IMG/VR virus record: IMGVR_UViG_3300032770_000018
Coordinates: 1-64,000 of that record
Length of the DNA stretch: 64,000 bases
Reading direction: 5' to 3' (one strand)
Source: a virus
This document shows, piece by piece, positions 1 to 64,000 of this stretch. Under the pieces are notes generated by a model, which saw only the letters and a list, made by a program, of their open reading frames with translations, was not told the DNA's origin and did not search any database. Position numbers and translations under genes: made by a program. How positions within the stretch are numbered: the stretch's first letter is position 1; every line of letters begins with the position of its first letter.

Positions 1-664
1 CGTTCGCCGCATCCCTTAACGCCGCATTCGCCTGCTCCAACGCCGCTACTTTGATGCGAAGTGCGTCCAGTTCTGGACTGAGAAGCTTTACGTCGTTCAT
101 GGCGAGCGCACCTTGAGCCTGTTTCAGCTCGGCCTGTAGCGCAGACCACTCGGCGGGCGACTTGTAGCCGAGGCCGCAGGCGGAGGCTAACTTGGTTTGC
201 GAGCCACACCTATCTGAAACCTCGTTGAATTTTGATACCACCGAATCTCCGAGGCTTATGTCGAGCCGAGCCGCCAACAGGTCGGCATAAATTACAAGGT
301 CTGCCAACTCCTTGCCAATCTTCTGCCGCAATTCCATCCGGTGAATGTGGTTGTCCTTCACAGAATCAGCCCCGTCCAACCGTCGTAACTTTTTGACTTC
401 GTTGCAGGCTTCTCCGCACTCACCTGCCATTGCCGTGGCCCAATCGGTTGGCGACCAATCTGCTAGCGGGTGAAAAACATCTTCGCAACGTTTCACATTT
501 ACCTCGCGGAGTCGCTCAAAGCTTAATGATGCGCACGCCCTATTCGCCGCTTCGAGCGCGGCGCGAGTTTGCTCCAATTCCTGCCGCTGTTTGTCAATTA
601 CTTCGAGCGCCTTGTCGTATTGGCGGTCGACTTCGGTCTTGGGGCTGATTTTAGGTCTGTTCAT
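1..664 (-). CDS. MazG-like NTP pyrophosphohydrolase with coiled-coil flanks (runs off window start)
   Basis: Manual translation from ATG at 664 (overlapping the stop of the upstream gene): MNRPKISPK...WSPTDWATAMAGECGEACNEVKKLRR...IGKELADLVIYADLLAARLDISLGDSVVSKFNEVS. ExxE...ExxD is the MazG signature. Absent from the ORF track because it is truncated by the window edge. Confidence 0.8.
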   Translation of the reverse strand, partial: MNRPKISPKTEVDRQYDKALEVIDKQRQELEQTRAALEAANRACASLSFERLREVNVKRCEDVFHPLADWSPTDWATAMAGECGEACNEVKKLRRLDGADSVKDNHIHRMELRQKIGKELADLVIYADLLAARLDISLGDSVVSKFNEVSDRCGSQTKLASACGLGYKSPAEWSALQAELKQAQGALAMNDVKLLSPELDALRIKVAALEQANAALRDAAN

Positions 665-855
665 TTTGACGGTGGCGAATAGGACTCCGTGACAATCCGG
701 TCAATGATATAGCCCCGCTCTAACGCCGCGCGGATTCGCTGGTCGTAGAGCACAAAGCTCGTGATAGCAAGCGCCACGAGCGCCAAGGCAATAAGCGTGA
801 TGGCAAGCCACATTGTCAGGAATCGGACGGTGTCTTCGTTCTCGGGAGTTATCAT
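661..855 (-). CDS. small membrane protein
   Basis: One long hydrophobic helix; translationally coupled at both ends. Confidence 0.6.
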   Translation of the reverse strand: MITPENEDTVRFLTMWLAITLIALALVALAITSFVLYDQRIRAALERGYIIDRIVTESYSPPSK

Positions 856-1736
856 GATGTTACTAGTTGCGCGTTAGTGCGGCTGGCGGCCAGCGCCGCC
901 GCTTTTGCCGCCGGTGAGACGTGGGCGTAGCTGCGAATTTGTTCGATGCTCTGGCCGGTCATGGAGGAAATCAGGACTGAATCAATCCCGGCGTTCAAGA
1001 GCCGGGTCACAAAGCCGTGTCTCAGTGAGTGGTAGGAGTGATTGGGCAGGCCGGCCCGTTCGCAAGCGAGGGCGAACCGCGAGGACAGCCGGGCCCGGTT
1101 GTCGCCGAACTGCCAGCACATGCCTGGAAGCACCCGCTCGCACGGCGGATTTAGCGGCACGGCGCTTAGGTGCTCGAACAGTTCCGGCTCTATCGGTATC
1201 TCCAAGCGCTGCCCACTGGCCTGGCGCTTCCGAGGGTTGACGGTAATCAGGCCGGCCGCGAGGTTTACCTGCGGCCAACTCAGGCACGCCACGTCACCCA
1301 TCCGCAGCCCCGTGTGCCAGCCAAGGCGCGTAGCCGTCGGCCAGTAGGGCTCGTATCCACCTTCCTCGCCGCGTTCCAGCTCAGCCAGGACCCGCCGATA
1401 CTCCGGTTCGGTGAACGCGACCTTCTCGGGCTTAGCCGCCTGGAGCCGAGGCAATAGCGCTCGCTGGCAGGGATTGCTTTCCATGAGCTTCCGGGCAACC
1501 GCCCAGGTGAAGAACGCGCGGAGCATGTTGACCCGCCCGTTGATCACCCCGTTGGAATTCTCGGCCATCGCTTCGCCCATGTACTCGGAGATAAGCGCCG
1601 GCGTGAGGTCCATCAACCTCACCCCACGCCGGTCGCACCAGCTTAGGAACGATTCAGCCATCGTCCTATAGGTCGCGCGTGAGGAATCGCGCAGACCGGT
1701 CTGGAAAGCAAGCCACTGGTCGAAGGTCGATCTCAC
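852..1736 (-). CDS. tyrosine recombinase (XerC/D- or integrase-like)
   Basis: N-terminal core-binding domain, then HTGLRMGD, HSLRH, TGQ and YAH motifs. Start is probably GTG at 1736, coupled to the ASCH stop. Confidence 0.9.
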   Translation of the reverse strand: MRSTFDQWLAFQTGLRDSSRATYRTMAESFLSWCDRRGVRLMDLTPALISEYMGEAMAENSNGVINGRVNMLRAFFTWAVARKLMESNPCQRALLPRLQAAKPEKVAFTEPEYRRVLAELERGEEGGYEPYWPTATRLGWHTGLRMGDVACLSWPQVNLAAGLITVNPRKRQASGQRLEIPIEPELFEHLSAVPLNPPCERVLPGMCWQFGDNRARLSSRFALACERAGLPNHSYHSLRHGFVTRLLNAGIDSVLISSMTGQSIEQIRSYAHVSPAAKAAALAASRTNAQLVTS

Positions 1737-2251
1737 GGCAGCAAAACCTTTCCGCAACAGGCACATTCGATGTGCGTCTCGGTCTCTTTGGTTTCGAGGT
1801 GGTGGCAAAGCTGCTGGCGGACGCGCTCTTCAACCTCAGACGGAAGGAAGAACAATCCCTGATGGCCAACCACAGGCACCGCCTCGGCCAGCTCCTGGCA
1901 GTCGTCAGTCATCCAGATCCACCGGCCAGCCGAATAGTCCCCCAGATCGCGTTCAGCCTGTGCCAGCGGTCGAGGGCGGCCGCACTTGACGTTAATTTGG
2001 TTGAATTCCTCGCTGGGCACGCAATCCTGGAGGATAACCACACAGAGGACCTTTCCGTAGGGCACGGTTTTGGCGGCTGCTATAAGGGCCGGGTCGTGCC
2101 CAAGCTCGGCGTCGCTCGGGCGATGCTTCGACGCGCAGATCGCCAGTTCGCCGCGATGGCTCGTTGGCCAAGACCGCGTTTCGTTCTTCTTCAGCTTCTT
2201 GGCCATAGCCGTCGCGTACGGCTGCCAAAGGCTGATTGCTCGGAGGCTCAT
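1733..2251 (-). CDS. ASCH domain protein
   Basis: ISLWQPYA...KKNETRSW...RGELAICAS...GHQGLF signature. Confidence 0.9.
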   Translation of the reverse strand: MSLRAISLWQPYATAMAKKLKKNETRSWPTSHRGELAICASKHRPSDAELGHDPALIAAAKTVPYGKVLCVVILQDCVPSEEFNQINVKCGRPRPLAQAERDLGDYSAGRWIWMTDDCQELAEAVPVVGHQGLFFLPSEVEERVRQQLCHHLETKETETHIECACCGKVLLP

Positions 2252-2285
2252 AACATTTCAATGTTCACTGCGTTAAGGGGATCGT

Positions 2286-2546
2286 TTAGTTCCTGGGTGC
2301 GTTTAGCGCCGTGCCGCGCAGCCGCGCCCATTCCCGGGCCTCCGTTAACAACCTGCTAATTTGTGCCGCACCTTCTACCTCAGCCGCCTCGGTGTCTGGG
2401 CACTCTGAAATCGCGGCAACGGTTTCCAGCGCAACAAGAGCACCAGCCATAAACGCCTGATGGCACTCACGGTTCTGGTCGGCGGGAATGTCTTTCGGGT
2501 AGATGGCATCCCGGTAGGTCTTCCACTGGTCTTGCAGGGTTTTCAT
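2286..2546 (-). CDS. hypothetical phage protein
   Basis: Coupled ORF; QxxECxxAFMAGA pattern. Confidence 0.65.
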   Translation of the reverse strand: MKTLQDQWKTYRDAIYPKDIPADQNRECHQAFMAGALVALETVAAISECPDTEAAEVEGAAQISRLLTEAREWARLRGTALNAPRN

Positions 2547-2779
2547 TTCACAAAGACCGCGATTATCGTGTCAACCATCCCAGGACCAGCACCGTTGCCG
2601 GCGGGAACAAAGACGGTCGAGTACTGCCAGCTTTCCAGCCGATAGCCACGCTCCGAGTTGTGCTCAATGCCAGCCTCGAACAACTGAGAGACCAGGGGAC
2701 GCTCACTTGCGTCGGCTGTGTCTCTCGGCCAGTTGCGGGGGAACTCGGCTACGATTCGGTGTTTCAGTTGTTTTCTCAT
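2543..2779 (-). CDS. hypothetical protein
   Basis: ATGA coupling at both ends. Confidence 0.6.
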   Translation of the reverse strand: MRKQLKHRIVAEFPRNWPRDTADASERPLVSQLFEAGIEHNSERGYRLESWQYSTVFVPAGNGAGPGMVDTIIAVFVK

Positions 2780-3591
2780 GGTTGCCAGTCGTCCTTGTGC
2801 TGATGTCCAGCAACGATTTTGCCGCTCAGCAGCATTTCCCGGCGCTCGAGCGCGCTGGTAAGCACGTCGCCGTAGAAGCTACCGACCGAATCAAGCCAGC
2901 CGACAACCTCGTAACTGTCTTCCTCAAAGCGCTTCCAAATCTCGGTACCGAGGGCCATGTCGTAAGCGGTGGTCAGCGCCGATAGCTGGATGGTATTTCC
3001 TAGGTCCCAAAACCGCTGGCACCAGGTCACGTCATAGACGGCCAGCGCGCCGTTTGGGAACACACAGGACGGACCTTTGACCAGCGCGGGCAGCCATCCG
3101 TAGGTTGCGACCGGGACATTGCGCTTGATGTTCCTGGCCACTAGGCGAGCCCAGCGCCGGGCGGACTCTCCGCCAGCCGCGCAGGGATTGAAGCACGCGA
3201 GCGTTCCGGCGGCGATCAACGGGCGCCCCATGCTGAAAAACTCGTCGAAGATCACTTCGTCGTAGTGCTTTTGGCCGACCCGGCAGTCGCTTTCGAGGAA
3301 GAGCATGTGGGTGTAGCCCTTGGACGCGGCGATCCGCAGGCCGGTGAAGAAAGTCGCGTTGGGGATCGCAAACTTATTGGGCTTGCCGTCGGCGAACTTG
3401 GCGCCCTTGAGGATTTCCGGGCTCTTAATTTTGATCGCGCCCGGCCAATCGTGCTCCGAGTAGATCAGCAGGTCGTAGCGCGAAGGGAACTTTTGGAGGT
3501 TCTCCATGAAGACCCGGGCGCAACCGAAGGAGGGAGGCGGCGCGTACGCGAGCGTTGCTAGTTTGATGCTCATGGGTGGAGTGTGGCTCAT
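2776..3591 (-). CDS. putative GT-A-fold glycosyltransferase-like protein
   Basis: YTHMLFLESDC (DxD-like), NGALAVY, YDMAL, terminal HQHK. Confidence 0.5.
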   Translation of the reverse strand: MSHTPPMSIKLATLAYAPPPSFGCARVFMENLQKFPSRYDLLIYSEHDWPGAIKIKSPEILKGAKFADGKPNKFAIPNATFFTGLRIAASKGYTHMLFLESDCRVGQKHYDEVIFDEFFSMGRPLIAAGTLACFNPCAAGGESARRWARLVARNIKRNVPVATYGWLPALVKGPSCVFPNGALAVYDVTWCQRFWDLGNTIQLSALTTAYDMALGTEIWKRFEEDSYEVVGWLDSVGSFYGDVLTSALERREMLLSGKIVAGHQHKDDWQP

Positions 3592-3770
3592 TTCGGGAGT
3601 GCCCTACTGCCTAAAAAGACAAGGCTCGTAACCAAAATCCCACTAATCACGTAAAAGATCGTGTCGTTTTTGGTGGATGTTGGAGGCCACATGTCCCAAG
3701 TCAACGAAGCACCCACCAGGACGCCAAGAACGAAGCCTGCTGAGAATTTGACCTTTGGTTTGGTGCTCAT
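3588..3770 (-). CDS. small two-TM membrane protein
   Basis: Two hydrophobic segments; coupled. Confidence 0.55.
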   Translation of the reverse strand: MSTKPKVKFSAGFVLGVLVGASLTWDMWPPTSTKNDTIFYVISGILVTSLVFLGSRALPK

Positions 3771-3973
3771 GACGGCCTTTTGCTGCGCTCCTCCGATAGA
3801 ATCTGCTCAAACCGCGCGAGCCACTCGTCCATAAACATTCGCTGGCGCTGGAGGCTCTCCTCAAGCTCGCCAACACTTCGGCGCATTGACTCGGCGGCAT
3901 CCCTCATCGCGCAGCCAGCACCTTGGACGTTCTCGGCATCCAGGACGAATGGCTGTTGGTTGGTGAAGCTCAT
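3767..3973 (-). CDS. hypothetical coiled-coil protein
   Basis: Coupled ORF, helical pattern. Confidence 0.55.
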   Translation of the reverse strand: MSFTNQQPFVLDAENVQGAGCAMRDAAESMRRSVGELEESLQRQRMFMDEWLARFEQILSEERSKRPS

Positions 3974-4000
3974 CGGATTGGAAGCGGAGAGGGAAGGTAA

Positions 4001-4249
4001 TCAGTTCTGATCTGGTCGGATAATCCATGTCTCGGATTCCTTCCACTCCCTGTCGGAGATTGGCTCGCGCCGAAACAGCCGACACCAAAGCCGCACCATG
4101 TCCTGCTCTCGGCCCTCTTTGACAATCGCGGTGGAATAGTTTCTTCCGGTGATTGCATCAGCAAGGGTAGCAATGGCCGAATCGGCAAAGAGGCTTCGCC
4201 CTCTCGGAGCCAGTTTGCCAGCCTCAACAACTACGTCCTTCATGGTCAT
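4001..4249 (-). CDS. hypothetical protein
   Basis: ORF in operon orientation. Confidence 0.5.
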   Translation of the reverse strand: MTMKDVVVEAGKLAPRGRSLFADSAIATLADAITGRNYSTAIVKEGREQDMVRLWCRLFRREPISDREWKESETWIIRPDQN

Positions 4250-4261
4250 AAACTCATTCTT

Positions 4262-4700
4262 TCAGATGGCAAGCTTGAGGGGAGGAGCCGAGCGGAAAGC
4301 ACCCCCAGGATGATTCCTGAGAGTGTTCCGCTCTGCCAGACGGTACGCCGTCGGGTTATCGCGTCGCGTTTTCAAACGGTCTCGCCCAATGGTCTGCCAT
4401 TCCGAGGCTAGGCTATTCTCGCAGCCTACCGTTACACCGCGCGGTTTTGGTCCATCGTGGACTACTGGCCGCGCCACATTAAGCGGAGTCGGTCCTGTTG
4501 GTCGCACTCCGCGCCATTCCTTCACCAGCGGGCCGCCTAACGCGATTCCCGGTGGCTACGCGGTTCAGACTGAGAGGAGAAAAAGACCCCGACCGGCTTT
4601 TACACCGTTCGGGGAAGATACCCAGGGGGCCGACACCATGCTCGACGCATGTTCCGAAGGTGTTCAGCGAACGGTGTGTCGGCTGACCCCAGGTCTCTAA
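4262..4700 (+). ncRNA. candidate large structured non-coding RNA (RNA-1)
   Basis: At least 8 consecutive stems; G.U wobbles favour the + strand; loop AACGCGA (4539-45) complements TCGCGTT (4364-70); no credible ORF. Confidence 0.6.
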
Positions 4701-4897
4701 ATTGAGATTTCGATAACATACGTTAAGCAGGCGGCACTCCGCTCGCTGAACGTTGCCAGCTTCGCACCAGGGTGAGGAATGGTCAACAACAAAATTCGCC
4801 ATGCGATCCGCACGCACCATAGGCCAGCGCAGGCGATTGGCCGCCGCGCGGGTCAAAGTGGCTGGAAGCCAGGTCGAAGGCTTGTAGGGCGTTCTGG

Positions 4898-5038
4898 TCA
4901 CTCGTCGGCCTTGGTTCTGACCGCCGGCCCGGTCATCTCGCGGTATTCGTCGCGCCGGCCAGCCCAGTAGCCCCAGCGCCAGACGAATTCGGCGCTGACG
5001 CCAAGGCCGATTAACCAAAGGATTATCAGGATGGTCAT
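4898..5038 (-). CDS. 46-aa membrane peptide (MTILIILWLIGLGVSAEFVWRWGYWAG...)
   Basis: Manual translation; hydrophobic N-terminus; below ORF-track cutoff. Confidence 0.5.
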   Translation of the reverse strand: MTILIILWLIGLGVSAEFVWRWGYWAGRRDEYREMTGPAVRTKADE

Positions 5039-5161
5039 AGGTCAAAGAATCGAGCCGTTAGCGTTTGAGGTGGGAAACAAGTGGGAGTCCGCTGGAAACG
5101 GCTCGGAAATTGGAAAATTGGGTATCGCGTTCACTGATTCACTTTTCACTGTAAGCAACCT

Positions 5162-5413
5162 CTACTCTTTTGACACGGGTGCGTCAACTACTTTCTGTCG
5201 CAGCGCCACGTTTCGCAGGTTGGTCCACACCTTGCCCCGGCCAGGCGCTTGCAGCTCGACCAGGACGTCCGTCCGCCCGTAGCCTCGCCGCACGTCCACG
5301 ATCTTCACCGGGACCTCGACCGGCCCGTGATTGTTCTCGCCCCGCACTTCGATCCGGTAACTGCCTTGTCGGTTCATAAGTTCCTCTCTCAACTGGTTAA
5401 ACGTCTGTTTCAT
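5162..5413 (-). CDS. hypothetical early protein (MKQTFNQLREEL...)
   Basis: VxIxDVRxxYGRxDxLV pattern; ATG follows an intergenic hairpin. Confidence 0.6.
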   Translation of the reverse strand: MKQTFNQLREELMNRQGSYRIEVRGENNHGPVEVPVKIVDVRRGYGRTDVLVELQAPGRGKVWTNLRNVALRQKVVDAPVSKE

Positions 5414-5427
5414 AATCAATGCAAGGC

Positions 5428-5484
5428 TTAATCGCCTGCGTGCCGGGCTCGCTGGCATCACGAGCCCGAACCGCATCCGACTTA
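5428..5484 (-). promoter_or_regulatory. intergenic long hairpin, RNase III-site-like
   Basis: CGGGCTCG/CGAGCCCG upper stem plus TGCG/CGCA and lower stem separated by internal loops. Confidence 0.5.
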
Positions 5485-5706
5485 GACGGGAATGCCCTTG
5501 CCGTCCAGGCCCATGAACCAGAACTTTCCGCCGTAGGAGGGTGCCCGCTCCGCAGCCAGGCGCTTTCCAGTCCTTTTGGCGTCAGCTTCGCTCGTCGTCT
5601 CAACGCCCTCGAAGGCGTCAACAAGTTCGCCGAACCGGTCTAGTTCGCCGAACCGAATCACGTTGTTCCGGTAGCGGAAGTGCAGACAGAAGTTTTTGCG
5701 CCTCAT
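5482..5706 (-). CDS. hypothetical early protein
   Basis: Coupled ORF in the early operon. Confidence 0.5.
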   Translation of the reverse strand: MRRKNFCLHFRYRNNVIRFGELDRFGELVDAFEGVETTSEADAKRTGKRLAAERAPSYGGKFWFMGLDGKGIPV

Positions 5707-6221
5707 AGCCCGCACGCCTCCTTCATCCGGTCTTCGACTTCGAGATCGAAGCGATCCACCTGCGCGCCGGCATCCTCAGCGCTCGCGCCGCTCAGCGCCA
5801 GGGGCAAGCCTGCAATCGTATGGGCCTGCGCCCAGGCGTAGGAGCCGAATTTCTTGTACCAGACTTTGGCATGGTGGGACCAATGGAAGCCGGCGGCCTT
5901 CAGTTCGCTCAGCTTCTCAGCCGATGGCTTGTCGGGGAATTGGATCTCCACGCCGTTGCGCGCGAGGTTGCGGCGGACAACTACCGTGGCGGGCGGTCTA
6001 TCCGGCGTTGCAAGATCGGCCTTGTACCATTCCTGGAACTCGCTCAGGATGGCCGACTGATCGGCACCCCGGCACTCATCGGAGTATTTGCGCCACAGGG
6101 CGTAAACCTCGGCTGGCGCTTTGCCGCAGCGTGCCGCTATCGCTTCGATCTCCTCAATGAAGCTCTGGCACAGTTGAACTTTATCCGGGCCAAAATCGGC
6201 CCAATGCTTGGTTATTTGCAT
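5703..6221 (-). CDS. early protein with C-terminal NGVEIxFxxKP..LKAAGFxW..VWY domain (polyvalent-protein-associated type)
   Basis: Recognisable motif; ATG at 6221 after an A-rich leader. Confidence 0.65.
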   Translation of the reverse strand: MQITKHWADFGPDKVQLCQSFIEEIEAIAARCGKAPAEVYALWRKYSDECRGADQSAILSEFQEWYKADLATPDRPPATVVVRRNLARNGVEIQFPDKPSAEKLSELKAAGFHWSHHAKVWYKKFGSYAWAQAHTIAGLPLALSGASAEDAGAQVDRFDLEVEDRMKEACGL

Positions 6222-6256
6222 ACTGGCTCTCTTTCTTTGTTGATGGTTGCTCGGGC

Positions 6257-6305
6257 AATCTGCCCCGTGAGCCACCCGGCCAGCGGATGGCTCAAGGGGA
6301 GGATC
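6257..6305 (-). promoter_or_regulatory. intergenic long hairpin, RNase III-site-like
   Basis: GATC-CT-CCCC-TT-GAGCCATCCG-loop-CGGGTGGCTC-A-CGGGG-CA-GATT; wobble pairs fit a minus-strand RNA. Confidence 0.55.
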
Positions 6306-6307
6306 GC

Positions 6308-6436
6308 TTACTTGTTGGCCAGCAGGTGGCACAGGCCGCCGCATTCCGGGCACTCGCATCGGCAAACATCCTCGCGCGCTTCCCAACAGGCAGGCCCGCA
6401 AGTGTGGCCGGAGATCATCGCAAGCACCGCGTTCAT
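6308..6436 (-). CDS. small Cys-rich (Zn-binding) protein
   Basis: HTCGPACWEAREDVCRCECPECGG. Confidence 0.5.
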   Translation of the reverse strand: MNAVLAMISGHTCGPACWEAREDVCRCECPECGGLCHLLANK

Positions 6437-6756
6437 TGCCCCCTCGCTTTCTGAATGGCCGCGCGAGCTTTGTCGGCAGCAGCGCCAGCTGGGCCGGCGC
6501 AGTTCTGGGAGTTGCCGTCCCCGACAAAGCGAGTCATCAAAGCCTCGCACGCTTCGAGCAGCTCGGGCGCCGCAGCGATTAGTCTGGCGTCGGCGTCATC
6601 GGTGATCGTTGTTGCAATCGTTGACTGCTTGCGCTCGTCGGCGTCGGTGTTCCCGACAATCGTCCATACGTTATAAGGGGGCCGCTTGTCCTTAGCTTCA
6701 TGCGCAAGGAGCCGCTGCCACGGCCCGGGAGTGTGTTGTGTCGTCATAAGTTTCAT
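6433..6756 (-). CDS. hypothetical phage protein of the HTPGPW...ARLIAAAPELLEA family
   Basis: Common phage early-protein motif. Confidence 0.8.
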   Translation of the reverse strand: MKLMTTQHTPGPWQRLLAHEAKDKRPPYNVWTIVGNTDADERKQSTIATTITDDADARLIAAAPELLEACEALMTRFVGDGNSQNCAGPAGAAADKARAAIQKARGQ

Positions 6757-6908
6757 TCCTCAATTTCACCATCGTCGTTGGTTTTCCCGAAACCCCAATA
6801 TTCCAGCGCTGCATCCAGCGCGTCCCAGTCGTCGTTGTCCAGCCAAGCTCTGTAGCCGGGTTCGTCTGCGAGGGCCGGCTGAGCGTCGAGAGCATCTTTG
6901 ATCGTCAT
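6753..6908 (-). CDS. 51-aa highly acidic early protein
   Basis: MTIKDALDAQ...DGEIEE; 15 D/E versus 3 K/R; stop overlaps the next ATG. Confidence 0.6.
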   Translation of the reverse strand: MTIKDALDAQPALADEPGYRAWLDNDDWDALDAALEYWGFGKTNDDGEIEE

Positions 6909-6920
6909 AGTGAGAGTGGG

Positions 6921-7160
6921 TTAGATGGATTGGTCCAAGTCGTAAATCCGCTGCTTGAGTGCCGCGGCCGCATTCTCGAATCGAGCCTGCGCACCCAAAC
7001 ACGATTCCCGGCCCGTCTCCCCGTAAGTTCGAGCCGCTGCGAGCGCGTACTGACATAGGGTGTCAGCCCGATGCTGGAGCCGGATGATTTCCGCGCTGAT
7101 TTCCTGACGACGACGGATGGAGGGTCCGTCACCCCGTATGATTTGCTGCACGATGTTCAT
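6921..7160 (-). CDS. hypothetical helical protein
   Basis: ORF in the early operon. Confidence 0.55.
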   Translation of the reverse strand: MNIVQQIIRGDGPSIRRRQEISAEIIRLQHRADTLCQYALAAARTYGETGRESCLGAQARFENAAAALKQRIYDLDQSI

Positions 7161-7476
7161 CGTTGATCCTTTCGTGGGGGTGGGTTAACAGGTGAGATAG
7201 CCGGTGCTGAGGTGATGCTCAATGGTGGATCCATCACCGGGGAGCACCTGCGCACCCCGGTTTTCCCAAAGTACGATTGACCGTTCATCCAGATGGTCAA
7301 TCCTGAGAAATCGTCCATCCGCGAGCCGAATTGCTGGGGCCAGCTTTCCCGATCCATCGATCTTAATGGGGTGGGAGTCATAGGTTGGGACTTGTGTTTT
7401 CATCGTCGATCCTGTCGAAAAATCCCCGCGTGAATCCGGGGAGAGTTGGTCGATGTTTCGATATTCAATTTTCACA

Positions 7477-7600
7477 GTGAGGCAAGCCTAACTCCTTATG
7501 CACATAATGCAACAACTATTTTTGTAATCGGTTTCACCCGCATAAATATTGGGTTTCTCGCACAGTTGACTCGTGCGCTAGACTCTCTGGCATGAAAGTG
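7477..7600. promoter_or_regulatory. divergent promoter region
   Basis: Minus strand TTGCAT-16-TAGGCT just upstream of the early operon; plus strand TAGACT 7 nt before ATG 7592; AT-rich. Confidence 0.6.
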
Positions 7601-7957
7601 TTCGGCCGTGATGCCTACTCGCTCGCTGTGATGCGGGCCATCAACGGCCGGCTTACCAAGATCGAACACAACCAAAGGAAAATTATGGACGCCATCCAAA
7701 GCGCGGCCGCGGCCGAACAGGCGAACACCGACGCGGTCAAAGCCGCGCTCACGAACATCAGCACGGGGATCACCGGGCTGCAAACCACCATCACCAGCCT
7801 CCAGGCCCAGATTGCGGCCCTCCAATCGGGAGGCAGCCTGAGCGCCGATGACCAGACGGCCGTTGACGCCATGCTCGCCGACAGCCAATCCGCGGTGACC
7901 CAGGTCCAGCAGATTGCCGCGGCTCTGACGCCCACGCCAGCGCCGGCCAAGAGCTGA
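7592..7957 (+). CDS. coiled-coil protein (Ala/Gln/Thr-rich heptads)
   Basis: Heptad repeat; leaderless promoter upstream and hairpin downstream. Confidence 0.75.
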   Translation: MKVFGRDAYSLAVMRAINGRLTKIEHNQRKIMDAIQSAAAAEQANTDAVKAALTNISTGITGLQTTITSLQAQIAALQSGGSLSADDQTAVDAMLADSQSAVTQVQQIAAALTPTPAPAKS

Positions 7958-7979
7958 GCCGAGCCCAAAAGCCCCCAAA

Positions 7980-8018
7980 GGCCGGAAATTGCGCAAAATC
8001 GCAGTTTCCGGCCATTTT
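7980..8018 (+). terminator. probable intrinsic terminator
   Basis: GGCCGGAAATTGCG-loop-CGCAGTTTCCGGCC followed by ATTTT. Confidence 0.5.
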
Positions 8019-8095
8019 CGTGAATTTACCCCCTCCAGAATGGCCCAGGACGCGTTTTGATCGCGCCGTCCGCTGTGTTGATGTGGGGGTAAAAT

Positions 8096-8295
8096 GCCGT
8101 TTGGCTTCCGTAATCGTACGGAATTGACGGCCAGCGGAATCGGTGTAGAACCGACAACATGAAGTTGCGTTGCGAGCGCTGGCGTGGAATGGTGGCAGTG
8201 ACTTTCGGCCATCCCACGCCGAATACATCCGCAGGTCGAGTCATTCTCCGCCTGCAATCCCGGCCATGCTCGCAACATGGCCGGAGCTTTTTCTT
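8096..8295 (+). ncRNA. candidate pseudoknotted non-coding RNA (RNA-2a)
   Basis: Six or more hairpins, two loop-mediated complementarities, final GC hairpin with T-tract. Confidence 0.65.
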
Positions 8296-8329
8296 CCGTG
8301 TAATCTCCCAAACAAATGCCGTCCTCCGA

Positions 8330-8560
8330 AGCTGGTCACCCCGAAGGCTTGAGTGCCTGGGCGTGGACACCCGGATCGGCAGGCCAAGCCCGGCGGTGAG
8401 CCGACAAGCAGGCCATTGCACCCCGGGAGAACGGTCAACGGAAATGTAGATCGCTCGAGCTCCGTGGCTGGCTTAACCGGCTGGTCATGACCAAAGGACT
8501 CTCGAGCACGCGGCGCGGACGCCCTCCGGAAACCGCCGCGGCGACCTGATAGGGGTGCGT
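8330..8560 (+). ncRNA. candidate structured non-coding RNA (RNA-2b, possibly continuous with 2a)
   Basis: Nested stems TCACC/GGTGA, GGCTTG/CAAGCC, GCACCCC/GGGGTGC, GCTCGAG/CTCGAGC, CGCGGCG/CGCCGCG. Confidence 0.5.
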
Positions 8561-8961
8561 CATGCCCAAATCCATTCGTGCCCAGATCCGAAAGCCATCA
8601 AGCCGGGAGCATTAACCACTCGCGCGCAAAAACGTCCAGTTCCAAGACAGCCAAACCGATGAATGATTGAATGATGCCCGGACCAAAGTTGCTCGTCTCG
8701 TTCTCAAAACTGCGAAAATCGGCGTTTCCGTTCGCAGAAGTGAGAACCGGCCAGCACAAAATACCCTATTTTGTCCGACTTTCCAAGATTCGCTCGACAG
8801 GTCAGCGGTTTGCGCTTCCTCGACCAGCGATTTCGAGCCCAGGCCGGCCGCCTGGTGGAGGATTCCACCCTCCCGGTGGTTGGGGCGGGACCGCCCGGCC
8901 ATGCCCGGCCAGCCGTCGCAGGTCACCCTGCTGGACTCAAAGCGATTCATGGGTTCACCTT

Positions 8962-9300
8962 TCAGATTTTTTGAGGCTCTGGAGGGCGGGTTTTGCTGGC
9001 TGCTGGACGGGTTGGAGATTTTTTGAATGGGTTATTGGGCTGATTTGCGGCGTACAGGTTGGCGTCTGCCGGGCATGGGGTAGTGAATCCGTCGCGCAGG
9101 ACGTGGCCAACGACCGAGACCTTTCCTCGGGTGCGGAGGTTGCAGAGGTGGGCGCTGGCGCGGCGGCGGCTGGCGTAGAGTGATAGCTTTGGCCAGAGGA
9201 TGGCGCCAATCTCAGGGGCGGTGGCTGGTGAGTCGGCGAGGAGCCTGAGGATTCGGCAGGTGATGGTCACCGCTGTTGGGCTTGTAACTCGTGGAACAAT
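8962..9300 (-). CDS. putative winged-HTH protein (start uncertain)
   Basis: RILRLLADSPATAPEIGAIL...ASAHLCNLRTRGKV. Confidence 0.5.
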   Translation of the reverse strand: MVPRVTSPTAVTITCRILRLLADSPATAPEIGAILWPKLSLYASRRRASAHLCNLRTRGKVSVVGHVLRDGFTTPCPADANLYAANQPNNPFKKSPTRPAASKTRPPEPQKI

Positions 9301-9430
9301 TCGGTGTGGAGGCGCCGGCGTGAGCGTTCCTGTCGGGCGTGGCAGTCCCGGCAGGTGCGCTGGCCTGGGCGGGCGGGCAGGCCGCAACGGCAGTTGGTGT
9401 GGCCGATGGGCGGTGGTGCCGGCTGGGGAT

Positions 9431-9922
9431 TCACAGTTCGAACGGCAGGAGGGTCTTGGGGGAGCCGTAGATTAGAGCGCAGCCAGCGCAGAGCTTGCGG
9501 CCGTTGGGGATTGGCTTGTGGCGGAGGGCTTCCTGCCAGACAGCGGGGTTGCGGCAGTAGGAGACCGAGCAGCGGATGACGATCCTGCGGCTGGGGATAG
9601 CCAGCATCTTCGGGTCCGGGTCCACGTCGTACCAGTGCAGGAACCACTCATTGCGCCGGCGCGACCTCCACATCTTGCCGAGATAAGTGCCGGTCGGGAT
9701 GCTCGCCGAATACTCGGCAAGCCGCTCGAAGTCGGCGAAGGTCATGCTGGCCTCCCTCGGGCTGAGCAGGATCCTTTCCAGGGCAGGCTGCTCCCAATGA
9801 GCGCACAGCGGGTCAGTCATTGGCGGGATGATGGTATCCGCCGGGCCGGTGCCGCGGAAGATGACATCGAAGTTCTCGGCGTAGGCGCGGCGGTTGGTGA
9901 CTCGGGATTGGGTGTCGTTCAT
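9431..9922 (-). CDS. hypothetical phage protein with C-terminal Zn finger
   Basis: LAEYSASIPTGTYLGKMW motif; CxxxxC...CxxC. Confidence 0.65.
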   Translation of the reverse strand: MNDTQSRVTNRRAYAENFDVIFRGTGPADTIIPPMTDPLCAHWEQPALERILLSPREASMTFADFERLAEYSASIPTGTYLGKMWRSRRRNEWFLHWYDVDPDPKMLAIPSRRIVIRCSVSYCRNPAVWQEALRHKPIPNGRKLCAGCALIYGSPKTLLPFEL

Positions 9923-9929
9923 AGGGGGT

Positions 9930-10184
9930 CTATCGGTCTCCCCAGACTGCGAGGTTCATCGCCGCGGCTGCCAGGGAGAGCACGCAGAGGATTTTGGCCG
10001 GCAGGGGCAGGAGGGCGACCAGCGGGCAGGCCAGGAGGTTGAGCAGGACGGTCCGGCGCCAGCCCAGGAGGAAGACCAGCGGGTTGAGTTCCCGGGCGAG
10101 GTTCGGGCTGGCCAGGCGCGTGGTCAGGAGGTCGGCCGCGCGGCAGGCCAACAGGCAGAGCAGGATGAGGAAGTAGCCGATCAC
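9930..10184 (-). CDS. small membrane protein (DUF5658-like)
   Basis: Hydrophobic with DLLTT...ELNP motif; GTG start. Confidence 0.55.
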   Translation of the reverse strand: MIGYFLILLCLLACRAADLLTTRLASPNLARELNPLVFLLGWRRTVLLNLLACPLVALLPLPAKILCVLSLAAAAMNLAVWGDR

Positions 10185-10206
10185 TGTGTGGAGTCCTAGG
10201 CGGCGA

Positions 10207-10701
10207 TCATGGCTTGGATAATTTGCGCCGCGACTTGGGGGATCGCTCGGAGTCCCATCGTTTTTGGCAGACTCGGCAGACTCGCCTGCCGGACTTTGTT
10301 CTTCCGGTTTTAAGATGTCCGTGGATGCAGTGAGTTTTTGCGGGTGGCGCCGGAATGTCTCCGTTCTGATGATGAAGCCGCATGTGGCAGGTCGAGCAAA
10401 GCGTGGCGAGGTTGGCTGGTGAGTTGTCGGACCAAACACGGTTCTTGTGGTGAATCTCAAGGTCAGCGGTCGTTCCGCAGTTTTCGCAAGTGGTCTTTTT
10501 GAACCGCCGAGCAAGCATCTGCCATCGCCCTCGGGATTTCTTTTCTTTGACCATCGCCTTAGCCATGCAGAGAAATCCGCAGTACTTTCTCCTGCCGTAC
10601 ACGGCCCTATCTTCCCATCGGTCTCCGAACTGTTTTCTTTCCATGACCTTGCCGCAAAACGCGCAAGGTTTGAGGTCAACCGGGATAAGTTTTCTGCCCA
10701 T
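10207..10701 (-). CDS. HNH homing endonuclease with Zn-finger flanks
   Basis: CENC...EIHHKN...NLATLCSTCH; own TTGCGG-17-TATGTT leaderless promoter. Confidence 0.88.
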   Translation of the reverse strand: MGRKLIPVDLKPCAFCGKVMERKQFGDRWEDRAVYGRRKYCGFLCMAKAMVKEKKSRGRWQMLARRFKKTTCENCGTTADLEIHHKNRVWSDNSPANLATLCSTCHMRLHHQNGDIPAPPAKTHCIHGHLKTGRTKSGRRVCRVCQKRWDSERSPKSRRKLSKP

Positions 10702-10758
10702 GAATAGAACATAAGCCTATGGCCTATCTTCCGCAAGGATCATCGCTCGAATTATCTC

Positions 10759-11781
10759 CTAGGCCACCGGCCATACGATGGAATTTCCCAAGGCTGCAAT
10801 CATTTTTGAGCGAAATCGCTTAGGTATTCCAGACTGTACCCTTGCAGCCAAAGAGTGAAGGCCAACTGGAGCGCGGCGAACGACGGACCCTCCTTTGCCA
10901 TCGGGGCAGAGCAGCCATTGGAAGTCTCCCCAATGGCCCAATGCAAAGAGTCTATCAGCTCGGTTGAGTGGCCCTTGCGGCCTTCCGGTCTGCACGGACC
11001 GCCCTGAGTGCTCGCGTTGGCCGTCGGCCACAGGCTGGCTTTCAGGCTCAGAATATGTTCCGCCCGCGTCCCATCGGTCTGATTCGCCAGGGCCTCTTTG
11101 AGTTGCGCCGGCATCGGCATTCCGCCCTGGGCGAATTTGCTCACTCTGCCGCCCGACGGACTGACCGCCGTGCCCCACAAACTCGCCTTGAGTTGGTTGG
11201 GAAGCGAGTCGTTCACGTACCAAACACGCTGCGTCTGGCCTTTCCAGTCCCGGCTTCGGCACGTTGCCCAGTTCGCCATTGCGATGCCCGATAATCCAAA
11301 TTCTCTCCCGGTCTTGTGGCGAATCAATGGCACAAGCCGGTATAGAGACCGGTTGGACCTCGTAGCCGAGCCCCTCCAACTCAGCAAGGATTCCGTCGAG
11401 CCCCACGTCGAGGAGGCCAACAACGTTTTCAAAACAGAACCAAGCGGGCCGGATAATCGAACACACGGAAACAGCCTGAGGCCAGAGCCAACGCACATCG
11501 CTTTCGCCTCCTTGGTTCCCGGCTCGACTGGCGCTTTGGCAAGGAGGACTTCCTGTGAGCAGCCAGGTTCGGCCGGCGTATTCCTCTGATGGGAATGATT
11601 CGACGGCGCGGTAACAAGGGCACCCCCAAACTCTTTCAAGCCCGGCTGCGAGCCATTCTTCTCTTTCGCAAAGAGCGATCGTTGTGAGTCCGTTTGCATG
11701 GGCGGCTAGCGGCCAGCCCCCAATCCCGGAGAAGATGTCAACGTGTGTCCATGGTGAATTTTCATGTGGCAGGATCGGCAT
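10759..11781 (-). CDS. DNA (cytosine-5) methyltransferase, alpha polypeptide
   Basis: Motifs I FSGIGG, IV GSPPCQ, VI ENV, VIII QDRERIW, X LGNSI; motif IX absent from this frame. Confidence 0.9.
   Translation of the reverse strand: MPILPHENSPWTHVDIFSGIGGWPLAAHANGLTTIALCEREEWLAAGLERVWGCPCYRAVESFPSEEYAGRTWLLTGSPPCQSASRAGNQGGESDVRWLWPQAVSVCSIIRPAWFCFENVVGLLDVGLDGILAELEGLGYEVQPVSIPACAIDSPQDRERIWIIGHRNGELGNVPKPGLERPDAACLVRERLASQPTQGEFVGHGGQSVGRQSEQIRPGRNADAGATQRGPGESDRWDAGGTYSEPESQPVADGQREHSGRSVQTGRPQGPLNRADRLFALGHWGDFQWLLCPDGKGGSVVRRAPVGLHSLAARVQSGIPKRFRSKMIAALGNSIVWPVA
10800..11699 (-). CDS. C5-methyltransferase beta polypeptide in alternative frame (TRD + motif IX)
   Basis: 299-codon ORF nested in the MTase; WATCRSRDWKG/WPTA repeats and FTLWLQGYSLEY motif-IX-like end. 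Confidence 0.7.
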   Translation of the reverse strand: MQTDSQRSLFAKEKNGSQPGLKEFGGALVTAPSNHSHQRNTPAEPGCSQEVLLAKAPVEPGTKEAKAMCVGSGLRLFPCVRLSGPLGSVLKTLLASSTWGSTESLLSWRGSATRSNRSLYRLVPLIRHKTGREFGLSGIAMANWATCRSRDWKGQTQRVWYVNDSLPNQLKASLWGTAVSPSGGRVSKFAQGGMPMPAQLKEALANQTDGTRAEHILSLKASLWPTANASTQGGPCRPEGRKGHSTELIDSLHWAIGETSNGCSAPMAKEGPSFAALQLAFTLWLQGYSLEYLSDFAQK

Positions 11782-12095
11782 ACGGTTAATAGGTTGAGGG
11801 TGGCATCGTTGCGCCAGTTGGTGTCTTTGTGGTGAACATCAAGCCGCCCTTTTCGGCCGCAGATTTCACAAGCCCCTTTGACAAACCCCCTAGCCCTAAA
11901 TCCGTGGGCTGATTTGCTCGCAGGCAATTCCATTTCGGCGTCCGCGCGGCACCTGTTGTTGCAGTAGCGCCTCCTCGCGAACATGACGTGAGATTCAAGC
12001 CAGCCACATGGCGACAAACGCCGCTTGAGTTTTTTTCCGCACTGCTCGCAGAATTTGTCCCCAACGATGATGGATGGTTTTCTGCCGGATTTCAT
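11706..12095 (-). CDS. HNH endonuclease
   Basis: CEIC...DVHHKD...NLLTVCRSCH; paralog of 10207; own leaderless promoter. Confidence 0.88.
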   Translation of the reverse strand: MKSGRKPSIIVGDKFCEQCGKKLKRRLSPCGWLESHVMFARRRYCNNRCRADAEMELPASKSAHGFRARGFVKGACEICGRKGRLDVHHKDTNWRNDATLNLLTVCRSCHMKIHHGHTLTSSPGLGAGR

Positions 12096-12184
12096 TCCTG
12101 TAAAATAACGCTATTTGAGAATCACACAAGAGGATTCTCAAACAAACCCGCCGATGCCCGAAAACAGGTCTATGTGGAGACAGG

Positions 12185-12565
12185 TCACGCCCTTGGAGGT
12201 TCGGGGATTGGGAGATGCGCCGGAGGAGCCTGCTCTTCGAGCATGTTCTCGACGACGTGCTTCATGTGCTCGGTGGCGTTAAGCTGGCGGCTGACCCGGC
12301 CGACGATGAGCGGCTGGATCTTGCCCGGCGAGTGCTGGGTGGCGATGCCGATCATGACGACGAGGTTGTGGCCAAAGAGGATGGCCAGACGCTCGCGCAG
12401 CCCAAACTTCCTGAACCACTCGACCTTGAGGGACGAGCGGAAGACCGTCGGGACTTCGCGGGCGCGGGACTTGGCCACCTTGCCGGAGACTTCTTTGGCT
12501 ACGGCTTTGAGGGTGTTGGCGTTGAGGTCTGGTCGTTGCATAAAATGGCGTCCCCCGTTTGCCAA
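12185..12565 (-). CDS. hypothetical protein (start uncertain)
   Basis: ORF in operon orientation. Confidence 0.5.
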   Translation of the reverse strand: MANGGRHFMQRPDLNANTLKAVAKEVSGKVAKSRAREVPTVFRSSLKVEWFRKFGLRERLAILFGHNLVVMIGIATQHSPGKIQPLIVGRVSRQLNATEHMKHVVENMLEEQAPPAHLPIPEPPRA

Positions 12566-12677
12566 AGCGGCGACCGAGCGAGTCCGAATGGCGAGCGGCC
12601 CGGAGAAGAGAGCCAGTAGGCAAGACCTGGGCCATTATCATGCGGATGTTCATTCGGTCCAGGGGACATAAAGTGAA

Positions 12678-13604
12678 TCAGTGGGCGCAGATGCCGGCGC
12701 CCAGCGGAAGTTCTTTCAAGGCCCATAGGTCGTCGGGGATGCGCCCTTGTTTATCGGGCTTCCGGCCGTAGTCCTGCTTGAACCACACGGCGCACTGATG
12801 GGCCTGGGCATCACGCACCAGGTTTATCAGGAGGTCAACTCCACGGTCGCGGAAGCTGGGCCCGCTCTCGCCGCCGACGACGATCCAGTCCAGGTAATGG
12901 GAGCAGCTTACCTCTTCGTCCTGGAGAAGCTCGCTGAATCCGAATGGCTCGAGCAGTGGCTCAGCGCTGCACCAGGTGACCAGCGCCGGGATGTGCTTGG
13001 CGATGTCATGCCGCTCACGCCACTCGCGGGCGGTCCCGGCGGTGTAGCCGAACCAGACGTTGGGAGGGGCCTTGCCGCCCAGCCAGGAACGGGCCCAGGC
13101 GACGGCGTCGGCATCGAGCGGGCTGCGGCATTCCTTGACGAGCAGTTCGAGTCCCGGTCGCCAGAGCTGCGGGCGCTTGGTCAGGAGCAGCCAATCCAGG
13201 CATGGCGAACTGCGGATGGCATTGACCACGCGCAACAGGCAGGCCGAGCGGGCCATCCAGTGGCCGTCGAGAGTGATCGCCCCGGCCGGCATGGCGTCGA
13301 ACGGGTCGATCAGGCTCATGAAGATGCGGCGGCGCTCGCCGGCTTTGGCGGCCGCGCGGTTGAGCCGCTCGACCCCGTCGGAGAAGCCCTGGGTGAGGAC
13401 GCGCGGCGCGTGGTCTCCCCAGACCGGGCGCGTGTCGTAGTCGTCTATTCCGGCCAGGCGGTAGGCTTCCCGGATGCGGGCTGAGTAGAACTTGCCGGTC
13501 ATCGCTTCGCTGTAGCAGTTGGTGCAACAGGCGTCCACTTTCGAGCACACCAGCCAGGGAGCCAGCGTGTGGTGCGCCCAAGGAACTTTGGAGTCTTTGC
13601 TCAT
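12678..13604 (-). CDS. DUF5131 / phage Gp37-Gp68 family radical-SAM-like protein
   Basis: CSKVDACCTNCY, LLLTKRP, SAEPLL, WIVVGGESG, WFKQ. Confidence 0.9.
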   Translation of the reverse strand: MSKDSKVPWAHHTLAPWLVCSKVDACCTNCYSEAMTGKFYSARIREAYRLAGIDDYDTRPVWGDHAPRVLTQGFSDGVERLNRAAAKAGERRRIFMSLIDPFDAMPAGAITLDGHWMARSACLLRVVNAIRSSPCLDWLLLTKRPQLWRPGLELLVKECRSPLDADAVAWARSWLGGKAPPNVWFGYTAGTAREWRERHDIAKHIPALVTWCSAEPLLEPFGFSELLQDEEVSCSHYLDWIVVGGESGPSFRDRGVDLLINLVRDAQAHQCAVWFKQDYGRKPDKQGRIPDDLWALKELPLGAGICAH

Positions 13605-15073
13605 AACGGTTTCTGGAAAATCAGGACTTCCTCGTAGTCAATCCTCGGCGAACCCTTCTTCTCGGCCAGCCGACGGAAGAAGCTCTTGCGGGATTTGGTT
13701 TCGAGCGTGCCGTCCTGCTCGAACAGGTCGTTGTGGCGCTTCTCTTTCACGAGCATCGCGTGAATGCGTTCGAGTGGGGTGAAGCCGATGTGTTCGAGGA
13801 GTCGGGCGGTGTCGTCGCAGAGGGGGACGCGCTGGCGATTTTTGATATAGTCCTTCACAACTAAGCAAATGATGCCGCCGGGTTTGATGGCGCGAAAGCA
13901 GGCGCGGTAAACGGCGTCAACGGCCTGCCAGTAGGTCTCACCGGATTCCTGGCCGATCTGGCCTTCGGTATTTCCGTATTCTTGGTCCTGCCGTCTCGCC
14001 AAGGCTGCAGCGCGCGCCGTCTCGCTCGCTGGATGCCCCTTGCCATTGTGGGGAACGAAATTGAACTTGCTCGCCTTCATTGAGCCCTCTTGATCCTCAA
14101 ACGGCGGACTCGTTACCACGCCGGCCACGGTTCCAGATTTGAGGCGCGAGATTTGCCCGTCTGTCGCGCCGTAGCGTTGGTCAGCGTTCTGGCTGGCGAG
14201 CGTTGCCGTGCGACCCGATTGCTGGCCGGGATGCTTGGCGGGCTTCGTGTTCAGGCCACCGGCGCCCGCCGCAATGTCGGAGTAAGGCGGCGATGAAACC
14301 ACCGCCGAAACCGTCCCCAATTTCAGCGTCTCGATATTTCCATCAGTCCTCTCCCCGGCGAGCCCCTGGTAAGTTCGGTTGCCGACCATGTCCGGTTTGT
14401 CTGGAGCGCCGTTCAGTGGCGCGGCGTATTTCCGCCCCGGTGCCGGCACGTAGCCTTTGACATTGATCCCGCCGCCGCCTTTCCCGCTGGTCTCGGCATA
14501 CGGCGGACTCGCAATCACCGCCCCAACCTTGCCCGAGCGCAGGCGTCCGATTTGGCCGGCTTCCTCGCCGTATTCCGCGTGGCACGAAACCCCCTTACTG
14601 TGATTCTGTCCAAGTTCCCCGTTCTGCTTCGCCTTCTCCCAGTCAATCCCGTCCTGTTGAGCGCGTAGTGACTCCGAATACGGCGGACTGGTGACGATGG
14701 CGCCGGCGCCCGCAATCACTTCATCGAACTGCCGCGAGTCACCCTGGACGATCACTGGCATCGGCGCGTTCAACTGGCCCAGCCGGTAGGCGTGCAGGGC
14801 GAAGTTGTCTTGGGCCATCTTTACAAAACGCGGTTCCAGTTCGCAGCCTACCCAGGCCAGCCCGCGATAGGCAGCGATCACCCCGCCGGTGCCGATGCCC
14901 CCAAAGCAGTCCACAACCGTGTCGCCTTTCGAGAGCCAGCCGCGCTCGATGCAATGGTCGAGGATGCGCTCAATGAGTCCGCGCGAGAACTTGGCTGGGT
15001 GAGCAAAGCTCTCCGACGTGATAAAGCCGTCCCAGCGGGAGTCGTAACAGCCGTGCCAGATGATGGGTTTCAT
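13601..15073 (-). CDS. DNA amino-methyltransferase (N4C/N6A) with four repeated SPPY/F modules
   Basis: HPAKF, DCFGGIGT (motif I), GCELE, SPPY x3 plus SPPF, IKPGGIICLVVKD. Confidence 0.85.
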   Translation of the reverse strand: MKPIIWHGCYDSRWDGFITSESFAHPAKFSRGLIERILDHCIERGWLSKGDTVVDCFGGIGTGGVIAAYRGLAWVGCELEPRFVKMAQDNFALHAYRLGQLNAPMPVIVQGDSRQFDEVIAGAGAIVTSPPYSESLRAQQDGIDWEKAKQNGELGQNHSKGVSCHAEYGEEAGQIGRLRSGKVGAVIASPPYAETSGKGGGGINVKGYVPAPGRKYAAPLNGAPDKPDMVGNRTYQGLAGERTDGNIETLKLGTVSAVVSSPPYSDIAAGAGGLNTKPAKHPGQQSGRTATLASQNADQRYGATDGQISRLKSGTVAGVVTSPPFEDQEGSMKASKFNFVPHNGKGHPASETARAAALARRQDQEYGNTEGQIGQESGETYWQAVDAVYRACFRAIKPGGIICLVVKDYIKNRQRVPLCDDTARLLEHIGFTPLERIHAMLVKEKRHNDLFEQDGTLETKSRKSFFRRLAEKKGSPRIDYEEVLIFQKPL

Positions 15074-15077
15074 CGCG

Positions 15078-15584
15078 CTAAAACGGGATCTTGCTCTTTA
15101 CCTCAGCCGAGTGATTTCGATGCGGCACCCCTCTTCGCCGGGCGCGACCCTTACCACCGTCCACGACCCCGATACCAAGTCGTTCACCGAGTCGTCTTCG
15201 GGTAGCCGTGATAACATCGCAAAGAGTTTCGAGCGCACCCGTTGGGTCCCGTCGCTGCCGGTTTGACACATAATAAGTAACTGCGATTCTAAACTCTGGA
15301 TGGCCTTCTCCATCCATTCCTGAAACTCCGGGGATGTAATCAGGAGCGGCCTCTTGAGCGGCCTCCCGTTCGGCAACTTGGTGATCCACCGCTTGGAATT
15401 CTTGAAGCTTGGGATGTGGAAGTTCGGCGCCGACGATTGGGCCTCTGGTTCCCACTTCTTGCGCATTACCCGCGGAGCCTGGATTCGCTTTAGCTCCAGA
15501 ACGAGCGGCTCGCCTAAACGACCCGTCGGACTGCTGAACAAATCCCCGGGCAAGCATTGAGGCTCTGAGTTCATCGGAGGTCAC
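15078..15584 (-). CDS. RusA-like chain B in overlapping frame (central strand + RRD helix)
   Basis: GTG coupled to the upstream stop; FRIAVTYYVSNRQRRDPTGALETLCDVI. Confidence 0.65.
   Translation of the reverse strand: MTSDELRASMLARGFVQQSDGSFRRAARSGAKANPGSAGNAQEVGTRGPIVGAELPHPKLQEFQAVDHQVAEREAAQEAAPDYIPGVSGMDGEGHPEFRIAVTYYVSNRQRRDPTGALETLCDVITATRRRLGERLGIGVVDGGKGRARRRGVPHRNHSAEVKSKIPF
15098..15574 (-). CDS. rusA: RusA-like Holliday junction resolvase, chain A (N-terminal and C-terminal elements)
   Basis: IPSFKN...ITSPEFQEW and LPEDDS...GCRIEITRL match the RusA termini. Confidence 0.7.
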   Translation of the reverse strand: MNSEPQCLPGDLFSSPTGRLGEPLVLELKRIQAPRVMRKKWEPEAQSSAPNFHIPSFKNSKRWITKLPNGRPLKRPLLITSPEFQEWMEKAIQSLESQLLIMCQTGSDGTQRVRSKLFAMLSRLPEDDSVNDLVSGSWTVVRVAPGEEGCRIEITRLR

Positions 15585-16078
15585 TCGCATTTCTCCGGCA
15601 ACGCCTTGAACCCGCCCTCCTTGAGCGCCTGATAGAAGGTGCGTTCCCCGTCCCACGCGTAGGGCAGGAACACTTCGCGGTACTCGGCCTGCTTCATTTG
15701 GATCATGGACATCTGGACCTCGATCCAGTCTTGAACAATCTTCCAAGCCGTGCGCTCGGCCTGCTGCGCAAAGTCGGACTTACGCTTTTTCTTATGGGGG
15801 CTCCACGCCAAGGATTTCCCGTCCGATGATAGCTGTTCGCCATTGGCGTAGTTCAGCCAGAGTGCGTCCAGTGCCTTCTCTTTGTCGGCGGGAATGCGAA
15901 TCGTCATGCGCGGCGCGCCTTGGTCTGGCTGAATGTGGAAGGTGATGGCCGAAATCTCGCCGTTGGTACCGCGGTACTCCTTGGTGATCCCGCTCACCCC
16001 GCACCGAATTAGCACCTGCTCAATGCGGTAGATGGTCTGGCTTACCGGCACGTTGCTGGTGTAGTTCTTGAGGAACAT
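15581..16078 (-). CDS. conserved hypothetical phage protein
   Basis: KNYTS...QAERTAWKIVQDWIEVQ...EVFLPY pattern. Confidence 0.75.
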   Translation of the reverse strand: MFLKNYTSNVPVSQTIYRIEQVLIRCGVSGITKEYRGTNGEISAITFHIQPDQGAPRMTIRIPADKEKALDALWLNYANGEQLSSDGKSLAWSPHKKKRKSDFAQQAERTAWKIVQDWIEVQMSMIQMKQAEYREVFLPYAWDGERTFYQALKEGGFKALPEKCE

Positions 16079-16108
16079 ATCTCGATTTTCACAGTTTGTT
16101 TGCGCGGC

Positions 16109-16660
16109 CTACCTCGCGGGCTCCGGCGCGCGTTTGCGCACCCGGATTTCGCAAATCATCCCGGCCTTGAAGGCAGCGGGGTAGAACACGTCGGCCAGCG
16201 CCATCACCGATGGCACCTCCTCCGGGTCGTCTGGGTCGGCGTCAATATAGACCTTGATCTTGTCGCACTGGCGCTCGAAGGACAGTGGCATCTCGCGGTC
16301 GAACACCAGGGAGGTCGCCCGGCGAATCTGTTCGAGCAGGCCGTCCACGTCAAACTGCGGGTCCTGCTGGAACTCCCGCGCCGGCTCGGGCGAACCGACC
16401 AGCCCCTCCTCGAGCAGGATTTGCGCGTCGTAGCCTCCAAGCTGGCCGGCGCGCGCCGCCAGGTACTTGATGGCCTTGATCTGCCGCCCGGATTTTCCGC
16501 AGACAATTTTGAAGTCCGCGCGGTGGGGAATGACAGTGATTGCCACGTCGCTGCCATCCACGGCTTCCAGGATACGGCAGTCCGCCGGGTAGCGGCACAG
16601 GCCAAGAATCAGTGGGGCGATGGCCTTGCTAAGCGGGTGTTTCAGGTCTTCACGTTTCAC
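16109..16660 (-). CDS. KH-domain RNA-binding protein (KhpA-like N-terminal domain)
   Basis: ...ITVIPHRADFKIVCGKSGRQIKAIKYL: GxxG loop in a KhpA-like context. Confidence 0.75.
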   Translation of the reverse strand: MKREDLKHPLSKAIAPLILGLCRYPADCRILEAVDGSDVAITVIPHRADFKIVCGKSGRQIKAIKYLAARAGQLGGYDAQILLEEGLVGSPEPAREFQQDPQFDVDGLLEQIRRATSLVFDREMPLSFERQCDKIKVYIDADPDDPEEVPSVMALADVFYPAAFKAGMICEIRVRKRAPEPAR

Positions 16661-16694
16661 TGTGATAAAGCAATAACCCGGGCGCGCCGGGCTG

Positions 16695-16889
16695 TCAACG
16701 ATTTCTCTTCGCGATGTTGTACCCCTGCACGAACGCGACCCACGCCGTTCCCATAGCCGCCGCCAGACAGCGCTCGCTCATGTAGGTATCGCGCTTGAGG
16801 ACGAGCTTCTGCTTGGCCCACATCTTTTCAAACTCCAGGCGCAGGGCCTCGCTCTGCTCCATGTGATGTTCGAGTTGGATCAGGGTCAT
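16695..16889 (-). CDS. hypothetical protein
   Basis: Coupled to the dnaB stop. Confidence 0.55.
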   Translation of the reverse strand: MTLIQLEHHMEQSEALRLEFEKMWAKQKLVLKRDTYMSERCLAAAMGTAWVAFVQGYNIAKRNR

Positions 16890-18346
16890 TGGGGTTGGTA
16901 GGCGAGATCCGGCTGGGTATCCACCTGGACATCATCGTCGGATATTTTAGCAGCGCTTTCGAAACGCGTGTAGCTCTTGCAAAACACAAGCGGGACCTCT
17001 CCGGTTGGTCCATCCTTCTGCTTGTCGATCAGGAGGTTCACGCGCTGGGTGTAGTCGTTCCCATTATCCGCAGCATCGTCGTCCTGCTCCTTCGGGCGGT
17101 AGAGCAGGCCAACCACGTCGGCATCCTGTTCAACGGCCCCGGACTCCCGCAGGTCGGCCATCCTTGGCTTGCGATTCTTTTCCCGGTCGAGCTCGCGGTT
17201 TAACTGGCTGAGGACGATTATCGGGATGTTCAGTTCCTTTCCGATTGCCTTAACGCCCGAGGAGATGTCGGCGATCTCCTGCTCCCGGGTTTTGGCCCGC
17301 GCGGAGGTAGAATGCAGAAGCTGGAGGTAGTCTATTACCAGGAGCTTTATTCCATGCTGCTGGTGCCACCGCCTGGCCTTGGCGCGCAGTTGCAGGACCG
17401 ATAGCCCTGACTTGTCGTGAACGAAAAGCGGCGCCCGGGACAACCGTCCTGCGGCATCGGTGATGCTCGAAAAATCGCGCTCGGCAATTAACCCCTGATG
17501 AACGTTGCGGATGTTCACCCTGGCCCGGGAACAGACCATCCGCATCATCAAGTTATCCGCAGTGGTCTCCAGCGTAAAGACCCCGACCGGAAGGCGCTGC
17601 TCGACGGCAACGTAATCGGCGATATTGGCCGCCAGTGAGCTTTTCCCCATGCTCGGACGGCCAGCGATGACGATCATGCTGGCCGGCTGCATCCCCCAGA
17701 TGAGGCGGTCCAGATCGACAAATCCCGTAGGAATGCCCCGCAGCTTTCCGCGGTTCTGGTGGCAGTCCTCAATCACAGCGATGGTCCGCTGCACCAGTTT
17801 TCCAACCGGATCGGTTTCACCTACCGACGCCCGAGCCTCAGCCACTCGGAGAACATCGCGCTCCATCTCATCAATCAAAGCGTCCACTTCGCCCTCATAG
17901 TCGTAAATCCTGCTGACTATCCCGGTGCAGGTCTGGATCATCCTTCGGAGCAGGTATTTCTCGTGGATGATGTCCGTGTAGTAGGTGACCATGGCTGGAG
18001 ACGCGGCCAGGTTTGGAAGTTGTGCTAGATACGCAATGCCACCAACCTGGTCCAGGAGGCGTTTATCCTTGAGTTTTTGCTGAAGGGTCACCACGTCAAT
18101 GCCCTCGCGCGCGTCGTACATCTCAACCATGGTCGAATAGATGGACTGATGCCGCAGATCATAGAACACCTCGGGGACTCCTGAAAATGCCCGGATGCAC
18201 TCCCCGATCGTGGAATTTGGGTCCTGTAGGATGCACCCAAGGCAAGCCTCTTCGGCCTCCGAAGAGTGTGGTGGAAGGCGATCGATGCTGGACCCGTTTC
18301 GGGACGCGCTGTTTCGCCGGCCGGATGTAAGGTCTGGGGAAATCAC
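16886..18346 (-). CDS. dnaB: replicative DNA helicase DnaB
   Basis: PPHS.EAE, GRPSMGKS, IDYLQL, LSQLNR, DLRESGAVEQDAD. Confidence 0.97.
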   Translation of the reverse strand: MISPDLTSGRRNSASRNGSSIDRLPPHSSEAEEACLGCILQDPNSTIGECIRAFSGVPEVFYDLRHQSIYSTMVEMYDAREGIDVVTLQQKLKDKRLLDQVGGIAYLAQLPNLAASPAMVTYYTDIIHEKYLLRRMIQTCTGIVSRIYDYEGEVDALIDEMERDVLRVAEARASVGETDPVGKLVQRTIAVIEDCHQNRGKLRGIPTGFVDLDRLIWGMQPASMIVIAGRPSMGKSSLAANIADYVAVEQRLPVGVFTLETTADNLMMRMVCSRARVNIRNVHQGLIAERDFSSITDAAGRLSRAPLFVHDKSGLSVLQLRAKARRWHQQHGIKLLVIDYLQLLHSTSARAKTREQEIADISSGVKAIGKELNIPIIVLSQLNRELDREKNRKPRMADLRESGAVEQDADVVGLLYRPKEQDDDAADNGNDYTQRVNLLIDKQKDGPTGEVPLVFCKSYTRFESAAKISDDDVQVDTQPDLAYQPQ

Positions 18347-19170
18347 GCGGAAACTCCTGCCAGGGCGATCTGGCGGTTAAGGTCATCAGCCCTCAAGCGC
18401 AGAGCTTTAAGCTCTGCCCGTTGGGCTTCGGTGCAACGCGGATTGTAGGCGGTGCTATCGCGGTTGGCCGGGTGAGTTGATATAACCTCGGACACAGACT
18501 TGAGTTGAACCGCCGGGCTCGGCGCGAAACCACTGCCATTACCGTTCAGTTTTTGCTCGAAGATTCCCTGATACCCCTTCTCAATCGAGTTGTTGATCGC
18601 ATCTACCCATCTTTTAGGCCCCCACTCCTTTAGCAACTTTAACTGGAGGCGTGCGGTGGATGGTGTAATCTTCTGACGGCGCTCCCGGCGGTACTTGTTC
18701 CAGTCATCCCACGCGACCCGGCATTCCTCGGTCATCAGCTCAGAGTCCTTGAAAAGCTCTGACGGTTGTACTGACGGATCTATGACGGGTACTGACGGAT
18801 CGGGTGACCCTGAGTGTACACGCCGGTCACCCCTCTCTGCCTCCAGGGTCACCCCTCCATTACCACGCCGGTCACCCCTCTCCGTTGACAGGTGACCTAC
18901 AGTCACCCGTGGGGTTAGCCTGTAAAGGTTAGTTGTTCCAGGCAGCCCTCCGCCACGCCTGACGCTCACCTTTCCGGACTTTGTCAGCCGAATGATTATA
19001 CGCTGAACCCCGCGGTCGGACATCCTGGCTTTTAGGGCAATGCTATCTATGCTTGGCCAAGCCTCTCCGGAGTCATTACAGAAGTCTGCAAGTGCCAGCA
19101 TTACAAGAAGTTCAGGCTGCTTAGATATAGAGGCGTCATCCCACACCTGGGACATTATTCGGATGCTCAT
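18343..19170 (-). CDS. phage replication initiator (N-terminal wHTH)
   Basis: LLVMLALADFCND.GEAWPSIDSIA; C-terminal W..YR..R..K...SI..GYQGIF; upstream of dnaB. Confidence 0.85.
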   Translation of the reverse strand: MSIRIMSQVWDDASISKQPELLVMLALADFCNDSGEAWPSIDSIALKARMSDRGVQRIIIRLTKSGKVSVRRGGGLPGTTNLYRLTPRVTVGHLSTERGDRRGNGGVTLEAERGDRRVHSGSPDPSVPVIDPSVQPSELFKDSELMTEECRVAWDDWNKYRRERRQKITPSTARLQLKLLKEWGPKRWVDAINNSIEKGYQGIFEQKLNGNGSGFAPSPAVQLKSVSEVISTHPANRDSTAYNPRCTEAQRAELKALRLRADDLNRQIALAGVSA

Positions 19171-19380
19171 GGGTTTTGAATTTGAACGTTCTGTGCTGCC
19201 TCCGGCAGATGTGACTCCGGACAGTTCGGCGGGACCGAAAAGGCCAGAAGCAGCACGGAATTTTCGTTATATCCGAAGTCACGAGACCGGTTCTACACCC
19301 CAGCTCGCGACCCGTGCAAGGGTTTTCTGAAAAAACTTCACGATTGACACGAAGCCCGGTCGGTAGGACAACGGGGCGAT

Positions 19381-19584
19381 ATGGCAGCAGCGAATTGGAT
19401 CTCTGGAGCAGTGAAAAATCGAGGAGCACTCCACCGGGAACTCGGCATCCCTCAGGGCCAAAAAATACCGGCGTCCAAGCTGGCGAGCGCCGCGGCCAAG
19501 GGAGGAAAGCTTGGCCGGCGGGCACGCCTGGCTCAGACGCTCGGGAAGTTAAGGCGCAAGGGCTCACTGCGGGCGAAGCGGTAG
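19381..19584 (+). CDS. small basic phage protein (WIxGA..GALHxxLG..GxKIP..RARLAQTL family)
   Basis: Recognisable family motif; TTGACA promoter upstream; antisense to neighbours. Confidence 0.8.
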   Translation: MAAANWISGAVKNRGALHRELGIPQGQKIPASKLASAAAKGGKLGRRARLAQTLGKLRRKGSLRAKR

Positions 19585-19585
19585 C

Positions 19586-19900
19586 CTATTCGGGATCGTC
19601 CTCGATTTCGGTCTTCACTTTGAGCTTCTCGCTGGTCTCGAACTCGACCGAACGATGGGCGGTGACCTTTTCGGTCTTGCCGTCCTCCTCGCCCTCTGCT
19701 GGGACCTCGATCTCCACGTCGTAGGTGTAACCGCTCTGCTTGTGCTTCTGGAGGAGTTCCAAAAGCGCTTTCTTGGCCGCGATCTCCGTCTTTCCCCAGG
19801 CCATTCGGCTGTCACGCGCAGCCACGTAATTCTCGGCCGCCGTTTCGATCTCTTTGATTCTCGCCGGCCCGGTTCCGGGCAGGCTGTCTTGTTTTGCCAT
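19586..19900 (-). CDS. hypothetical protein
   Basis: Good ORF in the replication operon. Confidence 0.7.
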   Translation of the reverse strand: MAKQDSLPGTGPARIKEIETAAENYVAARDSRMAWGKTEIAAKKALLELLQKHKQSGYTYDVEIEVPAEGEEDGKTEKVTAHRSVEFETSEKLKVKTEIEDDPE

Positions 19901-19938
19901 GATGTTCTTTCTGTGTTTTTGGTTAACCGTCGTGGAAA

Positions 19939-20919
19939 CTATTCGCCGTAGAGCATCAGCCGCTCAGGCGGTTCGGTGATGGTGAAGCCGTCAATAACCT
20001 TCTGCCCCTCGTCGTCCCAGGAAGGGAACACCCCGGACCTGAGGCATCGGCAGTAAAGCCGCAGGGCCATAACACACTTCTCCCGGCCGCGTCGCATGAA
20101 CTCCGCCGAGATGTGGCGCCGCGCTGGCTGGTAGGGGGCGACGTTTTCCTGGATGATGTGCCGGAAGTCCGTCCGGTCTTCGCCGGTGGCCAGCGTGTAA
20201 ACGTCCATGTTCATTGCCGCCTGCCAGTCGTAATTCCGCTTGTGGACCACCCAGCGCCAGCCGTCCGGGTCGGCCTCGCGCGCGGTTTTGAAATCGCCAA
20301 GGCACTTTCCGAACAGCGGGTGGGCCTTGTCGCAGACGAGATCGGTCAGCGTTTTTACCGGGATGACCAGACCGGTCTCGGGGTCCTTGTACTCCGCCAC
20401 ACACATGACCTGGAAAGCCGAGCACTTGATGAACGGCCCGCAGACCGGGTCCTTCATCAGGCGAGCGACGGCAGAGGTGGCCTCGAGCATCATCTCAGCG
20501 TCAACGACAGTCAGTCCGTCGGACTCCTGCTCAGCCTTCCAGTCCTTGCACTCCTTGCACTGGGGGTTCCATGGCACCTGCTCGCCAGCAACAGCCTTAC
20601 CCTCTTTGACGATGCTCATGGTTTTTGTCGCCGTACAGGTCTCCGGGGGAATGGCGTAGCGCTGGTCGAAGCGGCCGCGGTCGGTTACTAGGCAGTCAAT
20701 GAGGCTACCCCACTCGGTAGCGTCCGTGTCCTTGGGCTTGTAGCCAGCCAGCCAGTTCTGCGGGTTGCGCGTGAAAAGGCCAAGCTCGGAGCGTGTCATC
20801 GCGCGGCCGGGATGACCGCGCGGGAACGCCGGATCATCCAGGTGGTAGGCATCGGCGTCGACGTTGGCCCCGACCAGTTTGGCATTAGAGAACGGGTTTT
20901 TGAATTCGGGTAGTTCCAT
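19939..20919 (-). CDS. PD-(D/E)XK exonuclease (RecE/ExoVIII, DUF3799-like)
   Basis: ATEWGSLID, KTLTD, GDFKT, YDWQAAM.D. Confidence 0.85.
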   Translation of the reverse strand: MELPEFKNPFSNAKLVGANVDADAYHLDDPAFPRGHPGRAMTRSELGLFTRNPQNWLAGYKPKDTDATEWGSLIDCLVTDRGRFDQRYAIPPETCTATKTMSIVKEGKAVAGEQVPWNPQCKECKDWKAEQESDGLTVVDAEMMLEATSAVARLMKDPVCGPFIKCSAFQVMCVAEYKDPETGLVIPVKTLTDLVCDKAHPLFGKCLGDFKTAREADPDGWRWVVHKRNYDWQAAMNMDVYTLATGEDRTDFRHIIQENVAPYQPARRHISAEFMRRGREKCVMALRLYCRCLRSGVFPSWDDEGQKVIDGFTITEPPERLMLYGE

Positions 20920-20922
20920 AGG

Positions 20923-22350
20923 TCAGGGAGTAATGCCGAGTTCATCCTGGGCCCCGGGATTCGGGTCCTTGGCAGCCGCTGCCGGCTGCGGGTTTTCAAC
21001 TGACTCCGGCGGCGCACTCCCCACCACGTAGCCGTCCTCGATGATGACCGTCGGCTCGACATCCCGGGCGATGCGCTCGACCCAAATCTGGCAATCGGCC
21101 TTATCGGCGATTTCGGCCAGGAGTTTCATCCCGTCGGCGTCCACGTCGTTGCCGGCGCGGATGAGGCAGACCATGAGCTTGGGGTTTAGGGCGATAGCGA
21201 TTGAAACAGAGACAACGAGCTGCTCGCGCGTGCTGGCCTGGTCGAAGGGCAGGCCGTTGAGCAGCACCTCACCGGTTTCCTCGCCGATGGAAAGCCCTGG
21301 CACCGGGTATTTCGCCTCCTGGATGGCCGTCCGCTTCTTCGCGTCGAAATCCTCGAGCTTGCGGGTGAGCGCGTCGGCCTCTTTGGTCTTGGCCACAACT
21401 TTAGTCTTCAGGTCGGCGTGGGTCTTATTCGCCCGGACTTTCTCGTTGGTGATTTCAACTTCAAAAGCCTTCTGCTTGAAGGGCGCGAGGTCCACGTCCA
21501 CCAGATTCGCAACCGAAAGCTCAAGCCGTTTATGCTCCTCGAGCTTCTCAGTGTGGGATTTGGAGAGATTGTCGAGCGTGCGTTTCTGCGAAGCCAGTTC
21601 ATCCTGCAGGCGCTTAATCTCCTGCTCGGTTTCTGCGATCTTGCCCTGCTGGTAAGCCTTTGAGGCGGCAATGCGCGAGGCACTTTCGGCGGCGTTGTTG
21701 GCGGCCGTGCGGGCGGCAGCGTTCTGCGCGTTGGTCGCCGCCGCGGCCTCCTGCTGGGCGATGATGTCGGCGGCCGAGGTCTCGGTCTCCGGTGCGCCAG
21801 CGTAATGCGGAGCAGCCGATAGTTGGGCCTGAAGGCTGGCCAGGTCGCGATTGACCGCCGTGCGCTCGTTGAAGACCTTCTGGCGATCCTGGTCGTGGGC
21901 GGCAAAATCCAACCCGAGGATCTGCCGAAGGGTATCCCCACGCTTTTTGCTCTTGGCCTCATCCGAGATCGCCCCGGGGGGATTAACGAATTCGAGCGGG
22001 TCAAAGCTAAGGTTGCCGCAAAGACCGTCCAGGACAGCCTGGGGAGATTGGTATTTGTCGCCGTCCTTGGGTTTGACCACCAGTTGCATCCCGCCGGCGG
22101 CGGTGAACGTGCGTTTGACGGTGAAGTCGCCCAAGTCGAGCGTGCCCCCACCCTTTTGGTGGCCGCGGGTGACTGGCTTGGAGGGAATAGACTTTCCTCC
22201 GCGCAGAGCGGCCTCGACAAAGTCCAGAATGGACGATTTGCCGGCACCGTTCTTGCCGGAGATGATGACGAGGTTCCCATCCGGGGTGATCTCGACAAAG
22301 TTGACGCGCTTGAAATGCTCCATCTGGAGCCCGAGAATTTTTGTTGCCAT
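20923..22350 (-). CDS. SMC/Rad50-like ATPase with coiled coil
   Basis: HFKRV, GKNGAGKSS, long coiled coil, QASTREQ signature. Confidence 0.85.
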   Translation of the reverse strand: MATKILGLQMEHFKRVNFVEITPDGNLVIISGKNGAGKSSILDFVEAALRGGKSIPSKPVTRGHQKGGGTLDLGDFTVKRTFTAAGGMQLVVKPKDGDKYQSPQAVLDGLCGNLSFDPLEFVNPPGAISDEAKSKKRGDTLRQILGLDFAAHDQDRQKVFNERTAVNRDLASLQAQLSAAPHYAGAPETETSAADIIAQQEAAAATNAQNAAARTAANNAAESASRIAASKAYQQGKIAETEQEIKRLQDELASQKRTLDNLSKSHTEKLEEHKRLELSVANLVDVDLAPFKQKAFEVEITNEKVRANKTHADLKTKVVAKTKEADALTRKLEDFDAKKRTAIQEAKYPVPGLSIGEETGEVLLNGLPFDQASTREQLVVSVSIAIALNPKLMVCLIRAGNDVDADGMKLLAEIADKADCQIWVERIARDVEPTVIIEDGYVVGSAPPESVENPQPAAAAKDPNPGAQDELGITP

Positions 22351-22383
22351 AAGAGGAAGGAGACGAAGGTTCAGGGACTGGGT

Positions 22384-22668
22384 TTAGTTCGGAGACGGCG
22401 CGCCAGGCGTCGGCGCCGGAGTCGCGCTCCTCGATCCACGCCGCTTTGTACCGCCATTGATGCTGCGGGCCTTGGGTTTGCTGTTGGGCTTCGTGGTGAG
22501 GATGTCGACGATGGCCTCCTTGTGGTTGATGACGGCTGCGACCGCGTTGTCTACGTCCGTCATGGCCGCCGAAGAGAAGATTCCCTTGAGTTCGTGCTTC
22601 TGTGCTTCCTCCAAACTCGCGTGAGTTTGTCCGTCCCCTGTTACGAATGCCTTTGTGAATGCGATCAT
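22384..22668 (-). CDS. hypothetical protein
   Basis: TxDGxTHxSLEEAQKHE motif; coupled. Confidence 0.7.
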   Translation of the reverse strand: MIAFTKAFVTGDGQTHASLEEAQKHELKGIFSSAAMTDVDNAVAAVINHKEAIVDILTTKPNSKPKARSINGGTKRRGSRSATPAPTPGAPSPN

Positions 22669-23696
22669 GTTGCTGCCTTTTGTTGAATTTTCTCGTTAAG
22701 TTTGGCGATCACCTGTTTTAACCGCTCGACACCGAGATCGCCAAGTATTTCGGTGTCGGAAATGTAGTTTTCGTCGAGGAGGAACTGGTTGACCTTCGGC
22801 ATGACCGCCGCGCGGTCGGTCTTGCTGGCGTCCGCCGGCAGGTTGTGGATCGCGTGAATCAGCGGGTGGGCCCATATGGCCTTGGCCAGCTCGCCGCGTT
22901 CGGTCTTCGACGGTCCGGCCGCCGGAACATTCGCCGGCGCGCCCGAGGATTTAGACCCGCACCAGGCCGCAATCTTCTGCCCGTGCTCATAGGTGAGCTG
23001 CGTCTTCTCGTCGGGCAGGCAATGGAAAAGATCCTCGTGGGTGATTTTGGTGACGTGGCAGAAGCCGCCCTTGCCGTCTTTGGCGAAAACCTCAACGTTT
23101 ATGAGCATCTCGAAGATGAACCGCGGGTCAGCAATCGGCGTGGTGAACTCGTCGGTAACCACTTCCATGCCACGCTGACCCTTTACCATGTGGGTTTTTT
23201 CCTGGGCGCGGAGGCAGCAGATGACGGGCAGTGGGCAGCGAAGCAGGTATTGGACGAAAAACTTATGCTCCTGCTTGGGCTTTATCCAGGCGGCCATCTT
23301 GCATTTCTCGCGCTTGCCCCAATCGTCGCCGGCCATGCGGTGGAGTTCAGCCTCCTGCATATCCAGCACGCCGCCCTCGCCGTCCCACTCGTGGGTCATC
23401 GAGTCAACGACCACGATGTCGGAATCCTTGGCCGCCAGTTCGACAGCCGCTTTGTAGCGCGCGGGCGAGAACGGAGCGTCGAAGTTGAGCACGCGGTAGC
23501 CGCCTGGGATGACATCGGCAAAAATACTCCCACGTCGGTTTTCGGTGTCGATGAGGGTGATTTTTCCAGCGGGACCGACGATGCCGCGCGCCAAGATGAG
23601 AGCCGATCGGGTTTTGCCGCCGCCGCTTTTGCCGTAGGTGCCGATGAGGGGTTTAACCACGCCGCGCGTGGCCGTTTCAACGGTGAAGTCAGCCAT
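22665..23696 (-). CDS. AAA_24 / Sak4-like ATPase (single-strand annealing recombinase)
   Basis: GKSGGGKT, IDTE, VVDSMTHEWDGEGG. Confidence 0.85.
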   Translation of the reverse strand: MADFTVETATRGVVKPLIGTYGKSGGGKTRSALILARGIVGPAGKITLIDTENRRGSIFADVIPGGYRVLNFDAPFSPARYKAAVELAAKDSDIVVVDSMTHEWDGEGGVLDMQEAELHRMAGDDWGKREKCKMAAWIKPKQEHKFFVQYLLRCPLPVICCLRAQEKTHMVKGQRGMEVVTDEFTTPIADPRFIFEMLINVEVFAKDGKGGFCHVTKITHEDLFHCLPDEKTQLTYEHGQKIAAWCGSKSSGAPANVPAAGPSKTERGELAKAIWAHPLIHAIHNLPADASKTDRAAVMPKVNQFLLDENYISDTEILGDLGVERLKQVIAKLNEKIQQKAAT

Positions 23697-23833
23697 AAGA
23701 GGAATTTAATGGGATAGAATCAGTTTCAAATTTCACAGTTCACTGTAAAGCGTTTTAACCCATGACGCGCGAAGGCGCAAGCGAAATTTTGCGGCTTGCT
23801 CGGCGCCGGCCGTTTCGGTAATCGGAGGGTCGC

Positions 23834-24916
23834 TTGAAGACCTCAACGCTCTGGGTGGTTCGCGGCCGGGAGCCCGTGCTTTGGACAATTCCGGTGTTTG
23901 TCGAGTGGCACGACAAGACGGCGATCATCCGGCCGGCGGTGGTGCTCAACGGGATGCAGGGCCACGCGCTGCTGGCGACGGTCAACAAATGGGGAAAGAT
24001 CGAGGACGGCAACTACATCATTCGCGAGTCGGCGCTCCGGCAGTGCGCGGAGGAGATCCCGCCGGAGGAAAACGCGGAGATGCACTTTTCCTGGGAGCGC
24101 GTCCGGGCGCCCCAGCGCACGCGCTACAACGCACCAGAGGACCAGGAACGCCGCGAATTCCTGGATGAACTGCACCTTTCGGGCGCCTGGCGGCCGTTCT
24201 GCTCCCGGCGCGAGGAGGTCGACTACGTGTTTCACGCGCTGTGCCGGTTCATGCTGGATTGGCTGGTAAACCAGGAGAAACCGGTGGACCTGCACTTCGC
24301 CAAACTGCACAACTGGCCCTGGCGCCAGAACTTCGCCGACGCGATCTACCGGCGCGAGAAGGCGTACGACCTGCGGCCGAGGGAATTGATGCGCAAGTAC
24401 GGCCCCCAGGAGGCCTGTGAGATTGAGGTCAACGCCCGGCTGCGGCACGCAATGCTGACCGGCCCGTTTTTCAGGATGATCGACGGAGACGTGATGGGAA
24501 GAGCCCTCTTTATCGAACCAACGCGGGCCTGGCACTCGCTGATTAAACGGATTGAACGGACCCGGTTCGAGGTGCTAAAGGAACAGGCGTATGCGGACCA
24601 GTTTATCCTCTCAGCCTCCCGGCAATGGCCCAGAGTGGCAAGATTCCTGGCTTCCTGGCTGGCGTCTAGCCTTCAATCATCGCCGATCCTTCTGGAAAGC
24701 GCTTCGAGTGGCTATCACCGGTTCGTTTCGAGGGCTCTCCTTCGGTCTGGCGATAAGGCGCTCATTAAACGCCTCTTTGTCACTATGCGCCTTGCTGGTT
24801 TTAAGAGCCCGGACTCGCGCAGATCCAAAAAGACCGTCGTACGCGCAAAGGCTCGAGCGATGCCGCCAGTGCCCCATGTTCAACCCGGAACTCCAGACCT
24901 GCGGAACGGCGCGTGA
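23834..24916 (+). CDS. hypothetical protein
   Basis: 360-codon ORF, first of the plus-strand arm. Confidence 0.65.
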   Translation: MKTSTLWVVRGREPVLWTIPVFVEWHDKTAIIRPAVVLNGMQGHALLATVNKWGKIEDGNYIIRESALRQCAEEIPPEENAEMHFSWERVRAPQRTRYNAPEDQERREFLDELHLSGAWRPFCSRREEVDYVFHALCRFMLDWLVNQEKPVDLHFAKLHNWPWRQNFADAIYRREKAYDLRPRELMRKYGPQEACEIEVNARLRHAMLTGPFFRMIDGDVMGRALFIEPTRAWHSLIKRIERTRFEVLKEQAYADQFILSASRQWPRVARFLASWLASSLQSSPILLESASSGYHRFVSRALLRSGDKALIKRLFVTMRLAGFKSPDSRRSKKTVVRAKARAMPPVPHVQPGTPDLRNGA

Positions 24917-25076
24917 GACCTTCTTTAGCCCCAGTGCCAGGCAGGTGCTACCGCTCGGCTGCTGGTGCTATATGCCGATCAAGGCGGCTCTGCGGTGCAA
25001 CTGCTGGTTGTATGACGTGAGCGCTGGTCAGGCGGGCTGGCCGCCGGAACTGAACGACTACCCACATGAGTTCTGA
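24591..25076 (+). CDS. Cys-rich protein overlapping the upstream gene
   Basis: RLERCRQCP...CG...GCWCYMPIKA...CW. Confidence 0.65.
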   Translation: MRTSLSSQPPGNGPEWQDSWLPGWRLAFNHRRSFWKALRVAITGSFRGLSFGLAIRRSLNASLSLCALLVLRARTRADPKRPSYAQRLERCRQCPMFNPELQTCGTARETFFSPSARQVLPLGCWCYMPIKAALRCNCWLYDVSAGQAGWPPELNDYPHEF

Positions 25077-25608
25077 AATTGTAAAAGTCGCCAACGGACA
25101 TCAGGTCCAGGTCGAGGTTGACCTGGAAGAGCCGGCAATGAGCGATGATCTGCTGGTCGAGACCCTCAAACGCTGCGGCTGCGCCACCTTCGGACCAACG
25201 AGGATAAAGGACCTGGCCAGAATCGGCGTCCATCTGCGGGGCGTTGGGGTGACGAAGATCCAGCGTGGCGCCGTGATGGTGGATCTCGGGAAAGTGGATG
25301 AGGTGATCGACGTGGTCCGTGGGATGTTGGGCGCCAGGGTGGAAAAGTCGGGGAAGGGGACAATCCGCGACCTGGCGGTGCTGACATCCGCTTTTGGGAT
25401 GCTGATGAAGACCAAAACGGATGTCCAACGATTGGCCCTTGAGGTCGAGCAGGCGGCGTCGCCGGGCAAGACCATCGAGGAACCGCCCGGGCCGGCCCAG
25501 AACTTCGCGCCGGGCAAGCGAATATCCCCCCGCGGCGGCGGCAACCAGACCTTGGTGCTGGCCCATAACGCCAACGTTTACCCAGACGGCAAGCCAGGGA
25601 AGCCTTAG
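25066..25608 (+). CDS. hypothetical protein (possible terminase small subunit)
   Basis: Helical with disordered tail; no TerS found next to TerL; assignment speculative. Confidence 0.35.
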   Translation: MSSEIVKVANGHQVQVEVDLEEPAMSDDLLVETLKRCGCATFGPTRIKDLARIGVHLRGVGVTKIQRGAVMVDLGKVDEVIDVVRGMLGARVEKSGKGTIRDLAVLTSAFGMLMKTKTDVQRLALEVEQAASPGKTIEEPPGPAQNFAPGKRISPRGGGNQTLVLAHNANVYPDGKPGKP

Positions 25609-25651
25609 AAAACCGTTGCAGGCAAAAAAGAGGTGTGCGTAATGTGCGCCC

Positions 25652-25885
25652 ATGAATGGCGATGGATACGCACCAAATTACACGGTTCCAAACTTCAGCC
25701 ACCCAGAGCCCAGTAACGTTGGCGTCGTTAGCGCCGGCAGCGGCCTTGAGCAGGGCGCGTACGGAGGGATCGCTCCGACCGACACGCCAAGCGGCCCGAC
25801 TGAGCGGGTGGACACCGACACCGGCAAGGTCTGGTACTTCGTTGACGGCGAATGGGTCTTCAGCGGCATCACTCTCAGCCTATGA
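25652..25885 (+). CDS. small fibre-adaptor-like protein
   Basis: YGG..P..TP...DTDTGKVWYF.DGEW, similar to an internal domain of 51741; leaderless promoter. Confidence 0.65.
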   Translation: MNGDGYAPNYTVPNFSHPEPSNVGVVSAGSGLEQGAYGGIAPTDTPSGPTERVDTDTGKVWYFVDGEWVFSGITLSL

Positions 25886-27564
25886 AAAAACTACTCTGCA
25901 CGCTTCTGGCGTCGGCCTCGCTCTGCGTGTTTGGCTCTGGCCTTCCAACATTCACCGGAATTGTGAAGGGAGACGGCTCGGGCCTAACGAATCTCAATCC
26001 TTTGTCGCTGCCACAGAGCCTGCCAGTGGGCAATACCAATGCGATTATCGTCACCGGCCTGGGGGCCAACTTTGTGACATGGCTTAACGGGGTCAACGGC
26101 CCGGCAACCAACCTGACGGCTGCCAACGGCACGTACTACGTGAGCAACAGCCTGGGCTTTGCCTATCTGCCAGGAACCACCTTTGCGATTGACCTGACTG
26201 TGTTTGTGCTGTCGAACGCGGTGTTCGCGGAGGACCTGAACAACGTGACGGTGCTGGCTACGGTGGCTTTGCCGGCTGCCAACCCGGCTCAGCCAGGCAG
26301 CGAGGTTGGGAGCATGACTCAGGGGACCGCGGACGGCAATGGCGCGTCCTACCCGGGATGCTCGATCAGTTACCGGAGCAACAGCGCGAACTTTTTCCCG
26401 GCCGCAACAAGTCAGGAGTTTTTCCAGTACCTTCGCGACGCGCTCAAACCGATGGCGAGTGCGCTGCTCTCCTCAAATCTTTTCAGCGCCACCAGCGGAA
26501 CGCTCAAAGGTTACAGTTTGCTGAGTGGAGGCTATCCATCAGTCGGCACGTACACCTTTGTTGGCGACACCTACACCGCCGTCCCCGGTTGCTTAGACGC
26601 GATGAGCGTAGCGTCTTTGTCAAATCAGGTGAGCCGCTACATGGGGCTGGCCACGAATGGTTTTCCTTTTTTGTACGATTCGCTCCTCGCTGATTCGTCC
26701 CTGAGTGGGTACCCGGGGAGTCCACCGCTCACGAACCTGATGTGCGCAGGTTTCCTGGGTTACGTGCAGATCGTGTACGACCTGTGGCAAGCGTCTGGTA
26801 AGGCGCCGTGGGTGTGGGGCGCCTTTGGTGGGAATGTGACGAACTTGCTCAGCACGACCAACGTCATCAACCACTTAACCTTTTCCTACAAGCAGGCGCA
26901 GCATCCGCTGGATGACGACGCGACGATGGACGCGTTCTATGACGGCCCGGATTATTTCTGCCTGGGCAGCGTGTTCCGGTGGGTGGCGTTGCAGCAAGCG
27001 GCGGAGATGGCTGACAGCGGCTACCATCCACTGGACGCAACCGCGTTTCGGAACGAGTCGGGCCTGCTCAAATCGAACTTGGTAGCGATTCTCTGGGACA
27101 ATACGGCTGGGCTGTTCAAGGCGGGGACAAATGCCTCGACACATGCTCACTGGCACAATATCCCCGCTAACCTGATGGCGGCGCGACTGGGGATCGGTTA
27201 CGGGACCAACCAGGCGGCGATACTGTCCAACACGGTGGCTTTTTACGGCAAGGGCTCGTGGTCTGACGCTTGGGCGCAGGTGTATCACTATCCCACGAAT
27301 GAAGTGACGCCGTACACGGGCGCAATCTCTGCCCCGTGGTCTTATCCTTACCTCTACTGGGCGGATGAGTACGGCGGCTGCCTGGAGTTGACGCGTCCCG
27401 ACCTCGCTCAAGCCTACTGGCTGCAATGGGCAACGCATTTCCTGACGATTGGGGACACTGACCCGATTGTTGGGGGTGGTGTGCGCAGTCCGAACTTTTT
27501 CAAGCCTTACGCGCACATCCGGTGGCGTGCGGGCGATGCGGCGGCATTTAATTGCCCAAAATGA
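25882..27564 (+). CDS. exported protein: signal peptide, TN-rich N-terminus, (alpha/alpha)-barrel glycoside hydrolase-like C-terminus
   Basis: MKKLLCTLLASASLCVFG; GDGSGLTNL fibre-like motif; ALQQAAEMA...LWDNTAGLF six-hairpin-like pattern. Confidence 0.6.
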   Translation: MKKLLCTLLASASLCVFGSGLPTFTGIVKGDGSGLTNLNPLSLPQSLPVGNTNAIIVTGLGANFVTWLNGVNGPATNLTAANGTYYVSNSLGFAYLPGTTFAIDLTVFVLSNAVFAEDLNNVTVLATVALPAANPAQPGSEVGSMTQGTADGNGASYPGCSISYRSNSANFFPAATSQEFFQYLRDALKPMASALLSSNLFSATSGTLKGYSLLSGGYPSVGTYTFVGDTYTAVPGCLDAMSVASLSNQVSRYMGLATNGFPFLYDSLLADSSLSGYPGSPPLTNLMCAGFLGYVQIVYDLWQASGKAPWVWGAFGGNVTNLLSTTNVINHLTFSYKQAQHPLDDDATMDAFYDGPDYFCLGSVFRWVALQQAAEMADSGYHPLDATAFRNESGLLKSNLVAILWDNTAGLFKAGTNASTHAHWHNIPANLMAARLGIGYGTNQAAILSNTVAFYGKGSWSDAWAQVYHYPTNEVTPYTGAISAPWSYPYLYWADEYGGCLELTRPDLAQAYWLQWATHFLTIGDTDPIVGGGVRSPNFFKPYAHIRWRAGDAAAFNCPK

Positions 27565-28154
27565 CCCGTCTCCTCACTATCCTCCTTTGCCTATTCGCCT
27601 TCGCGGGCGTGACGCAGACGAATCACATCACACACTTGTGGCAGGTGCAGGCCATCGGCGCGGCGAAGCGGGAAGGCCCTCACGCCTACAGCATGATGAT
27701 GCAATCACTCGGACTGGTGCCCCCACCAAGGACCAATCCGCCTGTCTTGCTCGCGGCGTGGACGGCCTCCATTGACCCGCTGGCTACCAGCAATCGAATC
27801 TATGCGGTGTCTGGCGGTAAGACCAATGTCACAGCCACGAGCAACACCAACGAGGCCGCGCTCGTCATCACCAATCGAACTAGCCTGACCGTGACCGCCG
27901 TTGACACCGTGAGTAAGCGCGAGAGTCTGCCGTCGAACACGGTTCACTACCCCGGCACGGCTGTTCTCCAATTCAGCAGCAAGACCGGAACAAATGTTGA
28001 GTTCACATCGGCATTCGCCGCCAAGCCACGTTGGGGCGTCACTAACTCCACCGTGACTATCAGCAACCCGCCACTCGCGGGCCTCGGTCAATTCTACCGC
28101 GCCATCGGGGGGATGAACCCGCCAAAGCGGTGGATAGATTACAACGGGCCATGA
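27561..28154 (+). CDS. exported FN3-like protein
   Basis: Signal peptide; W..S...VTAVD...ESLPSN; terminal FYR motif. Confidence 0.65.
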   Translation: MTRLLTILLCLFAFAGVTQTNHITHLWQVQAIGAAKREGPHAYSMMMQSLGLVPPPRTNPPVLLAAWTASIDPLATSNRIYAVSGGKTNVTATSNTNEAALVITNRTSLTVTAVDTVSKRESLPSNTVHYPGTAVLQFSSKTGTNVEFTSAFAAKPRWGVTNSTVTISNPPLAGLGQFYRAIGGMNPPKRWIDYNGP

Positions 28155-28393
28155 CTGCCATCGAGAGAAACCAACCGCTAGACGTGCTGGACATTGAAAT
28201 CATCCGGCACCGGGGCTATCAGGATGCACCTGACAAGGAACTTGCTGTGGTCCTAGGAATAACACGCCCCGCAATGGAGGCGAGGTTGAAAAAGCTTCGA
28301 CGCATTTTCGGGCGCTGCGACCACCTGTTCATGCACCAGCTTGCCACCGCTTTTGGTCTGGCCCCTGTAATGCCCGTGATTTATGCCTCCTAA
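28151..28393 (+). CDS. LuxR-type HTH protein
   Basis: DKELAVVLGITRPAMEARLKKLRRIFG. Confidence 0.7.
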   Translation: MTAIERNQPLDVLDIEIIRHRGYQDAPDKELAVVLGITRPAMEARLKKLRRIFGRCDHLFMHQLATAFGLAPVMPVIYAS

Positions 28394-28634
28394 CAACCAG
28401 TCCCTCGAAATCGTGACCATCGTGCTCAGTGTCGGCTCGATCACGTTTCCAATCCTATTCGGGTTCATTATTTGGAAGATGATGAAGATTTTCGTCACCC
28501 GCGAGAGCTTTGACGATTACAAGAAGCTGGCGGACACGCAGCGGGCAGCTTTGGTGGATTCAAATATCAGGATCGAGAAGAAGTTGGACCTGCTGGTTGA
28601 GGCCCAAATGAACGGCAGAAGTCATGCGCGATGA
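28383..28634 (+). CDS. TM + coiled-coil protein (holin/hemolysin-like)
   Basis: N-terminal TM helix, RIEKKLD tail. Confidence 0.6.
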   Translation: MPPNNQSLEIVTIVLSVGSITFPILFGFIIWKMMKIFVTRESFDDYKKLADTQRAALVDSNIRIEKKLDLLVEAQMNGRSHAR

Positions 28635-28852
28635 ACAAGATCGAGGCTTACCTCTTGACCTGTCAGACCTCAGCGATTTGCGTGATCATCATTTCGGCGC
28701 TGGCTATCGTCGGATGGCTCTCGGGAGCTATCAGGCTCGCGTCATGGGGAAGCGCGGTGCCAATGTCTTTGCCGACAGCGGTTTGCTTCATTGCTATAGC
28801 GGTCAACGGGTTTCTTTTGGCCGAGTCGTTTCGGGTAACACGCAAGGAATAA
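28631..28852 (+). CDS. two-TM membrane protein
   Basis: Hydrophobic; coupled. Confidence 0.6.
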   Translation: MNKIEAYLLTCQTSAICVIIISALAIVGWLSGAIRLASWGSAVPMSLPTAVCFIAIAVNGFLLAESFRVTRKE

Positions 28853-28853
28853 A

Positions 28854-29186
28854 ATGACCAACAGCACGCGCAAATGGCTTCGGGCTGGGATTGAGACCTT
28901 CATCCACGGCGGGGCGGCGGCAGTCGGAGGCGGCGTCGGCGCGGCTGCCATTGACTCGATCAACTTCGGGCTCTGCACGGCCAAGTCGTGGAAGCTCATG
29001 GGGTCGTGCTTTCTGGTAAACGGTATGCTCCGGTTCTTTCAGTGGTGGAGCAACAACCCGCTGCCAATGGACTCTAACCCGCCTTTCCCGATTGCGCCAG
29101 CCATCAGCCTAAACCCTCTGGCAAAGGTCCAGACGATTGCGCCGCAGCCGCCTGCACCGGGACCGGAGCCCGCGCCGAAGCCATGA
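28854..29186 (+). CDS. holin-like membrane protein
   Basis: KWL..G..TFIHGGA...YL/W..NPLP pattern. Confidence 0.55.
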   Translation: MTNSTRKWLRAGIETFIHGGAAAVGGGVGAAAIDSINFGLCTAKSWKLMGSCFLVNGMLRFFQWWSNNPLPMDSNPPFPIAPAISLNPLAKVQTIAPQPPAPGPEPAPKP

Positions 29187-29384
29187 TCACCCGCAAAGAG
29201 CTTATCCGCATCATCATCGGCCTGGCGGTGATTGCGCCAAACCATGCTTGACGCTATTCTGCTTTTGACCTATGCTTTTCTCGCTTTGAGTGACGCACAA
29301 AAACCTTTGCCGTCTGCCGCGTTGGAAACTTCGCAAGTCGTATCCTCAAAGCACGCGGCGGACGGCGCTTTGGTTTCAAAGAGC

Positions 29385-30419
29385 ATGAGCGAACCGATCC
29401 ACATAATTAGCCTCGGCGCTGGCGTGCAGTCTTCAACGGATGCTCTGATGGCCAGCGAAGGGGAATCCCCGCCGATGCCGGACTTGGGTTGTTTTGCCGA
29501 CACACAACGGGAGCCCCTGAGTGTTTATCTGTGGCTCTCAAAACTATGTGGCGTACAAGTGCGGTTCCGTCCAAATGGAAGGCCATACGTCGAACCGGGC
29601 GTTTACCACTCTGGCCTTCTTAAATTTCCAGTTCACATTGTCACAAAAGGCGACATCGGAGAAGATGCGCTGCGGGTGAGAAAGCGCAAGGACGGCAATG
29701 GTTCATGGGTGCGCAGTGGAGTTCCTCACTACAGCATCAATGCTGATGGATTAAAAGGCCACGGACCTAGGCAATGCACGTATGATTTCAAAATTATACC
29801 GTTAGAGCAGGAGCAACGCCGATTGATTGGCAAAGACAAGATGAGAGTATGGCGCAAGAGGCACCGATCAGCTTTGAAGGAAATTGCCAAACACGAGAAA
29901 GAACTGTCGGTGTGGAAGCGTGCAAAAAAGGCAGGGTTGCCGCATTCTCCGGTTGCTCCATTAAGACCAGAGGTGGCGTGGGCAGAATGTCAAGCAGACC
30001 CGCTTGTCGTGGTCCGTATTGGCATTTCCACAGACGAGGCAGGCCGCGCAAAGCCATCACGGATTCCTTGGGCAGTTCATCGTTGGCCGCATTTAGAGAG
30101 GGGCACGAACCGGGATGGATGCGTCGAATGGTTAGCCGCCCGAAATCTTAAAGCTCCGAAATCAGCTTGCGAATTTTGCCCATACCATGATGACGATGAA
30201 TGGATCAGATTGAGGGATGTCGAACCGGAGAGCTTTGCCCGAGCTGTGCAATTCGATTATGCCTACCGCGCAGCGAAAATAAAAACTGTTTCACAAAAAG
30301 GCTTCAAGCCTTATTTACACAACAGCAGAGTCCCGCTGGACAAGGTTAAATTCCAGAAATTGCAAGGCAAACAACTGACGATGTTTAACAACGAGTGCCA
30401 AGGGATGTGCGGGGTATGA
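29385..30419 (+). CDS. PP-loop PAPS-reductase-like protein #1
   Basis: ISLGAGVQSS, FADT, CTYDFKI, IGISTDE, KSACEFCPYH, ECQGMCGV; more AT-rich; own promoter. Confidence 0.85.
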   Translation: MSEPIHIISLGAGVQSSTDALMASEGESPPMPDLGCFADTQREPLSVYLWLSKLCGVQVRFRPNGRPYVEPGVYHSGLLKFPVHIVTKGDIGEDALRVRKRKDGNGSWVRSGVPHYSINADGLKGHGPRQCTYDFKIIPLEQEQRRLIGKDKMRVWRKRHRSALKEIAKHEKELSVWKRAKKAGLPHSPVAPLRPEVAWAECQADPLVVVRIGISTDEAGRAKPSRIPWAVHRWPHLERGTNRDGCVEWLAARNLKAPKSACEFCPYHDDDEWIRLRDVEPESFARAVQFDYAYRAAKIKTVSQKGFKPYLHNSRVPLDKVKFQKLQGKQLTMFNNECQGMCGV

Positions 30420-30588
30420 AACTCGCCAAAACCATCCTCACCCTGCTCGCAGCCGGAGCCGTCGTCTGGTTCGTCGTCTGGCTGCTGACGGGTGCGTTCA
30501 CTGGCCGGGCAAGGACGACACCGAATACGATTCGTCTGGACAATTTCACCCGTATCACCCAACCTCACTGAATAGCACGAACAAATGA
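30416..30588 (+). pseudogene. small lipoprotein apparently broken by a 1-nt frameshift at the lipobox
   Basis: MKLAKTILTLLAAGAVVWFVVWLLTG in frame 0; CVHWPGK...STNK* in the -1 frame ends in ATGA coupling. Confidence 0.5.
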
Positions 30589-30809
30589 ATGGGCCTTCAT
30601 ATTGCGAGACTTGCGGCTCGTGGCCAGCGAGAGAAACAGCCAAGGGCCTTCGCTGCCACATTTTCGAGTGCCGTGACCTTGCCGCGGAACACCCCGTACC
30701 GTTACCAAATGACGCACAAATGCTCAAAGACTTGGCGGAAATCGGGGTTGCTGGTGCGCAGCAAAAGCTCAATGAGATGATTTTGGACGCGGTCTTCACT
30801 CCACTGTAA
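30585..30809 (+). CDS. small Cys-containing protein
   Basis: CxxC...CxxxxC; coupled. Confidence 0.55.
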   Translation: MNGPSYCETCGSWPARETAKGLRCHIFECRDLAAEHPVPLPNDAQMLKDLAEIGVAGAQQKLNEMILDAVFTPL

Positions 30810-30835
30810 CAACAACTCAAACTGAAAGGTTCAAA

Positions 30836-31405
30836 ATGAAAAAACTGTTCGTAATAGCATCCATCGTCGCACTGTGCGGCCTGCCAGTGAAGGCTCAAAC
30901 CAACACCACCCTGCCGACGGCCCCGCAGCCAAGCCCGCAGCAAAGCTGGCTGGTCAACGCCCTCAGCCTGCACAATCCCACGTTGGAGTACTTCACCAAT
31001 GACATTTCGGTGGAGTTGGAGCAGGCCGCCAAGATTGATTCGGCGCTCCCTGGCACGCTCCAAAGTACTACTCTCGACCTCTGGAAGCGGATCGGCACTT
31101 CCACCGAACTGGGCGGTGATGCTGAAATTGACACGCTCGGAGTCGACAACGACATCAACGGCATTTTCGGCCACGTTGATCTGCGTCTGGATTGGGACAA
31201 CATCGCCGGCGGACTTAGCCTCGGCGGTGGCCGGCAAATCACGTTGCAGACCACTCGAATCGAGGGCGGCTTCTTTGCCGAATACCGAGTGATACCCAAC
31301 GTCGGCGCAAATCTCCGGTGGTACGCCGGATACCAGCCAGACGGTGTGGCAAAGAAAGCCTACACGGCTTTGCTTTTGGGCATCACGGTCGGCCTGGGCA
31401 AGTAA
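30836..31405 (+). CDS. exported outer-membrane beta-barrel-like protein
   Basis: Signal peptide ending VKA-Q; alternating amphipathic strands. Confidence 0.55.
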   Translation: MKKLFVIASIVALCGLPVKAQTNTTLPTAPQPSPQQSWLVNALSLHNPTLEYFTNDISVELEQAAKIDSALPGTLQSTTLDLWKRIGTSTELGGDAEIDTLGVDNDINGIFGHVDLRLDWDNIAGGLSLGGGRQITLQTTRIEGGFFAEYRVIPNVGANLRWYAGYQPDGVAKKAYTALLLGITVGLGK

Positions 31406-31422
31406 TCTGATTCCCGCGAAGT

Positions 31423-31974
31423 ATGGAAATCGCCCAGTACAAGGGCAGGACATTTAATCCATCCAGGATCATCGAGTTCCTCACGCGCGGCCCGTACTCC
31501 CATTCGGCTTTTCACTTTGACGAGCACGCCAGCGTGGTGGCCGCTCAACTTGTCCGGTCGGAAACGCCAATGGGAGACCTGAGGTGGATCAGTGAGGGAA
31601 GCGTGGTCGAAGCGTGGCCCCCAAAGCTGCGCTCCGTCGAATCGCTCAGCGCCCAACACGATCCTGGAACGGTGGTAGACATCTTTGGCTACGATCCACC
31701 GCTCAGTGGCACCGAGGAGGCGGCGCTCATTAGGCTCATCATCCCAGAGATCGGCACGCCCTACGACTGGAAGGACGTGCTGCGCTTCGTCACCCGCCGG
31801 AGACCCAAGCCGGAGGACCTGGAGCGGACATGGTTTTGCTCTGAGTTTGTCACCGAACTGTCCCGCAAGATCGGGCGCCCGTTCTTCAACCAGACCGAAT
31901 CCTGGGAGGTTCCCCCATCATGGGTGCAACGCACTCGCGCGCTCAAATACCTGCGCACTGAGACAACAACCTGA
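31423..31974 (+). CDS. permuted papain-like NlpC/P60 (YiiX/YebB) amidase/peptidase
   Basis: YSHSA...VEA...GTPYDW...WFCSEFV. Confidence 0.85.
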   Translation: MEIAQYKGRTFNPSRIIEFLTRGPYSHSAFHFDEHASVVAAQLVRSETPMGDLRWISEGSVVEAWPPKLRSVESLSAQHDPGTVVDIFGYDPPLSGTEEAALIRLIIPEIGTPYDWKDVLRFVTRRRPKPEDLERTWFCSEFVTELSRKIGRPFFNQTESWEVPPSWVQRTRALKYLRTETTT

Positions 31975-32342
31975 TGCTGGTCGACATCGCCTCAAAGTTT
32001 CCGCCCCGGGCCTGCCGGATGCTCGCCAGGAAGGGCAACGGCCGGAACTGCCGGCCAAAGAGTTACGACGAAATCGCCAGGGAGGTGGGGGTAGCTCGGT
32101 CAACGCTGATCCTGATCCTCAGCCGCCCGGACTGGGGAAACACCGGGATCAGAACGGTTGACGCCATCGCACGTGCGTGCGGAGTGGACTTCCTCAATCC
32201 GAAACGGCACGCCAAACTGGTTCGCCGTGGGAAGTTCGCTCACATCGCCAACGCCAATGGGAGCCAGCGGCTGATGTTTGACCGGATACTTCCGAAGGAT
32301 ATGGGCAGCCGGCAGAGTTCTGGGCCGCCAAAGGCCATCTGA
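31974..32342 (+). CDS. XRE-like HTH protein
   Basis: SYDEIAREVGVARSTL...IARACGVD. Confidence 0.7.
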   Translation: MLVDIASKFPPRACRMLARKGNGRNCRPKSYDEIAREVGVARSTLILILSRPDWGNTGIRTVDAIARACGVDFLNPKRHAKLVRRGKFAHIANANGSQRLMFDRILPKDMGSRQSSGPPKAI

Positions 32343-32396
32343 CGGCCGCGGCGGCGCGCGGCGCGGACGCGTTGCGACGGCTGCTCTCTTCTCCTC

Positions 32397-33992
32397 TCAG
32401 GAAATGCTCGTGGCAAAGGCCGGCCGGTCTCGCCTGCCAACGGTCTCGGGGTCCAATGTCTGCAATTCCTCAGCGCACTCCATCAGCAGCGCGTAGGTCA
32501 GGGCGTCGAAGACGTGCTTGTTCTCGTCGTCCACCACGTAGTTAAGGGCGCCCTTTCCCTTTTTGAGGTCGCGCAGCATCTGGATGGTCATTGTGCAGTG
32601 GGCGCTTACGCGAATTCGTCCCTGCATCAGCAGCTTTTTCAGCAACCTCACACGCTGGGCAACGCTGTGTTTGGCCTTTGGGACCCCGATAAGCTGAATT
32701 CGGTTCCTGGATGCCGCATAGACCTCCAGATGCTGGTAGGTGTCGCCGGTGCTCTGGTACTTCTCGATGGAAGATCGATCCGACCAGGCGCGTTCCAGGT
32801 CAAGCCTGTGACCGGCGATTTCCTCGATGGACAGCCTTCCCTCGGGCATGTCGGGATTGCCCTCGATGAGCCCCATGAACGCCACGGTAAATTCCTCAAC
32901 CGACATTTCCTTGCCGATGTTGACCAGCTCGTCGAGCACGGAGAAATAGGACCGCCCGCTGATGACGTTTCGCTCGATGGCGACGGCAGCGTGGTTTTTG
33001 TCTCCCAGGTCCCAACCGGTTATCAACTCGGCGATCGTCGGACTGGGGTTGAGGTATTCCCAGTCGTCTTCATTCTGCGATGAGCAGTTTCCAACAACGT
33101 GAAGATTTTCACGGAAGCAGCCACGGAAGTGTCGGCTCTGGTCACCGAAGCCAAAAACCCACTTGCCGTTCACCAGGCGCTCATACATCCCGATGTCCGA
33201 GCCGCAGGCGACGGTGACCTCGTCGATCTGTCTGGGATCCAGCCGCGGGTTCTCGCGGATACCCCATTCCAGGACGTCCGAGTTGGTCTTGAAGAAGTCG
33301 AAAACCCGCTCAGGCAGGACGGGCAACCCCACCTCGGTATTGTGCGCGGTATACTCATCGTAGGTCCACTTGCGCTCGAGGTAGAACGCCCGGTAAATCC
33401 AGGAGCTTTCGCCTTCCTCGGCCGGGTTGGTATCGGCAATCCACTGCTGTTGCTCGAACGGGATGTTGAGCATACGCAGCGCTGGGAGGCCGTACTGGAG
33501 CACGCCACGGGTGCCGAACTTCGAAAGCTCAGAAAAGTAGATGAGGCTGAACTCCATTTCCTTGAGCTTATCCTCAACGTCGTTATCAACGTCGAGGGAG
33601 AACAACATGCACTCCGATTCACCGCCGTAGCCGTTGCGCACCCGAAAGAATGGAGTGCGGGTCTGGCCGTCAACTTTTGGACCCGGACGCTTGTCGGCGC
33701 CCATGGTGGTGTAGCGGATGCCGATGCCGGATTTGAACCACTCCGGCAGGATGTCCCGCTGCATCTTCATCCATGGGCCGCCGTCCTTCGAGTTCTTGAG
33801 CGTGCGGCTGAACATCGCGACCCGGGCGCCCTTAACCTCCCAGAGATGGCGGACGATCTTATGCAGGACGGCGATGGTCTTGCCCGATAGGCGTGGGCCG
33901 CAGACCAGCATTGCCCGCTTCATGCAGTTGTAGACCTCCAACTGCCGATCGAACAGGTCGGGAAAGAAAATGCCTTCGGAGTCGATTGGCAT
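32397..33992 (-). CDS. terL: terminase large subunit
   Basis: Walker A GPRLSGKT, Walker B LIYFSE, DTNP coupling motif, RNase H GWDLG and KHVFDALTY; ATG 33992 overlaps the GroES stop. Confidence 0.9.
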   Translation of the reverse strand: MPIDSEGIFFPDLFDRQLEVYNCMKRAMLVCGPRLSGKTIAVLHKIVRHLWEVKGARVAMFSRTLKNSKDGGPWMKMQRDILPEWFKSGIGIRYTTMGADKRPGPKVDGQTRTPFFRVRNGYGGESECMLFSLDVDNDVEDKLKEMEFSLIYFSELSKFGTRGVLQYGLPALRMLNIPFEQQQWIADTNPAEEGESSWIYRAFYLERKWTYDEYTAHNTEVGLPVLPERVFDFFKTNSDVLEWGIRENPRLDPRQIDEVTVACGSDIGMYERLVNGKWVFGFGDQSRHFRGCFRENLHVVGNCSSQNEDDWEYLNPSPTIAELITGWDLGDKNHAAVAIERNVISGRSYFSVLDELVNIGKEMSVEEFTVAFMGLIEGNPDMPEGRLSIEEIAGHRLDLERAWSDRSSIEKYQSTGDTYQHLEVYAASRNRIQLIGVPKAKHSVAQRVRLLKKLLMQGRIRVSAHCTMTIQMLRDLKKGKGALNYVVDDENKHVFDALTYALLMECAEELQTLDPETVGRRDRPAFATSIS

Positions 33993-34273
33993 TAGCCGAG
34001 GATGGCCACAACGTCGCGGATGCTGTAAACGCGACACTTCTGGCCATTGAAATCGGTTTCCTGGCTGCCGTAGCTGTTATCGACATGCACGCGATGGCCA
34101 ACCCGTAGGTCTGGTGGCAGAAGGTTTGGACGACCGCCGCGGCGCCCTCCGGAGCCGAGGAGGAGAACGATCCCCGTGCTTTGGAGTTTCGACTTTCCGT
34201 GCTCGACTAGGACGAACGATTCGGTGGGAGGAGGATCAAGTCGGACGAGGACGCGATTGCCGAGAAGCTTCAT
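33992..34273 (-). CDS. groES: co-chaperonin GroES (Cpn10)
   Basis: MKLLGNRVLVR...GIVLLLGSG...LRVGHRV...YG...DVVAILG. Confidence 0.85.
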   Translation of the reverse strand: MKLLGNRVLVRLDPPPTESFVLVEHGKSKLQSTGIVLLLGSGGRRGGRPNLLPPDLRVGHRVHVDNSYGSQETDFNGQKCRVYSIRDVVAILG

Positions 34274-34324
34274 ATCCGCAAATTGCGCTTGCAAATCCAA
34301 GTGAGGCAAGCGTAAAAGGCACCC

Positions 34325-34627
34325 ATGAGTGCACCGATTTGTAAGATTCGTCTTCCCAGCCATCACCCCGCCGTCGCCGGATTGAGGAAAGGCGACCGCG
34401 TCCACCTCATCGCCGAAAAGGCTGAAGAGGAGGCCAACGCGATGTCGGAGAAGCCGCCCGGGCCGCAGGTGCCACCGCTCGAAACGCCCTTCCACGTCAA
34501 CTCGATCGCCAAGGCGCGCGGGGCAGGCGCGGCGCTTCCCGGTGGAAAAGGCGGAGTCCAATCGCCGGCCGAATATCTCAACAGTCGCCGGCGCTCAGAG
34601 GCTGGCGCGGTTGACAGCATGTCGTGA
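34325..34627 (+). CDS. hypothetical protein
   Basis: Leaderless promoter; coupled to portal. Confidence 0.6.
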   Translation: MSAPICKIRLPSHHPAVAGLRKGDRVHLIAEKAEEEANAMSEKPPGPQVPPLETPFHVNSIAKARGAGAALPGGKGGVQSPAEYLNSRRRSEAGAVDSMS

Positions 34628-37161
34628 TCGACCTGAAGCTACTCGAGCAGAAGGGCATCAACCCGGACAAGCTGAGGGCCAAGCTACAGCCCAGCGGCTT
34701 CAACTGGGTGCCAAAGAAGGGGGCTTGGGAGAAGGACCCCGGCTACATGACGCACCCGACCAACGAGCCGGGCGAGTCAGACGCCGAGCGCGTCCATAAG
34801 CTGATCCTCCGCATCCGCTCGCGCATCCAGGAGGGGATGACCCGCAATTTCCAGGACTTCCGCGTCTACTACGCGCTTGATGTCGCCTGGGACACCCCGT
34901 TCCGCCAGATCACCCCGACGCTGATCTCGACCTTCCTCGACGCCGACCCAAACGACGAAAAGGTCTACAAAGCCGTACAGGACTGGGGGCTCGCCCATCT
35001 CATCCAAAACGAGAAGGACCCGAAGACCGGCAAGGACGTAAAGACCCTTAACCTCCCGGTATTCTTCAGCGTGGTGGTCCCCCTCGTCCGAGCCTACGTG
35101 ACGATTCGTTGGGCCAAGGTGATGAACGACCGCCGGCAATTTCCGTATTACAAATACGAGCCGGCCAAGAACACGACCGAACTCAGCCTCAAGTGCGAGG
35201 CGCTGAGCGACCGAGTGCAGGTGATGTCATCTCAGTACGGCTATTACGACCAGGACAAGCAGGCGGTGCTCAAGATGCTCCACTACGGGCTGTGCCTGAA
35301 GTTCATCAAAGAAGCCTGGCACTCGGAGGAGCAGTGGAAGGAAGCGGACGCCCAGGACGTGCAGGCCGGCGCCGAGAAGCCCGATGGCAACAAGGCAAGC
35401 ATTGGTGATCCGATAAAGGTGACTACCCGGGAGGGCCTGCGCTATCACATCCCGCACCCAAGCCGAATCTTTCGTGACCTAGCGCACGGGCCGTGGACTT
35501 TCAACTACGATTGTGGATGCGAGTACGGCGGCTACTGGCGCATCGCGCGCTACCGCGAGATCGAGCAGAACCCGGATTTCTGGAACCGCGACAAGATCGG
35601 CTTTGGCGCCGTGGACTTCGTGAGCGGCAACCGGCTCTTTTTCACCACCGTCTATTCGGCCTGCACGCTGACCATCCCGGTCGCCCAACCCGACAAGCAG
35701 CCGGAGGGCCCGGCGCTGGGTGCCGGCATTGGCCTGGGCGCTGGTGACCTCGACCGCGAGAAAGAGATCGCGACCATCTACTACGGAACGGAGCACGGCG
35801 ACCAGGGGGTGCTGGTGACCGAGTACTTTGAAAAGCTGATTCCCAGCCAGAACGGCCTTGGCGACTACGACTGCCCGGTGTGGTTCCGCTTTGTGGTCGC
35901 CGGCGACTCCTGCACGATTCTCTACGCCGAGCCCCTGCCCTACGTGCCGATCACCTACTACGGCTACGACGCGGACGAAAGCCGCAGCAAGCCCGCGAGC
36001 CTGAGCCTCGAGGTGCTTCCCTTCCAGGACCATTTCAGCAACCTGCTGACCCAGACGATCCTCACCTGCAAGCAGAACCTGGCGAACCTGACTTTCATTG
36101 ATAGCGACCAGATTGACGTAGAAACCCAGGGCAAGATCAAGGGCATCGGTGCCTCGCTCTACCGGTTCCTCAACATCATGCCCTACTCGAGCAAGAAGGC
36201 GGCGCGCCTGCAGAACAAGCTCGCGGAGGCGGTGCAGTCTTACGCCCTGCCAAAGGGCAATGTTGCCGAGCTGATCGGAGTGATGAAGCAGATTCTGGAC
36301 GTCATCGAGCGGGTGCTGGTGATGAGCAGCCAGGAAGTTGGCCAGGCGGCCAGCCACGAGTTGCGCGCGGAGGAAGTTCGCAACATCCAGGCCAGCACCT
36401 CGACGCGCCTGATTTTCACCGCTACACCGGTGGATATTGCGACCGATGCGGACAAGCGCCGGATCTACCAGGCGCTGATGGCCTACGGCGACGAGGAGTT
36501 CTCGGTACACGTGCCGGCCGAGTCCCCGGTCACCCCCGATCAATTCAAGGCGATGGGGTTCACCTTCGGTCCAAAGCAGGTCCAGACCCAGTTCCCAGGC
36601 GCGGCCCGAGACCGCTACATCCACGCGCGGGTCAAAAAGAGCGCCCTGGCGATGGACCTCTGGTCGTTTGCCAGCACCAAGAACGACGCCGACCGCGTTG
36701 GTGACGCTCAGATGGCCGTCGCGATGTCGCAGATCACGCTCAACCTGCTCAATAACCCGATGACCGCGCAGGCGATTGGCCCCGACCAGGCGATTGACCT
36801 CGCTAACCATATCTGGCGCCTGAGCGGACTACCGCGGGACATGAAGCTCCGGAACGTCTCCCCGGCGCCCGACCCGCAACAGGCTCAGCAGGAGGCCCAA
36901 CAGCAGCTCGCAGCAACGGCGCAGGCGGTCCTCAAAGCAATCCAGCCTGAGCTTCACCCGTTAATGGATGAGGTGAAGCGCCAACGCGACGAGATCAACG
37001 TGGTTTTCAGGGCGCTCAACCTCCCTATCCCGCAACCCTCGAATGATAACACTCCACCAACGGCCGCTCCCGGACCCGGACCAGGCATCCATGCGCCAAT
37101 GGCTCAACCAGCCGGCGTCCCGGCGCTTCCGGGCGCTCCTGGCCAACCTGGCGGCGGCTGA
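34624..37161 (+). CDS. portal protein (putative)
   Basis: 845 aa; position; YGxCxxF pattern; Q/P-rich C-terminus typical of podovirus portals. Confidence 0.75.
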   Translation: MIDLKLLEQKGINPDKLRAKLQPSGFNWVPKKGAWEKDPGYMTHPTNEPGESDAERVHKLILRIRSRIQEGMTRNFQDFRVYYALDVAWDTPFRQITPTLISTFLDADPNDEKVYKAVQDWGLAHLIQNEKDPKTGKDVKTLNLPVFFSVVVPLVRAYVTIRWAKVMNDRRQFPYYKYEPAKNTTELSLKCEALSDRVQVMSSQYGYYDQDKQAVLKMLHYGLCLKFIKEAWHSEEQWKEADAQDVQAGAEKPDGNKASIGDPIKVTTREGLRYHIPHPSRIFRDLAHGPWTFNYDCGCEYGGYWRIARYREIEQNPDFWNRDKIGFGAVDFVSGNRLFFTTVYSACTLTIPVAQPDKQPEGPALGAGIGLGAGDLDREKEIATIYYGTEHGDQGVLVTEYFEKLIPSQNGLGDYDCPVWFRFVVAGDSCTILYAEPLPYVPITYYGYDADESRSKPASLSLEVLPFQDHFSNLLTQTILTCKQNLANLTFIDSDQIDVETQGKIKGIGASLYRFLNIMPYSSKKAARLQNKLAEAVQSYALPKGNVAELIGVMKQILDVIERVLVMSSQEVGQAASHELRAEEVRNIQASTSTRLIFTATPVDIATDADKRRIYQALMAYGDEEFSVHVPAESPVTPDQFKAMGFTFGPKQVQTQFPGAARDRYIHARVKKSALAMDLWSFASTKNDADRVGDAQMAVAMSQITLNLLNNPMTAQAIGPDQAIDLANHIWRLSGLPRDMKLRNVSPAPDPQQAQQEAQQQLAATAQAVLKAIQPELHPLMDEVKRQRDEINVVFRALNLPIPQPSNDNTPPTAAPGPGPGIHAPMAQPAGVPALPGAPGQPGGG

Positions 37162-37375
37162 GGCTGCCGAGGCGGCAAATAAGCTCTGCGCCCAGCCGGC
37201 GAACGACCGGACGGAGGTGGTGTCCAATGAAGCGCGGGAACTTATTCGCAGATCCCAGGACCTGACGGCTGCTCGGAATCTCCTTGAGGGGATGGCGGTG
37301 CCCGACTACAAGTTCTCTGAATATGACCTCAAGCCCGACACTGCACCCTCCGAGACAGTTAACGTAGAAATGTAA
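37043..37375 (+). CDS. hypothetical protein overlapping the portal C-terminus
   Basis: Helical; typical post-portal small gene. Confidence 0.6.
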   Translation: MITLHQRPLPDPDQASMRQWLNQPASRRFRALLANLAAAEAAEAANKLCAQPANDRTEVVSNEARELIRRSQDLTAARNLLEGMAVPDYKFSEYDLKPDTAPSETVNVEM

Positions 37376-37380
37376 AACCT

Positions 37381-38877
37381 ATGGCACAGATCGACCTCGT
37401 TACCCGCAGAACCACCCCGAAACCTCCTACAGCCGCGCCAGCGACGGCAGCCGAACCACCACCAGTCGTGATACCGACCCCCGAGGAGCTGAAGAAGCGA
37501 ACAAGCGAGATGTTCACCAGCTTGGGGTGGGGAACACCTCCAGAGGCTGCGCTGGGAGCCCAACCAGCAGCTCCCGCCGTGGAACCGCCGGCGCCCACTC
37601 CGCCACCGCCAGCGGCGGCCGAGCCCACCCCGGAACCGGAACCCCAACCTGAACCACAGCCCGAACCCACGACGGCTGACCTTATCGCCAGCACGGCCCG
37701 GGAGACCGCCATCGAGGTTTCCAAAGCAATCAGCCGCGTTCCCGCCACGCCTGCCGCCGCACCTGAGCCAGCGCTCGATCTGACGCCGGAGGATCAGGAG
37801 ACACTGACCGTCCTTGAGTGGATGGAAAAGAGCGAGCCCAGCAAATATCGAGGGCGCGCCGCGCAGTTCCGCGACTACCTGCGAAAGGTGTATGCCTACC
37901 AAGACGCCTGGCTGGCCAAGAACGAAGGCAAGGATTTCAACGCCAATGACGAGGAGCATTCGGCGTTCTACGCCGAGAATCCGTTCCCGGTGACCTTGCA
38001 GGAGATCCAGAACGCCCAGGTGGACATGCGGGCGGAAGCCAAGTGGGAGACCCGCGTGAAGCCATTGCAGGAACGGATCGACATGATGGATAACGAGCGA
38101 AAGGTCCAGGAGGCCATGCCCGTCATCGGCGCCAACCTCGCGAAGATGGTCTATCGGATGGTTGAGGTGGGTGCTCCCGAGCTGGCCACGCTGGTTCGTG
38201 GCGCCGACGGCAAGCCGAACTTCAGCCCCGAATCCATCGCGGCAGTCGAGGCCAAGGACCCAATCGCCAAAACCATCCTCGACGCCTTTGTGGACAACCA
38301 ACTCAAACCGATGATCATGGAGTTGGAAAAGACGGTCATTCCAGGCGCGCGCTTCCAACTCGACCCGGACCACAACGCGGTTCACGCGCAGATTCGGGAT
38401 TACCACCTCAAGGCCGAGCGGGAGATGGCAGCCGCGCCCGCCAGCGTGCGAATCCAGAACGGAAAGCAGTGGGTGCCGGTCCAGAGATTATCCCAAATGC
38501 GCCGGCAGGTGCAGGGTGGCCCCAGCAGTGACGCCGATAAGGCGGCGGCGATGGACGACATCAATGCGCGGTACTGGTGCCTGAGCGTTGACGATCTGGA
38601 AAGCTCGATTGCCTACGATTTGGCGCTCAAGGCGCAAGCGCTAATTGCGCAAACCGATACCCTGGCGAAGAAAAAATACGGCGGGTCAGCCGCCCCGCAA
38701 CCCCAACCCAGACCCGCAGCGCCAGCGCCAGCTCCAGCGCCGCAGGTAGCGGCACCGGGCGCAAAACCGCGTTCCCCCTCCACCTCGTCGCCGTCCGATA
38801 CTTCGTCCGGCGCAGGAAGTCCTGGCGGAGGTGAAAAAAGTTTCGGGGAACGCGTCACAGCCAATCTCTTCGCGTAG
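37381..38877 (+). CDS. scaffolding-like protein
   Basis: Pro/Glu-rich ends, helical core, directly upstream of the capsid gene. Confidence 0.6.
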   Translation: MAQIDLVTRRTTPKPPTAAPATAAEPPPVVIPTPEELKKRTSEMFTSLGWGTPPEAALGAQPAAPAVEPPAPTPPPPAAAEPTPEPEPQPEPQPEPTTADLIASTARETAIEVSKAISRVPATPAAAPEPALDLTPEDQETLTVLEWMEKSEPSKYRGRAAQFRDYLRKVYAYQDAWLAKNEGKDFNANDEEHSAFYAENPFPVTLQEIQNAQVDMRAEAKWETRVKPLQERIDMMDNERKVQEAMPVIGANLAKMVYRMVEVGAPELATLVRGADGKPNFSPESIAAVEAKDPIAKTILDAFVDNQLKPMIMELEKTVIPGARFQLDPDHNAVHAQIRDYHLKAEREMAAAPASVRIQNGKQWVPVQRLSQMRRQVQGGPSSDADKAAAMDDINARYWCLSVDDLESSIAYDLALKAQALIAQTDTLAKKKYGGSAAPQPQPRPAAPAPAPAPQVAAPGAKPRSPSTSSPSDTSSGAGSPGGGEKSFGERVTANLFA

Positions 38878-38881
38878 TAGC

Positions 38882-38935
38882 ATCGGTCTCAGTTGAAGCG
38901 GCCGGGTCAGACGGCCGCCAAAAACCGAGACCGAT
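38882..38935 (+). promoter_or_regulatory. long hairpin ending at the capsid start codon
   Basis: ATCGGTCTC/GAGACCGAT with inner GCGGCCG/CGGCCGC; ATG follows immediately; no SD. Confidence 0.6.
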
Positions 38936-40891
38936 ATGAAAGTAAGAAATTCGCTTTTGGTGCTGGCGGTCCTCACGTTGGCCCTGCTGGCTATAGCCTT
39001 CACGGTGCCCTACCTCAAGGAGTTCGCGCTGGGCACAGCCCTCGCGCTGCCCTTCCTGGCGGTGACGAGCACCCAAAACCGTTTCCAAGACACGCCATGT
39101 ACGGTCGTGGTGTCGAACAACTACGACACCCACGGAACGATCACGCGCGCCAGCGTGGCCAACCTGACGCCCGCGCAGCTTGAGGCGCTGTTCCGACCGG
39201 GGGGCCTGTTTGCTGACATGGACTCGTGGTTCAAGACCTCCTTCGAGATGAAAGCCTGCGGCATCAAGGTCAACGGCATGTATGACTGGGTAATGTCCAG
39301 CCAGCGCTCGATGGGCAGCCTGCTCACCTACGAGAAGATGGACCGCGGCCCCAGCCTGCTGAAGCCCTTCGTCATGGGCCGACAGGACTCGGTGATCAAC
39401 AAGGAATTCTGGGCGATCACTGGCGGCGTCGCCGAATCGGGTTACACGCCAGACCAGCCCGGCACGGCCATCGGGACGGCCACCGCTGGTCCCATCACCG
39501 CAGCCGACCTCAGCGCCTCCGGCGCCGCCTCCTCCGACCGCATCATCCGCGTGGTCAACCGCTACGGGATGGACCTGGATGCCAAGTGGTTCCTCAACCG
39601 CGACCGCGTCTTCATCATGGGTTTGAAAAACGGCCAGGCTACCTCCGGCTCGTGGAAGGTCCTGGCCTCCGGCGTTTCGACCGACCTCTCCTACGTGGAT
39701 GTCTGCATCACGAGCGAAAACGCGGGATCGACCAGCGTCTACGACGCGACCCCAACGGCTGGCGTGTTGCTGGCCGGCGGCAATAACGTGAGCGACTACG
39801 AAAGCTGGTGCAATAACCGGCCGACGGTTGACCCCCGCAAGCGCGTGCCGTTCTGGTATCAGACCATGCGCCGAGCCCGGGCGGTTGACTCGGAATACAA
39901 GGTGGTGTTCGCGCGCCTGATGGAGAGCAACGAATATTTCCGCCAGTTCGGCGACCTGCCGTTGGCTGAACGCAATCGCCAGGACGAAGAGCTTTTCCAG
40001 CGCTCTTGGCTGAACAGCTTCTTCTTCGGCAAGAAGATCAGCACCAACCAGACGCTGGCTAACTGGCAGAGTCTGGAACAGATTCTCACGGTCACCAGCA
40101 CCGGGGTTGATCCGGGCCAGGGCGGCAAACTCGTCGCCTACCGAGCCAACATGGTAGGCATCTACGAGCAGCTCAAAGCGTGTAGCCGGGTCAAGGACCT
40201 GCAGAACAACCAGATCAACCTCTACGAGTTCCTCGGCGAGTGCTACCGCATCTACCGCGCGCGCAAGAGCCAGGGCCGGGTGGTTGATTCGCTGGACGTG
40301 TTCATGGACAGCGTGTCAGCCGCCGACTGGGAGACCGCGTTCATCAACTACTACAAGCAGGAGTACGGCGACATCGTCCGTATCAACATCGAGACCGGCA
40401 GCAACGAACTGGGCTTCCACTGGCGGTCTTTCACGGTTAAATACCCGATTGGCGTGCAGATTAACCTCGTGACCCACGAGTTCTTCGATGACATCGCCAA
40501 CGCGTTCACCACGGAGAATCTCGCCAGCCGCGGCAACTTCGCGCTGATCCTGGACATCGGAAAGCCCGGCCCAAAGGGCGGGACGATCTATCCGGGAATG
40601 ATCGCCTCCAACCGCAAGATGCGGACGCTGGGTGACCTCGAACAACTGGCGAGGATCGACCCGACCTTCGCCTGCACGATGGAGAGCGTGACTGAGGAAA
40701 TCAGCCTGACATCGGAGACCTGCACAGCCGTCTGCGAGTGCCCGGCAAACTCGGTCTGGATCGAGAACCGCGCGCCCGGTGTTCCGAGCACCAGCGCGAT
40801 GACGCAAAATCCAGACTACTTGAATTTGTATCAGTTACCATGGGCTTTTCTAATCGCCGCATCATTGGCGATTGGCGGTCTTTTGTGCTGA
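38936..40891 (+). CDS. major capsid protein (putative) with hydrophobic N- and C-termini
   Basis: Position (portal-scaffold-X-terminator), strong codon bias, YQT...FFFG...GI pattern of HK97-type MCPs. Confidence 0.7.
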   Translation: MKVRNSLLVLAVLTLALLAIAFTVPYLKEFALGTALALPFLAVTSTQNRFQDTPCTVVVSNNYDTHGTITRASVANLTPAQLEALFRPGGLFADMDSWFKTSFEMKACGIKVNGMYDWVMSSQRSMGSLLTYEKMDRGPSLLKPFVMGRQDSVINKEFWAITGGVAESGYTPDQPGTAIGTATAGPITAADLSASGAASSDRIIRVVNRYGMDLDAKWFLNRDRVFIMGLKNGQATSGSWKVLASGVSTDLSYVDVCITSENAGSTSVYDATPTAGVLLAGGNNVSDYESWCNNRPTVDPRKRVPFWYQTMRRARAVDSEYKVVFARLMESNEYFRQFGDLPLAERNRQDEELFQRSWLNSFFFGKKISTNQTLANWQSLEQILTVTSTGVDPGQGGKLVAYRANMVGIYEQLKACSRVKDLQNNQINLYEFLGECYRIYRARKSQGRVVDSLDVFMDSVSAADWETAFINYYKQEYGDIVRINIETGSNELGFHWRSFTVKYPIGVQINLVTHEFFDDIANAFTTENLASRGNFALILDIGKPGPKGGTIYPGMIASNRKMRTLGDLEQLARIDPTFACTMESVTEEISLTSETCTAVCECPANSVWIENRAPGVPSTSAMTQNPDYLNLYQLPWAFLIAASLAIGGLLC

Positions 40892-40927
40892 TCGTTTCGA
40901 TGTAGCGCTACAACGAGGGTTGAGTGC

Positions 40928-40962
40928 GGCGCCCCGGCGAAAGTCGGGGCGCCTGCTTTTTT
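40928..40962 (+). terminator. rho-independent terminator
   Basis: GGCGCCCCGGC-GAAA-GTCGGGGCGCC followed by TGCTTTTTT. Confidence 0.9.
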
Positions 40963-41019
40963 GCTTTGCTTGGTTGGCGATTCGGTGCAATGCTCTGGCA
41001 CAGTGAAAATCGAAATCCA

Positions 41020-41829
41020 ATGCCGCACATAGTCAGCTTCTCTGGCGGGGTTTGTTCCTTTTGGGCCGCTAAACGCACGGTATCGCGCTACGGAAAAGAG
41101 AACGTAATTCTGCTGTTTGCCGACACCTTAATCGAGGACGAGGACCTCTACAGATTCAACAAACAGGCGCAGGATCACCTCGGAGTGCCAATTACAAGGA
41201 TCGCCGATGGGAGAACACCTTGGCAGGTATTTAGGGATGAACACCTGATAGGGAACACGCACGCAGACATCTGCTCAAGGATTCTAAAACGGGAGCTTAT
41301 TTGGTCATGGATAAGGGGGCATTTCTTCGCCTTTGGACCCGATCCGGCGGTCGTCCATCTCGGCATGGATTTCTCGGAGTTTTCCAGACTTGCAGAGGTG
41401 CAAGCCAACAACCGCGATTATCTTATCACCGCGCCGATGTGCGAGGGCGAGCTTTGGGACAAATGCCGGATGCTGGAGGAACTAAAATCCATTGGGATAG
41501 CGCCACCACGACTCTACTCGTTTGGGTTTCCGCACAATAACTGCGGCGGGTTTTGCGTTAAGGCTGGAATCTCCCACTTTGTTCACCTGCACGACGTTCT
41601 CCCAAAGGTCTTTGCCACCCACGAGCAGGAAGAACTTTTTACCCAGCAATGGCTGAGAGAGCGGGGTGTAAGCAATTGGCAATACACGATCCTCCTGGAC
41701 AGGCGCGGGGGTAAAACCAAGCCGCTTTTGCTCCGCGACCTCAGGCTTCGCATCGAAGCGGGCGAGAAATTCCCGAGGGACGAGTGGGGTGGTTGTGGCT
41801 GCGCTGTGTCGTATCAAGCTGCAGCGTAG
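41020..41829 (+). CDS. PP-loop PAPS-reductase-like protein #2
   Basis: HIVSFSGG.CS, LFADT, CSRILK, FPHNNCGGFCVKAG, GGCGC. Confidence 0.85.
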   Translation: MPHIVSFSGGVCSFWAAKRTVSRYGKENVILLFADTLIEDEDLYRFNKQAQDHLGVPITRIADGRTPWQVFRDEHLIGNTHADICSRILKRELIWSWIRGHFFAFGPDPAVVHLGMDFSEFSRLAEVQANNRDYLITAPMCEGELWDKCRMLEELKSIGIAPPRLYSFGFPHNNCGGFCVKAGISHFVHLHDVLPKVFATHEQEELFTQQWLRERGVSNWQYTILLDRRGGKTKPLLLRDLRLRIEAGEKFPRDEWGGCGCAVSYQAAA

Positions 41830-41875
41830 CTATTTTTCGCTTTGCAACTCCGCAAACGGCGGTATAAGTGCGTCC

Positions 41876-42376
41876 ATGGCAGTCAAGTTCTACAAAAAGC
41901 TTTCGCCAGAGACAGAGGTGGTGGTCCTCGGGAAATTCAAGCTCAAGTTCGACACGCTCGACCACGTCGTCGGCTATTACGCGACGGACAAACCTGAGGT
42001 TTGGGCGGAGTTCGAGAAGTTCATGCGCGAGCAGCGCTACTGCATCAGCGAGATCAGCGAATCGGAATTTCACGAAAACTTCGTAAAAAAAAAGGCGACA
42101 AGCAGTCCATTAAGGCCCGATTGGAGGGAGGAGATTTCCAAAGGTACGCGTTCGGGCGAGGAGCCCATGGAGCGTATAAAAGGGCCTCTGGCAAATGCCG
42201 TACGTGTTGAGGGCTGCGACGGCCACAAAGCCCCTCCCTGCGCCTCAGCCATGGGCGACGCCCGGGTGGTAGCCGCTGCGGAGGTCCCGCCTACACCCAA
42301 GGAATTCAAGCCACCGGTCGGCCGGCGCACGCGAGCGACCAGAACCAAACCCACGCCGGCTGAGCCCAAAGCGTGA
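41876..42376 (+). CDS. hypothetical late protein with internal A9 run
   Basis: Leaderless promoter before ATG 41876. Confidence 0.65.
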   Translation: MAVKFYKKLSPETEVVVLGKFKLKFDTLDHVVGYYATDKPEVWAEFEKFMREQRYCISEISESEFHENFVKKKATSSPLRPDWREEISKGTRSGEEPMERIKGPLANAVRVEGCDGHKAPPCASAMGDARVVAAAEVPPTPKEFKPPVGRRTRATRTKPTPAEPKA

Positions 42377-43956
42377 AAACCGTATCCCAGTTAAAGACGG
42401 AGATCCGAAACCAGGTTTGGCCATCTGGTCCGCCGGAGAACCTCACTAGCGCACATGATCTGCTCTTCCAGGAAGCCTTCGCCGAGATCGCCAAGTGGGT
42501 GGAATGCGAGCAGGTGGGCAACGTGGATGTTACGGACTTCTGCAAGACGTTTTTCAAATGCGGGGTGACGGTCCTCCCATGCCCGAAGGGTATCATCCGC
42601 CGGCTCTACGTCATCGCCAATGACGATTTCTGCGACCCGGTATTCTACGAGGAGGTGACGTACGAAAAGCTCGTGGCCTGGTCGAACTTCCTGGCCTACA
42701 TCATCAAGCAGGCCAATGTCCCGCTAACAGGCGGCCCGCTGCCGCTGGGATTCAGGGCGGCCGACGCTTCGACCGATAGCCTCTGCGGGCGCGCCCGGCA
42801 AGGCTACTGGGCCAAATACCGCGGCAACATCTACATTGCTCCGTGGATTCAGAGCATGGAGAGCGTGGTCGTCGAGTGGGATGGCATCAAGACCGTCTGG
42901 GGAGACTCCGACGTGGTGACTGACACCCAGGACTATAAAAAGGCCATCAAACTCTATTTCCAGTACGGTCACGAGCGCGACTATGGCGACCAGAGCATGG
43001 CGGCTGCTCTCAAAGTCGGAAACCCTCCCGGAACCGGAGGATTTGACCAGGCACTGGCGGACCTCGGGTGGCAGTGCCGTGAGAACACGCGCGTCCGTGA
43101 GAGCCAGCCGCAGCCAAACAAGCAGCGGTTCGGCTGGATCACGCTCGACCTGATCGAGAAAGGACTGCCGCCAGGGCCTGTGCCACCATCGGTCATCGCG
43201 CATCTGGGCAACTTCTTCCCGTCTGGTTCGGCCTCCGACGAGGTGGGCGCTTTGGTTCGGACGATGTCTCCGGCGGCGCTGGTCGCCTGCGGGTTGGTGG
43301 CTGGCGCCTCGGGAGACAGCTACGACGATCCGACCGGAAAATGGTTCCACGACTTTATTCAGCCATACCTTGGGGCCCAAGGCGCCGGCTCGGACGCTGG
43401 GAACGCCTTCTGGCCGGCAGTGGGCCCGGGCGACTGGGCAAAGGACGCCTGCGCGACCTTCTTGGCCTGGTTCCCGATAGGCAATCGCCTCTACTACTCG
43501 AAATGCCTGCAAAACATCGAATTCTTCTTCCTGGACACCAACGTGCGTGAGCCTGACGGAAACTGGTTAAACTCCACGCAAGCGCAATGGCTCCAGGTGT
43601 GGATCGCGATGAGCACCTCGCCCTGGAAAGTGGTGGTAATGGCCGACTGCCCGTATGGCTCGGTCCGCAGCAACGGATTGCTCCAGTGGCCGTTCAGGTC
43701 GTGGGGGATTGATATGGTGCTTTGCTCGGGCGCCGTGAACTACGAGCGGCTTTCGGTGTCGGGGATGCCGGTGATTAACAATGGACTGGCTGGAGGAAGT
43801 GCTATTGAGCCGGTGGTAACTCCGGACCCCAACTCGGTGTTCGTTTACAGCGCCGGAGGTGGTGTTGGCCGAATGACCCTCGATGCCAATAACCTGCTCT
43901 ACGAGTTTGTTCAGCTCGACGGCTCAACCATTGACTCGGTGAAGCTCACCAAATGA
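42373..43956 (+). CDS. head-tail adaptor/tail-tube-like N-terminus fused to a degenerate calcineurin-like metallophosphoesterase
   Basis: C-terminal half follows the MPP scaffold (FWPAVG..DW, YY, FFLDT..EPDG, QAQWL, PWKVV, WPF..WG, NYERL) but lacks the metal ligands. Confidence 0.7.
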   Translation: MKTVSQLKTEIRNQVWPSGPPENLTSAHDLLFQEAFAEIAKWVECEQVGNVDVTDFCKTFFKCGVTVLPCPKGIIRRLYVIANDDFCDPVFYEEVTYEKLVAWSNFLAYIIKQANVPLTGGPLPLGFRAADASTDSLCGRARQGYWAKYRGNIYIAPWIQSMESVVVEWDGIKTVWGDSDVVTDTQDYKKAIKLYFQYGHERDYGDQSMAAALKVGNPPGTGGFDQALADLGWQCRENTRVRESQPQPNKQRFGWITLDLIEKGLPPGPVPPSVIAHLGNFFPSGSASDEVGALVRTMSPAALVACGLVAGASGDSYDDPTGKWFHDFIQPYLGAQGAGSDAGNAFWPAVGPGDWAKDACATFLAWFPIGNRLYYSKCLQNIEFFFLDTNVREPDGNWLNSTQAQWLQVWIAMSTSPWKVVVMADCPYGSVRSNGLLQWPFRSWGIDMVLCSGAVNYERLSVSGMPVINNGLAGGSAIEPVVTPDPNSVFVYSAGGGVGRMTLDANNLLYEFVQLDGSTIDSVKLTK

Positions 43957-45980
43957 TAAACTTCCCCGTCATCAACGAAGACCGGTGTCAGCAACCGGCC
44001 GCGACATGCGTGGACCCGCGGTGCTCTGACCCGACGTTTGCGGCAGCCAACCCATTGCTCTGCTCCACGACCGGAAACCTCGTGGTTAAGCCTGAGGTAG
44101 CTGAACTCTGCGCTCCGACCGAACTTCAATTCGGCCTCTACGCCAGGACGCCAACCGGGGATGTAGAGATTGCCGACGGCATCACCTGGAGCAGCTCGAA
44201 CTCGGCCGTAATGACCATTGGAGCGGTGGACGGCAAGGGCAGCGCGCTCACCGCCGGGCTAGTGACCATCACCGCGACCTGGCAGGGGGTCAGCGCCTTC
44301 GCGCAGGTCAATGTTCTGGGCGTGGACGGCAGTTGCTGCGACGGCGTCCAGGTCGAGTTCGCAACGGTGGTGGACAATTCGCTTTCGATGAGCCAACCCT
44401 TCGGCGGCTCGTACCCCACCAAGCTCTCGGTGGCCAAGGCCCTCCTCCAGGGGATGATCTCGCAACTGCAGGCCAAGGACATCATGGCAGTCGGCGAGTT
44501 CAACGACGGCTACAAGACTGACCAGGGCTTTACCTCAAACCAATCTCTCCTGGACGCGGCCGTTAACGCCATCCCCACAAGCAGTGGACAGACCAACGTG
44601 CCGCTCGCCATTCAGAACGCCCAGGCGCTCCTGGCTGCTGCGCCTGCACCAACCGGCCAGACCACAAGTTCGCTAAAAATCATCCTGCTCGTGAGCGATG
44701 GCGATAGCCGGCCGCTGCTGAGCACCTCTGACATGGCGGCGCTTCTCAATTCAGCCAAGGCATTCAAGGCCTCTGGCGGGGTGATCATGTGCTGCGGCAT
44801 TCGCGCCAAAGGCGATGGCTTCAACCTCCTGGACCAGATTTCGAGCGGCGGTTTCTTTATCAATGTCTTCGGCTCCGACTCGGAGGTGTCGGACGCGATC
44901 ACGCGCCTGACATGCAGCATGGGCTACGTCTGCGCTGGGTCTCGGCCGCCGGACGGCTACAGCTGCGCTGGCTACGGCTACAACTGCTGTGACGCGCCGA
45001 TTGGCCCTCAAGAGCCGGACCCGACGAACCCCTGGGACCTTGAGGACGGCAGTCCTCCACAACCTCCACCGCAGCTTCCACCAGTCCAGTTCTCACCCGC
45101 AGATGGAACATTCCAAACCAACGCAGCGCACGTCTCACTCTCCGTACCGGGGCACCCGAACGCGGCAATCATGTTTTCGATCAATGGAACAAGCACGCCC
45201 CCAGACCCGTCCTTTTCTCCTCCGGTTGGGCAGGCCTACGAAGGGCAAAACGCGCCGGTAACCCTCTGGCTTAACGGTTCGGATTCGGTCTGCATCAAGG
45301 CGATGGCGAGAGAATCTGGATACGCCGACAGTGCGGTCTCACAGGCGTGCTACCCACCAACCAGGACAATAGCAGCCCAACTCAGCGGGCTGCGCTGGGA
45401 GATGCCGCTTATTTCCGATCTCACACCATGGCTCTACACCACGGAGTCGGTAGTCCCAGACAAAAACACCGTGCTGGTCGGAGACCCGAACCGGGTGTAC
45501 AACGTGACGCTCAGGTTTCGAGGCTTTGTTGAGCCGTTTCCAGACTATACCGGAACCCCAGACCCCAGCGCCACGGGCTCGCAGCTTCTGATCGCCCTGG
45601 GGGACGTTAACCCAACCACGAGGTCAGGAGGCGGTGCGTTTGTCACGGGCGGGACCGCGCCAACCAACACGGCTGGGAATGTATACGAGTTGATTATTTC
45701 AGACCCTCCGCAGCATTTCTTCCTCAACGGGGCTGTCGCTGGACTGCTTCAAGACGTCGGGATGCTAATTGATTACACCGAGACTATCCAGATGCGAACA
45801 GGGGCAACCGTAACGATGAAGGCCAGTTCAGGCGACGGCCAGGCAATCGGAAATGGCAGCTTTGGGGACCCCGGCGGGTCGGGATACCACGTCTGCTATC
45901 TCGCCGCCGTTGGGGTGCCCCCTTACCCTGCGGCTTTCATAACCCAGTACATCCAGATGGACGTGGTCTCAGTGACGTGA
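43953..45980 (+). CDS. virion protein with Ig-like (Big_2), vWA and chitobiase/FN3-associated domains
   Basis: ITWSSSNSAV..I...G; DNSLSM...T...LVSDG MIDAS; P.FSP.DG. Confidence 0.8.
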   Translation: MINFPVINEDRCQQPAATCVDPRCSDPTFAAANPLLCSTTGNLVVKPEVAELCAPTELQFGLYARTPTGDVEIADGITWSSSNSAVMTIGAVDGKGSALTAGLVTITATWQGVSAFAQVNVLGVDGSCCDGVQVEFATVVDNSLSMSQPFGGSYPTKLSVAKALLQGMISQLQAKDIMAVGEFNDGYKTDQGFTSNQSLLDAAVNAIPTSSGQTNVPLAIQNAQALLAAAPAPTGQTTSSLKIILLVSDGDSRPLLSTSDMAALLNSAKAFKASGGVIMCCGIRAKGDGFNLLDQISSGGFFINVFGSDSEVSDAITRLTCSMGYVCAGSRPPDGYSCAGYGYNCCDAPIGPQEPDPTNPWDLEDGSPPQPPPQLPPVQFSPADGTFQTNAAHVSLSVPGHPNAAIMFSINGTSTPPDPSFSPPVGQAYEGQNAPVTLWLNGSDSVCIKAMARESGYADSAVSQACYPPTRTIAAQLSGLRWEMPLISDLTPWLYTTESVVPDKNTVLVGDPNRVYNVTLRFRGFVEPFPDYTGTPDPSATGSQLLIALGDVNPTTRSGGGAFVTGGTAPTNTAGNVYELIISDPPQHFFLNGAVAGLLQDVGMLIDYTETIQMRTGATVTMKASSGDGQAIGNGSFGDPGGSGYHVCYLAAVGVPPYPAAFITQYIQMDVVSVT

Positions 45981-47014
45981 GCCGAATAACCGTTCTTGGG
46001 GCAGTAAACAGCTACACCGGATACGGACTGCACACCATCCAGGCGGTCAGGGATATTGAGACTCTTTCTGGCGCTTACGTCTCGGTCAGAGCGCTCTCCA
46101 CTTCCGAGGCCTTTGGCGCACGCATCCCGATGGATATTCGGCGCCGCTTTGTGAATGGTCCGCAGCCAGAGCCCTGGGAACTCCTGATCCACCCGCCGAA
46201 CTTCCTGCCCACGCCGGGCAAAAAAACGGCCTACTTTTCGATGTGGGAGGCTACCCGGCTTCCTCCCAAGGGGCGCAGCCTGCTCAACAAGGCCACGGTT
46301 GTTTTCACGCCCAGCCACTGGAATGCCTCGACGTTCTCGGCCTGCGGGGTGGATGTGCCGATCGAGGTCGTGCCGCTCGGGATAAACACCAAAGCCTTTT
46401 ATTATCGGCCACCCCCGCAACGACTCGACGGCCTGTGCGTCTTTGGAGCCGCAGGCAGGATGGCCCACGGCGGGGTGCGTAAGGGCATCAACGAGGTGAT
46501 TGAAGCATTCCTAGCGGCGTTCCCGAAGCAGGACGACGCGCGGTTGAGGATAAAATGCTGGCCGGACTGCCCGGTCGCAAAGGTGCGGGACAACCGAATC
46601 AGTATCACGGCCGCCTACCTGAGCGACGACGAGGTAGCTGAATGGTTTTCCGGCATCCACGTTTTCGTCAGTGCCGCCCGGGCAGAGGGCTGGGGATTGA
46701 TGCAACACCAGGCCATGGCGGTAGGGCGCCCGATTATAACCGTGGATTTCGGCGGCGTCCGGGAGTTCTTCAAGCCGGCGATGGGCTACGCGCTGCCCTA
46801 TCGGATGGTCCAGGCGACCAAAGCCTACGACGGCTGCGGCCACTGGGCAGAGCCGGACTTCGATGATTTTGTTTCGATGATGCGCCACGTGTACGAGCGG
46901 CGCGAGCAGGCGCAGGAAAAAGGCCGGGCCGCCGCAGTGGCCATGATGGGCACCGACTGGCTCGACGCCAATCGCGTGCTGGTCAGCAAACTCATGAAAC
47001 TTGGGGCTTTGTGA
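45977..47014 (+). CDS. glycosyltransferase, GT-B (GT4-like)
   Basis: TGYG, WEAT, PSHWN, VVPLGI, RKG, FVSAARAEGWGL. Confidence 0.9.
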   Translation: MSRITVLGAVNSYTGYGLHTIQAVRDIETLSGAYVSVRALSTSEAFGARIPMDIRRRFVNGPQPEPWELLIHPPNFLPTPGKKTAYFSMWEATRLPPKGRSLLNKATVVFTPSHWNASTFSACGVDVPIEVVPLGINTKAFYYRPPPQRLDGLCVFGAAGRMAHGGVRKGINEVIEAFLAAFPKQDDARLRIKCWPDCPVAKVRDNRISITAAYLSDDEVAEWFSGIHVFVSAARAEGWGLMQHQAMAVGRPIITVDFGGVREFFKPAMGYALPYRMVQATKAYDGCGHWAEPDFDDFVSMMRHVYERREQAQEKGRAAAVAMMGTDWLDANRVLVSKLMKLGAL

Positions 47015-47017
47015 ACT

Positions 47018-47530
47018 ATGCCGGGATCTGACTACAGGTTCGACGCGACGGCCGCAGCGGTCGTGCGTGTGATGTTCCGTGGCCGAAAGCCGCTTGTCCT
47101 GGACGTTGGCGCCGGCGCCGGGAAGGGAGCAACGGTCTTTGGACCACCTTTGTCGCGCGAGGTTCACGGGCTTGAAATCTTCCGCAAATACATCGACGAG
47201 TTCGACCTGCGAACGAAGTACGCTGAGGTCTTCTGTGGCAACATCATGGATTGGAGCCCGTGTCAGCTCTCGAAGTACGACCTCCTGGTTGCCGGCGACG
47301 TGCTCGAGCACCTCACTATTGACGATGCCAGGAAGCTAATCCGCAACTGCCAACTGTCCGGATGCAGTATGATCGTCCAGGTGCCGTTCCTCTACGAGCA
47401 GGGTCCGGAGAACGGCAACGAGTACGAGCGGCACATTCAGCCGGATCTGACGCGCGACCTGATGGCTGTCCGCTACCCCATGCTCTTCGAGGTCTTGGCC
47501 GATCCCCGTCTGGGCTTGTACATCCTATGA
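47018..47530 (+). CDS. class I SAM-dependent methyltransferase
   Basis: VLDVGAGAG, GDVLEHL, NEYERH. Confidence 0.88.
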   Translation: MPGSDYRFDATAAAVVRVMFRGRKPLVLDVGAGAGKGATVFGPPLSREVHGLEIFRKYIDEFDLRTKYAEVFCGNIMDWSPCQLSKYDLLVAGDVLEHLTIDDARKLIRNCQLSGCSMIVQVPFLYEQGPENGNEYERHIQPDLTRDLMAVRYPMLFEVLADPRLGLYIL

Positions 47531-48291
47531 ATCCAACCGTTTCGCTCGCAATCTTCACCCACAACGACCTTCCGATGCTCAAGGCCACACTGCTTCACGA
47601 GCAGCGCTGGGTAGACCAGGTGTGCATCCTCGACATGGCTTCCGCCGATGGCACTCAAGAATTCTGTGAGGCGTGGCTCCGGCCCGGCGTGGACGTATAC
47701 CGGCGCCGGGATACCAATACCTGCCCTGACCTGGGGTTCTCCGAAGCCAAAAACGCCGTCATGGACATGGCGACCTCCGACTGGGTGCTTTGCGCCGGCG
47801 CCGACACCATCATGGACTGGCGGCAGGCACCGAACATCAAGCGCGTATTGGCCGAGGTTAAAGCCGACGCATTGAGCATAAACACCGTCAGCATCCTGCC
47901 ATTCAAAGAGTGCCAACCCCACCAGATCGAGGAGGCAGTGGCACGCAAGAACTTCGGGAAGGATGGGCGCCATCGGTGCTTTGTTCGTCGTGGCTCAGGA
48001 ATTGTCTTCAAGGGCTACATCCACGAAGAGCCATTCCGCGGAGAGGTAAACGTGTTCGGAGAGGCTCAGCTAACACAGCTTTCCAGATTTCACCTGCACG
48101 GCTGGGGCAACGACAACCTGCGTTCCTGGCGCTACGGCTGGATGCTGCTCCGGGCCTGGCAGCGTGAGCCCGCGCTTCAGGCATACACAAACGAATGGTG
48201 GTACAAGGAGTATTGCCCTCAGAACGCCGACCTGCTGAAAAGGCAATCAGAGGCCTACGAGGAATATCGCCAGAAAACCGGTGACCGCTGA
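47527..48291 (+). CDS. glycosyltransferase family 2
   Basis: ILDMASADGT, FSEAKN, WVL..AD, GYIHE. Confidence 0.8.
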   Translation: MNPTVSLAIFTHNDLPMLKATLLHEQRWVDQVCILDMASADGTQEFCEAWLRPGVDVYRRRDTNTCPDLGFSEAKNAVMDMATSDWVLCAGADTIMDWRQAPNIKRVLAEVKADALSINTVSILPFKECQPHQIEEAVARKNFGKDGRHRCFVRRGSGIVFKGYIHEEPFRGEVNVFGEAQLTQLSRFHLHGWGNDNLRSWRYGWMLLRAWQREPALQAYTNEWWYKEYCPQNADLLKRQSEAYEEYRQKTGDR

Positions 48292-49018
48292 GCCCAAGAT
48301 CGCCGGCGGACTCATCACCCGGAACTACAGCCGGTTTCCGGGGACCTTCCCAGTGCTAAAGCAGATGTCGGACGTGACCATCGTCATTGACGACAGCCCG
48401 GGGTCCGCAATTCCAGACATTGGCGCCGACGAGACCGTCTCACTGCGGAGAAAGGGCGAGTGGAACGACACGGCCAACCAGGTCCTGCTCTTCCTGCGGG
48501 CGGCCGTCCATGGGTGCAACTGGGTTATTGGCTGCGGCGACGACATGCTGCCATCGGTTGCGCTGTTCAACGGGATAAGAGCCCTCTCCAAGACCGATGC
48601 CGACATGGTATGGGTTGAGTTTCGGGAGCTTTGGGAGGGCATTGACCAATACCGCTCCGATGGCATTTGGGGGACGAAGGGGGCGCCGGCTCTGGTGCGC
48701 AACTGGATGCTCGAGCAGAGGATAACGCTGCCTGACCTGACCATGCGGCTTCACCGAAGGGCCTGGAATGAGGACCGGAAGGCCGCGCATACGAAAGCCG
48801 ACGCCAAATACGCCGTCTATCACTTCGGGTCGCTAACGCGGGCACTCCGCGAGGCTAGGGTCGAGAAGTATCGCCGGGCTGACCCGACAAACCGTTTCCA
48901 GCGCGACTACTCCTACATGCTGGACGATTCAGGCATACAGCTTTCCAAGGTGCCGCGGGAGGACCAGGGGGCCATGCTGGAATGGATCGGTGGGTCCGCA
49001 AATCCAATTAAGGCTTGA
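48281..49018 (+). CDS. glycosyltransferase family 2-like
   Basis: VIDDS, WVIGCGDD, YRSDGIW, YHFG. Confidence 0.7.
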   Translation: MTAEPKIAGGLITRNYSRFPGTFPVLKQMSDVTIVIDDSPGSAIPDIGADETVSLRRKGEWNDTANQVLLFLRAAVHGCNWVIGCGDDMLPSVALFNGIRALSKTDADMVWVEFRELWEGIDQYRSDGIWGTKGAPALVRNWMLEQRITLPDLTMRLHRRAWNEDRKAAHTKADAKYAVYHFGSLTRALREARVEKYRRADPTNRFQRDYSYMLDDSGIQLSKVPREDQGAMLEWIGGSANPIKA

Positions 49019-49050
49019 GCGCCAGGAGAATCGGCGTATAGCGTTGCGCC

Positions 49051-49731
49051 ATGAGTATCTCGGCCGCAGATTTCAAAGCGCTTATCCCGGACCCATCAGC
49101 CTCGATGTGCGGGAACTTCATCAACAGCCTGCTCAAGCTTCCAGTCCTGCTCTACCAATGGATCCAGCAGGTGGAGGGCACGAGCTCCGGAGGTGGTGGC
49201 GGCGGCGGCGGCACAGTGGCTGGGACGCTCAAACCCGGGGACCTTATCTTCTCCGCCGCGCCGGCCGCTGCGGACTCGACGCGTCTCCTGTGCGACGGCA
49301 CCGAATACCCTCAGGCGACATATCCGGCGCTCTTCGCGGCGATTGGCAACATCTATGGGACGCCCTCAAACAGCGCCAACTTTAAAGTCCCGAATTTCAG
49401 CGGGCGCTTCCCCGTCGGCGTCGGTAACTTTCCAAACGCCGGGGCGGTATCGCTCGGAAACACCGGGGGCAGCGATCAGCAGGCGATCAGCGAGGCAAAC
49501 CTGCCCCTCTATACACCGGGGCCACTCAAGTCCTCTAATGGAACGGACAAAGTTTGGACGGACGTCTATGGCACGGGCCCGACTAAAAACGGTCCTGGGT
49601 TCAACGCTACACAGGGCGCCCAGAATCAGCCGGAGGTAGACTTCTCCGACCCATCCTACGGAAGCAGTACCCCGACGCAGCTCCCAATTCTTCCGCCGTA
49701 CGTTGGAACGTACATCTACATCAAGACCTAG
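49051..49731 (+). CDS. tail collar domain protein
   Basis: LLCDG.EY...YPALFAAIG..YG...FKVPNFSGRFPVG...YIKT. Confidence 0.9.
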   Translation: MSISAADFKALIPDPSASMCGNFINSLLKLPVLLYQWIQQVEGTSSGGGGGGGGTVAGTLKPGDLIFSAAPAAADSTRLLCDGTEYPQATYPALFAAIGNIYGTPSNSANFKVPNFSGRFPVGVGNFPNAGAVSLGNTGGSDQQAISEANLPLYTPGPLKSSNGTDKVWTDVYGTGPTKNGPGFNATQGAQNQPEVDFSDPSYGSSTPTQLPILPPYVGTYIYIKT

Positions 49732-49734
49732 CCC

Positions 49735-51741
49735 ATGCCATCGCTCCAAATAAGAGGCGTCCCAGTGGCGCCGCTGACGGGGCCGCTCGACCTCCGAAGC
49801 GAAGTCGCACTGATGGAGGGATCGTCGCTTAGGATGCGGCAGAACTTCCAAGCGACCGGAAAGGGCAAGCTCACGCGTGGCTGTGGATGGGCCAAACTGC
49901 TGGACTCGGCGACCTACAACAACCAGGACTTTCACGACCAACTCCTCTATTTCGGGCCCAATGGGGCGATCCGCCAGCCAGTCACAATGCTCTTCCCAGC
50001 CGAGTCCACGATGGGCGTCCGCAGCCTAATCCTGGCCACACAGAGCCAAATCTGCATGTTGGTCGAGTCCTCCGGCGACTACCGCGTTCTTGGAAACGCC
50101 TACGGTGGCGTCCCATCGGCATCGGCATCGGCGCCACGCTTCAAAGCCGCCCAGGTCAACGACTACGTCGCTTTCACCAACGACTTCAACAAGCCGATGT
50201 ATTACGTGCTCGAGGACGGCTCGGGCACGCTGCTCCAGACTTTCGACGACCTTGACACCATCGGGGTCAGCCGGGCCGCTGTAACCTGGGCCTGGAGAGG
50301 ATGCTTGTTCTTCGCTGACGTGGTGATGGACGGCCAGCGGCAGAGCAACCTGCTGCTTTGGTCGGATTATCAGAACCCGACGAGCTTCGACCCAGCCGTC
50401 CTTTCGTCGATCACTGGCACGAAATATCTCAATCCAGGAGAGCGCATCTTGGCTGGCTTGGAGTTCGGAAACTCCTTCCTCATCTACACAACCGAGAACA
50501 TTTGGGAGATGGTGGTCGTCGGCGGAGACCAGTCGTTCGACTTCGCTATCCGCTACCCAGGCTCAAAGAACCGTTCAATCGGCCTGCTGAAATACCCGAA
50601 TACCCTCGCATCCCTCGGCGATGAGCACTGCTACCTGGCTGAGGACGGCCTTTACACGTTCAACCCGTACTATCTCAAGCCCGACCGCGTCGAGTGGGCG
50701 CACCTGGCGACGCCGGAGGTCCTGGACAACATTGACTCGGCCAACTGCTCGGTCCACGTCGGGCTCTACAACAACTACGAGTACCTGCTTTCGGTCGCAA
50801 AGGTTGGGGACGCCAACAACTGCCCAAGTGTCACTCTCAGGCTGAATACCGCCTATAGCTGCGCCGACGTGGTCGACGCTGGCTTTACCGCCTTTTGCAA
50901 TTTCCAGAGCTTCCTTTCCCCAACGGTTCGCGATTTCATCACCTCGAACGGAATATGCTCTTTGCAGGGAATGGCGAACCTCGGCTTCCCGCTAGGCCAG
51001 CAGGGCGTTGCAAAGCCTCCGGGAGCAATCACATCGGCATTCACCCCGGACTGCTTCTACACTAAGGTCACGCAGACGATTGGCGATGTGACCGTCGAGG
51101 ACTGGAATCAGGCGCACGCCGCCCCAACGTCGCTTTGCGCCCTATTGGGCAACCAGACCTTTGATAGCGTCTGCCGGAAGTGCGCGGGGCCAACGTTGCT
51201 GGTCGCCGCCAGCTCGGACGACTGGTGCCTGAAGCAAATCGGAGGCGTTAGCTACCGTGAGGTCTGCCTGAATCCGTCCGCCATCGGGAGCTTCATCACC
51301 AATGCGGGATACAGCAGCGCCGTCGGGAACTACGCGCTGCGTGGGTATGACTCAATACTCAGGCTCTCTCCGATGTACATTGCCGGCGAGCGCGCGCCGA
51401 TGATGCAACTCGACAGTGTGACGCTCGACTTCGAGGCTAGAGCATCAAGCCAACCGGCTTCGGTCTCACTGCGCGTTGGCGTCTCGGCCCAACCGACCGA
51501 CCCCAACGGGCCCGACATGCAGTGGTTTGCCCACAGCGCCAAGACGCTGGCCCTTCAAAGCTCCACCACGCCAGCCCAGCGCCTCGCCGCCAATGTGACG
51601 CCCTCCCAAGTAATGCGCTGGCAGCTTTACCGAGTAGCCAGGATGCTCTACCTCGAATTGACCATTTCAGGGACGGGTGGGGACGCTGACTTTAGCCGCG
51701 TGACCGTTGAGGCCGGCCCGTCGCGCGCGAGGAACTTCTAA
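49735..51741 (+). CDS. tail tubular/nozzle (gp10/gp12-like) protein
   Basis: Beta-propeller-like, LLWSD..NP..F pattern; position. Confidence 0.65.
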   Translation: MPSLQIRGVPVAPLTGPLDLRSEVALMEGSSLRMRQNFQATGKGKLTRGCGWAKLLDSATYNNQDFHDQLLYFGPNGAIRQPVTMLFPAESTMGVRSLILATQSQICMLVESSGDYRVLGNAYGGVPSASASAPRFKAAQVNDYVAFTNDFNKPMYYVLEDGSGTLLQTFDDLDTIGVSRAAVTWAWRGCLFFADVVMDGQRQSNLLLWSDYQNPTSFDPAVLSSITGTKYLNPGERILAGLEFGNSFLIYTTENIWEMVVVGGDQSFDFAIRYPGSKNRSIGLLKYPNTLASLGDEHCYLAEDGLYTFNPYYLKPDRVEWAHLATPEVLDNIDSANCSVHVGLYNNYEYLLSVAKVGDANNCPSVTLRLNTAYSCADVVDAGFTAFCNFQSFLSPTVRDFITSNGICSLQGMANLGFPLGQQGVAKPPGAITSAFTPDCFYTKVTQTIGDVTVEDWNQAHAAPTSLCALLGNQTFDSVCRKCAGPTLLVAASSDDWCLKQIGGVSYREVCLNPSAIGSFITNAGYSSAVGNYALRGYDSILRLSPMYIAGERAPMMQLDSVTLDFEARASSQPASVSLRVGVSAQPTDPNGPDMQWFAHSAKTLALQSSTTPAQRLAANVTPSQVMRWQLYRVARMLYLELTISGTGGDADFSRVTVEAGPSRARNF

Positions 51742-52628
51742 TGGCAGCGAGAGCCAACCCGCTGGACGGTTTCAGGACGTCGGTAACGACGAATGATTTC
51801 CGGGTGCCGGAGATCCCAAACCTCGGGCAACTCATCGAGCAGCACGGCTTTTCCGCCGGCATGAAAGCCCATGCCCAGGCGATGACGCAGTGGAGCAAGG
51901 AACTTGAGGCCACAGTCAACGCCCGCCTCCAACCAAAGGACCAGGCGGCGAGCCTCGGATCGGCTGCGGCTCCAGCGTCCACGACACCACCCACCGGCGG
52001 CACGACCGTCTCCTCCGGTTCAGGCTCAACTAGCCCGTCAGCACCATCCTTTCCCGGGTACAGCACTCTCCTCCATGCCTTCGCCGACGATAACTGGAAC
52101 AACGCGTTGCGAGATTTCATCAGCACCATCCTACATGGGCTGGGAATCCTCACCGAGGGAAGCTATGGAGGGCAGACACCGCCGTTCACCCCGGCAGCAA
52201 TGTCCATAGCGGTGGACGATGACACAGGAACGGTCTGGATTTTTGAAAATGGGGGCTGGGTTAAAATGCAGACAGCCGCCAGCCAGGGACCGGTCTATTT
52301 TTACTGCGCGGACACTGGACTATGGCACCAGGTCTCGGTTGTCGGCGATCCATCCGACTGGGGGATTGACGGCGTTGGGGTCCAATTTCCCCCGCAGGGC
52401 GTTACGCACGCCTACACGTCATTTCAGTTCCCTTGCGCCGATACCAGGCTTTGGCATGAAGTCAGCCTTGTAGGAACTCCTCCCACGTGGGCGATTAACC
52501 CGACCGGGGCTGGCCCGTCCGACATTGACGTTGACTTCGGCTTTGCCCTACAACCGTTTTGGAATGCGGACCTTGAAGAATGGGTGTATCCGAAGCTCGT
52601 CGGCTCACCGCCGAGCTGGGGATTCTAA
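51741..52628 (+). CDS. tail/fibre adaptor protein with three C-terminal repeats
   Basis: F.CADT.LWH.VS.VG.P..W repeated three times (third divergent). Confidence 0.6.
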   Translation: MAARANPLDGFRTSVTTNDFRVPEIPNLGQLIEQHGFSAGMKAHAQAMTQWSKELEATVNARLQPKDQAASLGSAAAPASTTPPTGGTTVSSGSGSTSPSAPSFPGYSTLLHAFADDNWNNALRDFISTILHGLGILTEGSYGGQTPPFTPAAMSIAVDDDTGTVWIFENGGWVKMQTAASQGPVYFYCADTGLWHQVSVVGDPSDWGIDGVGVQFPPQGVTHAYTSFQFPCADTRLWHEVSLVGTPPTWAINPTGAGPSDIDVDFGFALQPFWNADLEEWVYPKLVGSPPSWGF

Positions 52629-52631
52629 ACT

Positions 52632-53807
52632 ATGAAACGAACACATTTGATAATCGTAATGTTGGCCGGGCTCGCGCTTTTACTGCTGGCCGCAACCCTG
52701 CCCAATCGCACGGTGCTGTGCGACTCGAACGGGAACCTGCTCTGGCCCACGAACTTCTTTTCCGATGCCACCAACGGCGTGGACTTCGCAGCGGCGGTCA
52801 ATGCCGTTTCGACTGTCGGAGGCGGAGGCATCAGCGCAGCCAACGCGACGAATGCCGCTCGCACTGTAGTTACGTGGAGCAATTCGCTCTATCTGCCTAT
52901 TGGCGGCACAGCAGTCGCGGCCTCATCCGGTTGGCCTACAACTTGGGACTGGACGGCGGCGGTGACAGGGAAACCGGATTTCGCGACGAACACGTATGCG
53001 GGGGTGTCGAACGCGTTGGGGTTTGTGGCGGCAACGAACGGGGCGGCGATTGGGGCAGCGCAGCTTCCGGCGTTGAGCGGCGATATCACGACGAGCGCGG
53101 GGTCGGCGGCGACTTCCTTGAAGGCAACCGGGACGGCCGGCACCTATCGGAGCGTGACGTTCGATGCGCAGGGGCGCGAGACGGGCGGCACAAGTCCGAC
53201 GACATTCGCGGGCTACGGCGTGAGCGATAGCGCCGCAAACTTGCTGGCGGCTTTGACGGACCGGAACTTTTTCGGGGCGACAAATGAGGTTGCCACCAAC
53301 CTGAACAGCGCCGGGGTGACGGCCGGGTATGTGCTGACGGCGACATCCTCAAATAACCCGGCGTGGGAACCGTCCCAGGGCGGAGGCACGACCGGGGCTC
53401 TGACTAACAACTCGGCCCAGGGCATGATCAATTTGCAGGGACCAGTCAACGTCACGAACGGAGTTTACCAGGGCACGACAACGCTGGCTTACACGGGCTA
53501 CACCAACGTTCTGGTGGACTTCTCGACGGGCACGCGGTTCAAGTTGCTCATCTCGACCAACACTTGGTTGATTCCGACAAACATTGGCACCGTGCTGGAC
53601 TCGGATTTTGTTCTCAAAACCTTTATGGCCAGCCCGGGTGTGTTCACGGTTGGGTTGGGGACCAACGCCCTGGGCCAGCGCTTCACGCTGCCCGGCGGCG
53701 TCGCGTTCACGGCGACCACCAATGTCGGCGCGGCAGACCTTTACACCATGATGGCCGATTACACCGGGACCAACACCATGATCGTCTTAGCCCCCAACTT
53801 CAAATGA
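52632..53807 (+). CDS. tail-fibre-like protein with signal peptide
   Basis: GTYRSVTFDAQGR...PTTFAGYGVSD fibre repeat; 15 TN dipeptides; N-terminal signal peptide. Confidence 0.75.
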   Translation: MKRTHLIIVMLAGLALLLLAATLPNRTVLCDSNGNLLWPTNFFSDATNGVDFAAAVNAVSTVGGGGISAANATNAARTVVTWSNSLYLPIGGTAVAASSGWPTTWDWTAAVTGKPDFATNTYAGVSNALGFVAATNGAAIGAAQLPALSGDITTSAGSAATSLKATGTAGTYRSVTFDAQGRETGGTSPTTFAGYGVSDSAANLLAALTDRNFFGATNEVATNLNSAGVTAGYVLTATSSNNPAWEPSQGGGTTGALTNNSAQGMINLQGPVNVTNGVYQGTTTLAYTGYTNVLVDFSTGTRFKLLISTNTWLIPTNIGTVLDSDFVLKTFMASPGVFTVGLGTNALGQRFTLPGGVAFTATTNVGAADLYTMMADYTGTNTMIVLAPNFK

Positions 53808-54592
53808 AAGCCTTGCTATTCTACATCTTTCTGGTTTGTGCATCGGCCTCGGCGCAGATGGCGCTCTGGAACAAGACACAGTTGGCCATAGTCCCGCAAG
53901 GGTTGGTCGGATACTGGACGCTGGACGTCGCGGATTGCCCAAGCGGAAAGGCGCTGGATGCCAGCGGCGCGGCGACTAGCGCGTTCCAAGTCGCGGCTCC
54001 AACCCAGACAAATGGAGTTGTTGGGCAGGGGATGTTCTTTAATGGCTCAACCCAATACATTGACATCACAACTTCATCGAATGCCTGGTACAATTTTAAG
54101 ACCGGAACGGTGTGTTTGTGGTGCAAGGAGCGGGATACGGGAGGGGAAACGATCCCGTGGTCAGCGTCGTCAACCAGCGCATCCACCACAGAAATTTTCA
54201 TTGAGGAAGATTGGCGCTCTGGAAACAAATTCTGGAATATCGTTGGTCGTTACAATAGCAGCACAGAATGGCAGTACACGATTTACATTCCTGGGGGCTA
54301 CGCCTCTAACAACTGGGTTCACATCGCCCTCGTCCAAAATGGGGTCGCCCCGACGTTCTTTACGAACGGGGTTCTGTCAACGATGACGGGAACAACCACC
54401 ACGGCTCCGTCATACTGGCTAAGCAACATTTTGTATTCGGCTAACGCCACGCCCGCGAACAAGATTTCCATCGGGCTGTTGCATCGGAGTACGCTGGTGT
54501 CTCAGTATGCTGGGGCGGTGGATGATGTGCGGGTTTACAACTACCCGCTTTCGGCAGCGCAGATTGCGAACATTTACAAGGCGGGACATTGA
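53804..54592 (+). CDS. LamG/ConA-like lectin domain protein with signal peptide
   Basis: GLVGYWTLD, WVHIALV, GAVDDVRVYNYPLSAAQI. Confidence 0.88.
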   Translation: MKALLFYIFLVCASASAQMALWNKTQLAIVPQGLVGYWTLDVADCPSGKALDASGAATSAFQVAAPTQTNGVVGQGMFFNGSTQYIDITTSSNAWYNFKTGTVCLWCKERDTGGETIPWSASSTSASTTEIFIEEDWRSGNKFWNIVGRYNSSTEWQYTIYIPGGYASNNWVHIALVQNGVAPTFFTNGVLSTMTGTTTTAPSYWLSNILYSANATPANKISIGLLHRSTLVSQYAGAVDDVRVYNYPLSAAQIANIYKAGH

Positions 54593-55050
54593 AGGGCTCA
54601 GTTGAATCAGAATTCCGACCAGCGGTAGCTTCCGACCTACTGAAGATCGGGCGACTGGTCCGGGAGTTCTACCACAAGGTCGGAGGTGTTTACGGCATCG
54701 AGTACAGTCACGACGACGCAATGAACCTGATTTCTGGGCTGATTGCGCGCGGGATTTGCCTTGTTGGGCCTACGAGTTGCGCCGGTGCGCTGGTGATGCC
54801 CTTTCCGTACAACAACAAGGCGCAGGTGGCCTACGTTGCCTTCTGGTATTTTCAGGAGTCCCGCGAGATACGAATTTTCGAGGAGTTGCTGCGCCGGTGT
54901 GCGGCAGCCGGGGCCACACACGTCAGCGCGGCCAGCCACTTCCCGCACAACCGGATCGCCAGGTGGTATCTCAAGCTGGGGCTCCATCCGGTCGAGGGCC
55001 AGTTCTGCCGGGCGCTGAATAGTGCTTGCATCCAGCCGGGAGCGGCGTAA
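54589..55050 (+). CDS. GNAT-fold protein
   Basis: FRPAVASDL...WYLKLG; typical position before ejection proteins. Confidence 0.65.
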   Translation: MKGSVESEFRPAVASDLLKIGRLVREFYHKVGGVYGIEYSHDDAMNLISGLIARGICLVGPTSCAGALVMPFPYNNKAQVAYVAFWYFQESREIRIFEELLRRCAAAGATHVSAASHFPHNRIARWYLKLGLHPVEGQFCRALNSACIQPGAA

Positions 55051-55059
55051 AAGGCAGAT

Positions 55060-55857
55060 ATGGGTTCGATGATCACAGCCTTTCAGGGAAACCCGACGTT
55101 TTCCACCCTGACGAACGTCAAGAACCCCGGGCTCAACAAGCAAATCAACAGCGCCGCCGCCGGGGCAGGCACGCTCAACTCGAATGCCCAGGCCTCCCTC
55201 GCCGACTACATCACGAAGTACATGGGCGGTCTGCCAGCAGCCCAACAGCGGACTAACCAGGAAGTGGCGTCGGTGGACAGCCTCTACAACGGCGGCATGG
55301 CCCAGCAACTGGCCGCCCTCAGGGCAGCCCAGATGTCGGCAACCAACGCCGCGGCCAACGTCGCAACCCAGCAGGCGCTGCGCGGGCTGAATGCCGGCCG
55401 CCTCGGAGAACAGGGCGCAGGCAGCTCCTACGACGCCCGTATGGCCATCGGTGCGCTTCAGCCAATCGCGGTGCAGGCGGCGCTCACCAATGCCGGGCAG
55501 GCCAGGACAGACCTCGGGACGCTGACGGGCCTTCAGCTTGGAAACCTTGGGGTGGCCCAGGGCTTGGCCAACCAGCAGGCGGCTTACGGTATGCAACCCG
55601 TCTCGGCCGCCGAGGCGGTCTATGGGCAGAACCTGAACAATTTGAACGGGCTGGCCGGCCTCTACAACGCCAACGACATCTACGGCGTGCAGCAGAACAA
55701 AACGACGCTCGATGAAATCGGCAATTTCTTCGGCGGCATGGGCAGTGCTGGATCGTCCTTCATGTCCACGATGGGCAACAACCCCGGGTTGGCCAGCAGT
55801 CTTGGAATGGGTGGCATGTTTGGCCCCGGCGGTAGCAGTGGAGGAATGAGCCTGTGA
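55060..55857 (+). CDS. internal virion/ejection protein
   Basis: Ala/Gly/Gln/Asn-rich; leaderless promoter. Confidence 0.65.
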   Translation: MGSMITAFQGNPTFSTLTNVKNPGLNKQINSAAAGAGTLNSNAQASLADYITKYMGGLPAAQQRTNQEVASVDSLYNGGMAQQLAALRAAQMSATNAAANVATQQALRGLNAGRLGEQGAGSSYDARMAIGALQPIAVQAALTNAGQARTDLGTLTGLQLGNLGVAQGLANQQAAYGMQPVSAAEAVYGQNLNNLNGLAGLYNANDIYGVQQNKTTLDEIGNFFGGMGSAGSSFMSTMGNNPGLASSLGMGGMFGPGGSSGGMSL

Positions 55858-56099
55858 GCGCTAGGGTGTGTGGAAGCTGCGGGACACGAATGCCAGCGCG
55901 GCCAGTGATCGGACGATGGGCGCAGGTCCTGCACAAAGCTCGACGCCTCATCGTGGTAGGAACAGTGATCGACGCCTACCCAGGAACGCAGCGGGCCAAG
56001 AGAATCCGCATCCAGCGCGGGCCGCTTCAGGGAGAGGTTGTGCAGCCGCACGAGTACGAGTTCAAGGGCTTCATCGAGGACGAAGAAGTTGACCCCTGA
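55854..56099 (+). CDS. hypothetical protein
   Basis: GTGA coupling; CxxC. Confidence 0.5.
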   Translation: MSARVCGSCGTRMPARPVIGRWAQVLHKARRLIVVGTVIDAYPGTQRAKRIRIQRGPLQGEVVQPHEYEFKGFIEDEEVDP

Positions 56100-56139
56100 C
56101 GCCTCCGGGCGTAGGTTTTGGCACAGTGAAAAGTGAACT

Positions 56140-56934
56140 ATGAAAGTGTTTATCCTCGTGACCTGCCGCAAGCCCGAGTTGCTTCCGGCTTCGACCCTCG
56201 TCTTCAAGAGCCTCCGAACAGGTTTCCCAACCGCCGAGGTCACAGCCTTTGTTAACTGTGCACCGGACCACGAGTGTGGAAGGGTGATCACTGAGGCGAT
56301 GCTGGCTGCTGGGGTCAATGCCGCTGGATGGGAACCAAGGACCGATAACGACCCTAAAAAACCAACAACGATTCATCACCGCTTCATTTACGAACTCCTG
56401 CTCAAGGAATCTGATCCGTTTTGGATCTGCGACACTGATGTAATCTTTTGGGGCCAGGTCGAAGGCAAAGGATCCTCGGCGCCGATGCTCGGACGCTACA
56501 TCCCGCAATTTCGGGATAAATTTACCAACTGCGTCACTCGCCCACGGCTTCACACGTCGCTCCTCTGGTTCAACACGCCGGTCCTCAAGAGGGCGCTCTC
56601 GCAATACTGGCAGCAGTTCCCAGAGACGCCGTTCAACCCTCGGCCAAACCTCATCTACCCGGCCTTCTACCCGTTCCGCGTTGGAGCGAAGGTCACGAAC
56701 TACTTTCACGACACCTGCTCGCTGCTTTACCAGGCAGTCGGAGGCCAGAGCTTTAGCACGGCCGAACTTGACCTCTACGACCATCTCAACTTCGCGACGA
56801 TCAGCGACATCGTGGCGCCGTTCTACCCGGAGTTGCGCTTTCGGGAATCCCATTTTGCGGTCTTCGAGAACACAAAGCTGGCCAAGGGAGCCTGGCGCGA
56901 TCAGGACAGGTTCTATGCAGCCAACGCCGTTTGA
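56140..56934 (+). CDS. GT-A-like protein
   Basis: FWICDTDVIFW DxD motif; own promoter and heptad motif. Confidence 0.55.
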   Translation: MKVFILVTCRKPELLPASTLVFKSLRTGFPTAEVTAFVNCAPDHECGRVITEAMLAAGVNAAGWEPRTDNDPKKPTTIHHRFIYELLLKESDPFWICDTDVIFWGQVEGKGSSAPMLGRYIPQFRDKFTNCVTRPRLHTSLLWFNTPVLKRALSQYWQQFPETPFNPRPNLIYPAFYPFRVGAKVTNYFHDTCSLLYQAVGGQSFSTAELDLYDHLNFATISDIVAPFYPELRFRESHFAVFENTKLAKGAWRDQDRFYAANAV

Positions 56935-57442
56935 CTGCGCCCAGGTGGACGCCGGCCTGCGCGACTTCTTCTCAAAGGTCTCGAACGGCGACCGACTGGC
57001 CGCCGACTTCCTCTGCCGGTTCATGGCCTATTGCCACGGCGTCGACGACGTAATCGACGAGTCCAAATGGGACGCCGAGACGTTGCTGGCGCTTCTGGTT
57101 CAAGCCTCCGAGGTCTATTCGCACGAGTTCTACCGGATGCACGTCGGGCGGCTCCAGACGCCGATTCTCACGGCTACCAGCGTTTACGCCGACTCGATCA
57201 AATGGGAGAAAGACCCGGCGCTTTGGAAGCGCGAATGGGCGGAGGTTACGCGGCACGCCGGCAATGAGGTTATCCTGGCGGTTGCCCTTATCTGCGGCGG
57301 ATTCGCCCACCTGCGCGACGTGAGTGCTCCGCTTTACGCCACCTGTTTCGTTTACCACAAAGACCGCTATGGCACCCCAACCGAACCCCGAACGGAGCGA
57401 ACAGCAACGCCTCTGCCTGAGCCTTTACCAAACGGCAGCTAA
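56915..57442 (+). CDS. isoprenoid-synthase-fold (DDxxD) protein A
   Basis: YCHGVDDVIDE; all-helical. Confidence 0.7.
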   Translation: MQPTPFDCAQVDAGLRDFFSKVSNGDRLAADFLCRFMAYCHGVDDVIDESKWDAETLLALLVQASEVYSHEFYRMHVGRLQTPILTATSVYADSIKWEKDPALWKREWAEVTRHAGNEVILAVALICGGFAHLRDVSAPLYATCFVYHKDRYGTPTEPRTERTATPLPEPLPNGS

Positions 57443-57878
57443 CGGCATCCCGGAGGCCGAGCAGTTCCTGGGCGACTGGCACGATTACTGTCATGGGATT
57501 GACGACTTCATTGACGAGGGTAAGCGCGACCCGGAGGCCCTGCTGGCAATCCTGGCCCACGCCAACATCCTCTACTCCCGACCGTTCTACGTGGTCAACG
57601 CCCACCGCCTGCAACTGGTGGTCGCGCTCATCACCAGCGGCTACGCCGACAGTATTCAGTGGGAAGGCTCGCCGGTTGACTGGCGCGCGCGATGGGCGGA
57701 CGTGCTGCGCTACGCCGGCAACGAGATGGTTCTGGCGGTCGCGCAGATAACCGGGGGCTTCTCGCTTGTCCGCCAACTGAGCCCGCGGCTTCGAGAATTC
57801 TCCTGGGAGTGCCACCACGACGATAGGCCGATACCAGTGCCAACAGCCCAAGGCCGGGAGCTTCCGCTCACAGAATGA
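57369..57878 (+). CDS. isoprenoid-synthase-fold (DDxxD) protein B, tandem paralog
   Basis: YCHGIDDFIDE; YADSI.WE and R.AGNE shared with protein A. Confidence 0.7.
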   Translation: MAPQPNPERSEQQRLCLSLYQTAANGIPEAEQFLGDWHDYCHGIDDFIDEGKRDPEALLAILAHANILYSRPFYVVNAHRLQLVVALITSGYADSIQWEGSPVDWRARWADVLRYAGNEMVLAVAQITGGFSLVRQLSPRLREFSWECHHDDRPIPVPTAQGRELPLTE

Positions 57879-57916
57879 CGTTGACGACGGCGGCTAATGG
57901 GGGGTAAAGCAGTCCC

Positions 57917-59014
57917 ATGGCGTACGGCAGCGATTTTTCAGCCGCTCAGTCGGCGGCACTTCAGGAAAGGGGATTGGCCCAGTCCCAGGCGCAGTTCGAC
58001 GAGAGCGAGATGCAGAGGGCGCTCCAGTTTGCAACCCAGGCGGGTGCGGCTCAGCGCCAGTTCCAATACCTGAGGGATGTGGTAAACCCCACAGAGTGGG
58101 CGATGCGTGGCCGGCAGTTGGACATTGAGCAGGCCCGCGCGGACAGGGCCCTGAGCATCGAGCAGCGCCGGGCCGACACCGCCCAAGGCTATCTCGACAT
58201 CTACAAGAAGCAGATGGACACCGCTGCCGCCCAGGGCACGCCCGCGCAGATTAAAGACCACGAGTTTGCTTTTGTGGCTGCCGCTCAGGACGCCGAGCGC
58301 GGAATGTTCGACTCCCCACAGCACGTCTCCCAGCTTTACCCCGCACTCTCGCCAGCCGAGGCCAACCTGATGTATCAGCGCAGCGCGGCGGTGCGGCCAA
58401 GCGTCGAGGCGCAATACCGGACGGCGGAGAACGCGCGGTCGCTCCTCAACGCCTACGATGCGACGAACATGCAGTTGCTGCCGAATTACGTGGACCCGAC
58501 CGGGCGCCCAACCATCGCACCCGTCCACTGGTTTGACAGCCAACAGACAGTGGCCCAGAAGCAGCAGCACAATGCGGCGTTGCTGATGCGAAATCGCCTG
58601 GACCAGACAGGCATCATTCCGAATCTGCGAAAGAGTCCGCTACTGAGCTACGACGCGGAGAGCGGGCAGTGGCAGAACAACGTTCCTCAGCCGCGCTGGT
58701 TTCCGACGGGCGGTACTCCAACACCCACCGGGCCATCCACTGAGGCACCGATGGGCTGGCAGCCCACGACTGGCGGTGGCTGGTTAAAGCCAGTCCTGCC
58801 GGCCGGACCGCCCGCGCCTTCTCCGGGCCGTAACATCACCTATATCTCTCCGCCGCAGGTTCCGGGGTCGTCCGGCATGGGCAATCCGATGACCCAGCGG
58901 AAGTACACGCCTTTTGTCTATAACCGCGTGAACGAGCTGGTGAATCGTATGGGAATGGACCCGTCGGCAGCACTCAGGCAGGCTCAGGCCGAGGACCAGG
59001 CACTCTCTCAGTAA
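57917..59014 (+). CDS. internal virion/ejection protein
   Basis: Q/A-rich helical N-terminus; position. Confidence 0.6.
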   Translation: MAYGSDFSAAQSAALQERGLAQSQAQFDESEMQRALQFATQAGAAQRQFQYLRDVVNPTEWAMRGRQLDIEQARADRALSIEQRRADTAQGYLDIYKKQMDTAAAQGTPAQIKDHEFAFVAAAQDAERGMFDSPQHVSQLYPALSPAEANLMYQRSAAVRPSVEAQYRTAENARSLLNAYDATNMQLLPNYVDPTGRPTIAPVHWFDSQQTVAQKQQHNAALLMRNRLDQTGIIPNLRKSPLLSYDAESGQWQNNVPQPRWFPTGGTPTPTGPSTEAPMGWQPTTGGGWLKPVLPAGPPAPSPGRNITYISPPQVPGSSGMGNPMTQRKYTPFVYNRVNELVNRMGMDPSAALRQAQAEDQALSQ

Positions 59015-59060
59015 ATCTAATTTCCGTTGATATGCCCGGGTTCCGTGCTAAAACGGCGCC

Positions 59061-62000
59061 ATGGCTTTTCTGACACCAGAGGAGATCGACGCGATAGGCG
59101 AAACGCCATCCGGCGCGGCACCACGTTCAATGGAGCGCGTGCTGACGCCCGACCAGATTGACCAAATCGGCCAGGGATCAGCACTCAGAAGCCGTCAAGA
59201 GATCGACACCCGCTCGTTTCAGACGCCCAGCATCGCGTCGCACCAAGCCACTTTCTTTCCCCGACCTGGCCCGACTGCGCCCTCGGGAGTGCCTGTAGAG
59301 CCAATTACGGCGCCCGACATTGCTGGCGGCGCGGCGGAGGCGGTGCAGGAATACCCCAAGAACGTCGGTAAGATCCTGTCCCTCGGGTACGCGGGCGCGG
59401 CTGACGTTACCTCGCAGGCCATGGGGCTGCCAAAGGCCCAGGCGGATGCGACCGGCCAGACCGAGCCTGATAGCTGGGCTAACATCAAGGCTGTTCTCAA
59501 CGAGGAAGACCTGCCGATGGACCAGATAATCAGGCAGACCCCAGGGCTGCCCGGCATGTTGGCCAAGGCTGGCAAAATGTGGTTGGACCTCATCCCGAGA
59601 ATCTATCTGATGCGCGGATTTGGCGCGGCTGGCATGGGGCCGGCAACGGCTGGGGCGCTCGCATTCGGCACGAAACCAACCGGCAGCGGCATTGACCCGG
59701 TTGGCGCGGCGCTGGGCGCGCTGATGCCCGGAGTCCAGGAAGTTGGCCGAACTCTTGGGGGTAGCCTGGCCGATTCGCTGATGCGGCGCGGGCTCATCAA
59801 CGCGGGCGACAAGTTCACACGCAACCTCGTTGAGGAAGTTGGGGGTGTTGGCGCAATCCAAACTCTTAACGAAGCGCTCAATTCGCCGCAGCTTTACCAG
59901 CTTTACCAGCAGGACCCCCATCAGTTCTGGAGCCAGATCGGGGCGGACACTCTTGGAAGCGCGGCGTTCATGCTGGTTGGCGCCCGGGATTGGGCGACGG
60001 GGCCCGGACCGTGGAGCAGCGCCTTTATGCGGGCGGTCGAGAAGACCTACACGCCGGAAGACCTCAAGGACATTTACCTGAGAGTCAACCGCGGGGAAGC
60101 CACCCAGGAAGAGCAGCAGATTGTCCGGTTCATCAACACGAAGGTCAGCAGCCCGGGCGAGGCAATTCGCGGGGGTGCGACCATCCGGACGGAGACCCCG
60201 ATCTTCACCAGCCCATTCTGGCAAAAGTTTTTCGGCCTGGCAGCCAAGGACCCTGAGATCCGGCTGACAGGGGCGCCGGGACAGCAACCGCCGGCCGCGC
60301 CGGCAGCAACAGCGGCACCGCAGCCAAGGCCCGGCGGACGGCCGCTCTTGCTGGGAACAGGAGAGGCAGATGCCACTACTCAAGAGCAGCAGCCAGGAAG
60401 CGTTCCACCGCAACGTGGCGGAACTATACCGCAGCAACCAGGACAAGCCCCCGGAGGAACGGCGGTCGCGCCAGCAGATACTGGCAATCGCCTACCGGGT
60501 GCAGCGGGGAGCCCACCGGGAGGAATCCCAGCGGGCACGCCGCCGACCACGCCAACGCCCGTCCCGCCTGCGCCAAAGCCAGCGGCGGGGGGCAAGCCTC
60601 CGGCGGTAGCGCCCGACTGGAAAACCATCAAGCCCGACGACATTTCGGCAATGCCGGCGGAGACCTTTGGGCCGTGGTACGCGTCGCTCGTGGTAAACCG
60701 GAAGCCTTTGCAGGATCGGCTGGCCAAAGAGGAAACGGCGGACACTCTCGCCCAGCATCTCGCGGCGGCCACCACTGGTGCGGGGCTAGTCCGGCGCATG
60801 GCCGAGGCGGAAACCGATCCCGCCAAGCGGCAGGACTTGATGAACCGCTACCTCGCGGCCACGCAGAAGGTTCAACTGTTCCACGAGGCCCTTGGAATAA
60901 AAAATGGAATAATTGCCAAGGGACCTGCCAAGCCATCTCTGCCAATAAACCCAGCGACCATTGGGCTACCCCAGTGGCGGCAACAGGACCACAACGTCAC
61001 TCGCAGCGGCAAGGACAGCTACTACGTTCCAACCACCGGAGACCGCACACTATGGCCGGGCGTCACCAGCAAGCGCCGGGTGGTGGACATGCAGTATTTC
61101 CTGGAGAAGCTGAAGCGCGGCGAGATCGGCCAGGAAGAATACAACCGACAGATTCAAGGCATCCGGGACAACCCGATGTATGGAAAGCCCGAGCCTGTGC
61201 CGCCACCCGCGGCTCCGAAATGGAAGGACATCGGACCCAACAGCAACGGCGACACCGTCTTTGAGGATGACAACGGTGTCCGATCGATTCTGCGAGGCAG
61301 CGTCAGGGTTACCGAACCGGTGCGGATGATACCAACCCGAGAAGGCGTCCAGACCGCGACCGGAGACCGGACGGGCACGGAGTTTGAGACCGCAACGGAG
61401 GCCAGGAAGCGCACGTCCCCCGAAGCCGGAAACGCTCTCCGCGCCCTCGTCAACAGCGCGGAGAACAACCAGCAAAAGGCTGCGGAGGTTAAGCGGCTGG
61501 CCGATAAAGAGGGCGTCACGGTCAAGCAGATGCAGGAGCGCATCGAGGCCGAGGTGGTGAAGATGGCCAACGAGACTGCGCGACGGCCAGACCTCTCGCC
61601 AAAAGAAAAGTTCCAGGAACTGATCGCCCTCTACAACCGCCAGCCGGTTTTCTCCGCGCGGACCAGCACCAGCGTCGAGAATCAAGCCTACTCGACGCCC
61701 GCGCCAATCGCTTTCGCTACCGGCTACATGGCGGACGTCGGACCATCCTCCAGCCAGTACGACGGCACGGGCGGCAATGGGATGCTCCTCATCGGCGGGG
61801 ACATCGCGCATTCATGGGCCAATGAACTCGACCCCGCGCGGCAGGCGGCGCTCAAGGCGCTGGGTGTCGGAATCGTCACCGGCAACGACGCGACGACCTT
61901 CCGTCCGAACGTGAAATACGATGTAGTGCGGCTCAATCCGCCCTTCGGCTCGATCGGCAACACGCTCTACGACGGGTTTGGCATCAGCAAGCTCGAACAC

Positions 62001-64000
62001 CTGATCGCCCTCAAATCCCTCGAGGCGATGAAGAACGACGGTACCGCCGCGGTAATCCTCGGGGCAACCATGCAGCCGCAGCAGAAGGTGGTCAAAGGCG
62101 CACAGTGGGTTTTCGAGAATTACCTCTATGGCCACTATCACGTTGCCGCAAACTTTGAAGTCTCTGGCGATCTCTACGCCAAGCAGGGAACGAAGTGGCC
62201 GATTCGGGTGATCATCATTGCCGGGCGCCGGGCGACTCCGCTGACGGGCGAGCTGGCGCCGGCGAGCGTGCAACGCCTGGGCATGTTCGACGAACTATGG
62301 ACCCAGGCCGAAAGGACTCACGATGACGTTGTTAGAGCAAAAGAAGCCCTGGTGTCCGGTCGAGAGCCCGGACTACCTGTGCCTGCTGGGGCCAAACCAG
62401 GCCCCGCCAAAGGACAAACTCCGGTTCCTCTTCCTCCAACAGGACCTCCTGGAACTCCTGGTAAAGGAGGCAAGCCACAACGAGGTGGAGGAGGCAAACC
62501 GACGCCTGCTGGAAAACCTACAGGAGGACTTCCTGGTCAACCTCCCGTGCAAGCTCCTGGCGGACCCGGCGGGACCCCACCAACTGCTGTTCAACCCGGC
62601 GCCGGAGGGGACAAAACTGTCGGAGTGGAAGGAGGAACTCCCGGAAAAACTGGCGCTCCCGGAAATGCCCCAGGCGCAGGCGGCGGCGCTGGCAAAGAGC
62701 CTCAGCCTGGAAAGCTTCCTGGCAAGGGTCCTGTAAGGGGCGGCCGAAAGGCTGACGACCTCTCCGGGATGGCCGACGATGAGTTGGATAACCTACTCGA
62801 CGCGGCGGTCCAGGAGAATCAGCCGGCTCCGGCTCAGGCACCGAAAGCGGCGCCGGCGCCGAAGGCATCAACCTCGGGCCAACGCGGCGGCGCGCTTCCC
62901 GGCGGCAAGGCCCAGGCGCCGAAGCCTGCGCCAGCGCCGAAGCTTTCGGACGCAGCCAAAGACGCGGCCAAGGCGTTCGACGAAGGGATGAAAGGCCTTA
63001 ACGACCTCTTCGGAGGCGGAGGGCTGGTTGGTAGTGGGCCAGCGTTCAACGAAGACACCTACCAGAAGGCCAAGGGCCATTTCAAACAGGCATACGACGC
63101 GTTTGTGAGCATGGGTCGCACACTCAAGGAGTTCGTGGCCGAGTGTCTGCGCCGCTGGGGCAATAACGTGCGGGACTACATCCGCCGGTTCATCAAGGAC
63201 ATGCAGGCCGAACAGGAGGCCAAGACGGAGATCGAACCGGGGAAGGCCAACGCCTTGCAGGATGTTTACGAGCCGCGCTCGGAGGCGACGCCGCTGGGAA
63301 CGCTCACTCCGAAGAACATCTCGGTCGGGGAGCACGCGGCGCTCGATGCCCTCAAAGCCCGGGTTGGTTCGCTCGACAACTACGTGGCGGACAAGCTCAA
63401 TATGCAGCCGGACGAGGTGAAACAGGTCCTGGCCGGCGAGCAGGTTGACGGCGTGGCACAGGGGATTAACCAGGTCGAGACCGGAGGGGCGGTCATTATC
63501 GGAGACCAAACGGGTATCGGTAAAGGGCGCCAGGGAGCCGGGATGCTGCGATACGGCATCGTTAATGGAGCGGTCGCCGTGTTCATGACCAAGGACCCGA
63601 AGCTCTTCTCAGACATGCACGGGGACCTTGCGGACATCCACACGCAGATCCGTCCATTCATCATGGGCAGTCCGGCAAAGGCCAGCATCGTCGGCAGGGA
63701 CGGCCAGGTGATCCACCGTGCTCCCGGGCTTGAGGTCCAGCGGCGCGAAATGGCACGCATTCTCCAGGGCGGCTGGGCCAACAGTGGCTACAACTGCATC
63801 TTTCTCACCTACTCGCAGGTCAACGATCGGAACGAACGGCAGCAGTTCCTCGAGCGGTTGGCGGCTACCAATCCCACGCTGATCGTGATGGATGAGGCTC
63901 ACGAGGCGGCTGGCGACTCGGGAAGCTCGATGCAGGCGGCATTCATCACCGGCGGTCAGGTCCAGCGCGGGTCGGGGGCGCAGCGGAAGACCATCACGGT
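59061..64000 (+). CDS. large polyvalent DarB-like virion protein: amino-MTase domain + Strawberry-notch SF2 helicase (runs off window end)
   Basis: Same frame at ATG 59061, ENQAYSTPAP (61677), YDGTGGNGML, NPPFG, GDQTGIGKGRQ (63501), TYSQ, MDEAH. Confidence 0.85.
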   Translation, partial: MAFLTPEEIDAIGETPSGAAPRSMERVLTPDQIDQIGQGSALRSRQEIDTRSFQTPSIASHQATFFPRPGPTAPSGVPVEPITAPDIAGGAAEAVQEYPKNVGKILSLGYAGAADVTSQAMGLPKAQADATGQTEPDSWANIKAVLNEEDLPMDQIIRQTPGLPGMLAKAGKMWLDLIPRIYLMRGFGAAGMGPATAGALAFGTKPTGSGIDPVGAALGALMPGVQEVGRTLGGSLADSLMRRGLINAGDKFTRNLVEEVGGVGAIQTLNEALNSPQLYQLYQQDPHQFWSQIGADTLGSAAFMLVGARDWATGPGPWSSAFMRAVEKTYTPEDLKDIYLRVNRGEATQEEQQIVRFINTKVSSPGEAIRGGATIRTETPIFTSPFWQKFFGLAAKDPEIRLTGAPGQQPPAAPAATAAPQPRPGGRPLLLGTGEADATTQEQQPGSVPPQRGGTIPQQPGQAPGGTAVAPADTGNRLPGAAGSPPGGIPAGTPPTTPTPVPPAPKPAAGGKPPAVAPDWKTIKPDDISAMPAETFGPWYASLVVNRKPLQDRLAKEETADTLAQHLAAATTGAGLVRRMAEAETDPAKRQDLMNRYLAATQKVQLFHEALGIKNGIIAKGPAKPSLPINPATIGLPQWRQQDHNVTRSGKDSYYVPTTGDRTLWPGVTSKRRVVDMQYFLEKLKRGEIGQEEYNRQIQGIRDNPMYGKPEPVPPPAAPKWKDIGPNSNGDTVFEDDNGVRSILRGSVRVTEPVRMIPTREGVQTATGDRTGTEFETATEARKRTSPEAGNALRALVNSAENNQQKAAEVKRLADKEGVTVKQMQERIEAEVVKMANETARRPDLSPKEKFQELIALYNRQPVFSARTSTSVENQAYSTPAPIAFATGYMADVGPSSSQYDGTGGNGMLLIGGDIAHSWANELDPARQAALKALGVGIVTGNDATTFRPNVKYDVVRLNPPFGSIGNTLYDGFGISKLEHLIALKSLEAMKNDGTAAVILGATMQPQQKVVKGAQWVFENYLYGHYHVAANFEVSGDLYAKQGTKWPIRVIIIAGRRATPLTGELAPASVQRLGMFDELWTQAERTHDDVVRAKEALVSGREPGLPVPAGAKPGPAKGQTPVPLPPTGPPGTPGKGGKPQRGGGGKPTPAGKPTGGLPGQPPVQAPGGPGGTPPTAVQPGAGGDKTVGVEGGTPGKTGAPGNAPGAGGGAGKEPQPGKLPGKGPVRGGRKADDLSGMADDELDNLLDAAVQENQPAPAQAPKAAPAPKASTSGQRGGALPGGKAQAPKPAPAPKLSDAAKDAAKAFDEGMKGLNDLFGGGGLVGSGPAFNEDTYQKAKGHFKQAYDAFVSMGRTLKEFVAECLRRWGNNVRDYIRRFIKDMQAEQEAKTEIEPGKANALQDVYEPRSEATPLGTLTPKNISVGEHAALDALKARVGSLDNYVADKLNMQPDEVKQVLAGEQVDGVAQGINQVETGGAVIIGDQTGIGKGRQGAGMLRYGIVNGAVAVFMTKDPKLFSDMHGDLADIHTQIRPFIMGSPAKASIVGRDGQVIHRAPGLEVQRREMARILQGGWANSGYNCIFLTYSQVNDRNERQQFLERLAATNPTLIVMDEAHEAAGDSGSSMQAAFITGGQVQRGSGAQRKTIT
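60370..60609 (+). CDS. nested small basic protein (MPLxKxxSxxAFxxNVxE...QxxAIAY family) in +1 frame
   Basis: Matches a common stand-alone phage small-protein motif; host frame is a low-complexity linker here. Confidence 0.7.
   Translation: MPLLKSSSQEAFHRNVAELYRSNQDKPPEERRSRQQILAIAYRVQRGAHREESQRARRRPRQRPSRLRQSQRRGASLRR
62323..62736 (+). CDS. nested Leu/Glu-rich protein in +1 frame
   Basis: 137 aa with globular helical composition; host frame is a G/P-rich linker. Confidence 0.6.
   Translation: MTLLEQKKPWCPVESPDYLCLLGPNQAPPKDKLRFLFLQQDLLELLVKEASHNEVEEANRRLLENLQEDFLVNLPCKLLADPAGPHQLLFNPAPEGTKLSEWKEELPEKLALPEMPQAQAAALAKSLSLESFLARVL

Follow-up and report, generated by a model that had tools for sequence, protein, structure and literature searches.

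The locus and its neighbouring genes

The sequence analysed here (the window) comprises the first 64 kb of the 78,136-bp virus record IMGVR_UViG_3300032770_000018, which has direct terminal repeats. Among sequencing runs, the stretch was located in the probable source DNA run and in no RNA run. The phage encodes a tyrosine integrase (852-1808, minus strand) and is temperate. A run of small minus-strand genes, the early operon, includes a gap of 648 nucleotides that contains no gene; it lies 3-4 kb into the operon and extends from the stop codon of g46 to the ATG of g82 at position 4249. A membrane-type peptide of 46 aa, the same length as g46, is found at the equivalent place (4435-4575) in L003, the closest relative retrieved from IMG/VR. 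A search among 5.8 billion proteins returned no relative of g82 besides g82 itself. The product of g271 (271 aa), encoded 0.7 kb downstream, has many relatives, the closest of which (57-73% identical) are present in Logan assemblies only. The g271-integrase pair is syntenic among relatives, and the region upstream of the pair is hypervariable.

The features of the gap and its flanks are listed below from 5' to 3' on the minus strand; the copies mentioned are the five homologous elements described further on.

4898..5038, minus: g46, the upstream neighbour, encoding a 46-aa peptide with one predicted membrane helix (codon score 0.17, GC3 0.81)
4250..4897, minus: the whole non-coding element, from the stop of g46 to the start of g82, supported by folding, homology and the lack of a coding frame
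4696..4704, minus: box CAATTTAGA in the loop of a small hairpin, a 9-mer identical in four of five copies
4575..4614, minus: intrinsic terminator T1, consisting of hairpin 4614-4587, then TCTTTTTCTCC, then the shared CTGAACC
4372..4574, minus: domain II, the variable middle, with hairpins 4557-4531, 4512-4483, 4474-4439 and 4430-4406
4418-4406, minus: box GAATAGCCTAGCC within domain II, the GAATAG box found in four of five copies and degenerate in G011
4339..4371, minus: conserved block AAACGCGACGCGA...CCGACGG with small hairpin P2, a motif colinear in all copies
4290..4333, minus: hairpin P3, 19 bp with a 2-nt bulge, 3' arm GGGGGTGCT
4250..4289, minus: CU-rich tail GGCTCCTCCCCTC, then AAGCTT and a brief leader that reaches the ATG of g82, with blocks shared among copies
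4001..4249, minus: g82, the downstream neighbour, encoding an 82-aa ORFan

Folding of the gap compared with chance

An earlier note on this DNA described a densely structured RNA candidate at 4262-4700. All the stems it named are present in the sequence at the positions it gave, i.e., ATGGCA at 4266 with TGCCAT at 4395, GAGCGGAA at 4290 with TTCCGCTC at 4327, GACGG-TACG-CCGTC at 4340-4353, and hairpins at 4409-28, 4439-74, 4483-4512, 4587-4614 and 4625-90; the one at 4531-57, however, folds no better than shuffled sequence (z -0.17). Compared with shuffles, the 4262-4700 interval has folding z-scores of -2.62 (plus) and -2.49 (minus), and the whole gap, 4250-4897, has z-scores of -4.03 and -3.94, respectively (20 shuffles per strand), with energies of -278.4 kcal/mol for the plus strand vs -269.3 for the minus strand. 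The 4570-4900 part gives z -3.14 on the plus strand vs -1.88 on the minus strand. In a composition-corrected scan of the genome, divided into 3120 segments of 150 nt, the gap holds three of the 15 top segments (4651-4800 plus, rank 1; 4601-4750 plus, rank 12; 4251-4400 minus, rank 15), and the middle of the gap, 4300-4600, is ordinary. Genome scan and whole-gap z-scores together indicate structure above chance reaching about 200 nt past the right edge that had been drawn before, and the element actually fills 4250-4897.

Some of the proposed details did not survive comparison with chance or with relatives. The loop AACGCGA, put forward as a possible pseudoknot partner of TCGCGTT, does have this 7-nt complementarity, but chance alone should produce about six 7-mer pairs of this kind in 440 nt (440 squared / 2 / 4^7), and the pairing is not conserved; neither is the ATGGCA/TGCCAT stem, proposed to close a domain, conserved among the copies. 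The RNA families suggested as candidates (tmRNA, RNase P, group I/II, ROOL, GOLLD) gave no match. Rfam 15 as a whole, riboswitches and ribozymes included, has zero matches at the gathering score in the 64-kb window. When 3900-5300 was compared at E <= 10, NsiR1 scored highest (24.3 bits vs 39 needed), a match that covers only the terminator hairpin T1; the five copies compared with Rfam at E <= 1 gave nothing beyond this NsiR1/T1 match. The region is non-coding, unusually structured (z-scores of about -4 on both strands) and conserved, with homologous elements in three other phages.

Homologous copies in related phages

Candidate loci were gathered from IMG/VR, JGI metagenomes and GTDB genomes via an alignment of the relatives of the g271 protein. 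Searches of the first 31 loci with the gap itself by blastn and nhmmer gave no match, and GenBank phages contain no match to the window, L003 or L130 copies. L003 has a 51% identical g271 homologue and, 0.5 kb upstream of it, a gap of about 530 nt that shows no sign of coding; the integrases of the two phages are only 37% identical. The minus strand of the window and the L003 gap produce four colinear local alignments with matching spacing:

4755>4690 of the window with 4994-5050 of L003
4622>4562 of the window with 5120-5175 of L003, comprising both terminators, then YTGAACC
4418>4406 of the window with 5305-5317 of L003, 12/13 identical
4371>4265 of the window with 5351-5457 of L003

The best of these segments scores 34, compared with 24.4 +/- 2.8 for dinucleotide shuffles, and one of 300 shuffles reached that score. 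The four short motifs GCGANGCGA..CCGACGG, CGTC, GGGGGYGCT and CTC..AAGCTT are colinear in the window and L003 only. Pattern scans of IMG/VR yielded dozens of chance matches, with further motifs solely on the L003 and L111 contigs. L111 and L003 are 76% identical over 104 nt (E 3e-10), and L111 also contains two blocks matching the 5' part of the window copy (4896>4877 and 4777>4752).

R2, a covariance model made from just the L003 and L111 sequences, matches the window once, on the minus strand at 4377-4259 (18.4 bits, E 0.074); this match falls within the gap and is in register. R2 also detects another copy in the genome that contains L003 (G001; 29675-29792, 124.7 bits) and an AT-richer copy in genome G005 (E 0.001). 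In all, five copies of a 0.45-0.65 kb non-coding element were found, distributed over four temperate phages that are related, uncultured and about 75-80 kb in size: the window copy, G001 copy 1 (L003), G001 copy 2 (L138), and the copies in G005 (L137) and G011 (L111, L130), which amount to four independent sequences. Colinear homology extends over L003 4974-5502, L130 4555-5175, L138 about 1100-1660 and L137 1965>1486.

A model of all five copies (R3) found no further copy in 13 related virus records, none in 21 metagenome/MAG loci, and none in 151 genomes from the phylum of the one MAG holding a g271 relative. According to R3, the cassette is absent from the complete or near-complete relatives G002, G008 and G009; in G002, small ORFs occupy its place. 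A model of the plus-strand domain 4264-4402 (R1) had no match in relatives. The gap at 4250-4897 is one member of a small family of hairpin-rich non-coding cassettes.

Non-coding nature of the element

The earlier note took the region to be non-coding, and our check agrees with this, as no frame stays open across the copies. Some features are suggestive of a fast-evolving protein or a short leader peptide: frames of 188 and 87 aa run through the window copy and one of 178 aa through that of L003, both of them GC-rich copies, the 178-aa frame ends in an ATGA overlap with the next gene, and four copies have ATG-started short ORFs whose stops fall within T1 or at it, with the peptides of the window and of G001 copy 2 sharing M..K.QFR. 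However, the codon-usage score trained on the long genes of the phage is negative in the six frames of the gap and positive in the flanking genes, and ORFs inside or crossing the gap have no match in Pfam or PHROG. The 76% identical 3' domains of L003 and L111 differ by indels of 1, 1, 2 and 2 nt within conserved blocks, the G005 copy has stops in all six frames throughout, and CAATTTAGA is read in different frames in L003 and in the window and falls past the stop in G005. On account of these frame-breaking indels, the stops in G005 and the shifted frames of the 9-mer, the long ORFs of the GC-rich copies are considered spurious, and a coding function for the gap is extremely improbable.

Two more specific variants were rejected. 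A leader-peptide attenuator is at odds with the lack of conservation of both the frame and the peptide of the short ORF across copies. Attenuator switching around 4662-4685 was also considered; alternative pairings exist there, but the competing hairpin 4695-4625 is far more stable.

Architecture of the element

The copies follow a common plan. At the 5' edge of each there is a TTGAC(A/T/C) or TTGCAT box, without a convincing -10 element. An intrinsic terminator is found at the same place in four of five copies, in each case of unrelated sequence and followed by YGAACC, and after it comes a variable row of hairpins containing box GAATAGYCTRGCC. The plan ends with a 3' domain of about 110 nt, in which AAGCGAAGCGA and CCGACGG are followed by P3 with 3' arm GGGGGYGCT, then by GCTCGCTC..CTCCC and AAGCTT. 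The conserved blocks also include a tandem pentamer, GCGAA, in 2-3 repeats. The 5' part is structured but variable. Box CAATTTAGA, usually displayed in a hairpin loop, is placed upstream of the terminator in the copies that have the box, but inside the terminator in G005.

T1 has the two hallmarks of an intrinsic terminator, a G+C-rich hairpin and a U-run on the transcribed strand. Its hairpin folds with -17.9 kcal/mol on the minus strand (z -3.71) vs -15.9 on the plus strand, and the U-run is on the minus strand only. A strict terminator scan missed T1 because of one internal mismatch. The scan did flag the equivalent in L003, and folding revealed those in L138 and L137, all of them on the same strand of the element; none is recognisable in G011. 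In domain II, nothing is conserved at the sequence level except the GAATAG box.

P2 (4352-4348 paired with 4343-4339) retains its pairs in the window and in both G001 copies, three of four pairs in G011, and none in G005. For P3, the GAGCGGAA/TTCCGCTC stem, a hairpin is found at the homologous place in all five copies, with 84% of cells paired in the model-fitted alignment. It is 19-20 bp long in the window and G001, and just 11-15 bp in G005 and G011. In the window its z-score on the minus strand is -6.35, and no U-run follows it. Downstream of P3, the blocks GCTCG..CTCCC..AAGCTT are common to the window, G001 and G011, and G005 retains GCTCGCTC..CCTCCC. The window and G011 also have in common the leader GAAAG(GAG)AATGAGT(T)TATG, which makes up the last bases before the ATG. 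A helix between the GCGAAGCGA block and GCTCGCT, predicted to close the element in L003 and L130, does not form in the window copy.

At one pair in the 3' arm of P3, G001 has G-C and G011 has G.U where the window and G005 have A-U. At another, three copies have C-G and G005 has A-U, and a third pair switches between C-G and U.G. In the model-fitted alignment of the five copies (four independent), 81% of cells pair, vs 25-53% with slid partners. Covariation in P2 and P3 is not significant, with two double-change pairs matched by 55 of 500 shuffles; with just four independent sequences, it is too thin to prove an RNA structure.

The working strand

The earlier note placed the RNA on the plus strand, antisense to the operon, on the grounds that several stems contain G.U pairs that form only there. 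This is the case for 4436-77 (-23.2 on the plus strand vs -17.4 on the minus) and 4480-4515 (-18.2 vs -15.1), both of which are within the non-conserved middle; P3, 4584-4617 and 4622-93, on the other hand, fold better on the minus strand. The conserved features that distinguish the strands all favour minus, i.e., operon sense. P3, folded both ways in three copies, gives sense/antisense energies of -31.1/-25.3 (the window), -34.0/-29.8 and -23.0/-18.0, a gain of 4-6 kcal/mol. The energy of the T1 hairpin favours the element strand in the window, L003 and G005; G001 copy 2 is an exception in energy, yet its U-run is on the element strand. Whole elements behave similarly in L003 (z -5.19 for the sense, or gene, strand vs -3.30 antisense), G011 (z -2.19 vs -0.79) and the AT-richer G005 (-153.5 vs -124.3 kcal/mol). 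Taken from these sequence comparisons, the working strand appears to be the minus strand of the window, the same as that of the early operon.

A large plus-strand non-coding RNA, antisense to the early operon, would draw on the window copy itself, whose plus strand folds as well as the minus strand or slightly better, both over the whole gap and at 4570-4900, and includes the segment that came first in the genome scan, as well as the two plus-favouring stems. G001 copy 2 is indeed antisense to its neighbours, though its element strand is the equivalent of window minus. Against such an RNA, the conserved hairpins P3 and T1 do better on the minus-equivalent strand (with the exception noted for the T1 energy of G001 copy 2), the U-runs of T1 are on that strand only, the L003, G011 and G005 copies fold better on it, and the stems that favour plus are confined to the part of the element that is not conserved. 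On the plus strand, scans in and beside the window copy detected neither a promoter nor a terminator. We consider a plus-strand RNA quite improbable.

Genomic context and exchange between copies

Four of five copies occupy the whole interval between the stop codon of one gene and the start codon of the following one, with the element strand matching that of these genes. The flanking genes differ for every copy:

Window copy: upstream, the 46-aa peptide; downstream, an ORFan
G001 copy 1: upstream, DUF6283; downstream, RNase H
G005 copy: upstream, an ORF; downstream, a small ORF, then RNase H
G011 copy: unknown genes on both sides
G001 copy 2 (L138): in inverted orientation, flanked by minus-strand genes of 434 aa and at least 356 aa

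Despite its inversion, G001 copy 2 keeps the full plan (5' box, CAATTTAGA, T1, domains II and III), which indicates that the element is independent of its neighbours. Past T1, the sequences of the two G001 copies agree at 98% of positions (287/293), but ahead of it at only 64%, a pattern that points to gene conversion or exchange between them, with the joint at T1. No iterons, inverted terminal repeats or arm-type repeats were found.

Possible roles of the cassette

The explanation that we tentatively regard as the most likely is that of a cis-acting terminator and leader, a transcription-unit boundary cassette placed at the boundary between gene modules. T1 would stop or attenuate transcripts arriving from upstream, and the 3' hairpin with its pyrimidine tail would form the leader of the downstream integrase-proximal genes, acting as a processing or stability hairpin, a translation-control element, or both. 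By analogy with the stem-loop cassettes of T4-type phages (see below), the element may also serve as a recombination joint between gene modules, a role suggested by its conservation while the neighbours change. The stop-to-start span in four of five copies, the differing neighbours and the break in G001 identity at T1 are all consistent with the boundary role. Several observations go against it: the inverted G001 copy 2 cannot lead a downstream gene or terminate a flanking operon; 0.5 kb of structure is far in excess of what a terminator and a leader need; scans in and beside the window copy detected no sigma-70-type promoter; P3 of the window copy has no U-run after it; the two strands of the window copy fold equally well overall; the covariation in P2 and P3 is not significant; and T1 is not recognisable in G011. 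A close rival is a stand-alone non-coding RNA, which we would call possible but doubtful in its specific form, namely one or two trans-acting RNAs transcribed from the minus strand by their own promoter, with phage or host targets or a protein partner. The RNA species would be a shorter one ending at T1 and a read-through product of about 0.5 kb ending near P3. This would explain why G001 copy 2, inverted and with no downstream gene on its own strand, keeps the full plan; the box at the 5' edge, preceded in G005 and G001 copy 2 by an A/T-rich stretch, the folds of 0.45-0.65 kb with multiple hairpins (best seen in the L003 z-score), and the conserved single-stranded blocks that resemble recognition sites (the CAATTTAGA loop, the GAATAG box and the CU-rich tail) also speak for it. 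Yet there is no convincing -10 element, and consensus scans of the element strand in the window, L003 and L130 detected no sigma-70-type promoter, a consensus that may not be the host's. In the window, both TTGACC boxes are preceded by a block (4896-4877) whose homologue is internal to the G011 copy, so that the box may not be the start. In four of five copies, the 3' end directly adjoins the start codon of the following gene, with a leader partly common to the window and G011, which fits a leader better; most of the length has no sequence conservation, and the covariation is not significant. The broader proposal of a new family of large autonomous structured phage RNAs (0.45-0.65 kb), moved by recombination, working independently of their neighbours (as the inverted G001 copy 2 suggests) and with the 3' domain as their core, may likewise be correct, if on balance unlikely.

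The same hairpins could also have no RNA function beyond that of an ordinary terminator, in which case the cassette would act at the DNA level or be a neutral spacer; the possibilities include a module recombination linker, a cluster of operator, origin or attachment-type sites, and decaying remnants. Short primary-sequence motifs, among them the two or three GCGAA pentamers, are parted by unconserved stretches, the orientation to neighbours is not fixed, presence among relatives is sporadic, the G001 conversion stops exactly after T1, and the strands of the window copy fold equally, all of which would suit such an element. In contrast, the G.U pairs of P3 work on one strand only in each copy, with A-U, G-C and G.U replacing one another at one position; four copies retain a terminator at one and the same position, although these terminators are unrelated in sequence; no iterons or inverted terminal repeats were found; and the probable attachment region, beside the integrase, is at another location. 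We judge a purely DNA-level role or a spacer to be improbable, less so than a plus-strand RNA. An attachment site or replication origin in particular was rejected, given the lack of iterons and arm-type repeats and a GC-skew turn that is located near 8.8 kb. A decayed paralogue of g82 was rejected as well, the similarity being just 71% identity over 21 nt, which is at chance level. A type I toxin-antitoxin system is disfavoured: the upstream 46-aa peptide is of the membrane type, but scans detected no plus-strand promoter or terminator, the conserved features point to the minus strand, and the G011, G005 and second G001 copies have no such peptide beside the element.

Comparison with known systems

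In uncultured temperate phages, regulatory elements and RNA elements have hardly been mapped. What had looked like an orphan cluster of hairpins is now a defined family, known from five copies in four phages and described by clear boundaries, an assigned strand, a set of conserved boxes and a covariance model, and the strand and extent given in the earlier note are corrected whether the cassette turns out to be a boundary element or an autonomous RNA.

In function, the closest described counterparts, by analogy, would be the promoter-early stem-loop (PeSL) cassettes of T4-type phages (PMC2839356, PMC4122927). Both kinds of element have a stem-loop terminator, are found in a hypervariable, ORFan-rich region with differing flanks, and can recur in a genome. 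Both are also plausible sites of homologous exchange; here the G001 conversion ends right after T1. The combination of a stem-loop terminator or attenuator with a span from stop codon to ATG in a hypervariable region, typical of PeSLs, is found in our element. PeSLs, however, are about 100 bp long, carry a strong sigma-70 promoter (-35, -10 and AT-rich upstream sequence) and occur in dozens of copies in T4-type myoviruses (PMC2839356, PMC4122927), whereas the element described here is 450-650 nt long (648 in the window), occurs once or twice per genome, belongs in the window to a temperate, integrase-encoding phage, and lacks a promoter that consensus scans recognise (there is a TTGAC-type box without a convincing -10). 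It also differs in its long structured interior, conserved 3' domain, one inverted copy and unrelated sequence. If it is a boundary cassette, promoter/terminator linkers for module shuffling would extend from lytic T4-type phages to temperate ones, in the form of a much larger element.

In lambdoid phages, the tL terminators and the PR'-6S RNA-tR' region are conserved regulatory stretches that are followed by variable genes. The element described here resembles them in having an intrinsic terminator within a temperate-phage operon, upstream of integrase-proximal or late genes. Unlike them, it is found 3-4 kb into the operon and not beside a promoter, and no nut/boxA/boxB, put or qut-like features and no antiterminator gene were identified.

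The ROOL and GOLLD RNAs share with our element the size class of about 0.5-0.8 kb, a multi-hairpin fold, occurrence in phage genomes and a function that is unknown (PMC12286853, PMC5737381). The five copies, however, match neither covariance model, even at E <= 1-10, and differ from these RNAs in that most of their length is unconserved in sequence and their covariation falls short of significance. Were the cassette to be an autonomous RNA, it would represent a new class of large phage non-coding RNA.

RNase III processing hairpins lie between the cistrons of T7 early mRNA and in the lambda N leader. The predicted hairpin P3 is similar to them in its length of about 20 bp (in the window and G001), in its position directly upstream of a cistron and in its location on the mRNA strand; it differs in being 11-15 bp long in G005 and G011 and in having flanking conserved blocks that have no counterpart in those hairpins. 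The natural targets for transcript mapping in the window are the 3' end of T1 near 4575-4586, P3 at 4333-4290, and the CU-rich tail.

Two copies of the element in one phage

The genome of G001, a related uncultured phage, contains two copies of the structured non-coding element:

L138:1100-1660 (G001 29.3-29.8 kb), element copy
L003:4974-5502 (G001 8.8-9.4 kb), element copy

The two copies lie on the same DNA strand, 20 kb apart, and the orientation of the neighbouring genes is sense relative to one copy and antisense relative to the other. They are 98% identical to each other 3' of the internal terminator, but only 64% identical 5' of it; this is a sign of gene conversion between the copies, with the joint at the terminator.

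Comparison of two close relatives (L012:4861-5480 versus L011:726-744) shows an insertion roughly 620 bp long. It contains a minus-strand gene whose N-terminal sequence, MKTIPLTQGKFAIVDDEDFEW, resembles that of a homing endonuclease of the HNH/AP2 type, and the insertion is unrelated to the element at window 4250-4897.

Upstream neighbourhood and translation starts

At equivalent places upstream of the element, two phages encode a 46-aa peptide (window 4898-5038 and L003:4435-4575), in both cases with one N-terminal membrane helix followed by a charged tail, and the two peptides are possibly homologous. A Shine-Dalgarno-like motif precedes only 7 of the 49 confident gene starts in the whole genome; the host probably initiates translation largely without SD pairing, so that ribosome-binding sites are of no use here for judging small ORFs.

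A tandem heptad motif, GTGAANNGTGAA, occurs at 10 sites with at most one mismatch (3.1 expected), a count reached by no shuffle. The sites are usually found immediately 5' of a start codon, on the gene strand. There are none within 4250-4897, and the site closest to this gap precedes the 46-aa ORF by 100 nt.

window 5138-5149, heptad site, one of the 10

Other features of the window

ARAGORN detects an 89-nt tRNA-like gene at 62852-62940, minus strand, with a two-base anticodon reported as undetermined; the Rfam tRNA model scores below threshold there. From 59061 on the plus strand, one uninterrupted open frame extends past the window end; it is about 13.9 kb long and would encode about 4616 aa.

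What the first reader, a model, noticed from the sequence alone, without database searches (positions are those of the whole stretch)
8096..8295. Compact ~200-nt RNA candidate with two loop-mediated long-range pairings and a terminator-like end
Seen in the sequence: hairpins TTCCGTA/TACGGAA (8106-23), TCGGT/ACCGA, CAAC/GTTG, GGCGTGG/CCACGCC (8181-8220), GCAGG/CCTGC (8231-55) and CCGGCCATG/CATGGCCGG (8260-84) followed by a T-tract. The last loop region GCTCGCAAC (8268-76) is the exact 9-nt complement of GTTGCGAGC (8169-77). AGTGACT (8197-8203) can pair with AGTCATT (8239-45) as a kissing loop. A TAAAAT lies at 8090-95 and there is no credible ORF. Inference: a tertiary-structured phage ncRNA (ribozyme, packaging/scaffold RNA, decoy or switch) that I cannot assign to a known family.
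Basis: partly seen in the sequence, partly recalled or inferred. Interest (0 to 1): 0.85.

Follow-up and report, generated by a model that had tools for sequence, protein, structure and literature searches.

The report
Orphan structured small RNA candidate, temperate phage
A short, non-coding, unusually hairpin-rich stretch in an uncultured wetland phage looks like a small RNA gene of about 135 bases with its own promoter and terminator, but it has no relatives and no expression data, so this cannot be proven and its function is unknown.

Summary
The region is not ordinary. It holds 6 perfect inverted repeats of at least 7 bp, against 1.2 in shuffles. Four of the genome's 62 perfect repeats of at least 9 bp lie within 305 nt here. 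Fold z-scores run from -3.8 to -4.2. No reading frame looks coding, and no Rfam family matches.

The boundaries need changing. The TAAAAT at 8090-95 lies inside a 9-bp helix and has no -35 box. A better promoter sits at 8124-8151 (TTGACG-16-TAGAAC) and fits this phage's own recurring promoter pattern. It puts the start near 8159. That gives an RNA of about 135 nt (8158-8293) ending at a terminator built like the one after the capsid gene.

The 9-nt match between the 5' region and the terminator loop is real. It cannot form fully alongside the terminator stem. The "kissing loop" is weak.

The phage is temperate (it has an integrase), and this locus is an orphan. I found no homologue, variant or RNA run, so covariation and transcription remain untested. 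It is best filed as a probable phage small RNA of unknown function. Nothing supports a ribozyme or packaging role.

The parts
7592..7957 (+). Upstream plus-strand gene of 121 aa (coiled-coil, moron-like). It is the only well-coding plus-strand gene between two minus-strand operons.
   Evidence: Best codon score in the neighbourhood. Pfam and PHROGs give only weak coiled-coil or tail hits. It resembles clusters of small hypothetical viral proteins in the ESM Atlas. No sequence relatives.
7980..8013 (+). Terminator T1: a 14-bp stem with a 6-nt loop, followed by ATTTTCG. An A-tract lies upstream, so it may work in both directions.
   Evidence: pairing probability 0.99.
8025..8093 (+). Hairpin or inverted repeat closed by a perfect 9-bp helix, TTTACCCCC/GGGGGTAAA.
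   Evidence: probability 0.95. It could be RNA in transcripts that read through T1, or a DNA-level element of the regulatory region.
8106..8123 (.). Palindrome of 18 bp, TTCCGTA-N4-TACGGAA, directly upstream of the -35 box. It is centred about -44.5 from the proposed start.
   Evidence: The operator or activator-site reading is inference.
8124..8151 (+). Proposed promoter: -35 TTGACG (8124-8129), a 16-nt spacer, and -10 TAGAAC (8146-8151).
   Evidence: It fits the phage's recurring promoter pattern. TTGnnn-N16-18-TAnnnn-N8-10-TGAA occurs 12 times against 1.5 expected. TTGACn-N16-18-TAnnnn-N5-7-ATG occurs twice against 0.28 expected; the other case is a real gene start.
8140..8154 (.). Palindrome TCGGT-N5-ACCGA overlapping the -10 box.
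   Evidence: The operator reading is inference.
8158..8293 (+). Proposed small RNA of about 135 nt. A closing helix (8161-8166 with 8285-8290) encloses four hairpins.
   Evidence: MFE -61.0 kcal/mol, z -4.16, 0 of 200 shuffles. Helix probabilities are 0.86-0.99. No coding signal.
8167..8179 (+). Mini-hairpin near the 5' end. It holds GTTGCGAGC (8169-8177), the exact complement of the terminator loop.
   Evidence: probability about 0.9; the 9-bp duplex is -14.8 kcal/mol.
8180..8221 (+). Central hairpin with an outer stem of 7-8 bp (GGCGTGG/CCACGCC), an A.C mismatch and a 5-bp inner stem. The loop carries CAGTGAC.
8231..8255 (+). Hairpin GCAGGU/GCCUGC plus GAG/CUC, with loop UCAUU.
   Evidence: probability 0.99.
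8260..8293 (+). Terminator T2: a 9-bp stem (7 G-C pairs), the 7-nt loop CTCGCAA, then AGC and TTTTTCTT.
   Evidence: It has the same layout (stem, NGC, T-run) as the terminator after the capsid gene at 40928-40953. The minus strand has no T-run. Only a few hairpins this strong exist in 60 kb.

Best explanation
This is a compact plus-strand transcription unit for a small non-coding RNA in a temperate phage. A sigma-70-type promoter of the phage's own style (TTGACG-16-TAGAAC, 8124-8151) starts transcription near 8158-8160. The intrinsic terminator T2 (8260-8284 plus a U-run) ends it near 8291-8293. The product is an RNA of about 135 nt made of a 5'-proximal mini-hairpin, a long central hairpin, a short hairpin and the terminator hairpin.

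The two palindromes just upstream (8106-8123 next to the -35 box, 8140-8154 over the -10 box) are more likely DNA sites that regulate this promoter than parts of the RNA.

The unit lies directly after a moron-like gene with its own terminator. It sits between the two leftward early operons, so it would be free to be expressed from the prophage.

The most likely mode of action is base-pairing regulation of a phage or host RNA. The 9-nt 5' segment (8169-8177) is either a seed or a self-masking element that competes with the RNA's own terminator loop.

Shown: the sequence features, the excess of structure, the absence of coding signal, the fit to the promoter pattern and the terminator layout. 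Inferred: transcription, the ends of the RNA, and any function.
For: Structure. z is -4.16 for 8158-8293 and -3.8 for 8096-8295 and for 8014-8295. The excess of inverted repeats is clear against shuffles and against the rest of the genome. The region downstream (8300-8600) is not structured (z -1.1 and +0.2), so the signal stops at T2.

Terminator. T2 is one of very few strong terminator-like hairpins in 60 kb. It shares its layout with the terminator after the capsid gene, and its T-run is on the plus strand only.

Promoter. The 8124 site matches the pattern of the phage's recognisable promoters. Composite patterns are enriched 8-fold or more over random genomes (12 against 1.5; 8 against 0.49; 2 against 0.28, P = 0.025). 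The other hits mostly sit at gene starts.

Non-coding. Six-frame translations look random. ORF 8159-8449 scores -0.07 per codon with flat GC at the three codon positions, against +0.10 to +0.26 for the seven plus-strand ORFs at sites of the same pattern. HMMER against 1.8 billion proteins gave only two marginal low-complexity hits.

Lifestyle and context. A tyrosine integrase lies at 852-1808. The unit follows a gene-plus-terminator cassette. Prophage sRNAs encoded just 3' of moron genes are documented in EHEC, as is an sRNA 5' end pairing with a terminator loop (AsxR-FnrS) (PMC4104026, read).
Against: There is no expression evidence. The only run holding this DNA is the source DNA metagenome.

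There is no homologue, so there is no covariation test. Both strands fold about equally well, so the thermodynamics do not choose a strand. In a GC-corrected genome-wide ranking the window is only 6th of 1277.

I recognised the promoter pattern after looking at this site, and one composite pattern was shaped with it in view. About 13 bare TTGACn-TAnnnn matches are expected by chance per genome.

The proposed start coincides with an ATG. By this phage's leaderless pattern that would invite translation of an ORF with no stop before T2.

No target was found. Complementarity of at least 11 nt to the phage genome is no higher than for control windows.
Confidence: 0.45

Rival explanations
1. The region is a structured 3' extension of the upstream gene's mRNA. 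Transcripts from the promoter of gene 7592-7957 partly read through T1 and stop at T2 (tandem terminators). The 280-nt interval is then a 3'-UTR, possibly processed into a 3'-derived sRNA. There would be no separate promoter.
For: The whole T1-T2 interval folds (z -3.83), including domain I (z -2.69). A helix joining 7967-7972 to the T2 U-run is predicted with probability 0.91. T1 has only a 4-U run, so it may leak. A perfect 12-nt complementarity links the end of the coding sequence (7932-7943) to 8176-8187 at -26 kcal/mol. The strict consensus scan finds no promoter in the interval.
Against: T1 is the strongest hairpin in the window (14 bp). The 8124 site fits the phage's promoter pattern. 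The two readings do not exclude each other.
Confidence: 0.2
2. The region is a cis-acting attenuator or switch. The leader from 8159 folds either into T2 or into a long-range helix (8169-8178 with 8267-8276, plus 8128-8133 with 8279-8284) that removes T2. Translation of the leaderless ORF starting at the 5'-terminal AUG might drive the choice. Read-through RNA would run antisense into the convergent minus-strand genes.
For: The 9-nt exact complement covers the T2 loop and its closing pair. The best fold without T2 is only 2.9 kcal/mol worse. The ATG at 8159 sits 7 nt after the -10 box, exactly as at this phage's leaderless genes. By my reasoning, a 9-bp helix in a loop with no linkers cannot form fully alongside the stem.
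Against: A difference of 2.9 kcal/mol is reached by 14.5% of shuffled upstream sequences. No credible gene lies downstream on the plus strand. 8300-8600 is unstructured. No known riboswitch or leader family matches.
Confidence: 0.1
3. The region is a DNA-level element. The cluster of inverted repeats would be protein-binding or recombination DNA (operators of an immunity region, attP arms or an origin), not an RNA.
For: Both strands fold equally well, as expected for plain inverted repeats. The phage is temperate. Two short palindromes flank the -35 and -10 boxes. A possible winged-helix gene lies at 8965-9267 on the minus strand (a lead only).
Against: The repeats all differ in sequence, so they are not a set of sites for one protein. 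Several span 70-110 nt, which suits RNA folding better than protein binding. T1 and T2 carry plus-strand T-runs. The integrase gene is 6 kb away. There are no iterons or AT-rich tract.
Confidence: 0.1
4. The region is a chance accumulation of hairpins in GC-rich spacer DNA next to a real terminator, with no function of its own.
For: The genome-wide GC-corrected rank (6th of 1277, z -2.7) lies within the normal tail. The feature was picked by eye from 64 kb. It is an orphan with no conservation evidence. The kissing loop and the switch energetics are at chance level.
Against: 0 of 1000 shuffles reach the inverted-repeat count. Four of the 62 genome-wide repeats of at least 9 bp fall within 305 nt. 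Promoter, structure and terminator line up in the right order and spacing.
Confidence: 0.1
5. The region holds a leaderless protein-coding gene (ORF 8159-8449, 96 aa), and the hairpins are incidental.
For: The promoter-to-ATG spacing is identical to that of real leaderless genes in this phage.
Against: The codon score is negative and GC is flat across codon positions. The sequence looks random and is Arg/Ser/Pro-rich. There is no Pfam hit and no real relatives among 1.8 billion proteins. A strong terminator lies inside the frame.
Confidence: 0.05

Closest known systems
Prophage-encoded base-pairing sRNAs next to moron genes (EHEC AsxR/AgvB group; Tree et al. 2014, PMC4104026)
   Same: A short non-coding unit encoded just 3' of a moron-type gene in a temperate phage and ending in a Rho-independent terminator. 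In that system an sRNA 5' region pairs with the single-stranded loop of a terminator hairpin (AsxR with FnrS). This is the same kind of contact as the 9-nt match here.
   Different: Those RNAs are 51-60 nt, belong to a conserved family in lambdoid prophages and are shown to bind Hfq. This candidate is about 135 nt, much more structured, has no sequence relation to them, and its complementarity is to its own terminator loop. Expression, Hfq binding and targets are all untested here.
Phage immunity and antisense RNAs that act through complementary boxes (P1/P7 c4, P4 CI RNA; Rfam C4, RF01695) - from my own knowledge
   Same: Small structured RNAs of temperate phages in a regulatory region, whose loops pair with complementary boxes on the same or a neighbouring transcript to control termination or translation.
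   Different: No match to the Rfam model at E up to 10. No repeated target boxes were found. There is no evidence of processing.
Short promoter-proximal terminated transcripts of lambdoid phages (lambda 6S RNA from pR' to tR', OOP RNA) - from my own knowledge
   Same: A discrete RNA of 80-200 nt defined by a constitutive promoter and a nearby intrinsic terminator in a temperate phage.
   Different: The lambda 6S unit precedes the late genes and is read through under Q antitermination. Here no gene follows T2. OOP is antisense to cII. Here the RNA overlaps no gene.
3'-UTR-derived sRNAs (review PMC9438474, title and abstract seen)
   Same: A structured RNA sharing a terminator region with an upstream mRNA.
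   Different: That class needs either processing from the mRNA or an internal promoter. Here a separate strong terminator (T1) lies between the coding sequence and the RNA.

Membership tests
Any Rfam 15 family (including riboswitches, self-cleaving ribozymes, phi29 pRNA, C4/CI, GOLLD/ROOL, 6S, tmRNA) | Covariance-model score at or above the family's gathering threshold | tested here: not met
   The whole window gave 0 matches at gathering score. 7900-8750 at E up to 10 gave only two irrelevant hits of 15-17 bits against thresholds of 79-80. ARAGORN found no tRNA or tmRNA here.
Intrinsic (Rho-independent) terminator | G+C-rich stem-loop followed closely by a U-run on the transcribed strand | tested here: met
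   T2 has 9 bp (7 G-C pairs) and a 7-nt loop, then AGC and TTTTTCTT, on the plus strand only. The terminator after the capsid gene has the same layout.
Intrinsic (Rho-independent) terminator | Transcripts actually end there | not testable with these tools
   No RNA run holds this DNA.
Stand-alone bacterial or phage sRNA gene | Own promoter upstream of a non-coding stretch of 50-300 nt | tested here: inconclusive
   A strict sigma-70 consensus scan found nothing. The site at 8124-8151 fits the phage's own promoter pattern, which is enriched over chance. The start has not been mapped.
Stand-alone bacterial or phage sRNA gene | No protein-coding capacity | tested here: met
Stand-alone bacterial or phage sRNA gene | Expression as a discrete RNA, and conservation with compensatory changes | not testable with these tools
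   There is no RNA run. No homologue turned up in the phage collection, IMG/VR, five related phage records by blastn and covariance model, metagenome contigs or 401 genomes. The source sample holds no variants.
Riboswitch or transcription attenuator | Mutually exclusive terminator and antiterminator folds that are closer in energy than chance gives | tested here: inconclusive
   An alternative fold exists at +2.9 kcal/mol, but 14.5% of shuffles do as well.
Riboswitch or transcription attenuator | A regulated gene directly downstream on the same strand | tested here: not met
   No ORF with coding signal lies between 8296 and 8960 on the plus strand. The gene-caller's ORF 8671-9183 has no relatives and a negative codon score.
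   No Rfam ribozyme or pRNA match. The locus lies in the early/regulatory region about 30 kb from the capsid gene. Activity itself cannot be tested here.

The most novel reading that the evidence does not exclude
The 135-nt RNA is the first member of a new class of phage regulatory RNA. In this class a 5'-proximal segment and the RNA's own terminator loop form a 9-bp contact that toggles the RNA between a closed, self-masked state and an open or multimerising state. This could happen within one molecule or between copies. Palindromic operators at its promoter would tie the RNA to the lysis-lysogeny decision.
Probability: 0.12. Interest if true: 0.6.

Novelty: new member of a known kind. Interest (0 to 1): 0.32.

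Why it matters
If it is transcribed, this would be a structured regulatory RNA from a phage lineage with no cultured relatives. The capsid protein has no match in 50,697 phage records. The RNA sits between the two early operons of a temperate phage, where small RNAs can influence immunity or host physiology. Its self-complementary 5' segment and terminator loop would be a simple, testable case of an sRNA that masks its own seed or destabilises its own terminator. As it stands, it is one orphan candidate without expression or conservation evidence, so its value is that of a lead. The promoter pattern worked out along the way should help anyone annotating this group of phages. That pattern is TTGACn-N16-18-TAnnnn followed by either a CAGTGAA-type leader or a leaderless ATG.

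Tried and rejected
Homologue searches, all empty:
- blastn of 7960-8670 against 50,697 phage records.
- Flanking proteins in IMG/VR and in the 5.8-billion-protein index, which returned only the proteins themselves.
- An exact scan for the terminator hairpin in IMG/VR.
- A scan for the pair of 9-mers in metagenome contigs. It gave 120 hits, all chance, because the pattern is its own reverse complement and none aligns to the locus.
- Five related phage records (capsid 63-72% identical) by blastn and by a single-sequence covariance model of 8161-8295. Nothing was found, and the left 12 kb of this phage is not shared with its complete relative.
- 401 genomes of the class of the one MAG that carries a related capsid gene gave only short chance matches. 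The best (38 nt, 84%) lies in what reads as a signal-peptide-coding sequence (my own translation), and I judged it coincidental.

Other checks that led nowhere:
- No paralogue in the phage itself.
- The one distant relative of the 121-aa protein (L002) sits in dense coding DNA with no comparable downstream element.
- Sequencing runs: no RNA holder is listed. The single DNA run is the probable source, and laying it showed one contig at about 58x with no variants.
- Target search: complementarity of at least 11 nt to the phage genome is no higher than for control windows.
- Half-sites and motif copies are not enriched.
- The cumulative GC skew gives no origin signal at the locus.
- My first hard-constraint version of the terminator-removal test was wrong, because it blocked all pairing of those bases. 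I redid it with soft constraints.
- The second structured domain proposed at 8330-8560 is not supported (z -1.1 and +0.2).

Full report
Setting. The window is bases 1-64000 of a 78,136-bp IMG/VR virus record. Its 127-bp terminal repeat looks like the overlap of a circular assembly. The only public run holding the locus is a wetland DNA metagenome, probably the source. The phage carries a tyrosine integrase at 852-1808 on the minus strand, so it is temperate. It has DnaB, a recombination nuclease, methylases and other replication genes on the minus strand from about 23.7 kb down to 9431. A second minus-strand block of small genes runs from about 7475 down towards the integrase. Between these two leftward blocks lies a single well-coding plus-strand gene (7592-7957, 121 aa, coiled-coil) followed by about 1 kb without any convincing reading frame. 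The finding sits there.

Observation. The 200-nt stretch folds to -85.3 kcal/mol, z -3.80, and no shuffle folds as well. The reverse strand is nearly as good (z -3.60). It holds six perfect inverted repeats of at least 7 bp against 1.17 in shuffles, and 0 of 1000 shuffles reach six. Genome-wide there are 62 perfect repeats of at least 9 bp with span up to 160 nt. Four of them fall in the 305 nt from 7980 to 8284; I estimate 0.24 expected. A more sober control is MFE regressed on G+C over all 1277 windows. It ranks the 8101 window 6th (z -2.7), which is within the normal tail. The region is therefore unusual mainly for its density of exact repeats, not for raw stability.

Known families. Rfam 15 gives nothing at gathering score for the window and nothing meaningful at E up to 10 for 7900-8750. 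ARAGORN finds no tRNA or tmRNA here.

Boundaries. Two of the few strong terminator-like hairpins in 60 kb lie 250 nt apart on the plus strand. T1 (7980-8013) has 14 bp followed by ATTTTCG. T2 (8260-8284) has 9 bp followed by AGC and TTTTTCTT. T2 is built like the terminator after the capsid gene at 40928-40953, a stem followed by TGC and TTTTTT. Folding the whole T1-T2 interval gives z -3.83 and two multibranch domains. Domain I (8016-8164) has z -2.69, and domain II (8158-8293) has z -4.16. DNA beyond T2 (8300-8600) is not structured.

Promoter. Earlier notes of this scan pointed to a recurring heptad motif at the starts of transcription units and to a leaderless architecture. I checked both. 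Five of the eight heptad sites share TTGnnn (three of them TTGACn)-N16-18-TAnnnn-N6-7-CAGTGAA. Several good genes, including the 4616-codon giant ORF, start with an ATG 5-7 nt after such a -10 box. The site TTGACG(8124)-N16-TAGAAC(8146)-N7-ATG(8159)AAG fits both forms. The pattern TTGnnn-N16-18-TAnnnn-N8-10-TGAA occurs 12 times against 1.5 in random genomes. A tighter pattern occurs 8 times against 0.49. TTGACn-...-TAnnnn-N5-7-ATG occurs twice against 0.28 (P = 0.025), and the other instance is the start of gene 57917-59014. I noticed this site first and shaped one of the patterns with it in view, so these numbers overstate the case somewhat. About 13 bare TTGACn-TAnnnn matches are expected by chance. 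Even so, a start near 8159 coincides with the 5' edge of domain II. That last step is inference.

Coding. An ATG at the start site would make a leaderless message by this phage's own pattern. However, ORF 8159-8449 scores -0.07 per codon with flat GC across codon positions. The seven plus-strand ORFs at sites of the same pattern score +0.10 to +0.26. Its translation looks random and Pfam finds nothing. HMMER against 1.84 billion representatives returns only two marginal hits to long repetitive proteins. T2 also lies inside the frame. I treat it as non-coding.

The long-range pairings. The 9-nt match (8169-8177 with 8268-8276) gives a duplex of -14.8 kcal/mol. It covers the whole 7-nt terminator loop plus the closing pair with no linker. 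By my steric reasoning the full helix cannot coexist with the terminator stem. At most about 7 loop bases could pair in a kissing-type contact. Otherwise the two pairings are alternatives. The best fold without T2 is only 2.9 kcal/mol worse than the MFE, but 14.5% of shuffled upstream sequences do as well. A designed switch is therefore not demonstrated. I estimate the chance that a given loop finds an exact 9-mer partner within about 165 upstream bases at about 1e-3. That is suggestive, given how many hairpins a reader of 64 kb sees, but not decisive. The kissing loop (8197-8203 with 8239-8245) is 6-7 bp with a G.U pair at -5.8 kcal/mol, which is at chance level. A perfect 12-nt complementarity between the end of the upstream coding sequence (7932-7943) and 8176-8187 (-26 kcal/mol) is notable. 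However, complementarity of the region to the whole phage genome is no higher than for control windows.

Comparative evidence. There is none. The flanking proteins have no relatives. Related phages exist (capsid 63-73% identical), but their left arms are unrelated. Neither blastn nor a covariance model finds the element in them. The source sample holds a single variant-free contig. Pattern scans gave only chance hits, as did 401 genomes. The two tests that would settle the matter, covariation and a plus-strand transcript, could therefore not be done.

Verdict. The most economical reading (about 45%) is a small, highly structured, non-coding RNA gene of about 135 nt (8158-8293). It would have a phage-type promoter, perhaps regulated through two palindromes, and would end at T2, directly after a moron-like cassette in a temperate phage. 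That is the setting in which prophage sRNAs have been described (PMC4104026). The rivals are:
- read-through or a 3'-UTR-derived RNA from the upstream gene (20%);
- an attenuator coupled to the leaderless AUG (10%);
- a purely DNA-level cluster of repeats (10%);
- chance (10%);
- a real leaderless small protein (5%).
Nothing supports a ribozyme, packaging or decoy function. I score it as a plausible new member of a known kind with modest interest. It could rise if the contact between the 5' segment and the terminator loop proves functional.

Noticed in passing
window 5187, 7512, 16698, 23780 (minus strand); 56089, 23796 (plus strand): A recurring promoter pattern, TTGnnn (often TTGACn)-N16-18-TAnnnn-N6-7-CAGTGAA(A/C)nGTGAA, lies directly before gene starts with almost no leader. 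The composite pattern occurs 8 times against 0.49 in random genomes. The tandem heptads may be an operator or a translation signal that replaces a Shine-Dalgarno site.
   Followed up: partly
window 25616/25652, 34289/34325, 41842/41876, 49015/49051, 55026/55060, 57881/57917, 59027/59061: Leaderless architecture: the ATG of well-coding genes, including the 4616-codon giant ORF, lies 5-7 nt after a TAnnnn -10 box, with TTG 34-37 nt upstream and no Shine-Dalgarno site.
   Followed up: partly
window 8965-9267 (-): A minus-strand ORF of about 100 aa was not called by the source annotation. By eye its middle reads like a winged helix-turn-helix (ILRLLADSPATAPEIGAIL...). Pfam gives PF0610-like_N at E 0.27, and the Atlas gives a MarR_2 cluster at 0.88. 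No homologues were found, so this is only a lead. The gene-caller's overlapping plus-strand ORF 8671-9183 has a negative codon score and no relatives, and is probably spurious.
   Followed up: partly
window 8900-9500 (-): The minus strand downstream of gene 9431-9922 is strongly C-rich and G-poor (GC skew about +0.3 on the plus strand). It is the least structured stretch in the neighbourhood (z +3 to +4). It resembles a Rho-utilisation site at the end of the replication operon.
   Followed up: no
window 7418-7442 (-): A terminator-like hairpin with TTTTT lies about 35-55 nt after the proposed start of the leftward early operon (promoter 7512, heptads 7477-7457) and before its first ATG. It may be a promoter-proximal terminator that needs antitermination.
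   Followed up: no
window 852-1808 (-): A tyrosine integrase (PF00589, 42.7 bits) shows the phage is temperate. No obvious non-coding attP stretch lies directly beside it.
   Followed up: no
genome ends (G000 1-127 and 78010-78136): The 'direct terminal repeat' is exactly 127 bp, which is typical of a k-mer overlap from a circular assembly rather than a true terminal repeat.
   Followed up: no
whole genome: GCGCTGGCG occurs 9 times on the plus strand and 3 on the minus strand against about 1 expected per strand. Copies lie at 8176 and 9152 on the plus strand, and the reverse complement lies at 7935. The over-representation is unexplained.
   Followed up: no
L155 / G006: The only genome contig with a related capsid gene is a 6-kb contig of a MAG labelled uncultured Gammaproteobacteria. 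The 401 genomes drawn from its class are all listed at 0.7-1.3 Mb, so either the class has small genomes or the contig is mis-binned. The host remains unknown.
   Followed up: no

Follow-up and report, generated by a model that had tools for sequence, protein, structure and literature searches.

Two conserved, overlapping reading frames of an uncultured-phage locus appear to carry complementary parts of a RusA-like fold

The window analysed here is a stretch of 64,000 nucleotides of viral DNA (positions 1 to 64,000 of IMG/VR record IMGVR_UViG_3300032770_000018), which is part of a complete phage record of 78,136 bp with direct terminal repeats. Two open reading frames of this stretch, ORF A and ORF B, lie over each other on the minus strand (Table 1). 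ORF B runs in the –1 frame over the whole of ORF A and projects beyond it by 10 nt on the upstream side and 20 nt on the downstream side; its frame is one base behind that of ORF A, the first base of a B codon being the third base of an A codon. Frame B is open from 15078 to 15746. The likely start codon of ORF B is a GTG that overlaps the TGA stop codon of the upstream gene (GTGA); the homologous position is an ATG in relatives, and an ATG at position 15590 is an alternative start in the window. A Shine–Dalgarno-like motif lies ahead of the GTG, and GGAGG-like motifs precede the B start in several homologues. The ATG of ORF A sits 7 nt beyond the stop codon of the upstream gene, a geometry that is identical in locus L001, and no clear Shine–Dalgarno motif precedes this ATG in the window. 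The GC content of third codon positions is 0.73 in frame A, which is of the coding type, and 0.48 in frame B. The sequence-only reading of this locus had described two frames that are open across all of it, each with its own start, with B beginning at a GTG coupled to the upstream stop codon, and the ORF coordinates, the overlap of the GTG with the TGA and the GGAG motif upstream bear out this description. The motifs that it had quoted are all present, namely IPSFKN, SPEFQEW, LPEDDS and GCRIEITRL in frame A and FRIAVTYYVSNRQRRDPTGALETLCDVI in frame B. A Logan contig with a coverage of about 58x, derived from an independent assembly of the probable source run, is identical at the locus and contains no indel, indicating that the dual frame is not an indel artefact. 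Assembly error is ruled out as well, the structure being common to many independent assemblies.

Table 1. Coordinates of the two ORFs, their segments and the neighbouring genes in the window
Feature	Coordinates	Strand	Description
ORF A	15098..15574	(-)	ATG 15574 to stop 15098-15100; 158 aa + stop
ORF B	15078..15584	(-)	GTG 15584 to stop 15078; 168 aa + stop
GGAG motif	15593..15596	(-)	Shine–Dalgarno-like; 8 nt upstream of the GTG of B; read from the sequence
B residues 1-25	15510..15584	(-)	Mini-domain, predicted helix and hairpin, pLDDT 92-93
A residues 23-101	15272..15508	(-)	RusA-like strand 1, PSFKN motif, hairpin and helix 1; frame-A selection, third position most variable; disordered linker in frame B
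B residues 96-128	15201..15299	(-)	Region of RusA strand 2, catalytic Asp loop and helix 2; frame-B selection
A residues 102-122	15209..15271	(-)	No amino-acid constraint, yet free of stops; AF2 pLDDT 49-57, lowest of A
A residues 124-157	15104..15205	(-)	LPxDD and C-terminal hairpin with GEEG; frame-A selection
B residues 129-168	15078-15200	(-)	Arg-rich tail over the C part of A; in the clade of the window and a few others
Upstream ORF	15581-16078	(-)	165 aa; stop overlaps the GTG of B; no Pfam or PHROG match
KH-domain (KhpA/B) match, weak	16109-16660	(-)	183 aa; E 3e-4, 21 bits against a cut-off of 32.1
N6/N4 DNA methyltransferase	13601-15073	(-)	490 aa; PF01555, E 3e-17; several SPPY-type motifs spread along the length
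C5 cytosine methyltransferase	10759-11781	(-)	Pfam match covers HMM positions 3-180 of 324, the N-terminal half only
ORF nested in C5 methyltransferase gene	10800-11699	(-)	299 codons, other frame; no Pfam match

The locus lies within a DNA-metabolism module of the phage and adjoins genes for DnaB and methyltransferases. The C5 cytosine methyltransferase gene of the phage contains a nested ORF in another frame, and the pair may be a second dual-frame enzyme of the same phage, similar to M.EcoHK31I. Publicly available gene predictions of this phage (P0001, 122 aa; ESM Atlas record) place the start of A at the internal Met-37 (position 15466, minus strand); with such a start, the conserved first strand of A (residues 23–34) would be lost.

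Conservation and openness hold for both frames. For frame A, 71 close homologues share 50–71% identity over the full length, and the wide A family, in which no Pfam domain is detected, consists of 142 clusters at 50% identity, mostly of 105–135 residues, which match residues 53–157 of A in one stretch. Lys-58, Asp-127 and Asp-128 of A are invariant in both alignments, that of the close homologues (A1) and that of the broad family (A2). Pro-55, Asn-59, Lys-61, Gly-146, Glu-148 and Gly-149 are invariant or kept in at least 90% of the sequences, and among them Pro-55 and Asn-59 are invariant in the close homologues and kept in at least 90% of the broad family. DNA of the relatives, taken from viral and metagenome contigs, retains dual openness in 28 distinct related loci, some of which are merely 30–45% identical in frame A. 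Three profile modules were placed on 37 loci, of which 28 are distinct. With the B block as reference, the modules for the N part (68 bits) and the C part (50 bits) of A fall in frame +1; neither occurs outside frame A, and at each junction there is a slight overlap between neighbouring modules. The locus set was found partly through A-frame motifs, and six loci found through B-block patterns alone have the same arrangement, with frame A open too. In other assemblies, 32 B-frame ORFs have already been called as proteins.

Stop codons are depleted reciprocally in the two frames. Frame B is open across the entire A gene in all ten close homologues, with no stop codon as against 1.7–4.6 expected in each from synonymous shuffles of A, and the +1 frame of the same ten homologues, used as a control frame, contains stops in agreement with expectation (5–11). 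Within the B block, frame A in turn is free of stops in 20 of 20 loci, where 1.2–3.0 are expected per locus when B-synonymous codons are resampled with the family codon usage. This null replaced a permutation of codons within the B block, which is weak since stop-forming codons have already been removed from the block. From the B start to the block, stops are absent in 27 of the 28 loci, as against 0.7–2.5 expected, and downstream of the block in the short forms of B they occur in about the expected number, providing an internal control; since common descent links these loci, P values combined over them exaggerate independence and significance. The depletion of stops in frame B up to the block, and not beyond it, indicates that B is an ORF extending from its own start to just past the block.

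The frame under selection changes along the gene. Minimum substitution counts in a codon alignment of ten homologues, given for A codon positions 1, 2 and 3, are 27, 26 and 50 in the N core (A residues 53–95) and 32, 23 and 44 in the C part (A residues 127–158), whereas they are 9, 31 and 17 in the centre (A residues 102–122). The centre differs from the N core with a chi-square p of 1e-3 and from the C part with a p of 4e-4. Within A codons 108–116, every substitution falls on the second base of the A codon, which is the wobble base of frame B, and all four bases are seen there. The A residues at these codons interchange freely (G/E/A/V and L/P/Q/R), whereas B retains R-D-P-T-G-A-L-E. This substitution pattern indicates that frame A is the one read in the flanks and frame B the one read in the centre.

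The segment of B under selection, referred to here as the B block, follows the pattern [FY]R[VI][ST]V.L.[VF]S[DN].RRRD.[DT]G..[ST]T..D[CV][LI]..A, which is kept in every locus, and it resembles the strand, the Asp loop and a helix segment of RusA. A local RusA HMM matches frame B in 21 of 21 loci at HMM positions of about 44–86 and has no match in frame A or frame +1 of the same 21 loci. A narrow E. coli-type RusA HMM is too specific for the parts of A, and a scan of chimera junctions gives small gains only; the HMM was replaced by a set of 20 diverse RusA sequences used as the hhalign target. Against this target, B alone gives a probability of 93.6 (E 2e-7), and an A-B-A chimera gives 94.4 (E 9e-8), with an alignment that is collinear through the DD motif and the C-terminus of A to RusA position 120. 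A alone and an A-C-A control give probabilities of at most 1, neither of them significant. These comparisons agree with the earlier proposal that the central element of RusA is missing from frame A and sits in frame B. The B-frame profile also reaches proteins named RusA-like by JGI. The B block is related to RusA, and so, it appears, are the parts of A.

In E. coli RusA, Asp-70, Asp-72, Lys-76 and Asp-90 are critical, and the metal site is made of Asp-70, Asp-72 and Asp-91 across the dimer (PMC1636454). Asp-113, Gly-116, Thr-120 and Asp-123 of B are invariant, with Asp-113 corresponding to Asp-70 of RusA, and the equivalents of both Asp-70 and Asp-72 lie in frame B and not in frame A. The Asp-72 equivalent is Asp in most family members, which carry D-x-D-G, and Thr or Ser in the clade of the window (Thr-115 of B in the window). 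The Lys-76 equivalent is Glu in the window (Glu-119 of B) and Ser in most of the family and in the canonical relative L049. The substitution of both residues, which had been noticed from the sequence, thus applies to the clade of the window, most other family members keeping D-x-D-G. Because of the Thr and the Glu at these positions, catalysis may be altered or lost in this clade, and the two substitutions might reflect either a relocated carboxylate or an altered activity.

Frame A carries the flanking elements, and its N and C parts appear to be RusA-like, the N part on the grounds of its motif, its collinearity and a weak structural Z score. IPSFKN of A resembles a PSxN-type motif behind a predicted N-terminal strand and also occurs in the single-frame relatives P0362 and L049. 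Asp-127 and Asp-128 of A correspond to Asp-90 and Asp-91 of RusA, and hhalign aligns them to the DD motif of RusA. When the AF2 model of A alone (pLDDT 76) is compared with 48,161 PDB chains, RusA (1q8r_A) ranks first, with a weak score (Z 4.0, rmsd 3.9, 84 residues aligned), and Foldseek finds no match in the PDB for the model of A.

Conventional searches miss both frames. Neither A nor B matches PF05866, which has a gathering score of 22.8 bits, at E of 1 or below, and the Pfam RusA model has no match in 53 sequences of the A family and 20 B-frame sequences, nor does the RusA model match any of the six frames of the whole phage. Pfam and PHROGs return nothing for A or B, a sequence search of the PDB with the A and B profiles gives chance-level matches only, and the ESM Atlas has no usable match for either protein. 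A tblastn search with A finds no match in a cultured-phage collection, and a search of genome contigs with the A profile finds no relative.

The N-terminal part of B is predicted to form a mini-domain with a motif like [WL]T.[DE][EQ][LYF]...L..KG[FY] (T-x-[DE]-[EQ]-[LYF]...L..KG[FY]). This N-terminal peptide is conserved in frame B, unlike the readings of the two other frames (Wilcoxon p 1.6e-11 and 3e-18, computed over non-independent pairs). The B start lies 7–67 nt upstream of the ATG of A in 25 of 28 distinct loci, and in short-form homologues the mini-domain is encoded mostly upstream of the A start. Residues 30–100 of B, which overlie the ordered N part of A, are predicted to be disordered (pLDDT 47–58). 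Most short forms of B end soon after the block, and the Arg-rich tail, where present, always ends in PF, 14–23 nt past the stop codon of A.

Distant relatives carry the same elements in one frame. L049 and P0362 have the motifs in the order A-N, B-centre and A-C, which in P0362 reads IPAFKNGK, ITDPQKQ, the B-type block and PDD. L049, from a viral contig, and L050 are single-frame forms that pass the Pfam RusA threshold with 34.9 and 46.4 bits, respectively, and P0362, a fully single-frame protein named RusA-like by JGI (22.1 bits), and P0356 (21.8 bits) fall just under it. The single-frame forms (L049, L050 and P0362) are distant relatives only; no close homologue is single-frame, and none is a one-frame RusA with two compensating indels. 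In P0356–P0361, the N-terminal motif and linker of B are followed by the B block, which continues in the same frame into an A-type C part. The linkers of these proteins read as out-of-frame PSFKN (ELQKRQ and SEFQELKK; ELQKxQ-type), suggesting that an A-type N-part ORF overlaps them; this suggestion of an overlapping A frame comes from the out-of-frame signature in the proteins alone, and the DNA encoding them was not found in viral contigs. P0356–P0361 would then be an intermediate with a single frame junction. The single-frame and fused relatives together indicate that A-N, B-centre and A-C make up one RusA subfamily from which the dual-frame genes derive, and the fused intermediate and the fully single-frame forms would thus document the origin of the dual-frame arrangement. 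As a separate observation, in Acinetobacter phage vB_AbaM_YNAF (L041; PP355976.1) the tblastn match spans 151–456 of the locus, of which the annotated RusA CDS (253–474) takes in only the C-terminal two thirds, and the annotated start looks too far downstream.

Complex prediction has been carried out with A residues 20–158 and B residues 88–140. The ipSAE value is 0.72, with 0.70–0.75 in three runs, and the best of three controls reaches 0.00; the mark applied to ipSAE is reached by 58 of 80 solved complexes and by 2 of 110 mismatched pairs. The predicted complexes agree in at least 87% of their contacts, with a partner pLDDT of at least 70. In these models, B residues 99–105 pair with A residues 148–154, and B residues 124–128 pack on A residues 91–96, so that the strand and helix of B are set against the last strand and the first helix of A in a RusA-like pairing. 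Since the structure of RusA has been solved, the score may reflect likeness to a known fold rather than binding of A to B, and the prediction therefore supports A–B binding rather than demonstrating it.

These data lend support to the earlier suggestion of overprinting, made with double frameshifting as its alternative, and it is rather likely that the two overprinted proteins A and B together form a RusA-like Holliday-junction resolvase. We infer that both proteins are made, that they bind each other and that their complex cuts junctions. Ribosomes ending the upstream gene would start either at the overlapping GTG to produce B, which would be translationally coupled to that gene, or at the ATG 7 nt past the stop codon to produce A. 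A would supply strand 1, the PSxN motif, helix 1, the DD motif and the C-terminal hairpin (strands 3–4), its middle being an unconstrained linker, and B would supply the mini-domain, the disordered linker over the N part of A, strand 2, the catalytic Asp loop and helix 2. Upon association of the two chains, the strand and helix of B would fill a gap in the sheet of A, and Asp-113 of B (Asp-70 in RusA) together with Asp-127 and Asp-128 of A (Asp-90 and Asp-91) would form a composite acidic site. It is also fairly likely that one small domain is built in this way from two polypeptides of the same DNA, with interleaved elements and a two-chain active site, and that this arrangement has been stable across a large phage gene family.

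Another explanation, which appears unlikely, is that both ORFs are translated but make no joint enzyme, A being a non-catalytic junction- or DNA-binding remnant of RusA and B an independent small protein such as a regulator or inhibitor. Selection on both frames, the separate folding predicted for the B mini-domain and the loss of the Asp-72 equivalent in the clade of the window would all fit such a pair. However, the residues conserved in B (Asp-113, Gly-116, Thr-120 and Asp-123) are exactly those of the catalytic loop and helix of RusA, and the conserved residues of A include the partner DD pair. Moreover, the B block alone is mostly of low confidence in AF2 (pLDDT 56–69 at residues 91–120 and 82 at residues 121–130), and a sheet strand 2 deprived of its neighbours would have no evident function, judging from the RusA fold.

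It is likewise unlikely that a single-chain RusA is produced through two programmed frameshifts, a –1 shift around A codon 95 and a +1 shift around A codon 124, full-length A and B being by-products. The top hhalign score belongs to the A-B-A path, which is collinear with RusA, and according to the single-frame relatives the A-B-A order is that of the ancestral protein; in addition, resolvases are needed at a low dose, such as inefficient recoding would give. Nevertheless, the data favour two chains over double frameshifting because the ORFs are open beyond what frameshifting needs, no slippery site is conserved, the landmark spacing on a chimeric path is too short, and B possesses a conserved start of its own as well as the N-terminal mini-domain. 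The frameshift model requires neither the openness of A through the block nor that of B through its 5′ part. A nucleotide alignment of 20 loci contains no conserved slippery sequence at either junction, with no invariant heptamer or +1 motif, and the codon of the candidate T-TTN site is ATC in four loci, following the choice between Phe and Tyr in frame B. The wobble bases of B vary freely, and so a conserved stimulatory RNA structure in the block is unlikely. The distance from the catalytic Asp to the DD motif is 17 (16) residues on any chimeric path, whereas it is 20 (19) in 21 of 21 canonical RusA sequences, and 8 codons separate the helix-1 Trp from the beginning of strand 2, whereas 22–24 do so in P0362 and L049, indicating that a frameshifted single chain would be too short. 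Furthermore, the conserved segments of A and B overlap by about 5 codons at the first junction, and the own frame of A carries helix 1 on to residue 102 in the AF2 model. Transcriptional slippage is ruled out, there being no homopolymer run at the junctions.

A single functional frame, with the other kept open and conserved as a by-product of constraint or composition, is hardly credible: although long shadow ORFs are common in GC-rich DNA and part of the conservation in each frame is indeed a by-product (RRL of B derives from DDS of A, and Thr-105 of A from the Asp/Asn codon of B), this explanation is already contradicted by the frame-specific wobble signature that switches along the gene and by the reciprocal depletion of stops, with the control region and the control frame matching expectation, and RusA homology is found in frame B for the centre only, the N and C modules being in frame A only.

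To our knowledge, very few enzymes are assembled from the products of overlapping frames, and M.EcoHK31I is the usual example. If A and B do form one enzyme, the locus would provide a second, independent overlapping-frame enzyme of a different fold, with interleaved rather than end-to-end complementation. With its many natural variants and apparent evolutionary intermediates, the RusA locus would be a tractable system for the origin of overprinting and for the shared constraint between two frames, the ordered part of each frame overlying the disordered linker of the other. Because gene callers report one frame only, for which there is no family match, this putative resolvase family is overlooked in phage genomes. 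Literature searches turned up no description of a RusA that is split or encoded in two frames.

RusA itself (PF05866; E. coli RusA, PDB code: 1Q8R; PMC1636454) appears to share with the present locus strand 1 with PSxN, helix 1, strand 2, the Arg-rich loop with the catalytic Asp, helix 2, the DD motif and the C-terminal hairpin, all in the same order. In the present family, however, 28 distinct loci have these elements split over two overlapping frames, and the Pfam model matches neither ORF by itself. Canonical RusA is one polypeptide of about 120 residues that forms a homodimer, whereas its elements are here divided between two ORFs, and it lacks the N-terminal mini-domain of B. Genes with programmed frameshifts, such as dnaX, prfB and those of the tail chaperones G/GT, share a conserved slippery site, and in them the frame that the ribosome leaves closes soon afterwards. 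They resemble the RusA locus in having functional segments in different frames of one locus but differ from it in that the RusA locus has no conserved slippery site and both of its frames are open. Rz and Rz1 of phage lambda are proteins of overlapping frames that work together as two distinct folds with separate structures, whereas the products of the RusA locus would complete a single domain. The closest precedent, from another enzyme family, is the heteromeric C5 methyltransferase M.EcoHK31I: its alpha gene contains, in a different frame, the coding sequence of the beta chain, which has to associate with the alpha chain (PMC2836561). In both systems, one enzyme fold would be made of two polypeptides from overlapping frames of the same DNA, the association of the chains being established for M.EcoHK31I and predicted for the RusA locus. 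Unlike M.EcoHK31I, the chains of the RusA locus would interleave, with the outer elements coming from A and the inner ones from B; neither ORF is fully nested, as B overhangs A at both ends; and the arrangement is conserved across a large, divergent family of uncultured phages with apparent intermediates.
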